The position numbers and the translations under genes are program-made. Of a DNA stretch of 32,000 bases, positions 1-32,000 are shown one piece after another (the first letter of the stretch is position 1; each line of letters opens with the position of its first letter). The stretch covers positions 210,001 to 242,000 of the forward strand of contig NZ_CP135009.1 in assembly GCF_039383305.1 (NCBI RefSeq). The letters are read 5' to 3'. The notes beneath the pieces were generated by a model, which saw nothing but the letters and a program-made list of their open reading frames with translations, was not told the DNA's origin and searched no databases. This stretch comes from Candidatus Saccharimonadota bacterium (lineage in GTDB: Bacteria > Pseudomonadota > Gammaproteobacteria > Enterobacterales > Enterobacteriaceae).

Positions 1-1
1 T

Positions 2-148
2 GTTTCTAGTCCTATGGAAAATATTATAAATTTTTCAAAAATTTTAATGCAAAAAGGTTTTGTTACTTTAATCCGTAAAAATAGAGGTATGGATATTAAT
101 GCAGCATGTGGACAATTATCAGGTCAAAAAAAATTAAAAAATTTTTAA
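2..148 (+). CDS. rlmN: Radical-SAM rRNA/tRNA m2A methyltransferase RlmN, C-terminal 48 codons only (5' end lies outside the window)
   Basis: Frame 2 reads [48 protein letters not shown] with stop at 146-148. The RG-DI-AACGQL-G motif matches the remembered E. coli RlmN C-terminus. rlmN lies upstream of hisS in the E. coli map. Confidence 0.7.
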
Positions 149-293
149 ATTAATTTTTTATTAAATATATATTTAAAAAATAAAAAAATAATAAAATATA
201 ATATTTTTAAAATATTAAATATTTTAAGTTTAGTATTTTTTTTATAGAAAATATACAAGAAATTTTTATTTACATGATTTTTAAGGGAATATA

Positions 294-1571
294 ATGAAAT
301 ATCGATATCAATCTATTCGAGGTATGCACGATTTTTTTTTAGAAGAAATGCAATATTTAAATTATTTAGAAGTAAACCTTAAAAATATTTTAAATTCTTA
401 TAGTTTTTCAGAAATACGTTTTCCAATTCTTGAAACTTCTGAAATTTTTGAAAAAATTATTGGTAATAATACAGAAATTGTTCAAAAAGAAATGTATAAT
501 TTTTTAGATCGAAAAAAAAAAAAAATTTCATTAAGACCTGAAGGAACAGCAAGTTGTATCCGAGCTTGCATTCAACACAATTTGTTTCAGAATAATGTCA
601 TACAAAAATTATGGTATTTAGGGCCTATGTTTCGTTATGAAAGACCTCAGAAAGGCAGATTTCGTCAATTTCATCAATTAGGAATTGAAAATTTTGGTAT
701 TTCAAATATAATTTCAGATCTTGAATTATTAAAAATAAATATTAATATTTGGAAATTTTTTAATATTTTTGATAAAGTAACATTAGAAATTAATTCAATA
801 GGATCTTTAAAAATTCGTCAAAAATACGCATTAGAATTAAAAAAATTTTTAAAAAATTATGAACATACTTTTTCTATATCAGAAAAAAAATTATTATTTT
901 TTAATCCTATTCGTTTATTAGATAGTAAATGTAAAAATGTTCAAAATTTAATTACTAAAGGTCCATGTTTAACTGATTTTTTAGAAAAAAAATCTAAAAA
1001 TAGATTTAAAAAATTATGTTTTTTTTTAGATCATAATAATATTCCATATATAATTAATCTAAATTTAGTACGAGGATTAGATTATTATAATGATACAGTT
1101 TTTGAATGGAAAACTCGGTTTTTAGGTTCCCAAAATACTATTTGTGCTGGAGGGAGGTATGATAATTTAGTTTCTATATTAGGAGGACCTAAAATTCCTT
1201 CAATAGGATGCGCTATTGGAATGGAAAGATTATTATTATTATGTAAAACAAATGTTAAATATTTTATTTCTGATATTTCAAAGATTTATTTAAGTATATT
1301 TTGTAATAATCCTGTATATAATTTTTTTATTTTAAAAATTGCAGAAAAATTGCGTTATTTATGGCCTTTTTTAAAAATTAATTCAGATTTTTCAAATTTT
1401 AAATTTTCAAAAATTATTAAAACTACAATATTAAAAAAAATAAAATTTTTGTTAATTATAGAAGAAAAAAAATTTTTTTATAATAAAATTATTATTAAAA
1501 ATTTATTTACAAAAATACAATATAGTGTGAAATTAAATCGTATTTTTAAGAAACCATGTTTATTTATATAA
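294..1571 (+). CDS. hisS: Histidine--tRNA ligase
   Basis: The 425-aa ORF aligns along its length with E. coli HisRS (IRGMHDF, LRPEGTA, RYERPQKGRFRQFHQ, VRGLDYYN, CAGGRYD). AAGGGA Shine-Dalgarno about 8 nt upstream. Confidence 0.95.
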   Translation: MKYRYQSIRGMHDFFLEEMQYLNYLEVNLKNILNSYSFSEIRFPILETSEIFEKIIGNNTEIVQKEMYNFLDRKKKKISLRPEGTASCIRACIQHNLFQNNVIQKLWYLGPMFRYERPQKGRFRQFHQLGIENFGISNIISDLELLKININIWKFFNIFDKVTLEINSIGSLKIRQKYALELKKFLKNYEHTFSISEKKLLFFNPIRLLDSKCKNVQNLITKGPCLTDFLEKKSKNRFKKLCFFLDHNNIPYIINLNLVRGLDYYNDTVFEWKTRFLGSQNTICAGGRYDNLVSILGGPKIPSIGCAIGMERLLLLCKTNVKYFISDISKIYLSIFCNNPVYNFFILKIAEKLRYLWPFLKINSDFSNFKFSKIIKTTILKKIKFLLIIEEKKFFYNKIIIKNLFTKIQYSVKLNRIFKKPCLFI

Positions 1572-1652
1572 AAAATTTCTTTAAATAATAAATGTAATAT
1601 AATATTTTTTATATTAAATAAATTTAATATTATTTAAATCATCGAGTCTCTA

Positions 1653-2903
1653 ATGGAAAATTCTACTAAAATATTATTTGATTCTAAAATTGAAAATTTA
1701 ATATTACAAGAAAAAAAAAGACAACAAAATACAATTAATTTGATAGCATCTGAAAATTATACTAGTAAAACTGTTATGGAAGCACAAGGATCATGTTTAA
1801 CAAATAAATATGCTGAAGGATATATTTCTAAAAGATTTTATAATGGTTGTATTATAATAGATAAAATTGAAGAAATAGCTATTCAAAGAGCTAAAAAATT
1901 ATTTTCAGTTGAATATGCTAATGTACAACCACATTCAGGATCTCAAGCTAATGCTGCTATTTTCTTAGCTCTTTTAAAACCTGGAGATATTATTTTAGGT
2001 ATGAAATTGACTCATGGAGGACATTTAACTCATGGTTCTAAAGTAAATTTTTCTGGAAAAATTTATAAATCTATTTTTTATGGTGTTAATAAAAAAGGAA
2101 AAATTGATTATGTAGAATTAAAAAAATTAGCTCAATTGTATAAACCAAAGTTAATTATTGGAGGTTTTTCTTCATATTCTAGAATTTGTAATTGGAAAAA
2201 AATAAGAAAAATAGCAGATTCTGTTAATGCATATTTTTTAGCCGATATTTCTCATGTTGTTGGTTTAATTATAGCTGGTTTATATCCTAGTCCTTTTAAA
2301 TATGCACATATTGTAAGTACGACTACTCATAAAACTTTAGGTGGACCTCGAGGAGGATTAATTTTAGTACGTAAAGGTTCTGAAAAATTATATCAAAAAT
2401 TAAATTCCTCTGTTTTTCCTGGTATTCAAGGGGGACCTTTAATGCATGTAATAGCTGCAAAAGCAATAGCATTTAAAGAAGCTTTAAGTAAAAATTTTTT
2501 AAAACTTCAAAAAAACATTTTAAAAAATGCTAAATATATGACAAAAATATTTTTTAAAGAAAATTTTAAAATTGTATCTCAAAAAACAGAAAATCATTTA
2601 TTTGTATTAAATTTATTTAATAAAAATATTACAGGTCAATATGCAAGTAATATTTTAGAATCTGCAAATATTATTGTAAATAAAAATATTATTCCAAATG
2701 ATTCTCAAAATCCTTTTATTACTTCTGGAATTCGTATTGGAACAGTAGCACTTTCTAAAAGAAATTTTTCAAAAGAAGAAGTAATTAAAATTTCATATTT
2801 AATTTGTGATATTTTAAATAATCCAAAAAATTTTGATTTACATAAAAAAATTAAATGTCAAGTAATAAATTTATGTCAAAAACATCCTATTTATATTGAA
2901 TAA
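1653..2903 (+). CDS. glyA: Serine hydroxymethyltransferase
   Basis: 416 aa, collinear with E. coli GlyA (LIASENYTS, NVQPHSGSQAN, TTTTHKTLGGPRGG with the PLP lysine, FPGIQGGPLMH). Confidence 0.97.
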   Translation: MENSTKILFDSKIENLILQEKKRQQNTINLIASENYTSKTVMEAQGSCLTNKYAEGYISKRFYNGCIIIDKIEEIAIQRAKKLFSVEYANVQPHSGSQANAAIFLALLKPGDIILGMKLTHGGHLTHGSKVNFSGKIYKSIFYGVNKKGKIDYVELKKLAQLYKPKLIIGGFSSYSRICNWKKIRKIADSVNAYFLADISHVVGLIIAGLYPSPFKYAHIVSTTTHKTLGGPRGGLILVRKGSEKLYQKLNSSVFPGIQGGPLMHVIAAKAIAFKEALSKNFLKLQKNILKNAKYMTKIFFKENFKIVSQKTENHLFVLNLFNKNITGQYASNILESANIIVNKNIIPNDSQNPFITSGIRIGTVALSKRNFSKEEVIKISYLICDILNNPKNFDLHKKIKCQVINLCQKHPIYIE

Positions 2904-2940
2904 TATTTTTAAAAAAAAATGTAATATTAATAAAAATATA

Positions 2941-3015
2941 AAAAACCATGTATTGTCATTTTTTGTTTTTTAAAATTTTTATTAAATAACATGGCAATAC
3001 ATTGGATTTTTTTTA
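2941..3015. terminator. Putative bidirectional intrinsic terminator between convergent glyA and mfd
   Basis: CCATGTATTGTCAT (2947-2960) pairs with ATGGCAATACATTGG (2992-3006). That is 14 bp with one bulge and one G.U. It is flanked by A6 on the left and T8 on the right. The 31-nt loop is all A/U except one G and one C. Confidence 0.55.
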
Positions 3016-3172
3016 TGAAAATTATTATATATTAAAAATATTTTTTACGTTTTATTTAATATAATAGTTAAAATATAAGAATTTTTTTATATTATTTACA
3101 TATTTTTATATTTTCATTAAAATGATGATTTTAAAATAAAAAATATTTAAAAATAAATAAAATTAAAAATTT

Positions 3173-5203
3173 TTATTTTTTTTGTGATATATATAATTTT
3201 TTTAACCACTGATAATACCAAAAAATACGATCTTCATCTTTTTTAAAATTTCTATAAAAATAAATTTTTTCTTTAGTAATTTTCCATTTTTTAGGTTTTT
3301 TTAAAATTTCTGTTGATAACCATATAGTATTTAGATTGGAATTTTTTAAAAAAATTATATAACTTTTTTTAACACGAGAATAAATTTTTTTAATATTTAA
3401 TAAAGAACTTAAAATTCGTATTTTTTCTAAGAAAAATAAATTTTTGGCGAAAATAGGTAAAACACCATATAAATTAATAATGTTATTTTTAATTTTTTTT
3501 AATTTTTTTAATGTAGTAATTTTTGAAATTTTATAATAATAAAATAATCTAATATCTATATTTTTTATATAATTTTTTGGAAATATTGCTGAAATACTGA
3601 AATCTATTTCAACAGTATGAAAAAAATTTAAATTAAAAATATTATCATTTTTAAGGTTTTTAATAGCTTTATATAATAATTTTTTATATAAATTTAAACC
3701 AAAACTTTGAATATGACCACTTTGATTTTTTCCTAAGATTTCTCCTACTCCTCTTATTTCAGCATCTTTTGTAGATAATAATAAGCCTTCTCCTATTTTT
3801 TTAGAGGATTTTAAAGCTTGAAGTCTTTTTTTAGCGTTTTTTGTAATTTTTGTTTTTGATTTAATAAAAAACCAAGCATATGCTTGCTTGTAAGATCTAC
3901 CTACACGACCACGTAATTGATGTAATTGTGAAATTCCAAATTTATCTGCATTTTCTATTATGATAGTATTGACATTAGAAATATCAATTCCAGTATCAAT
4001 AATCGTTGTACAAATTAAAATATCAAATTTATATAAAATAAAATCATGGATAATTTTTTTTAAATTTTTACCGGACATTTGACCATGACCAATATTTATT
4101 CTAGCTTCTGGAATAATCTTTTTTAATTTTTTTGCTTTTTTTGTAATCTTTTTAACACTATTATATAAATAATAAATTTGTTCTTGTTTTTTTATTGCTT
4201 TTAAAATAATTTTTCGAATTAAAAAAATATCATATTTTAAAATAAAAGTTTTAATAGGTACTCTATTTTTTGGGGGATTTTTTAAAATAGATAAATCTCG
4301 TAATCCTAATTTAGAAAATTGTAATGTTCTCGGAATAGGAGTTGCAGTTAAAGTTAAAATATCAATATTTATATATATTTTTTTAATTATTTCTTTATGA
4401 GATACTCCAAAACGGTGTTCTTCATCAATAATTAATAATCCTAAATTTTTCCAAATAATTTTTTGAGATAATATTTTATGTGTACCAATTAAAATATTAA
4501 TTTTTTTAGTTTTTAATTGGTCAATTATACAATTTACATCTTTTTTTTTTGTAAAACGAGTTAAAATTTTAATTTTATAAGTGTATTTAGAAAATCTTTT
4601 TTTAAAATTATAAAAATGTTGTTGAGCTAGTAAAGTAGTAGGCACTAAAATTGCAACTTGTTTCATATTATCTAAAGCGATAAAAGCGGCTCTCATAGCA
4701 ATTTCAGTTTTTCCGAATCCAACATCACCACATATTAAACGATCCATAGCTTTTTTTTTAGACATATCTAATAAAACTTCTTGCATAACTTTTTTTTGAT
4801 CTGATGTTTCTTTATATGGAAAATCTTGACAAAATTTTTTATAATGAAAAGAATTTTTTTTAAAAGAAAATCCAATTTGAAAATTTCTTTTTGAATATAC
4901 ATTTAATAATTGTGATGCTATTTGATATATTTTTTTAAAAGATTTTTTTTTTTCTGTATTCCAAATATCATTTCCTAAAGTATGTAGTATAATTTTAGAA
5001 TTAATAGATTCTGGATAAATATTGATTAAATACAAAGATGTAATAGGTACATATAATTTAGTTTTTTTTGCATACATAATTATTATAAATTCCATTTCTT
5101 GATTTTTATTTTTAATTAAATGAATTCCTTGATAACGTCCTATTCCATAATTTAAATGTATAATTGTTTGATTTTTTTTAAAAATTTTTATGTTAGTATT
5201 CAT
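3173..5203 (-). CDS. mfd: Transcription-repair coupling factor Mfd, N-terminally truncated form (RNAP-interaction domain, translocase and C-terminal domain only)
   Basis: The 676-aa ORF has an ATG start. It aligns from the first residues with about residue 475 onward of E. coli Mfd (HLNYGIGRYQG, LICGDVGFGKTE Walker A, DEEHRFG, GRVGRS). Only about 165 nt separate its start from gapA, which leaves no room for domains D1-D3. Confidence 0.9.
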   Translation of the reverse strand: MNTNIKIFKKNQTIIHLNYGIGRYQGIHLIKNKNQEMEFIIIMYAKKTKLYVPITSLYLINIYPESINSKIILHTLGNDIWNTEKKKSFKKIYQIASQLLNVYSKRNFQIGFSFKKNSFHYKKFCQDFPYKETSDQKKVMQEVLLDMSKKKAMDRLICGDVGFGKTEIAMRAAFIALDNMKQVAILVPTTLLAQQHFYNFKKRFSKYTYKIKILTRFTKKKDVNCIIDQLKTKKINILIGTHKILSQKIIWKNLGLLIIDEEHRFGVSHKEIIKKIYINIDILTLTATPIPRTLQFSKLGLRDLSILKNPPKNRVPIKTFILKYDIFLIRKIILKAIKKQEQIYYLYNSVKKITKKAKKLKKIIPEARINIGHGQMSGKNLKKIIHDFILYKFDILICTTIIDTGIDISNVNTIIIENADKFGISQLHQLRGRVGRSYKQAYAWFFIKSKTKITKNAKKRLQALKSSKKIGEGLLLSTKDAEIRGVGEILGKNQSGHIQSFGLNLYKKLLYKAIKNLKNDNIFNLNFFHTVEIDFSISAIFPKNYIKNIDIRLFYYYKISKITTLKKLKKIKNNIINLYGVLPIFAKNLFFLEKIRILSSLLNIKKIYSRVKKSYIIFLKNSNLNTIWLSTEILKKPKKWKITKEKIYFYRNFKKDEDRIFWYYQWLKKLYISQKK

Positions 5204-5368
5204 TTTTTGTTCTTCTTAAAAAAAAAATAAAAAATATTATGTAAATTTTTTAAAATAATAAATAATTTTTAATTTTTATGTTAAAATTTATAAAGTATAA
5301 ATATTATTTTTTTTAAAAAAAATATTAAATTTTTGAATATATATGATTTTAAATACTTAGGATATTTT

Positions 5369-6370
5369 ATGGAAATAAAAATTGCAATAAATGGTTTTGG
5401 TAGAATAGGTCGTATGATTTTTAGATTATCTCAAAAATTTTCTAATATAAAAATTGTTGCGATTAATGATATTTTAAATATTGAATATATTAAATATTTA
5501 ATAAAATACGATTCTACACATGGAAGATTTAATAAATCTATACAAATTTTAAAAAATTCTTTAAAAATTAATAATCAAAAAATTAAAATTTTTTCAGAAA
5601 AAAATCCTCAAAATTTACCTTGGAAAAAATTAAATGTAGATGTTGTAATAGAATCTACAGGAATATTTTTAACAAAAAAATTGTCAATGTTACATTTACA
5701 AGCAGGAGCTAAAAAAGTTATTTTAACCGGTCCACCTAAAGATAATGTTCCTATGTTTGTGCGTGGAGTAAATTTTCATGAATATAATGGTGAAAAAATA
5801 GTTTCTAATGCTTCTTGTACCACTAATTGTTTAGCTCCTTTAAGTAAAATTTTAAATGAAGAATTTGAAATTATAGAAGGTTTAATGACTACCGTGCATG
5901 CTACTACTGCAACACAAAAAACAGTGGATGGAGCTACTTTAAAAGATTGGCGTGGTGGTCGAAGTGCTCTGCAAAATATTATTCCTTCTTCTACTGGTGC
6001 TGCTCAAGCTGTAGGAAAAATTTTACCTATTTTAAATAATAAAATTACTGGAATCGCATTTCGTGTACCTGTAGCAAATGTTTCTGTAGTAGATTTTACA
6101 GTACGTTTAAAAAAATCAATTTCTTATCAAAATATTTGTGAAATTATAAAAGAAGCTTCTGAAACATATATGGAAGATGTAATAGGATATACTGAAGATG
6201 ATGTAGTATCTAGTGATTTTAATGGTTCTTTTTTAACTTCTATTTTTGATGCTAAAGCAGGAATTTCAATTAATAAAAATTTTTTTAAATTAATTTCTTG
6301 GTATGATAATGAAATTGGATATTCTAGTAAAGTTTTAGATTTAGTAAATTGGATTATGACATTTGAATAA
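5369..6370 (+). CDS. gapA: Glyceraldehyde-3-phosphate dehydrogenase A
   Basis: [27 protein letters not shown] (catalytic Cys), WYDNE. I place the start at ATG 5369 (AGGA 8 nt upstream) rather than the TTG at 5333 used by the ORF track. Confidence 0.95.
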
Positions 6371-6407
6371 AATTTATATTTTTTTTATATTTTTTAAAAA
6401 TTTTTAT

Positions 6408-6446
6408 ATAATGACAGTATTAAAAAATTTTTCATGCTGTCATTAT
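6408..6446. terminator. Putative bidirectional terminator between convergent gapA and fldA
   Basis: ATAATGACAG (6408-6417) is the perfect reverse complement of CTGTCATTAT (6437-6446). The stem can extend by 3 bp. The surroundings are A/T-rich. Confidence 0.6.
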
Positions 6447-6456
6447 TATGATTATA

Positions 6457-6981
6457 TCAAAAATAATTATTATTTTTAATATCTAGTAATACTTGTTGAA
6501 TCCAATTTTTTATCCGTATTTTAGTTAATTCTGGTTGATGATCAAAATCTAATAGTAATCCACAAAAATGAGTATTGTTTATTTGTGCTCTAGATTTTTC
6601 AAAATTATATTGTGATGTTGGCCATTTTCCTACAAAAAATACATTTTTTTTTTTAAGAAAAGAATATAAAATTCCTATAGCATCACAAAAATATTCACTA
6701 TAATCGATTTGATCTCCACAACCAAACAATGCAACAATTTTATTTTTTAAAGAAATTTTTTTTAAAATATTTAAATATTCATCCCAATCACTTTGTACTT
6801 CTCCATAATACCATGTAGATATACCTAAAAATAAAATTTGATAATTTTTTAATTTTTTTATAGAATGTTGCGAAATATCAAATATAAAAGATTTTTTTAT
6901 TTTTAATTTTTTTCCAATAAGATAAGCAGATTTTTCAGTATTACCAGTATCACTACCATAAAAAATACCAATTTTTTTCAT
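6457..6981 (-). CDS. fldA: Flavodoxin 1
   Basis: 174 aa. MKKIGIFYGSDTGNTE FMN-binding loop; length and collinearity match E. coli FldA. Confidence 0.93.
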   Translation of the reverse strand: MKKIGIFYGSDTGNTEKSAYLIGKKLKIKKSFIFDISQHSIKKLKNYQILFLGISTWYYGEVQSDWDEYLNILKKISLKNKIVALFGCGDQIDYSEYFCDAIGILYSFLKKKNVFFVGKWPTSQYNFEKSRAQINNTHFCGLLLDFDHQPELTKIRIKNWIQQVLLDIKNNNYF

Positions 6982-7320
6982 TTTTTTTACACTTTAATAT
7001 AAATATATAAAAATATCATACATGATATTTTTTTAAAAATATATATTTTTTAAAAAAAAATAAATAATAAAGAAAATATTTTTTTATATACTTTTCGTTA
7101 TAATATTTTTTAAAAAAAAATTATAATAAATTTTTTAATTAAAAAATATTTTTAAAACGTTAAACATAAATATTATAAAAAATTTTAATTTTAAAAACTT
7201 TATAAAAAATAAAAATTTTTATATTAATTTTAAATATTTAGTTTAAAATTTTTATATAATGTTAATCTACAAATATTTTAAAAATTATAAATATTCATTA
7301 ATATATAATTTAGGTTATTT

Positions 7321-10131
7321 ATGAAAAAAAATAATATTTTTCAAGAAAATTGGTTATATAGTGATAATCAAAATTTTTTAGAATCATTATATAATTTATT
7401 TTTTATTAATTCTAATAATATTCATCAATATATAGATAAAAATTTTGAAAAAAAAATTTTTGAATTATTAAATTCAACTTCTTTTTTTTCTCAATCTGAA
7501 AATGCTAAAAAATTTCTTACTTCTTCAATTTTTAAAAAAAAAAATGAAAATTTTATAAAATATCCTAAAAAAAAAATTATTTCAGAAAATTTTTTGAAAT
7601 TTTTTGAGAATATAAAAAAATACGGTCATTATCATTCTAATCTCAATCCTTTAGATATTAAAACAAAAAATACTATTCCTGAATTAAATTTGTCTTATTA
7701 CAAATTATATAAAAAAGATTTAAAAATTTTAATTTCAGAAAATTTTTTACATTTTAAAAAAAAAAAAAATACTTTTCAAGATATATATTATTTTTTTAAA
7801 AAAAAATATTGTAAAAATATTGGTTATGAATTTAAACATTTAAAAGATAAAAAAGAAATTATTTGGTTAGAAAAATACATTGAAGAAAAATTTTTAAAAT
7901 ATTCTTTTAACAAATCAGAAAAAAAAAAAATATTAAAAAATTTAATATTTGCTGAAACATTTGAAAAATTTATTCATCAAAAATTTCCTGGTAGTAAAAG
8001 ATTTTCTTTAGAAGGATGTGAAATTTTAATTCCTTTATTAAAAAAAATTTTTAAAGATTCTTTTAAGTATAATATTCAAAAAATATTTTTAGGTATGACA
8101 CATCGTGGCCGATTAAACGTAATGCATAATATTTTTAAAGAAAATTTAACAAATATTTTTAAAAAATTTTTTGGAAATTTAGAAAATACTGAAATTACAG
8201 GTGATGTAAAATATCATTTAGGAATAAAAAAAAAAATTTTTAATCAATGTTCTAATATTGAATTATTTTTGTTACCTAATCCTTCTCATTTAGAAATTAT
8301 TACTCCTGTGGTGTTAGGAAGTTGTAGAGCAGCTATTAATTTTTTAAATTTAAAAAATAATAATAATACTGTATTACCAATTATTATTCATGGAGATTCT
8401 GCTTTTACAGGTCAAGGTGTAGTACAAGAAACTTTAAACATGTCTCAAGTATTAGGGTATACTGTTTCTGGAAGTATACATATTATCATTAATAATCAAA
8501 TTGGGTTTACGACTTCTAATATCAATTTATTACGATCAAGTTTTTATTGTACAGATATAGCTAAAATGATTGATTCTCCTATTTTTCACGTTAATGCAAA
8601 TGATCCTAAATCAGTAATTTTTGTAATTACATTAGCATTAAAATTTCGTATGATTTTTAAAAAAGATGTTTTTATTGATTTAGTATGTTATCGTCGTTTA
8701 GGGCATAATGAAGCAGAAGATCCTAATGTTACACAACCATTAATGTATTCTCAAATTAAAAAATTAAAATCTATAATGGAAATTTGGAAAAAAAAATTAA
8801 TTTTTGAAAATATTAAATATGAAATACACTTTAAAAAATTTTTAAATGATTATAAAAAAAAATTAAATCAAGCTTTTTTAGAAGCTCAATCTAAAAATAA
8901 TAATAAAAATTTAGAAATATATAATATGATACAAAAAAAAAAAAAAAAATCATATAGATTTTCTAAAATATCATTCCAAAAATTAGGATTAAAAATTTTT
9001 ACTATTCCTAAAGATTTTATATTGCATCCTCAAGTAAAAAAAATTTTTTTACAACGTATTTCTATGATTTACGAAAAAAACAAATTTGATTGGGGAGCAG
9101 CAGAAAATTTAGCATATGCAACATTATTAAAATTAGGAATTTCCTGTAGAATTACAGGGCAAGATGTAAGTCGAGGAACCTTTTCACATCGTCATGCTTT
9201 ATTACATTGCCAAAAAAATAATACAATATATATTCCTTTAAAGAATAATTTAAAATCTTCTGTATTTTTTGAAATTTGGGATTCTGTTTTATCAGAAGAA
9301 GCAGCTTTAGCATTTGAATATGGATATTCTATACAACCTTATAAATTTTTAACTGTTTGGGAAGCTCAATTTGGAGATTTTTGTAATGGAGCTCAAATTG
9401 TAATAGATCAATTTATTGCTTCAGGATTTCAAAAATGGGGAAACGAATCTTCATTAATTTTATTGTTACCACATGGATATGATGGACAAGGGCCTGAGCA
9501 TTCTTCGGCACGTATTGAACGTTTTTTACAATTATGTGCTCAAAAAAATATGAAAATTTGTATTCCAACGACTGCTTCTCAAATGTATCATTTATTATGT
9601 GAATATGGAATTAGTAATTCTAAAAGACCATTAATTATTTTTACACCCAAATCTCTATTAAGAAATTATTATACTTTCTCTACATTAGAAGATTTTTTAA
9701 AAAAAAAATTTTCTAAAATTTTATATAAAAAATTTCTTTATAAAAATATTTTGATTACAAGAATTATTTTTTGTGCTGGAAAAATTTATTATGAATTAAA
9801 AAAAAAACATTTATCTTTAAAATTTACAAATATTTTATTAATACGTTTAGAGCAACTTTATCCTTTTCCAACAAAAAAAATTAAAAAAATCTTAAAGAAA
9901 TGTACTTCTTTAAAAGAATGTATTTGGTGTCAAGAGGAACCTGAAAATCAAGGTTGTTGGACATATTTTTTTTATTCTTTTCATAAATATTTACATTTTT
10001 TTTTAAAAAAAATTGTTTTATATTATATAGGACGTTCAAAATTTGCTTCTACTTCGGAAGGCTCTTATAATTTACATTTAATTAAACAAAAAAAAATTAT
10101 AGAAAAAGCTTTTGCAACAATTTTGAAATAG
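7321..10131 (+). CDS. sucA: 2-oxoglutarate dehydrogenase E1 component
   Basis: 936 aa, collinear with E. coli SucA (FPGSKRFSLEG, HRGRLNV, GDVKYH, GQGVVQETLN, CYRRLGHNE, PHGYDGQGPEHSSAR, WCQEEP-NQG). Confidence 0.97.
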   Translation: MKKNNIFQENWLYSDNQNFLESLYNLFFINSNNIHQYIDKNFEKKIFELLNSTSFFSQSENAKKFLTSSIFKKKNENFIKYPKKKIISENFLKFFENIKKYGHYHSNLNPLDIKTKNTIPELNLSYYKLYKKDLKILISENFLHFKKKKNTFQDIYYFFKKKYCKNIGYEFKHLKDKKEIIWLEKYIEEKFLKYSFNKSEKKKILKNLIFAETFEKFIHQKFPGSKRFSLEGCEILIPLLKKIFKDSFKYNIQKIFLGMTHRGRLNVMHNIFKENLTNIFKKFFGNLENTEITGDVKYHLGIKKKIFNQCSNIELFLLPNPSHLEIITPVVLGSCRAAINFLNLKNNNNTVLPIIIHGDSAFTGQGVVQETLNMSQVLGYTVSGSIHIIINNQIGFTTSNINLLRSSFYCTDIAKMIDSPIFHVNANDPKSVIFVITLALKFRMIFKKDVFIDLVCYRRLGHNEAEDPNVTQPLMYSQIKKLKSIMEIWKKKLIFENIKYEIHFKKFLNDYKKKLNQAFLEAQSKNNNKNLEIYNMIQKKKKKSYRFSKISFQKLGLKIFTIPKDFILHPQVKKIFLQRISMIYEKNKFDWGAAENLAYATLLKLGISCRITGQDVSRGTFSHRHALLHCQKNNTIYIPLKNNLKSSVFFEIWDSVLSEEAALAFEYGYSIQPYKFLTVWEAQFGDFCNGAQIVIDQFIASGFQKWGNESSLILLLPHGYDGQGPEHSSARIERFLQLCAQKNMKICIPTTASQMYHLLCEYGISNSKRPLIIFTPKSLLRNYYTFSTLEDFLKKKFSKILYKKFLYKNILITRIIFCAGKIYYELKKKHLSLKFTNILLIRLEQLYPFPTKKIKKILKKCTSLKECIWCQEEPENQGCWTYFFYSFHKYLHFFLKKIVLYYIGRSKFASTSEGSYNLHLIKQKKIIEKAFATILK

Positions 10132-10141
10132 GATAAATTTT

Positions 10142-11383
10142 ATGAAAAATATACAATTTTTAGCTCCTGAATTACCAGAATCTGTTAGTACAGCTATTAT
10201 TTTAAAGTGGAATAAAAAATGTGGAGAAAAAGTTAAAATAGATGAAATTTTAGTTGAAATTGAAACTGATAAAATTATTTTAGAAGTAGTAGCTCCAGTT
10301 TCAGGAATATTAATAAAAAAATTTTTTTCTCAAGGAGATGTAATACAATCTAAAATAATTTTAGGTATAATACAGAAATTTCCTAAATCTATTGCTAAAA
10401 ATGAAGATAATTTTTTAAATTTTTCTCATAAAAAAATTAAAAGAAAAAAAAATATAAAAAAAAATAAATTAATTTCTTCTTTGCATTTATCTCCTTTTCA
10501 AAGACGTTTACAAAAAATTGAATTATTTTCTGAGGAAAATAACAAAAATGATAATATTAATTTTAAAGAAAAAAATGAAAATACACAATCTTTTAAAATA
10601 AATAATAAGAGTCATATTCCTATAAAAAAAATAAATATTTTAGAAAATAATAAAAATGATAATATATTTAAAAAATCAGAAAAAAAAAATATTAAAAAAA
10701 TTTCAATGAGCCCTATTCGTCAAAAAATTGCAGAAAGATTATTATTTACTCAAAAAAATACTGTTATGTTAACTACATTTAATGAGGTTAATATGACATC
10801 TATTATTAAAATACGTACTGAATATTTTAAATTTTTTAAAAAAAAATATAATATTCGTTTAGGTTATATGTCGTTTTTTGTTCAAGCTGTAACAGAAGCA
10901 TTAAAAAAATTTCCTATTATAAATTCATCGAAAGAAGACAATAATATTATTTATTATAAATTTTATAATATTAGTATTGCTGTATCTACATCTAGAGGTC
11001 TTTTAACACCAGTTTTAAAAAATACTCAAAATATGAATATGGTAGATATTGAGAAAAAAATTAAATATTTTTCAAAAATTGGAGAAAAAGGAACATTAAA
11101 ATTAGAAGATTTACAAAATGGAACTTTTACTATTACAAATGGAGGAATTTTTGGTTCTCTATTATCAACTCCAATTATTAATCCTCCTCAATCTGCTATT
11201 TTAGGGATGCATAATATTTTAAAACGACCTATTGTATTACAAGATCAAATTTTAATTCAACCTATGATGTATTTATCTTTAACATATGATCATCAAATAA
11301 TTGATGGGCAACAAGCAATACAATTTTTAAAATATGTCATTGAAATTTTAGAAAATTTTTCAAGAATTAATTTAAATATATAG
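10142..11383 (+). CDS. sucB: 2-oxoglutarate dehydrogenase E2 (dihydrolipoyllysine succinyltransferase)
   Basis: 413 aa. Lipoyl domain with VEIETDKI (lipoyl-Lys) and a catalytic domain ending in LTYDHQIIDG. The AGGA Shine-Dalgarno overlaps the sucA stop, 10-nt spacer. Confidence 0.95.
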   Translation: MKNIQFLAPELPESVSTAIILKWNKKCGEKVKIDEILVEIETDKIILEVVAPVSGILIKKFFSQGDVIQSKIILGIIQKFPKSIAKNEDNFLNFSHKKIKRKKNIKKNKLISSLHLSPFQRRLQKIELFSEENNKNDNINFKEKNENTQSFKINNKSHIPIKKINILENNKNDNIFKKSEKKNIKKISMSPIRQKIAERLLFTQKNTVMLTTFNEVNMTSIIKIRTEYFKFFKKKYNIRLGYMSFFVQAVTEALKKFPIINSSKEDNNIIYYKFYNISIAVSTSRGLLTPVLKNTQNMNMVDIEKKIKYFSKIGEKGTLKLEDLQNGTFTITNGGIFGSLLSTPIINPPQSAILGMHNILKRPIVLQDQILIQPMMYLSLTYDHQIIDGQQAIQFLKYVIEILENFSRINLNI

Positions 11384-11491
11384 TTTTTTATAAAATTTTT
11401 TTTTAATGTATTAGAAAAATTTTTTATGTATAGTATTTTCGTATAATATAAAATTATAGAATTATTTTTTATAAAAGGAAAAAAAAAAAAA

Positions 11492-12184
11492 ATGAAAAAA
11501 AACATAATAGTTTTAATTCGACATGGAGAAAGTAAATGGAATCAATTGAATCAATTTACTGGTTGGCAAGATGTAGACTTATCTAAAAATGGTAAAAAAG
11601 AAGCATATTTAGCTGCACAAAAAATTTTTCAAAAAAAAATTTTTTTTGAAATTTCTTATACTTCAGTATTAAAACGAGCTATTCATACTTTATGGATTAT
11701 TTTAAAATATCTTAATCAATCATGGATTCCTATTCAAAATCATTGGAAACTTAATGAAAGGAATTATGGTGCATTAGAAGGATTAAATAAAGAAAATATA
11801 TTAAAAAAATATGGTGATAAGCAAATACAGTTATGGAGAAGAAGTTTTAAAAGTTTACCTCCTAAATTAACGCAAGAAGATTTACGTTATCCAGGATATG
11901 ATAAAAAGTATTTTTTTTTAAAAAAAAAACAATTACCTTTGTCAGAAAGTTTAGAAATGACTTTAAAAAGAGTACAGCAATGTTGGAAAGATTTTATTTT
12001 TCCTGAATTAAAAAAAAAAAAAAATATTTTAATAGTAGCTCATGGAAATTCTTTAAGAGCTTTAATAAAATATTTAAATAATATGACTGATGTTGAAATT
12101 TTAAATTTTGAGATTCCAACAGGAAAACCTATTATATATGAATTTTCAAATAATTTTATTCCTTTAAAATATTCTTACCTTTAA
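11492..12184 (+). CDS. gpmA: 2,3-bisphosphoglycerate-dependent phosphoglycerate mutase
   Basis: 230 aa. LIRHGESKWN catalytic motif, ERNYGAL, VAHGNSLRAL. Preceded by AAGGA followed by an A-run. Confidence 0.95.
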   Translation: MKKNIIVLIRHGESKWNQLNQFTGWQDVDLSKNGKKEAYLAAQKIFQKKIFFEISYTSVLKRAIHTLWIILKYLNQSWIPIQNHWKLNERNYGALEGLNKENILKKYGDKQIQLWRRSFKSLPPKLTQEDLRYPGYDKKYFFLKKKQLPLSESLEMTLKRVQQCWKDFIFPELKKKKNILIVAHGNSLRALIKYLNNMTDVEILNFEIPTGKPIIYEFSNNFIPLKYSYL

Positions 12185-12271
12185 TTATTTTTATTTTTTC
12201 TAAATTTTTTAAAATTTTTTTTTTAAAAATAGAAAATTTAATATTTTAAATTATGGAAATATATTTTTATT

Positions 12272-13180
12272 ATGTTTAAAAAAATTGGTATTTTAACTAG
12301 TGGAGGTGATTCTCCGGGTATGAATGCAGTAATTAGAACTGTTGTACATACTTCTATTTTAAAAAAAATCGAAATAATTGGTATTTATAATGGATATGCA
12401 GGATTATTAAAAAATAATTTTATTATTTTGAACAAAAAAATTGTAACAAGAATTATGACACAAGGAGGAACTATTTTAGGTTCTTCTCGATTTCCTGAAT
12501 TTAAAAAAAAAAAAATTCGTATAAAAGCATTAAAGAATATAAAAAAAAAAAAAATAGAAGCATTAATAATAATTGGAGGTAATGGATCATATAAAGGTAT
12601 AAAATATTTGACCGAAATGGGTCTTCCTTGTTTAGGTATTCCTGGAACTATAGATAATGATGTAATAGGCACTGACTATACGATTGGATATCATACAGCA
12701 TTACAAAATATTGTAGATGCTATAGATAAAATAAAAGATACAGCATATTCTCATCAAAGAATTATGATAATTGAAGTTATGGGACGTTATTGTGGGGATT
12801 TAGCTGTATCTGCGTCTATTGCATGTAATTGCGATTTTGTAATTCTACCTACCATTAATTTTAAAAAAAAAAAATTATTAAAAAAAATTTTAAAAAATTT
12901 AAAAAATGGTCAAAAAAGTTTTATTATAATTATTACGGAATATATTTGTAATATTTCATTATTAGCTCAATATATTCAAATTAATACTAATAAAGAAACT
13001 AGAGCAGTTATATTGGGGCATATACAAAGAGGAGGAATTCCTATTGCATATGATCGTATTTTAGCCGCACGTATGGCAATTTATGCTATGAAAATTTTAT
13101 TTCAAGGAATATCAGGTGTTTGTATAGGGATTAAAAATAATCAAATTATACATCAAAATATTAAAGATTTTATAAAATAA
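12272..13180 (+). CDS. pfkA: ATP-dependent 6-phosphofructokinase
   Basis: 302 aa. GILTSGGDSPGMNA, GGNGSY, PGTIDND, MGRYCGDLA, LGHIQRGG. Confidence 0.96.
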   Translation: MFKKIGILTSGGDSPGMNAVIRTVVHTSILKKIEIIGIYNGYAGLLKNNFIILNKKIVTRIMTQGGTILGSSRFPEFKKKKIRIKALKNIKKKKIEALIIIGGNGSYKGIKYLTEMGLPCLGIPGTIDNDVIGTDYTIGYHTALQNIVDAIDKIKDTAYSHQRIMIIEVMGRYCGDLAVSASIACNCDFVILPTINFKKKKLLKKILKNLKNGQKSFIIIITEYICNISLLAQYIQINTNKETRAVILGHIQRGGIPIAYDRILAARMAIYAMKILFQGISGVCIGIKNNQIIHQNIKDFIK

Positions 13181-13281
13181 AAAATTATAATTATTTTTAA
13201 AATTATTTTTTATAAAATTTTTTTATATTTATTATTTAAATATTTTTAATTTTTTTTAAAAAAAATATTATTAATAATTAA

Positions 13282-13327
13282 AATATTATTTTTCTTCTAA
13301 AAAATTTTTTAGAAGAGAAATAATATT
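13282..13327. terminator. 46-nt near-perfect palindrome, putative bidirectional terminator between convergent pfkA and tpiA
   Basis: 23-nt arms centred on AAAAAA|TTTTTT (13299-13310). Hand pairing of 13282-13304 against 13305-13327 gives 22 Watson-Crick pairs plus one G.U. Confidence 0.55.
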
Positions 13328-13404
13328 AGAATTTTCTTTAAATTTTTATAAATATAAAAATAAAAAACTTTTTTCAAAATTTTATTTTATTTTATTTAAA
13401 TTTT

Positions 13405-14169
13405 TTACATATTAGAAATTTCAATAATTTTTATAAATTCTTCTAATTGTAATGATGCTCCTCCAATTAAAAATCCATCAATATCTTTTTGATATATTAA
13501 AGTTTTTGCATTATTTTTTGTAACAGAACCTCCATATTGTATAAAGAAATTCTTTAAAACTTGATTTGATTTACTTTTAATATAATTTCTTATAAAATGA
13601 CAAATAATTTGTACTTCCTTAGGGGATGCTGAATGATTAGAACCAATAGCCCAAATAGGTTCATAAGCAATAATTGTATTATTAAAAGCGCTTTCACCGC
13701 ATAATTTAAAAATTATGTCAATTTGTTTTTTACAAACTTCTTTAGTTTGATTTAAAATTTTTTCTTTTTTTGTTTCTCCAATACATAAAATAGGTATTAA
13801 ATTTTCTTCTTTTAAAATTTTAAATTTTTTTGCAATAATTTCATTATTTTCTTGATGATATAGTCGTCTTTCAGAATGCCCTACTATTACATATGAAATC
13901 CCTATATCTTTTAACATAATTGGAGAAATTTCTCCTGTAAAAGGTCCTGAAAAATGAATATCTACATTTTGAGCACCTAAAAAAAAATTTTGTTGATTAT
14001 CTAATAATGTTTGTTGTATAAAATTAGCATATAAAATAGGAGGAGAAATAATTACAGTACAAATATTATAATATTTAATTAAAAATTGGTTTAATGTATG
14101 TAAAATATTTTGAATAAATTTTTTACTACCATTTAATTTCCAATTTCCCATAATTATGGGTTTAATCAT
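13405..14169 (-). CDS. tpiA: Triosephosphate isomerase
   Basis: 254 aa. MGNWKLNG, VGHSERR, AYEPIWAIG, YGGS. Confidence 0.96.
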   Translation of the reverse strand: MIKPIIMGNWKLNGSKKFIQNILHTLNQFLIKYYNICTVIISPPILYANFIQQTLLDNQQNFFLGAQNVDIHFSGPFTGEISPIMLKDIGISYVIVGHSERRLYHQENNEIIAKKFKILKEENLIPILCIGETKKEKILNQTKEVCKKQIDIIFKLCGESAFNNTIIAYEPIWAIGSNHSASPKEVQIICHFIRNYIKSKSNQVLKNFFIQYGGSVTKNNAKTLIYQKDIDGFLIGGASLQLEEFIKIIEISNM

Positions 14170-14232
14170 TTTTTTAAAATTCCTTATATAATGTTTCTTA
14201 AAAAAAATTTTTAAAACATAAAAAACAAAAAA

Positions 14233-14529
14233 TTATTTCATTTTTTGATATGCAATATTAATACGTTCACGTAATTGTTTTCCTGGTTTAAAATGAGGTA
14301 CATATTTTCCTTTTAAATTAACTTTTTCCCCAGTTTTAGGATTTCTTCCGATACGCGCATATCGATAATGTAAAGAAAAACTCCCAAAACCTCTAATTTC
14401 AATTCTTTTTCCAGTTTCTAAAGATTGAGACATATATTCTAAAATATTTTTTACAATTTTTTCAATATTTTTAGATAAAATATATGTTTTTTGTATTGAT
14501 ATACGTTCAAATAATTCAGACTTTGTCAT
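14233..14529 (-). CDS. ihfB: Integration host factor beta subunit
   Basis: [10 protein letters not shown]... RGFGSF...R.GRNPKTGE matches IhfB/HimD. I place the start at ATG 14529; the ORF-track start at 14544 is a TTG that adds 5 residues not present in E. coli IhfB. Confidence 0.88.
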
Positions 14530-14574
14530 TATAAAATTTTCCAATTTATAAAAAATATATTTTTTTTAAAAAAA

Positions 14575-16251
14575 TTATTCTGTATTATGAGCTTCTTTAA
14601 ATGCTATAGTCATAACGTTTGAAACATCATTTTTAGAATTATTTGTAATATTTTTTAAAACTTTTTCTTTAATAATTTTATTTTTTTTTAAAAGTAAAGA
14701 TAAATGAATAATTCTATTTTTTCGATCAAATCCTATAAGTTTAGTTTGAATAGTATCTCCAATTTTATATTTTTCTTGTTTATTTAAAATTAAAAAAGCT
14801 GACATATCTAAAATTTTTATATGTCCTTCAAGATTTTTTTCTAAATTAATTATTATAATTTTTTCTGTAATTTTTAAAATAATTCCATTAATAATTGTAT
14901 TTTTTTTATTTTTTAATAAAAAAATATTAAATGGATCTTCTTTTAATTGTTTAATACCTAAAGAAATTCTTTCTCTTTCAGAATCGACTTGTAGAACAAT
15001 AGCATAAATTTCATCACCTTTTTTATATTTTTTAATAATAGAATCATTAATTTTTCCCCAAGAAATATCTGATAAATGTACTAGACCATCGATTCCACCT
15101 TCTAATCCTATAAAAATTCCAAAATCTGTAATAGATTTAATTCTTCCGGAAACTTTGTGTCCTTTTTTATATTTTTCTGAAAATTCTTTCCAAGGATTTT
15201 TTTTGCATTGCTTAATTCCTAAAGAGATTCTTCGTCTTTCTTCATCAATATCTAATACTGTTACTTGTACTTTTTCTTGGGTTTTCACTACTTTAGAAGG
15301 ATGAATATTTTTATTAGTCCAATCCATTTCAGAAACATGTACTAACCCTTCAACTCCTTCTTCTAATTCTACAAAACAACCGTAATCAGTTAAATTTGTT
15401 ACTTTTCCATTTACTTTTAATCCTAAAGGATATTTTTTTGAAAGATTAATCCAAGGATCAATACCTAATTGTTTTAATCCTAAAGAAACACGTGTTTTTT
15501 CTTTATCAAATTTTAATACTTTAATTTGAATATCATCACCTATATTTACAATTTCACTAGGATGTTTAACGCGTTTCCAAGCCATATCTGTAATATGTAA
15601 TAAACCATCAACACCACCTAAGTCAATAAATGCGCCATAATCAGTTAAATTTTTTACAATACCTTTAATAATCATACCTTCTTGTAAATTTTTTAATAGC
15701 TCTAAACGTTCTATACTATTTTCGCATTCTATAACAGCACGTCTTGAGACTACTACATTATTTCTTTTTTGATCTAATTTAATAACTCGAAATTCTAATT
15801 CTTTACCTTCTAAATGATGAGTTTCTCTTATAGGACGAATATCTACTAAAGAACCAGGTAAAAAAGCTCTAATATCATTTAATTCAACTGTAAAACCTCC
15901 TTTGACTTTTCCATTAATCACACCTAATACTATAGATTTTTTTTCATATGCATCTTCTAAACATAACCATGATTCGTGTCTTTTAGCTTTATCTCGAGAT
16001 AATGCTGTTTCCCCGAAACCATCTTCAATAGCATCTAAAGAAACATCTACAACATCTCCAATTTTAATTTCTAAGTGACCTTGAGTATTTTTAAATTGTT
16101 CAATAGGAATCCAAGATTCTGATTTTAAACCAGCGTCGACTAAAACAGTATCTTTTTCTATAGATAAAATTACTCCAGGAATAATAGAACCAGGACGAGT
16201 TTGAATATTTTTTAAAGATTTCTTAAATAATTGATCAAAAGAAAGTGTCAT
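14575..16251 (-). CDS. rpsA: 30S ribosomal protein S1
   Basis: 558 aa. Six S1 repeats ([35 protein letters not shown] and others), the same length class as E. coli S1. Confidence 0.97.
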
Positions 16252-16321
16252 AATATATACTTTTAAATTTTTTAATATTTTTCTAAATAATATCCATATT
16301 ATTTTAGAGGATGAAATAATG

Positions 16322-16342
16322 TTATAAGAATCCTTCTTATAA
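16322..16342 (-). terminator. Short hairpin in the aroA-rpsA spacer (possible aroA terminator or rpsA leader element)
   Basis: TTATAAGAA-TCC-TTCTTATAA is a perfect 9-bp stem with a 3-nt loop. There is no clear U-tract on the minus strand. Confidence 0.3.
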
Positions 16343-16417
16343 AAATTTTTCTAAAATTTTTGAAATAATAATAGATTAACATATTAAAAAATGAATTTTA
16401 AATTTTTTTATTTTTTT

Positions 16418-17716
16418 TTATAAAATTTTTTTCTTTTGATATAAAGTAGAAAATTTTTTAAAAAATTTTGGAAAAGTTTTATTTACACATTGAGGATTCA
16501 AGATGATAATTTTGATTTCTGCTAATGCAATTAATGAAAAACACATGGCAATTCGATGATCGTTATAAGTTTCAATTTCGGAAGAAAAAATTTTCTTTGG
16601 ACGTGATATATATAAAAAATCTTTTCCTTCAATTACTTTTGCTCCTATTTTTTTTAATTCTGTACTCATTGCTTTTAATCTATCTGTTTCTTTTACTCGC
16701 CAATTATATATGTTTAAAATTTTAACAGGAGTATCTGTAAATACCCCTAAAATAGCTATTGTCATTGCTGCATCTGGCATATCATTTAAATCTATTGTTA
16801 TTCCAGTTAAAAAATTACGTGTACAAATTATTGAGTTATTTTCCCATCGAATATTTGCTCCCATTTTTTTTAAAACTTTATAAAAATTTTTGTCTCCTTG
16901 AATACTATTTTTAGGGAGTCCATGAACAGTAACAGTTCCCCCTTTAATAGCAGCTGCAGCTAAAAAATATGTAGCAGAAGTAGCATCTCCTTCTATAAAG
17001 TATTTTTTAGGAGTTTTGTATATTTGATTTCCAGAAATTTGAAAATGTATATAATTTTTTAAAATTTTAATTTTAACACCAAATTTTTTAATTAATTTTA
17101 TTGTTAAATCAATATATGGTTTAGAAACTAAATTTCCTTTAATAAAAATATTTGTTTCTTTAGGAGCTAAAGGAGCCATAAGTAATAATGAACTTAAAAA
17201 TTGACTTGAAATTGTTCCGTTTACTTTAATTATTCCACCAATAAAATTTCCTGTAATTTGAATAGGAGGATAATTAATATTTTTTAAATATTGAATATTC
17301 ACACCTCCTTGGCGTAATGCATCTACTAAATGATTAATAGGTCTTTTTTGCATTTGTAAATCGCCAGTTAGAATAATATTTTTATTATTTAAAGATAAAA
17401 TAGCAGTTAAAGGCCTCATGGCAGTTCCCGCATTTCCTAAATATAAAATTTTATTTTTTTGTTTTATAAATTTTTTTAAAGAACCAGAAATTTGACATTC
17501 AGTATTTTGTTTAGTTAATTTATAAACAATACCTAATTTTTTTAATGCAGATAACATGTATTTAACATCATCACTATATAAAATATTTTTTAGAATTGTA
17601 GTACCTGAAGATAAAGCCGATAATAATAAAACACGATTAGAAATACTTTTAGAACCAGGTAAAAATATTTCACCAGAAACAAAATTTATAGGAGGTAAAC
17701 ATAATTTTTTTTTCAT
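16418..17716 (-). CDS. aroA: 3-phosphoshikimate 1-carboxyvinyltransferase (EPSP synthase)
   Basis: 432 aa. LPGSKSISNR, LGNAGTAMRPL, NDHRIAM. Confidence 0.95.
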   Translation of the reverse strand: MKKKLCLPPINFVSGEIFLPGSKSISNRVLLLSALSSGTTILKNILYSDDVKYMLSALKKLGIVYKLTKQNTECQISGSLKKFIKQKNKILYLGNAGTAMRPLTAILSLNNKNIILTGDLQMQKRPINHLVDALRQGGVNIQYLKNINYPPIQITGNFIGGIIKVNGTISSQFLSSLLLMAPLAPKETNIFIKGNLVSKPYIDLTIKLIKKFGVKIKILKNYIHFQISGNQIYKTPKKYFIEGDATSATYFLAAAAIKGGTVTVHGLPKNSIQGDKNFYKVLKKMGANIRWENNSIICTRNFLTGITIDLNDMPDAAMTIAILGVFTDTPVKILNIYNWRVKETDRLKAMSTELKKIGAKVIEGKDFLYISRPKKIFSSEIETYNDHRIAMCFSLIALAEIKIIILNPQCVNKTFPKFFKKFSTLYQKKKIL

Positions 17717-17757
17717 AATTTTATTACCTTATATTTTATTTTTTTTAAAAAATATTT

Positions 17758-18843
17758 TTAACCAAATTTTTTTTCAAAATATTTCATAAATTTTATTAAT
17801 GAAATAATACCTTTTTTAGGCATAGAATTATAAATAGATGCTCTAATACCTCCATGTATAAAATGTCCTTTTAATCCATATAAACCTTTTTTTTCGGCTT
17901 TTTTTAGAAAAATAATTGTTAAAGTATTAATTTTTAAAAAAAAAGTTATATTCATTAATGAACGATTTTGAATATTGACTAAATTATAATAAAATTCAGT
18001 AGAATCAATATATTCATATAACATTTTAGATTTTAAAATATTTTTTTTTTCAATTTTTAGAATTCCTCCTTTTTTTTTTAACCATTTAAACATTAAACCA
18101 GCAACATACCAACAAAAGATGGGAGGCGTATTAAACATAGATTTTGTTTTAGATAAAATTTTATAATTTAAGATCGAAGGTATTTTTTGTTTAGTTTTTA
18201 AAACTAAATCTTTTCTAATAATTATTATTGTTAAACCAGCTGGACCTATATTTTTTTGTGCACTAGCATAAATCATACCATATTTTTTAATATTAATTTT
18301 TTTAGATAAAATTGTTGAAGAAAAATCTCCAATTATTATTTTATTTGAAAATATAGGTTCTTCGAAAATACTAATTCCTTCAATAGTTTCATTTGGACAA
18401 TAATGTATATATTTACTATCTAAATGAATTTTCCAATCTTTCATAGGTTTTAAACTTTGATAATTTTTATTATTTAAATATTTTATATTAATTACTTTAG
18501 GATGACAAAATTTTTTAGCTTCTAAAAAAGAAGCATAAGACCAAAAACCACTATTTATATAATCAGCTTTTTCATATTTTTTTAATAAATTTAAAGGAAT
18601 AGCAGAAAATTGACCTCTAGCACCTCCTTGACTAAATAAAATATTGTATTCTTGTGGAATATTTAATAAATCTCTTAAATCTTTTTCTACTATTTCAGCA
18701 TAATTAATAAAATATTTACTTCGATGACTAATTTCTAAAATTGAAAAATTATTATTTTTGTAATTTTGAAAATTTTTTTGAAGTTTTAATAAAATTTCTT
18801 TAGGAAGAACTGATGGTCCTGGATTAAAATTATAAATTTTCAT
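17758..18843 (-). CDS. serC: Phosphoserine aminotransferase
   Basis: 361 aa. FNPGPS, SHRSK, QGGARGQF, YASAQKNIGPAGLT (PLP Lys). 41 nt upstream of aroA, as in the E. coli serC-aroA operon. Confidence 0.95.
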   Translation of the reverse strand: MKIYNFNPGPSVLPKEILLKLQKNFQNYKNNNFSILEISHRSKYFINYAEIVEKDLRDLLNIPQEYNILFSQGGARGQFSAIPLNLLKKYEKADYINSGFWSYASFLEAKKFCHPKVINIKYLNNKNYQSLKPMKDWKIHLDSKYIHYCPNETIEGISIFEEPIFSNKIIIGDFSSTILSKKINIKKYGMIYASAQKNIGPAGLTIIIIRKDLVLKTKQKIPSILNYKILSKTKSMFNTPPIFCWYVAGLMFKWLKKKGGILKIEKKNILKSKMLYEYIDSTEFYYNLVNIQNRSLMNITFFLKINTLTIIFLKKAEKKGLYGLKGHFIHGGIRASIYNSMPKKGIISLIKFMKYFEKKFG

Positions 18844-18890
18844 AAAATATTCGCTATTTAAAATTTATTTAATTTTTTAAAAATAATAAA

Positions 18891-18918
18891 TATCGGCATT
18901 TTTATTAAGATGCCGATA
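18891..18918 (-). terminator. Putative serS terminator hairpin
   Basis: TATCGGCAT (18891-18899) and ATGCCGATA (18910-18918) form a perfect 9-bp stem with 4 G-C pairs and a 10-nt loop. It lies 29 nt downstream of the serS stop on the minus strand and is followed there by TTTATTATTTT. Confidence 0.6.
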
Positions 18919-18946
18919 AACATTTTTTTTAAAATTTCTATTAATA

Positions 18947-20239
18947 TTATTCTAAAAATGTCATGCCGTGCATATATGGAGTTTGTAAAATTTTAGGTAC
19001 TTTAATACGTCCATTAGAACATTGATAATTTTCTAAAATAGCTGCTAAAGTTCTTCCTAGTGCTAATCCGGAACCATTTAAAGTATGTAAAAAAATATTT
19101 TTTTTAAATTTTTTATCATAATAACGTGAATTAATTCTTCTAGTTTGAAAATCTCCCATTAAAGAACAAGAAGAAATTTCTAAATATGTATTTTGTGATG
19201 GAAACCATACTTCTAAATCATAAGTTTTTTGTGAAGCAAATCCTAAATCTCCTGTACATAATAAAATTTTTTGGTATGGCAATTTTAATAATTTTAAAAT
19301 TTTTTCAGCATGCATAGTTAAAATTTCTAATGTTTTATGAGAATTTTCAGGTTTTACAATTTGTATAATTTCTACTTTTTCAAATTGATAATTGCGTATC
19401 AAACCTCTATTTTTTTTTCCATATGCTAAATTTTCTGCTCGAAAACAAGAACTTAATGCTGTAAATTTTAATGGTAAAATATTTTCTTTTAAAATGGTAT
19501 TACGTATTAAATTAGTTAACGGTACTTCAGAAGTTGGAATTAAAAAATATTTATTTTTTTTTTTTTCATTTTTTAAAAAAGTATGAAATAATTCATTTTT
19601 AAATTTTGGTAATTGTCCTGTCCCAAAAATAGATTTTTCATTTACTAAATTTGGAATATAAGTTTCAACATATCCATGTACTTTAGTATGAATATCTAAC
19701 ATAAATTGTCCTAATGCTCGATGTAATAAAGCAATTGAACCATTCATGACAACAAAACCTGAACCAGAAATTAACGAAGAACTACTCCAATCTAAACCTT
19801 TTAATTGTTGCCCTAAAGAGATATAATCTTTAATTAAAAAATTAAATTTTTTAGGAGATCCCCATTGATAAATTTTTTGATTATTTTTTGGAAATTTACC
19901 TATTGGAACATCATTATCAGGAATATTCGGTATATATATTAAAAAATTATAAATTTTTATTTGAATATTTTTTAATTTTTTGTTAAATTTTTGAGAAAGT
20001 TTTTTAAAAAAAATTAATTTATTTAAAATAAATTCATAATTAAAATATAAATTTTTATAATATATTAAATATTTTGATAATTTTTTTCGTTGTTCTTGTG
20101 TTTTTTCACTTAAAATTTGATATTTTTTTCTTTTTTTTTCTAATTTTTGTAATTTTTTTACATCTAAAAAAAAATTTTTGTATTCTAATTTTTTTTTAAA
20201 AAAAAAATATTTTTTTTTTAAAAGAGTATAATTTAGCAT
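18947..20239 (-). CDS. serS: Serine--tRNA ligase
   Basis: 430 aa. GTGQLPKF, IPTSEVPLTN, CFRAE, TLNGSGLALGRTLAAILENYQ. Confidence 0.96.
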   Translation of the reverse strand: MLNYTLLKKKYFFFKKKLEYKNFFLDVKKLQKLEKKRKKYQILSEKTQEQRKKLSKYLIYYKNLYFNYEFILNKLIFFKKLSQKFNKKLKNIQIKIYNFLIYIPNIPDNDVPIGKFPKNNQKIYQWGSPKKFNFLIKDYISLGQQLKGLDWSSSSLISGSGFVVMNGSIALLHRALGQFMLDIHTKVHGYVETYIPNLVNEKSIFGTGQLPKFKNELFHTFLKNEKKKNKYFLIPTSEVPLTNLIRNTILKENILPLKFTALSSCFRAENLAYGKKNRGLIRNYQFEKVEIIQIVKPENSHKTLEILTMHAEKILKLLKLPYQKILLCTGDLGFASQKTYDLEVWFPSQNTYLEISSCSLMGDFQTRRINSRYYDKKFKKNIFLHTLNGSGLALGRTLAAILENYQCSNGRIKVPKILQTPYMHGMTFLE

Positions 20240-20592
20240 AAAAATAATGATCTTATAATATGTTTTTAAAATTATCTTATTTTTTTTTAAAATTTTTAAT
20301 TTTATAAAAAAAAGATTGTATAGAAAATTTTTTTATTTTTTAATAAAAAGTATATATGAAAAAATTCAATATTATATTAAATTTTTTAAATATTATATTT
20401 TTAAAAAATTTTTAAAATATTTTATATTTTAAAAATAAAAATTTTTATAAAATAAATATTTTATTAAATAAAATAGTTTATACTTTTATTATATAAAAAG
20501 AAAAAAAATATTATATTTTTATTAATTTTTTAATTATTATTTTAAAAAATATAAAAATATATATTATATAAAAAATAAAAAGGGTTTTGTAT

Positions 20593-21552
20593 ATGAAAAA
20601 AAAAGTTTTTTTAAATGTTAAATTAATTATTATAGGATCTGGTCCTGCTGGATATACTGCTGGTTTATATGCTGCCAGAGCTAATATTTCTACTATTCTT
20701 TTTGAAGGTCCTAATCCTGGTGGACAATTATTAAATACTTCTTCTATTGAAAATTGGCCCGGTCAATTCAATTTTATTAGTGGTCAAGAATTAATGACAA
20801 ATATGAAAAAACAAGTAAAAAATTTACATATAAAAATTATAAACGATACAATACTTAAAATTTTAACAAAAAAAAAAAAATTTATTGTTTTAACAAAAAA
20901 TAATCAATATTTTTCAGATTCGATTATTATTGCTACTGGAGCTATAGCTCGTTCATTAAATATTTCTACTGAAAAAAAATATTTAGGTAAAGGTGTATCT
21001 ACTTGCGCTATTTGTGATGGATATTTTTATAAAAATAAACCTGTGGCTGTGATTGGTGGAGGTAATACTGCAATTGAAAATGCATTATATTTATCTAAAA
21101 TTTCTAAAATTGTATATTTAATACATCGTCAAAATACTTTTCGGGCCGAAAAAATTTTAATTAAACGTTTAATGGAAAAATGTATTTCTAAAAAAATTAT
21201 TATTTTTCAGCCCTTCATACTTAAAAAAATTTTAGGAGATAACTCTGGTGTATCTGGAATTAAAATTCAATCTGTTATAGAAAAAAATAATCAAATTTTA
21301 AAAATTTTTGGATTGTTTGTATCAATTGGTTATATACCCAATACTCAAATTTTTAAAAATTTGTTACATATTGATTCTAATGGTTACATTATTTTAAACA
21401 AGAAATCAAAATTTTTTACTACTGAAACAAATTATCCAGGAATATTTGCTGCTGGAGATGTAGTTGATAATGTTTATAAACAAGCAATTACTGCAGCAGC
21501 TAATGGTTGTCAAGCTGCTATGGATGTTGAAAAATATTTACATATAAAATAA
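20593..21552 (+). CDS. trxB: Thioredoxin reductase
   Basis: IIGSGPAGYTA FAD motif, redox-active CAICDG, GGGNTAIE NADPH motif, FAAGDV. ATG 20593 is preferred over the TTG at 20587 (AAGGG Shine-Dalgarno upstream). Confidence 0.95.
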   Translation: MKKKVFLNVKLIIIGSGPAGYTAGLYAARANISTILFEGPNPGGQLLNTSSIENWPGQFNFISGQELMTNMKKQVKNLHIKIINDTILKILTKKKKFIVLTKNNQYFSDSIIIATGAIARSLNISTEKKYLGKGVSTCAICDGYFYKNKPVAVIGGGNTAIENALYLSKISKIVYLIHRQNTFRAEKILIKRLMEKCISKKIIIFQPFILKKILGDNSGVSGIKIQSVIEKNNQILKIFGLFVSIGYIPNTQIFKNLLHIDSNGYIILNKKSKFFTTETNYPGIFAAGDVVDNVYKQAITAAANGCQAAMDVEKYLHIK

Positions 21553-21632
21553 AACGTTTTTTAAATTTTTTTTAAAAATATATTTTTTAAAAAAATTAAA
21601 AAATTTCTAAAAATTTTAAAAGAAGATAAAAT

Positions 21633-21848
21633 ATGAAAGAAGAAAATATTGAAATGCAAGGTATAGTAATCGATACACTTCCAAATACTATGTTTCGAGT
21701 AGAATTAGAAAATAAACATATAGTAATTGCACATATTTCAGGGAAAATGAGAAAAAATTATATTAGAATTTTAACTGGAGATAAAGTTACTTTAGAATTA
21801 ACACCTTATGATTTAAGTAAAGGGCGTATTATATTTAGAAGTCGTTAA
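21633..21848 (+). CDS. infA: Translation initiation factor IF-1
   Basis: 71 aa, near-identical in pattern to E. coli IF1 ([32 protein letters not shown]). Confidence 0.97.
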
Positions 21849-21928
21849 AAAATATAACATTTATATATATTAATTAATTCAAAAATATATTTTTTATAAA
21901 AAAAATTTATTTAAAAAAAAGGAAAAAA

Positions 21929-23634
21929 ATGCGTACTATAAAATGCGGTATATTTAAAAAAAAATATTTTCAAAAAACTTGTACTTTATGTGGATGGGTT
22001 CAAAATATCAGAAATTTAGGGAATATGTTATTTATTCAATTAAAAGATCGATATGGAATTTCTCAAATTGTTTTTCATTCAGAAATTTTAAAAAAATTTC
22101 CTCTGATTATGAAAATTAAAAAAGAATTTTGTATACAAGTTACAGGTACTGTACAAAAAAAAAAAATGTTAAAAAAAAATTAGAAAATTTTGAACTTCAT
22201 GCTCAAAAATATAAAATTTTTAATAAAACACTTCCAATTCCTTTAGATTATAATAAAAAAAATAAAGAAAAAATCCGACTTCAATATAGGTATTTAGATT
22301 TACGTTGTAAATTTATGATTGAAAATTTTAAAATTAGAAATATTGTTTCAATGTTAACACGAAAATATTTAGAAAAAAACAATTTTTTAGAAATTGAAAC
22401 ACCTATCTTAACAAAATCTACACCCGAAGGCGCTGAAAATTTTTTAATTAAAAGTAAATATTTAGGTAAGAATTATGCATTACCTCAATCTCCTCAATTA
22501 TTTAAGCAATTATTAATGATTTCTGGTTTTGATAAATATTATCAAATTGCAAAATGTTTTCGAAATGAAGATTTACGTTCAGATCGACAACCTGAATTTA
22601 CACAAATTGATATTGAAGCTTCTTTTATAACATCAGAAAAAATACAAGATTTTATCGAAACTTTAATTAAAAAAATTTGGTTAAAAATTTTAAAATTTAA
22701 ATTAAAAGTTTTTCCTAAAATTACATATAAAAATAGTTTAAAATATTACGCAACAGATAAACCAGATTTAAGAAATCCATTAAAATTTTTAAATATTACA
22801 AAAATTTTTAAAAAAAAATGGAATATTTTTTTTTCAAATTTTGACTTCTTATTAAATCAAGATAGAATAGTTTCTCTTCATATTTTTCAAGGTGTTTTAT
22901 TATTAAATGAAAAACATTTTAAAAATTATAAAAAAATTTTTAAAAAATTTAAAATTCATAATTTTTATATTGTAAAAGTTATGAAAAAAAAAATTATTAT
23001 TAATAATTTTAATACAAAAAAAATTACAAAAAAAAAATATCATATGTGTTTAAAAATTATTTCTTTTATTAAATGTATACAGAATGATATTTTATTTTTT
23101 GCTATAACCTCAAAATATGTTAATAATAATTTTTTATCTAAATTAAGAATGCAAATTGGAAAAGATTTAAAAATAATTAAAGAAAAAATTTGGAAACCTG
23201 TATGGATTATAGATTTTCCATTATTTAATTTAGATTTAAGTAATAATACTATAAAATCTGTACATCATCCTTTTACAGCTCCTAAAAATATTGATGAAAA
23301 TATCACTCAAGAAAATGTTTTAAAAATTATTTCTAGTGCATATGATTTAGTAATTAATGGATATGAAATAGGTGGAGGATCACAACGTATTTATGATGCT
23401 GTGTTACAAAAAAAAATTTTTAATTTTTTAAATATTAGTAAAGATTCTTTAGAAAAAAATTTTAATTTTTTTTTAAATGCTTTACAGTACGGCGCTCCTC
23501 CTCATGCTGGTATAGCTTTAGGATTAGATCGAATAATTATGTTATTAACTAATAATTCTACAATTAAAGATGTTATAGCTTTTCCTAAAACTAATTCAGC
23601 CCTTTGTTTATTAACTGGAGCTCCAAATGAATAA
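21929..23634 (+). CDS. aspS: Aspartate--tRNA ligase, reading frame broken by a 1-nt deficit in a poly(A) tract (two overlapping ORFs, 21929-22183 and 22129-23634)
   Basis: ORF1 encodes the N-terminal OB-fold (LCGWV, EFCIQVTGTV) and ORF2 the rest (RLQYRYLDLR, TPEGA, QSPQLFKQLLM, CFRNEDLR.DRQPEFTQID, GGGS.RI, PPHAGIALGLDR). Together they are collinear with E. coli AspRS, and the frames switch at A12 (22155-22166). Confidence 0.9.
22155..22166 (+). other. A12 homopolymer at the aspS frameshift site, followed by A9 at 22171-22179
   Basis: Counted directly. Adding one A (or removing two) joins the ORF1 frame to the ORF2 frame and gives ...TGTVQKKKKNVKKKLENFELH... Confidence 0.85.
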
Positions 23635-23650
23635 ATAAAAAATTTTTTTC

Positions 23651-23684
23651 AAAAACCATCATGCGAAATAACATGTTGGTTTTT
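23651..23684 (+). terminator. Putative aspS terminator
   Basis: AAAAACCATCATG (23651-23663) pairs with CATGTTGGTTTTT (23672-23684). That is 13 bp with one mismatch and an 8-nt loop. It starts 17 nt after the aspS stop and has a U-rich 3' arm. Confidence 0.55.
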
Positions 23685-23723
23685 ATTAAAAAAAAATCTA
23701 TTAATATTTTTCGGGAGAATAAA

Positions 23724-24455
23724 ATGGCAGGACATAGTAAATGGTCAAATACTAAACACAGAAAAGCAGCTCAAGATTATAAAAAAAATCAAAAATCTAT
23801 GAAATTAATACGAAATATTACAAGTGCAAGTAAAAAATATGGTAATAATCCTAATATAAATTTTTGTTTAAGAGCAGCTATTATCAAAGCTACTAATAAT
23901 AATATTTCAAAAAATTCTATAAAAAAAGCTATTCAACGTGGATCTTTGAATTTCGAAAAAAAAAAAAAAATTCAACAAATCAAATATGCAGGATGTAATA
24001 AAGAAGGAATAATTATATTAATTTCTTATATTTCTAAAAATATTTTAGATATTCAATCAAAAATTCATAAAATTTTTAAAAAATATAATTTTTTTTTTAT
24101 TCATTATTTAAAAATTAAATATTTGTTTCAAGAATGTATTATTTTTTTATTTCAAAAAACTAAAAAAAATGAAGAAATTTTAATTAATCTAGCTATAGAA
24201 AATAATGCATATGATATTGACACAAATTCATTTAAAAAAATTAAAATTATTATTAATACTTTTGATGCTAAAAATATTAAAAAAGAATTTAAAAAATTTT
24301 CTTTAAAAATTTTAAAAACTGATACTAAAGTTATAGCTTTTAAAAAACATCAAATAATTTCTTTAACTATAGAAAAATTTAAAAAATTTTTAAAAGAATT
24401 AAAAAAAATTCCAGAAATTCAAAATATTTCTCATAACGCATTTACTAAAATATAA
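23724..24455 (+). CDS. yebC: YebC/PmpR-family transcriptional regulator or translation factor
   Basis: MAGHSKWSNTKHRKAAQD is the family N-terminus. GGGAGA Shine-Dalgarno 6-7 nt upstream of ATG 23724. The 21 upstream codons in the ORF track have no counterpart in the family. Confidence 0.88.
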   Translation: MAGHSKWSNTKHRKAAQDYKKNQKSMKLIRNITSASKKYGNNPNINFCLRAAIIKATNNNISKNSIKKAIQRGSLNFEKKKKIQQIKYAGCNKEGIIILISYISKNILDIQSKIHKIFKKYNFFFIHYLKIKYLFQECIIFLFQKTKKNEEILINLAIENNAYDIDTNSFKKIKIIINTFDAKNIKKEFKKFSLKILKTDTKVIAFKKHQIISLTIEKFKKFLKELKKIPEIQNISHNAFTKI

Positions 24456-24480
24456 AAATTAAAAATTTTTTTAAAAAAAA

Positions 24481-24522
24481 TTGCTTGAATTCTCCAGAAT
24501 TTTTTCTGTTAAAAACAAGCAG
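24481..24522. terminator. Nested hairpin between convergent yebC and pykA, possible bidirectional terminator
   Basis: TTGCTTG (24481-24487) pairs with CAAGCAG (24516-24522). An inner inverted repeat AATTCT-CC-AGAATT occupies 24488-24501, followed by a T-run. Confidence 0.4.
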
Positions 24523-24596
24523 TTTAAATATAAAAAAATTTTTCATATTTTTTTATTTTTTTTAAAAAAAAATTTTTAAAATTTTTAAAAGAAGAA

Positions 24597-26039
24597 TTAA
24601 ACTTTAAGAATACGACAAACATTCATTGTTTTATAAGTATTTTTTTTATATTTTTCTTGAATTAAAATTACAAAGCTTTCTTTTTTAACGTATTTTTTTT
24701 GTTTTAAAAATTTTATTAAAGAATTTTTAAAATATATTTCTTTTTCTGTAATATTAAATAAAATAGGTATAATACCTCGATATAAAGTACAAGTCTGTAA
24801 AACTGACATTTGAGAAGAAATTACTAATATTGGTAATGAAGTTGAAATTCTAGATGCAATCAAAGCAGGTTTACTTGAATTAGTTAATAAAATAATTGCT
24901 GAAACGTTTAATAAATGATTAGCAGCATACATTGAAGACATTAATATAGCTTCTGAAATATCTTTAAATACAGTATGTAATCTATGTTTCGAAATTCTTA
25001 TACTAGGAATTTTTTCTGCTTCATAACATATCTGAATCATTTTTTGAATAGTTTCTATAGGAAATTTTCCTGATGCAGTTTCAGCAGATAACATAACAGC
25101 ATCAGTACCATCTAATACTGCATTAGCAACATCTGAAACTTCAGCTCTAGTTGGGAAAGAATTAAAAACCATAGATTCCATCATTTGCGTAGCTGTAATT
25201 ACAGCGCGATTTAATTTACGAGACATAGAAATTAATTTTTTTTGTATAGAAATTAATTTAGTATCTCCAATTTCCACACCTAAATCGCCACGAGCTATCA
25301 TAATTGCATCAGATTCTAAAATAATTTCTTGAATATTTTTTTCTGTTTTAATAGCTTCAGCACGTTCTATTTTAGCTATAATTTTTGCATTACTACCAGA
25401 ATTCTGTAATAATTGACGAGCAACTTTTAAATCTTTTGAAGTTCTAGGAAAGGAAACTGCTAAAAAATTCACATGAATTTTAGAAGCTAATAAAATATCT
25501 TTTTTATCTTTTTCAGTTAAAGCTTCGGCAGATAAACCACCTCCTAATTTATTTAATCCTTTATTATTTGTCAAAAATCCACCAATTAATACTTGAGTAA
25601 TAATTTTTGTATTAAAGATTTTAATAACTTGTAATTGAATGCGACCATCATCTAATAATAAAATATCATTATATTTTACTTCTTGAGGTAATTTGCTATA
25701 ATTAATTCCAACTTCAGTTTCTGTTCCATTATTTTTTTCTATGTTCGGATCTAAAACAAAAATATCTCCAATTTTTAAAAATATTTTTTTTTTTTGAAAT
25801 CCAGAAATTCTAATTTTAGGACCTTGTAAATCTCCTAATAAAGACACTATAATTCCTAATTTTTTAGAAATTTTTAAAATTTCACAAGCTCGATTTTTAT
25901 GATCTTCAGGTGTTCCATGAGAAAAATTTAAACGAAAAACATTAGCCCCAGCTTTAATCATATTCTCTAAAACACCCGGATAATCAGTAGAAGGCCCTAA
26001 TGTTGTAATAATTTTTGTTCTTAAAAAATTTAAATCCAT
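24597..26039 (-). CDS. pykA: Pyruvate kinase II
   Basis: 480 aa. TLGPS, NFSHG, GDLQGPKIR, IARGDLGVE, ATQMMESM, DGTDAVMLSAETA. Same length as E. coli PykA. Confidence 0.96.
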   Translation of the reverse strand: MDLNFLRTKIITTLGPSTDYPGVLENMIKAGANVFRLNFSHGTPEDHKNRACEILKISKKLGIIVSLLGDLQGPKIRISGFQKKKIFLKIGDIFVLDPNIEKNNGTETEVGINYSKLPQEVKYNDILLLDDGRIQLQVIKIFNTKIITQVLIGGFLTNNKGLNKLGGGLSAEALTEKDKKDILLASKIHVNFLAVSFPRTSKDLKVARQLLQNSGSNAKIIAKIERAEAIKTEKNIQEIILESDAIMIARGDLGVEIGDTKLISIQKKLISMSRKLNRAVITATQMMESMVFNSFPTRAEVSDVANAVLDGTDAVMLSAETASGKFPIETIQKMIQICYEAEKIPSIRISKHRLHTVFKDISEAILMSSMYAANHLLNVSAIILLTNSSKPALIASRISTSLPILVISSQMSVLQTCTLYRGIIPILFNITEKEIYFKNSLIKFLKQKKYVKKESFVILIQEKYKKNTYKTMNVCRILKV

Positions 26040-26883
26040 AAAATATTATCCTATTTTAAAAAAATATAATGTGTTTAGCAAAAAAATATAAAACTTAATA
26101 TATTTTTATATTGTATATAAGAGAAATTTTATTAAAAAAAATATTTTTTTAAAAAAATATATAAAAAATATTTTTTTTAAAAGATATATAAAATTTTTAT
26201 ATAATTTTTTTATATTATGATTTTTTTTAAAAAAAAAATTAAAATCTGTATAATACATATTATATATATAAAAATTATATTATAAATATAAATAGTAAAA
26301 AATAATTTTATCAATATTAATAAAAAATAATATTTTTTTAATTTTTTATAAATTATAAATTTTATTATAAAATATTTTTTTTATATTATATACATTAAAC
26401 TTCAAGAATTTTAATAAAAATAAAATTTTTAAAAAAATAGATATTATTTTTTTTGAAAAAATATATTTAAAAATATTTAATTTTTTAATACTAAATAAAA
26501 ATTTTACAATAATTGTAAAATTATTAAAATTAAAATTTTTATAAATTTTACTTTTATATTTTAAAAAATATTATACTACATTAATTTTAAAAAAATAAAT
26601 TTTTAAAAATCTCTACTTTTGAAAATTATTTTTTAAAATTCTAAAAAATAATATATTTTATAATAAATATAATTATTATTAAAATAAAAAAAATTTAATT
26701 TTTTTAAAAAAAATATAAAAATTTTTATATATAATTTTTTAAAATGATTAAAATTTTATATAAATTTTAAAAAAATTAAAATTAAATTAATAAATAAAAC
26801 TGTATAAAAATATTATTTTTTATAAAAAAAAATCTAATTTTAATAATAAAATATAAATTATAAAACTACAGGAGAAAAAATAT
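26040..26883. other. 844-bp non-coding spacer of extreme A+T content between divergent pykA and htpX
   Basis: No ORF appears in the track. My hand count gives about 43 G/C in about 843 nt (about 5% G+C). It ends with the htpX Shine-Dalgarno GGAGA at about 26871-26875. Confidence 0.8.
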
Positions 26884-27786
26884 ATGTTACGTATTTTTTT
26901 ATTTATAGTAATTAATTTTTTCATAAATATTACATTAAGTATAATTTTACATAGTATCGGAGTACATCATAATAATATATTAAATATTTTATTAATTTCT
27001 GGAATTTTAGGGTGTTTAGGATCAATTATTTCTTTATTATTATCTAAATGGATTGCTTTAAAAACAGTTAATGGGTATATTTTAAAAAACTCTTATAATT
27101 CAAAAAATAATTGGATCTTAAAATATGTATATCAAAAATCTCTATTAATGAAAATTAAAACTCCTGATATTGCTATTTATAATTCTCTTGATTTAAATGC
27201 ATTTGCAACTGGATTTTCAAAAAATAATTCTTTAATAGCTTTATCTACCGGATTATTAAATTCTATGAGTAAAAAAAATATTAAAGCTGTTTTAGCACAT
27301 GAATTGTGTCATATAGAAAACGGTGATATGTTAACTATGACTTTAATTCAAAGTATTTTAAATACTTTTATAATTTTTTTTTCTCATTTTTTTGCAAAAA
27401 TTTTTGAAAAAATTTTATTTAAAAATAAAAAATCTGAAAAAAATAAATTTTTATTTTTTTCTAATTCTATATTTTATTTTTTTATTTCTTTAATATTAGA
27501 ATTTACTTTCGGAATTTTAGCTAACATAATTATTATGTGGTTTTCTAGAAAACGAGAATTTTATGCTGATGCTGGAGCCGCTAATATAGTAGGGAAAAAA
27601 AACATGATTTCAGCTCTCTTATCTTTAAAAAAAAGTGTAGAACCTAATATTATTTCAAATTTAAAACCTTTCTATATTCATGGTAACACAAAAAAATTTT
27701 TAAATTTATTTTTATCACATCCTACAATTGATGATCGAATTTTAGCATTAAAAAATAATATTTTTTATAAAAAATCTATAATATAA
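26884..27786 (+). CDS. htpX: Membrane zinc metalloprotease HtpX (heat-shock protease)
   Basis: 300 aa. N-terminal TM helices, NAFATG, HELCHIENGD (HExxH), REFYADAG, SHPTIDDRI. Confidence 0.94.
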   Translation: MLRIFLFIVINFFINITLSIILHSIGVHHNNILNILLISGILGCLGSIISLLLSKWIALKTVNGYILKNSYNSKNNWILKYVYQKSLLMKIKTPDIAIYNSLDLNAFATGFSKNNSLIALSTGLLNSMSKKNIKAVLAHELCHIENGDMLTMTLIQSILNTFIIFFSHFFAKIFEKILFKNKKSEKNKFLFFSNSIFYFFISLILEFTFGILANIIIMWFSRKREFYADAGAANIVGKKNMISALLSLKKSVEPNIISNLKPFYIHGNTKKFLNLFLSHPTIDDRILALKNNIFYKKSII

Positions 27787-27895
27787 AAAATATTTTAGAA
27801 AATTTACTTAATAATATTTTTAACATGATATTATAATATAATAAATTATATTTAAAAAAATAAATATAAAACCCTTATATATCTGGAGTATAAAA

Positions 27896-29470
27896 ATGTT
27901 TTTTTTTTTAAATACATCAAATTTGATTAGTCTTATAACATTAATTTTTTTAGAATTAATTTTAGGAATTGATAACATTGTTTTTATTTCTATTTTATCA
28001 GAAAAATTACCTTTTAATCAAAGAGAAAAAGCAAGATATACAGGATTAATATTAGCTTTATTTATGCGTATTATTGTTCTTTTATTTTTTGCTTTTTTTA
28101 TTTCTTTTGAAACAATTATTATAAAAAATAATTTTTTTTCATTTTCTATAAGAGATTTAATTTTATTTTTAGGGGGTTTTTTTTTATTATTTAAATCTAT
28201 TATAGAATTATATGAACGTGTAAAAAATTTAGATGAAAAAAAAAAAGAAAATAGTATTCCTCAAAAATTTTGGGTAATTGTAATACAAATTGTGGTCTTA
28301 GATGCTATTTTTTCAATAGATTCTATTATTACCGCAATTGGAATGGTAAATAATATTTTTCTTATGATTTTTGCAATTATTATTTCTACTATACTTATGT
28401 TATTTATTTCTAAAATTATTACAAATTTTTTAAGAATTCATCGAGCAATTATTATTTTATGTTTAAGTTTTTTATTTATTATTAGTATTAATTTAATTTT
28501 AGAATCCTTTAATATAAAACTTCCAAAAGGATATTTATATTCAATTGTGATTTTTTCTTTATGTATAGAATTTTTAAATCAAATAGCTACAAGAAATTTA
28601 TTACATCAACAATCTAAAAAATCTATAAGAGTACGAGTTGCTGAAACTATTTCTAATTTAATTTTTCGAAACGAAGAAAAAATTTATCTTCAAACTAATA
28701 AAAATACTAAAATAGAAAAAAAAAATCATACTTCTATATTTTCAATTCCAAAATTAATAAAACCATTTAAAGATGAAGAAAAATATATGTTAACAAGTGT
28801 ATTAATGTTAGCAGATAGATCAATTAGAAGTATAATGACACCTAGAAGAGAAATTTCTTGGATAAATTTAAATCATTCTAATAATGATATTAAACATCAA
28901 TTATTAGATACTCCTCATAATTTATTTCCAGTATGTAAAGGCGAATTAGATGAAATTATCGGTGTAGTACGTGCTAAAGAATTTTTAAATGAAATATATA
29001 AAAATTCAAATTTATATACGTTTTCGCAAAAAACTCCTCCTATTATTATTCCTGATACTTTAGATCCTATTAAATTATTAAGAGTTTTACGTCATTCGAA
29101 AGGAAGTTTAATTATCGTTAGTAATGAATTTGGATTAATTTTAGGTTTAATTACTCCAGTAGACATTTTAGAAACTATTGCTGGAGAATTTCCTGATGCA
29201 GATGAAACCCCTGATATTATACAAGAAAAAAATAGTTTATTAGTAAAAGGAGCTACTGATCTATATACATTAAAACAAGTATTAAAAATTAATCAATTTG
29301 TAAAAAATGAAACTTATATTTCTTTAGCAGGTTTATTAATTTCTCAAACTGGAAAATTTCCAATTCCAGGTGATAAAATTAATATTTTATCTTTTTGTTT
29401 TGAAATTATTGAAGCTACAAAATATCAAATAAAACTAGTCAGAGTAACGAAATTAAATTCTATTTTATAA
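27896..29470 (+). CDS. yoaE: TerC-family inner membrane protein with CBS and CorC/HlyC C-terminal domains (YoaE)
   Basis: 524 aa, collinear with E. coli YoaE (LELILGIDN.VFI, GMVN, IPKGYLY, IMTPR.EISW, FPVC.GELDEIIG.VRAKE, AGEFPDADETP). Confidence 0.9.
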   Translation: MFFFLNTSNLISLITLIFLELILGIDNIVFISILSEKLPFNQREKARYTGLILALFMRIIVLLFFAFFISFETIIIKNNFFSFSIRDLILFLGGFFLLFKSIIELYERVKNLDEKKKENSIPQKFWVIVIQIVVLDAIFSIDSIITAIGMVNNIFLMIFAIIISTILMLFISKIITNFLRIHRAIIILCLSFLFIISINLILESFNIKLPKGYLYSIVIFSLCIEFLNQIATRNLLHQQSKKSIRVRVAETISNLIFRNEEKIYLQTNKNTKIEKKNHTSIFSIPKLIKPFKDEEKYMLTSVLMLADRSIRSIMTPRREISWINLNHSNNDIKHQLLDTPHNLFPVCKGELDEIIGVVRAKEFLNEIYKNSNLYTFSQKTPPIIIPDTLDPIKLLRVLRHSKGSLIIVSNEFGLILGLITPVDILETIAGEFPDADETPDIIQEKNSLLVKGATDLYTLKQVLKINQFVKNETYISLAGLLISQTGKFPIPGDKINILSFCFEIIEATKYQIKLVRVTKLNSIL

Positions 29471-29511
29471 CACAAAATTTAATTAAAAATTTAAAAAATA
29501 TTTTACTATAT

Positions 29512-30165
29512 ATGAAATCTAATTATACAATTTTAGCTTTAGATACTTCTTTTCAAAATTGCTCGATAGCATTATTACATAAAAATATTTTATATCATTT
29601 TGAAGAATTATGTATCAAAAATCATGAAAAAAGAATATTAAAAATAATTATAAAAATAATAAAATATTCTAAAATAAACTTTCAAGAAATTAATTTTATT
29701 GCTTGTAATACTGGTCCTGGTCATTTTACTGGAATACGGATTTCTTTAACAATTGCTAATGCATTATCAATTGGATTAAAAATTCCTATTTTAAATTTTT
29801 CTATTTTTCAAATTTTATCTGAAAAAATTTGGTATAAATATTCTATAAGAAAAACATTAATAAAATTAAAAATTTCAAAAAATTATTTTTTTGTTGGTAA
29901 ATATTTTAAAAATATACAAAATAAATGGATAGGAGTATATGAAAAATATCAGTCTGTATCTGTAAAAAATTTTTATTTTATTAATACAACTTTTTCTGGA
30001 ATTTGGGCAATTTCTGGAAATATTAAAATTACACAAATTAAAAACAAAAAAAAATTAAAATTTTTTTATACAAAAATTTCTCAAATATATGCAAAAGACA
30101 TTATTTTTTATATGTTATTAAAATTTAAAAAATATATAAAATTTAAAAATATTAAAAAATTTTAA
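29512..30165 (+). CDS. tsaB: tRNA t6A37 biosynthesis protein TsaB (YeaZ)
   Basis: 217 aa. ILALDTS...CSIAL and TGPGHFTGIRI match the YeaZ N-terminal half. The C-terminal half is highly diverged. Confidence 0.85.
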   Translation: MKSNYTILALDTSFQNCSIALLHKNILYHFEELCIKNHEKRILKIIIKIIKYSKINFQEINFIACNTGPGHFTGIRISLTIANALSIGLKIPILNFSIFQILSEKIWYKYSIRKTLIKLKISKNYFFVGKYFKNIQNKWIGVYEKYQSVSVKNFYFINTTFSGIWAISGNIKITQIKNKKKLKFFYTKISQIYAKDIIFYMLLKFKKYIKFKNIKKF

Positions 30166-30262
30166 AATTTTTTTAATAAAACTATTATAAAATAATATTA
30201 AAAAATTTAAAAATAAAAATTTATATTATAGAATTTTTTTTTTAAATAACATAATATTTATT

Positions 30263-30490
30263 TTAAAAAAAAAAAATTTTTTTATTAATTATTTTATATT
30301 TAATTTTAATCATATTTGGATTTATATTAGTATATTTGGATATAATAGTTAATAATTCATTTTTTAATTTTGGAAAATAAATTGGTTCTTTCAAAGATTT
30401 TCTTTGTTCTTTTAAAATAATTTTTAAACGTTTTTTAGCAACTAAAGCAGTTTTTTTTTGTTTAAAGAAAAAAAATTTTAAAATAGACAC
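30263..30490 (-). CDS. minE: Cell division topological specificity factor MinE (short form, GTG start)
   Basis: MSILKFFFFKQKKTALVAKKRLKIIL...EPIYFPKLKNELL.IISKY aligns with the E. coli MinE N-terminus. GTG start 5 nt downstream of an AGGAGG embedded in the last minD codons. Confidence 0.9.
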   Translation of the reverse strand: MSILKFFFFKQKKTALVAKKRLKIILKEQRKSLKEPIYFPKLKNELLTIISKYTNINPNMIKIKYKIINKKIFFF

Positions 30491-30492
30491 GA

Positions 30493-31305
30493 TTACCTCC
30501 TAAATAACCATTGTAAAAAGCTTTTTTTTTTATATTCAATAAAACGAAAAGGAGTTTCTTTTCCAATTAAGCGCTGTATAGTATCTTGATAAGCTTTTCC
30601 AGCATTGGAAAAAGAATTTAAGATAATTGCAGTTCCTTGATTGGAAGATCGTAATACAGAATTATCTTCAGGAATAATTCCTATTAATGGAATTCGTAAA
30701 ATATCAAGAATATCATCTTTACTTAACATATCTCCTTTCTTGACTTTTTGAGGATTATAACGAGTAATTAACAAATATTCTTTAATAGGAGTTTTTTTAA
30801 ATTTTGCTCTATAAGATTTAGAAGATAAAATTCCTAAAATTCGATCTGAATCACGTACTGAAGAAATTTCAGGATTTGTAATAACAATGGCTTCATCAGC
30901 AAAATATAAAGCTAAAATTGCACCTTTCTCAATTCCAGCAGGAGAATCACAAATAATAAAATCAAAAGTCATACTTTTTAATAAAGTAAAAATTTTTTCT
31001 ATTCCTTGTTTTGTTAATGAATCTTTATCTCTAGTTTGAGAAGCAGGTAAAATAAATAAATTAGGAGTATTTTTATCTCGAATTAATGCTTGAGAAATAA
31101 CTGCTTCTTCATTAATTACATTTAAAAAATCATATACTACGCGTCTCTCACAACCCATAACTAAATCTAAATTTCTTAATCCAATATCAAAATCTATTAC
31201 AACAGTTTTATAGCCTAATAATGCTAATCCTGTAGCAATAGATGCACTAGAAGTTGTTTTTCCTACTCCTCCTTTTCCAGAAGTAACTACAATAATTCGA
31301 GACAT
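30493..31305 (-). CDS. minD: Septum site-determining ATPase MinD
   Basis: 270 aa. VTSGKGGVGKTT deviant Walker A, DFDIGLRNLD. Same length as E. coli MinD. Confidence 0.97.
   Translation of the reverse strand: MSRIIVVTSGKGGVGKTTSSASIATGLALLGYKTVVIDFDIGLRNLDLVMGCERRVVYDFLNVINEEAVISQALIRDKNTPNLFILPASQTRDKDSLTKQGIEKIFTLLKSMTFDFIICDSPAGIEKGAILALYFADEAIVITNPEISSVRDSDRILGILSSKSYRAKFKKTPIKEYLLITRYNPQKVKKGDMLSKDDILDILRIPLIGIIPEDNSVLRSSNQGTAIILNSFSNAGKAYQDTIQRLIGKETPFRFIEYKKKSFLQWLFRR
30496..30501 (-). promoter_or_regulatory. Shine-Dalgarno AGGAGG for minE, formed by the two terminal Arg codons of minD
   Basis: The minus strand reads AGG AGG TAA TC GTG. This is a perfect anti-SD match with 5-nt spacing to the GTG start and suggests translational coupling. 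Confidence 0.75.
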
Positions 31306-31345
31306 AAAAAATTTTATCCTTTTTTTTAAAATAAAAAAATTTAAA

Positions 31346-32000
31346 TTAAAAACATTGAATTATTAAAGATTGTTCTTTTAAATAAATACTAACAGTTTTT
31401 CCGATATATTTTTCTGGAATTTGTTCCAATACCCAATATTCTCCCGCGATAGAAATTAATTCTGCAAATAAATTAGAACAAAAAATTTGACTAGTGATAT
31501 CTCCATTAGCTCCTGCTAATACTTTTCCTCTCATTATTCCATAAATGTGTACATTTCCATCTGAAATAATTTCAGCTCCAGCATTAACATTATTTTTAAT
31601 AATTAAGTCTCCATTTGGTATATAAATTTTTTGTCCAGATCTTATTGGTATATTAATAATATGTGTTTGAAATTTTGTTTTTATTGTTTTAGGAAATTTT
31701 GAATAAGAAATAGATTTTTTATAAAAATTAGATTGTGAAATATCAGTTCCTTCTGATAAAATTGGAATTCCAGAATTTAAAATTATATTTTTAAAATCTA
31801 GATTTTTACAACCACTTACTCCAATAATTAAAAAACCAGCAGATAAAATAACATCTTTAATATAATTCCAATTTACAGTATAGGATAGCTCCGAAACATT
31901 TAGAACTACTGGAGCTTGTTTAAAAAATTTAGGAGATTTATTTACAATTTTAAGCAATTGTTCTTCTAAAGAATTTAAAGAAATATCTTTTAAATAAATC
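31346..32000 (-). CDS. minC: Septum site-determining protein MinC (5' end runs off the window)
   Basis: APVVLNV, IGVSGC, R(S)GQ.IY, GAE.I.DGN.H.YG.MRG...AG. The frame stays open upstream of the TTG at 31957 (..IYLKDISLNSLEEQLLKIVNK..) and still aligns with E. coli MinC, so the true start lies beyond 32000. Confidence 0.9.
   Translation of the reverse strand, partial: IYLKDISLNSLEEQLLKIVNKSPKFFKQAPVVLNVSELSYTVNWNYIKDVILSAGFLIIGVSGCKNLDFKNIILNSGIPILSEGTDISQSNFYKKSISYSKFPKTIKTKFQTHIINIPIRSGQKIYIPNGDLIIKNNVNAGAEIISDGNVHIYGIMRGKVLAGANGDITSQIFCSNLFAELISIAGEYWVLEQIPEKYIGKTVSIYLKEQSLIIQCF

Follow-up and report, generated by a model that had tools for sequence, protein, structure and literature searches.

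Slippage at poly(A) tracts is already well documented in endosymbionts. In Buchnera and Blochmannia the reading frame is corrected in 12-50% of the transcripts that cross such runs (Tamas 2008, as summarized in PMC5009743), and the cases of Tamas 2008 and Wernegreen et al. 2010 MBE, in the accounts given by PMC5009743 and PMC3017870, consist of a single indel in a long A run within an otherwise intact gene of an AT-rich, obligate symbiont of insects and are shared among populations or related species without further decay. Blochmannia vafer carries frameshifted dnaX, dnaG and pth, essential genes that are interrupted only at poly(A) or poly(T) and evolve at normal rates, and the dnaX frameshift is common to two Blochmannia species (Williams and Wernegreen 2010, PMC3017870). 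In the Buchnera of Chaitophorinae, pheA likewise has a poly(A) frameshift that is conserved across host genera, and curators regard the gene as functional on the basis of Tamas 2008 (Manzano-Marin et al. 2023, 10.1101/2022.08.28.505559). Slippage at the A/T runs of Buchnera is dominated by single-base insertions and rises exponentially with run length (PMC5574713). At the level of the ribosome, the A-AAA-AAG site of E. coli dnaX allows tRNA-Lys to re-pair in the -1 frame, and A runs in dnaX are also subject to transcriptional slippage (PMC5009743).

The aspS gene of Buchnera aphidicola from Nippolachnus piri resembles these endosymbiont cases closely. It carries a single indel in an A/T homopolymer of at least 9 bases, its sequence shows purifying selection, and the frameshift is conserved across populations and species. 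The agreement with the Buchnera and Blochmannia pattern that a preliminary description of this DNA had proposed is thus supported (PMC5009743, PMC3017870, 10.1101/2022.08.28.505559), and the locus is a further example of a known phenomenon, less novel than that description implied. It differs from the Tamas-type cases, as these are presented in PMC5009743 and PMC3017870, in being an aminoacyl-tRNA synthetase gene and in having in-frame and out-of-frame alleles within one host species (Tuberolachnus salignus). The B. vafer cases concern another symbiont and other genes, and their tracts reach at most about 12 bp, whereas runs of up to A17 occur in the N. piri sequence and the length of the aspS site itself varies between A12 and A19 among Buchnera. 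The product of pheA is nutritional and its loss could be complemented by a co-symbiont, whereas aspS belongs to core translation and has no obvious substitute. We found no report in the literature of aspS as a poly(A)-frameshift case.

The window, by which we mean the whole 32-kb stretch of the N. piri Buchnera genome that was analysed, contains the following features.

21929-23634, + strand: aspS (aspartate--tRNA ligase), the whole gene with a -1 frameshift, 1706 nt
21929-22183, + strand: ORF1, the OB-fold anticodon-binding domain, strands beta1-beta4, 84 aa
22155-22166, + strand: A12 slippery tract, the putative site of frame restoration (in-frame lengths 10, 13 or 16)
22165-23634, + strand: downstream frame from the Asn80 codon (AAT), with beta5, the hinge, the class II core and motifs 1-3
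22171-22179, + strand: A9 run, which may serve as a secondary rescue site, in N. piri alone (one added A yields VQKKKMLKKKLE)
22181-22183, + strand: TAG stop of the upstream frame, read directly from the sequence

The length of the gene is not divisible by 3, and the coordinates previously given for an aspS lying in two frames and broken at A12 proved exact throughout (A12, A9, TAG and the ORFs). ORF1 matches positions 4-87 of the AspRS profile and ends with five out-of-frame codons (MLKKN) before its stop, and the catalytic frame is open from TTG 22129 to 23634 (501 aa). ORF1 alone scores 76.6 bits against the AspRS profile, and neither ORF alone would match it at full length. Addition of one A yields a frame-restored AspRS of 568 aa without any other stop, which scores 650.3 bits against the NCBIfam equivalog NF001750 (cut-off 443, positions 4-572 of 590) and 604.7 bits against the second profile of the NF001750 / TIGR00459 family test (cut-off 373.85), and in which residues 1-569 of E. 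coli AspRS (1C0A) are aligned with E = 1.8e-148. Both the N-terminal OB-fold domain and the class II core were found in the repaired protein, with the invariant AspRS columns QSPQ-FKQ, FR-EDLR-DRQPEFTQ-D and GLDR--MLLT kept. Its AlphaFold model is poor overall (pLDDT 60, 15-sequence alignment) and was used only for the secondary structure of the OB fold, whose strands reach a pLDDT of about 80 and supplied the strand positions in ORF1. The GAD-like insertion (PF02938), for which most Buchnera AspRS have a precomputed Pfam match, has none in the N. piri and T. salignus proteins; the region has kept its length, and its sequence is highly degenerate and K/I/N-rich. The gene order trxB-infA-aspS-yebC-pykA is common to other Buchnera, and no second aspS was seen, in line with the earlier claim of a single copy in the window. 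In the NCBI annotation ORF1 appears as a separate 'OB-fold nucleic acid binding domain-containing protein', and the catalytic part is publicly annotated as a truncated 501- or 503-aa 'aspartate--tRNA ligase'.

The A12 tract codes for Lys77-79 in a lysine-rich stretch where, according to the 1C0A alignment and the model, beta4 ends and the loop to beta5 begins. Reading the tract as A13 gives TGTVQKKKNVKKKLENF with three lysines, and reading it as A10 gives VQKKNV. The junction with four lysines proposed before (VQKKKKNVKKK) is wrong by one lysine, the predicted peptide being FCIQVTGTVQKKKNVKKKLE; four lysines need A16. As for the placement of the shift in the A12 tract and not in the A9 run, the first half of that proposal is favoured and the second does not hold strictly, because a +1 change in A9 also restores the frame (VQKKKMLKKKLENF). 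A12 is favoured because KNV aligns with K81-N82-I83 of E. coli in the 1C0A alignment and because the sister lineage, the Buchnera of T. salignus, can be rescued only there, its frame-1 TAA overlapping the start of an A8 run. The A9 run was dropped as the primary shift site on these two grounds, homology and the sister lineage, and kept as a secondary one in N. piri. The protein encoded by LN890285.1, a T. salignus Buchnera assembly with A13, carries exactly the predicted junction. Elsewhere the homologous site is an in-frame A19 (Buchnera of P. alni) or A14 (Buchnera of G. ficicola), and since other Buchnera have in-frame A13, A14 and A19 there, variation in the number of lysines at this site is tolerated.

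Comparison of isolates reproduced the frameshift within A12 that had been described. All six N. piri Buchnera assemblies carry A12 (the window, CP135006.1, and the Logan assemblies of SRR29339701/2 and SRR28869278/9), representing at least three distinguishable isolates; over 5.8 kb, 6 SNPs separate SRR28869278/9 from the window. Two of the three T. salignus isolates have GTAC-A12 at the corresponding position (sources CP135003.1, OZ035016.1 and SRR29339699), and the third, LN890285.1, has an in-frame A13 (HiSeq, 1,473x, polished, from a pool of 15 aphids). Over 7.5 kb, 7 SNPs distinguish the three T. salignus isolates, and the aspS tract is the one place where they differ by an indel. Only by taking N. 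piri as the outgroup do we infer that A12 is the ancestral state. A grouping of two of the T. salignus isolates was considered and dropped, each variant being private to one of the three. The unequal lengths given for yebC in the assemblies were likewise dropped as a tract polymorphism, as they reflect start-codon calls and one SNP, not indels. Two intergenic homopolymers do vary in length between N. piri isolates, which indicates that replication slippage is ongoing.

The one-base deficit in the aspS tract is a genuine genomic frameshift, real and reproducible. Within coding sequences of the window there are 35 runs of at least 10 bases, 14 of them of at least 12 and the longest A17, and only the aspS tract breaks a frame; because the other 34 are all in frame, an assembly artefact is unlikely. 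An artefact would mean that the true tract is A13 everywhere and that consensus calling from short reads or PCR products falls one base too low, which we regard as improbable. Homopolymers of 12-13 bases are indeed prone to error, and the libraries of Lu et al. are PCR-amplified NovaSeq; a length-dependent bias, however, would be expected at many tracts and not at aspS alone, and the in-frame coding runs of the window include A13, A14, A15 and A17, among them an A13 in trxB (20868-20880), an A13 and an A14 in pfkA, and the A15 in yebC. The T. salignus assembly of 2016, polished at 1,473x, gives A13, but the three T. salignus assemblies show no other homopolymer difference in 7.5 kb. Judging from run numbering and identity to the window, three of the Logan assemblies probably derive from the same reads as the CP1350xx genomes. 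At least five samples that are biologically distinct, from two host species, gave A12, and at least three assembly pipelines produced this call.

By sequence comparison, both halves of aspS are under purifying selection comparable to that on intact neighbours. Past the tract, N. piri and T. salignus differ with a dN/dS of 0.31, 71% amino acid identity, 2 gap columns and no stops, and six intact neighbours give 0.23-0.34 in the same comparison. The dN/dS of the part before the tract is 0.55 over 79 codons, and of the three aspS SNPs within N. piri two are nonsynonymous; these raised values, based on small numbers, are compatible with some relaxed constraint. The earlier view that the gene has no further stops, keeps its class-II motifs and is under selection agrees with the neighbour-like dN/dS and the retained invariant columns. 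A frame of 489 codons would stay open by chance with p about 4e-22 at 20% GC and a stop frequency of 0.096 per codon. ORF2, the downstream frame, has accumulated 304 nucleotide differences between N. piri and T. salignus. In a simulation of neutral evolution it stayed open in 0 of 5000 runs after 152 substitutions and in 6% after 30, and neutral decay is incompatible with the open ORF2.

These data bear directly on whether aspS could be an early pseudogene, inactive and decaying, with tRNA-Asp charged by other means, for example by the host or a co-obligate symbiont. Gene loss in Buchnera usually begins with a frameshift in a poly(A) run (PMC5574713, PMC3017870), co-obligate symbionts accompany the Buchnera of Lachninae (PMC4898801), and dN/dS is slightly elevated in the N-terminal part. 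Yet two genera have the identical lesion, their ORF2 sequences differ at 304 nucleotides and neither has a second lesion, and neutral decay would have closed ORF2 in the simulation. How fully dead genes disappear in N. piri Buchnera is illustrated by zwf, which is intact in T. salignus and of which no trace was detected in the N. piri window. Among the best matches listed, 118 of 118 other AspRS are full length, including every other Buchnera there, and we know of no mechanism for the import of aminoacyl-tRNA synthetases into Buchnera. Inactivation of aspS is thus highly unlikely.

Conservation of both ORFs, with the same overlap in two lineages, and their annotation as two proteins at NCBI would also be expected of a split enzyme, in which the 84-aa OB-fold piece and a separately initiated catalytic piece (from TTG 22129 or later) act in trans. 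Split aminoacyl-tRNA synthetases exist elsewhere. In aspS, however, the second piece has no start of its own and the break does not fall at a domain boundary: it separates beta4 from beta5 within the OB barrel, the only start, the shared TTG, arises merely where the codons TTT TGT of a conserved Phe-Cys pair meet, and on reading the sequence no Shine-Dalgarno-like motif precedes TTG 22129. The out-of-frame tails of ORF1 are not conserved, since they differ between the lineages (MLKKN versus IIII), and the T. salignus A13 allele encodes a normal fused AspRS. Function of the two pieces in trans is accordingly very improbable. A query with the 84-aa ORF1 for other split aspS genes returned only its own cluster.

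We consider it likely that aspS is a functional essential gene with a real poly(A) frameshift that is passed by slippage during expression. The rescue step and its mechanism we infer from other loci. Literal translation of the aspS DNA would produce the 84-aa fragment only, and full-length AspRS (568 aa, junction TGTVQKKKNVKKKLE) would arise whenever 13 A are read from the run during expression. The most probable route would be that RNA polymerase slips back by one base and places an extra A in the mRNA; insertion, the commonest event in Buchnera (PMC5574713), is the +1 direction required at aspS. Alternatively, the ribosome might slip by -1 on A-AAA-AAA, and both events would lead to the identical protein, with VQKKKNV at the junction. 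This slippery heptamer is present in frame 1 (C-AA-AAA-AAA-AAA-A) and permits re-pairing of tRNA-Lys in the -1 frame, as at E. coli dnaX. Unlike dnaX, aspS has neither a stimulatory structure nor, from a reading of the sequence, an upstream Shine-Dalgarno-like element. The 100 nt downstream fold no better than shuffled sequences in either lineage (z = 0.16 and -0.68), giving no sign of a stimulatory hairpin or pseudoknot there, so that any ribosomal share would be unprogrammed. The aspS shift would also be corrective and, unlike that of dnaX, would yield no second functional isoform. In N. piri the A9 run may offer a weaker second chance ahead of the stop.

Because slippage on such long runs is frequent at any template length, A12 and A13 alleles are probably distinguished only by the amount of AspRS that they yield. 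A quantitative difference of this kind would explain why A12 persists in two genera and coexists with A13 in T. salignus.

The A13 of one T. salignus assembly means that length polymorphism at the DNA level may contribute as well. The consensus call differs between samples, and populations of A12 and A13 may be mixed. Buchnera is highly polyploid, and if replication slippage keeps both kinds of copies in each host, in the manner of phase variation, the in-frame copies could supply most of the AspRS in place of slipped transcripts. Both lengths occur among T. salignus isolates with the tract as the only indel, the A13 assembly comes from a pool of 15 aphids, and the two length-variable intergenic homopolymers of N. 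piri speak for continuing replication slippage. As the consensus is A12 in five of six distinguishable samples, however, in-frame copies would be a minority, and Tamas 2008, as reported in PMC5009743, ascribed corrected frames to slippage at the transcript level. A main supply of AspRS from in-frame genome copies therefore seems unlikely. Such heteroplasmy and rescue by slippage can coexist.

An intragenic homopolymer in which a one-base difference between isolates toggles the frame is also a feature of phase-variable loci such as those of Neisseria and Haemophilus (general treatment in PMC2831843). Those loci encode surface or virulence factors, whereas aspS encodes an essential housekeeping enzyme whose 'off' state cannot be truly off, and we saw no evidence of selection for adaptive switching at the aspS tract. 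A more far-reaching reading, which we hold to be doubtful, is that the out-of-frame A12 has been selectively maintained since before the split of Nippolachnus and Tuberolachnus and acts as an attenuator, setting a low dose of AspRS through the frequency of slippage, while A13 revertants that arise now and then, the Brittany isolate among them, would be a source of heritable dosage variation. If A12 is maintained by selection, a housekeeping gene would be permanently run through recoding.

Under the preferred reading, an essential gene rescued by slippage, the locus has consequences for how such genomes are described and studied. The public annotation of aspS as two unrelated proteins would distort comparative surveys of gene content and pseudogene numbers. 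Aminoacyl-tRNA synthetases are among the last genes that an endosymbiont can lose, and a frameshift in the sole aspS, present in two genera and polymorphic in one of them, is a clean natural test of the extent to which slippage during expression can buffer genetic damage in degenerate genomes. The A12 and A13 forms in T. salignus provide matched natural alleles with which the cost of the frameshift may be measured.

The window has a G+C content of 19.9% and contains 27 A-runs and 13 T-runs of at least 10 bases. The aspartyl-tRNA synthetase (AspRS) gene aspS carries two A-runs within the site GTAC-A12-TGTT-A9-TTAG, and is laid out as follows:

21929 (ATG) to 22183, + strand: ORF1, the upstream frame, 84 aa, stop TAG at 22181-22183
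22129 (open from TTG) to 23634, + strand: ORF2, the second frame, 501 aa
22155-22166, + strand: A12 run
22171-22179, + strand: A9 run

The gene totals 1706 nt, which is indivisible by three. Addition of one A to A12 yields a 568-aa protein that matches two NCBIfam equivalogs end to end, NF001750 (650 bits, cut-off 443) and TIGR00459 (605 bits), and aligns with E. coli AspRS 1C0A over residues 1-569 (E = 1.8e-148). These full-length matches, together with the coordinates, confirmed the preliminary description of aspS as split by a frameshift at A12. The repaired junction reads VQKKKNVKKK with three lysines, one fewer than in the VQKKKKNVKKK first proposed. HMMER alignment places the lysine run on E. 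coli AspRS R76-K81 and K-N-V on K81-N82-I83, bearing out the claim that the segment between the A-runs is read in the downstream frame. This homology favors the proposed location of the shift in A12, but the exclusion of A9 did not hold, since one base added to A9 likewise restores the frame in the N. piri genome (giving VQKKKMLKKK).

A12 was found in 6/6 assemblies of Buchnera aphidicola of Nippolachnus piri: the window, CP135006.1 and the Logan assemblies of SRR29339701, SRR29339702, SRR28869278 and SRR28869279. SRR29339701 and SRR29339702 are identical to the window, SRR28869278/SRR28869279 represent a third N. piri population (six SNPs and no indels over 5.8 kb), and CP135006.1 differs by two SNPs and two intergenic homopolymer indels over 13.5 kb. 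ORF2 is identical to WP_343126372.1, XAJ79113.1 and XAJ79494.1 (protein entry P0124), encoded by CP135006.1 (417,640 bp) and a 417,660-bp genome. Both genomes come from N. piri isolates (09 and 10) whose PCR-amplified libraries were run on NovaSeq (Lu et al. 2024, PMC11193766). Among 35 homopolymers of at least 10 bases inside coding sequences of the window, 14 of them at least 12 bases long and including A13, A14, A15 and A17, the aspS tract is the only one that breaks the frame. The in-frame state of the others makes general homopolymer undercounting very unlikely as the cause of A12, and an assembly artefact, against which the reproducibility of A12 also speaks, is accordingly improbable. 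A profile scan of the ORFs, leaving out trxB, infA, aroA, serC, serS and pykA, gave nearly complete family matches for the remainder except mfd (3173-5203, - strand), whose 676 aa match positions 473-1142 of the 1148-position NF007966 profile; mfd is without the N-terminal ~470 residues (UvrB-homology and RNAP-interaction region), and gapA lies only 130 bp away.

The nearest AspRS is that of Buchnera of Tuberolachnus salignus (71% identity), where tract length was compared as had been suggested. In CP135003.1, OZ035016.1 and the SRR29339699 Logan assembly, aspS is likewise split (83 + 503 aa) at the same GTAC-A12. The sequence 3′ of the tract differs from that of N. piri, and because frame 1 ends in a TAA that supplies the first A's of the following A8 run, the frame can be restored there by A12 only. 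The 2016 reference LN890285.1 (15 pooled aphids from Brittany; HiSeq2500, 1,473x, polished, with manual inspection) carries A13 and encodes a normal AspRS of 570 aa, whose junction VQKKKNHNNLKK matches the predicted repair exactly. Three T. salignus isolates differ over 7.5 kb by seven SNPs, showing that they are distinct, and by one indel, the aspS tract itself; other homopolymers therefore agree between data sets and this tract alone varies in length. With N. piri as outgroup, the parsimonious reading would be an ancestral A12 and an A13 private to the Brittany isolate, separate A13-to-A12 slips in the lineages being a conceivable alternative. The A12/A13 polymorphism also suggests DNA-level heteroplasmy in polyploid Buchnera, which we consider unlikely as the explanation but which may coexist with slippage rescue.

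In-frame poly(A) tracts have grown independently at the same codon position of aspS in Buchnera of Pterocallis alni (A19), in that of Greenidea ficicola (A14) and in LN890285.1 (A13), whereas the nearest full-length relative (SRR33594963, 55% identity) has no tract there. In a predicted structure that is poor overall (pLDDT 60) but usable in the OB fold (~80), beta4 spans 68-77, the loop 78-87 and beta5 88-97. These differences in tract length mark the beta4-beta5 loop as a recurrent poly(A)/poly-lysine expansion site that tolerates varied lysine counts, and given this tolerance +4 or -2 slippage products are probably functional too. The break falls inside the OB barrel, which, with no credible independent start and no conservation of the out-of-frame tails, makes a two-piece AspRS highly implausible. 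Most Buchnera AspRS show a GAD-like insertion domain (PF02938), but none was detected in those of N. piri and T. salignus; that region (22800-23200) keeps its length, is extremely K/I/N-rich and aligns poorly.

Our own Nei-Gojobori implementation, comparing N. piri with T. salignus, gave the following dN/dS values:

aspS downstream of the tract: 0.31 (71% aa identity, 2 gap columns, 0 stops)
aspS upstream of the tract: 0.55 (79 codons, noisy)
aroA, serC, serS, trxB, pykA, htpX (intact neighbours): 0.23-0.34
yebC: 0.65
infA: 0.04

ORF2 differs between the lineages at 304/1470 nucleotides. In composition-matched simulations it stayed open in 6% of runs at 30 neutral changes and in 0/5000 runs at 152. 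By contrast, zwf (glucose-6-phosphate dehydrogenase), intact in T. salignus Buchnera (487 aa, locus sequence 10159-11622), left no remnant detectable by tblastn in the 845-bp pykA-htpX spacer (26040-26883); it has been lost outright from the N. piri lineage, where genes that truly die vanish. Together these data argue that aspS past the frameshift is translated and selected, and its resemblance to intact neighbours agrees with the early view that the gene is not decaying. A decaying pseudogene is very hard to reconcile with this selection, with the neutral closure of ORF2 and with a lesion common to the sister lineage.

CP135006.1 and the window differ in length at just two sites, the homopolymers at 26706 and 26824, and both fall in this pykA-htpX spacer. 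aspS holds three of the six SNPs that distinguish the SRR28869278/9 population from the window (22306, 23080 and 23280), two of these three being nonsynonymous (C60R and Q318K, ORF2 numbering); as a sign of relaxed constraint these are worth watching, the counts being too small for a test. yebC (23661-24455, + strand; A15 at 23956-23970), the fastest-evolving neighbour (57% aa identity to T. salignus) and cut by 4 codons through a SNP in OZ035016.1, may be under relaxed constraint.

Passage from the upstream to the downstream frame would take one added mRNA base or a -1 ribosome step, both giving VQKKKNV on direct reading. Bacterial RNA polymerase slips at A/T runs of at least 9, and frame-corrected transcripts make up 12-50% in frameshifted Buchnera/Blochmannia genes (Tamas 2008, as summarised in PMC5009743), or ~30% full-length (PMC3017870, citing Tamas 2008). 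Transcription insertions in Buchnera are mostly single-base, fall in homopolymers in 151/157 cases and climb exponentially in rate with run length up to 11 nt (PMC5574713); this bias has the direction that repair of A12 requires. Mechanistically, the ribosome could also slip by -1 on A-AAA-AAA, but in both lineages the 100 nt 3′ of the tract folded no better than shuffles (z = 0.16 and -0.68), which would make any ribosomal share unprogrammed. Window genes hold 31 sense-strand poly(A) runs of at least 10, so intact genes too must lose many transcripts to slippage. Eight lie in sucA (7321-10131, + strand), all in frame and ranging from A10 to A17 (8933-8949), and transcripts of sucA in frame throughout would be a minority if slippage scales with run length as published. 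We infer that A12 and A13 templates probably differ only in degree, which would explain why both alleles persist. The suggestion that aspS fits the rescue pattern is supported, as a candidate, by the shared frameshift and by selection; the rescue step itself is what we infer.

GenBank/RefSeq enter the aspS halves as two proteins (WP_428994281.1/WP_428994282.1, WP_343126372.1 and P0126, the ORF1 entry), named 'OB-fold nucleic acid binding domain-containing protein' and a truncated 'aspartate--tRNA ligase', and the public records flag the two halves neither as frameshifted nor as pseudogenes, which inflates the CDS counts of these genomes. Among the papers searched, including those presenting the T. 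salignus genome and the N. piri data, none was found to report on aspS or this locus. Bypass of poly(A) frameshifts is an established phenomenon in endosymbionts: Buchnera genome curators routinely treat them as functional, pheA of Chaitophorinae being a conserved example (10.1101/2022.08.28.505559), and Blochmannia vafer has them in essential dnaX, dnaG and pth (PMC3017870). The aspS case is useful as it concerns a sole-copy aminoacyl-tRNA synthetase gene with a frameshift common to two host genera, and offers natural in-frame and out-of-frame alleles within one species.
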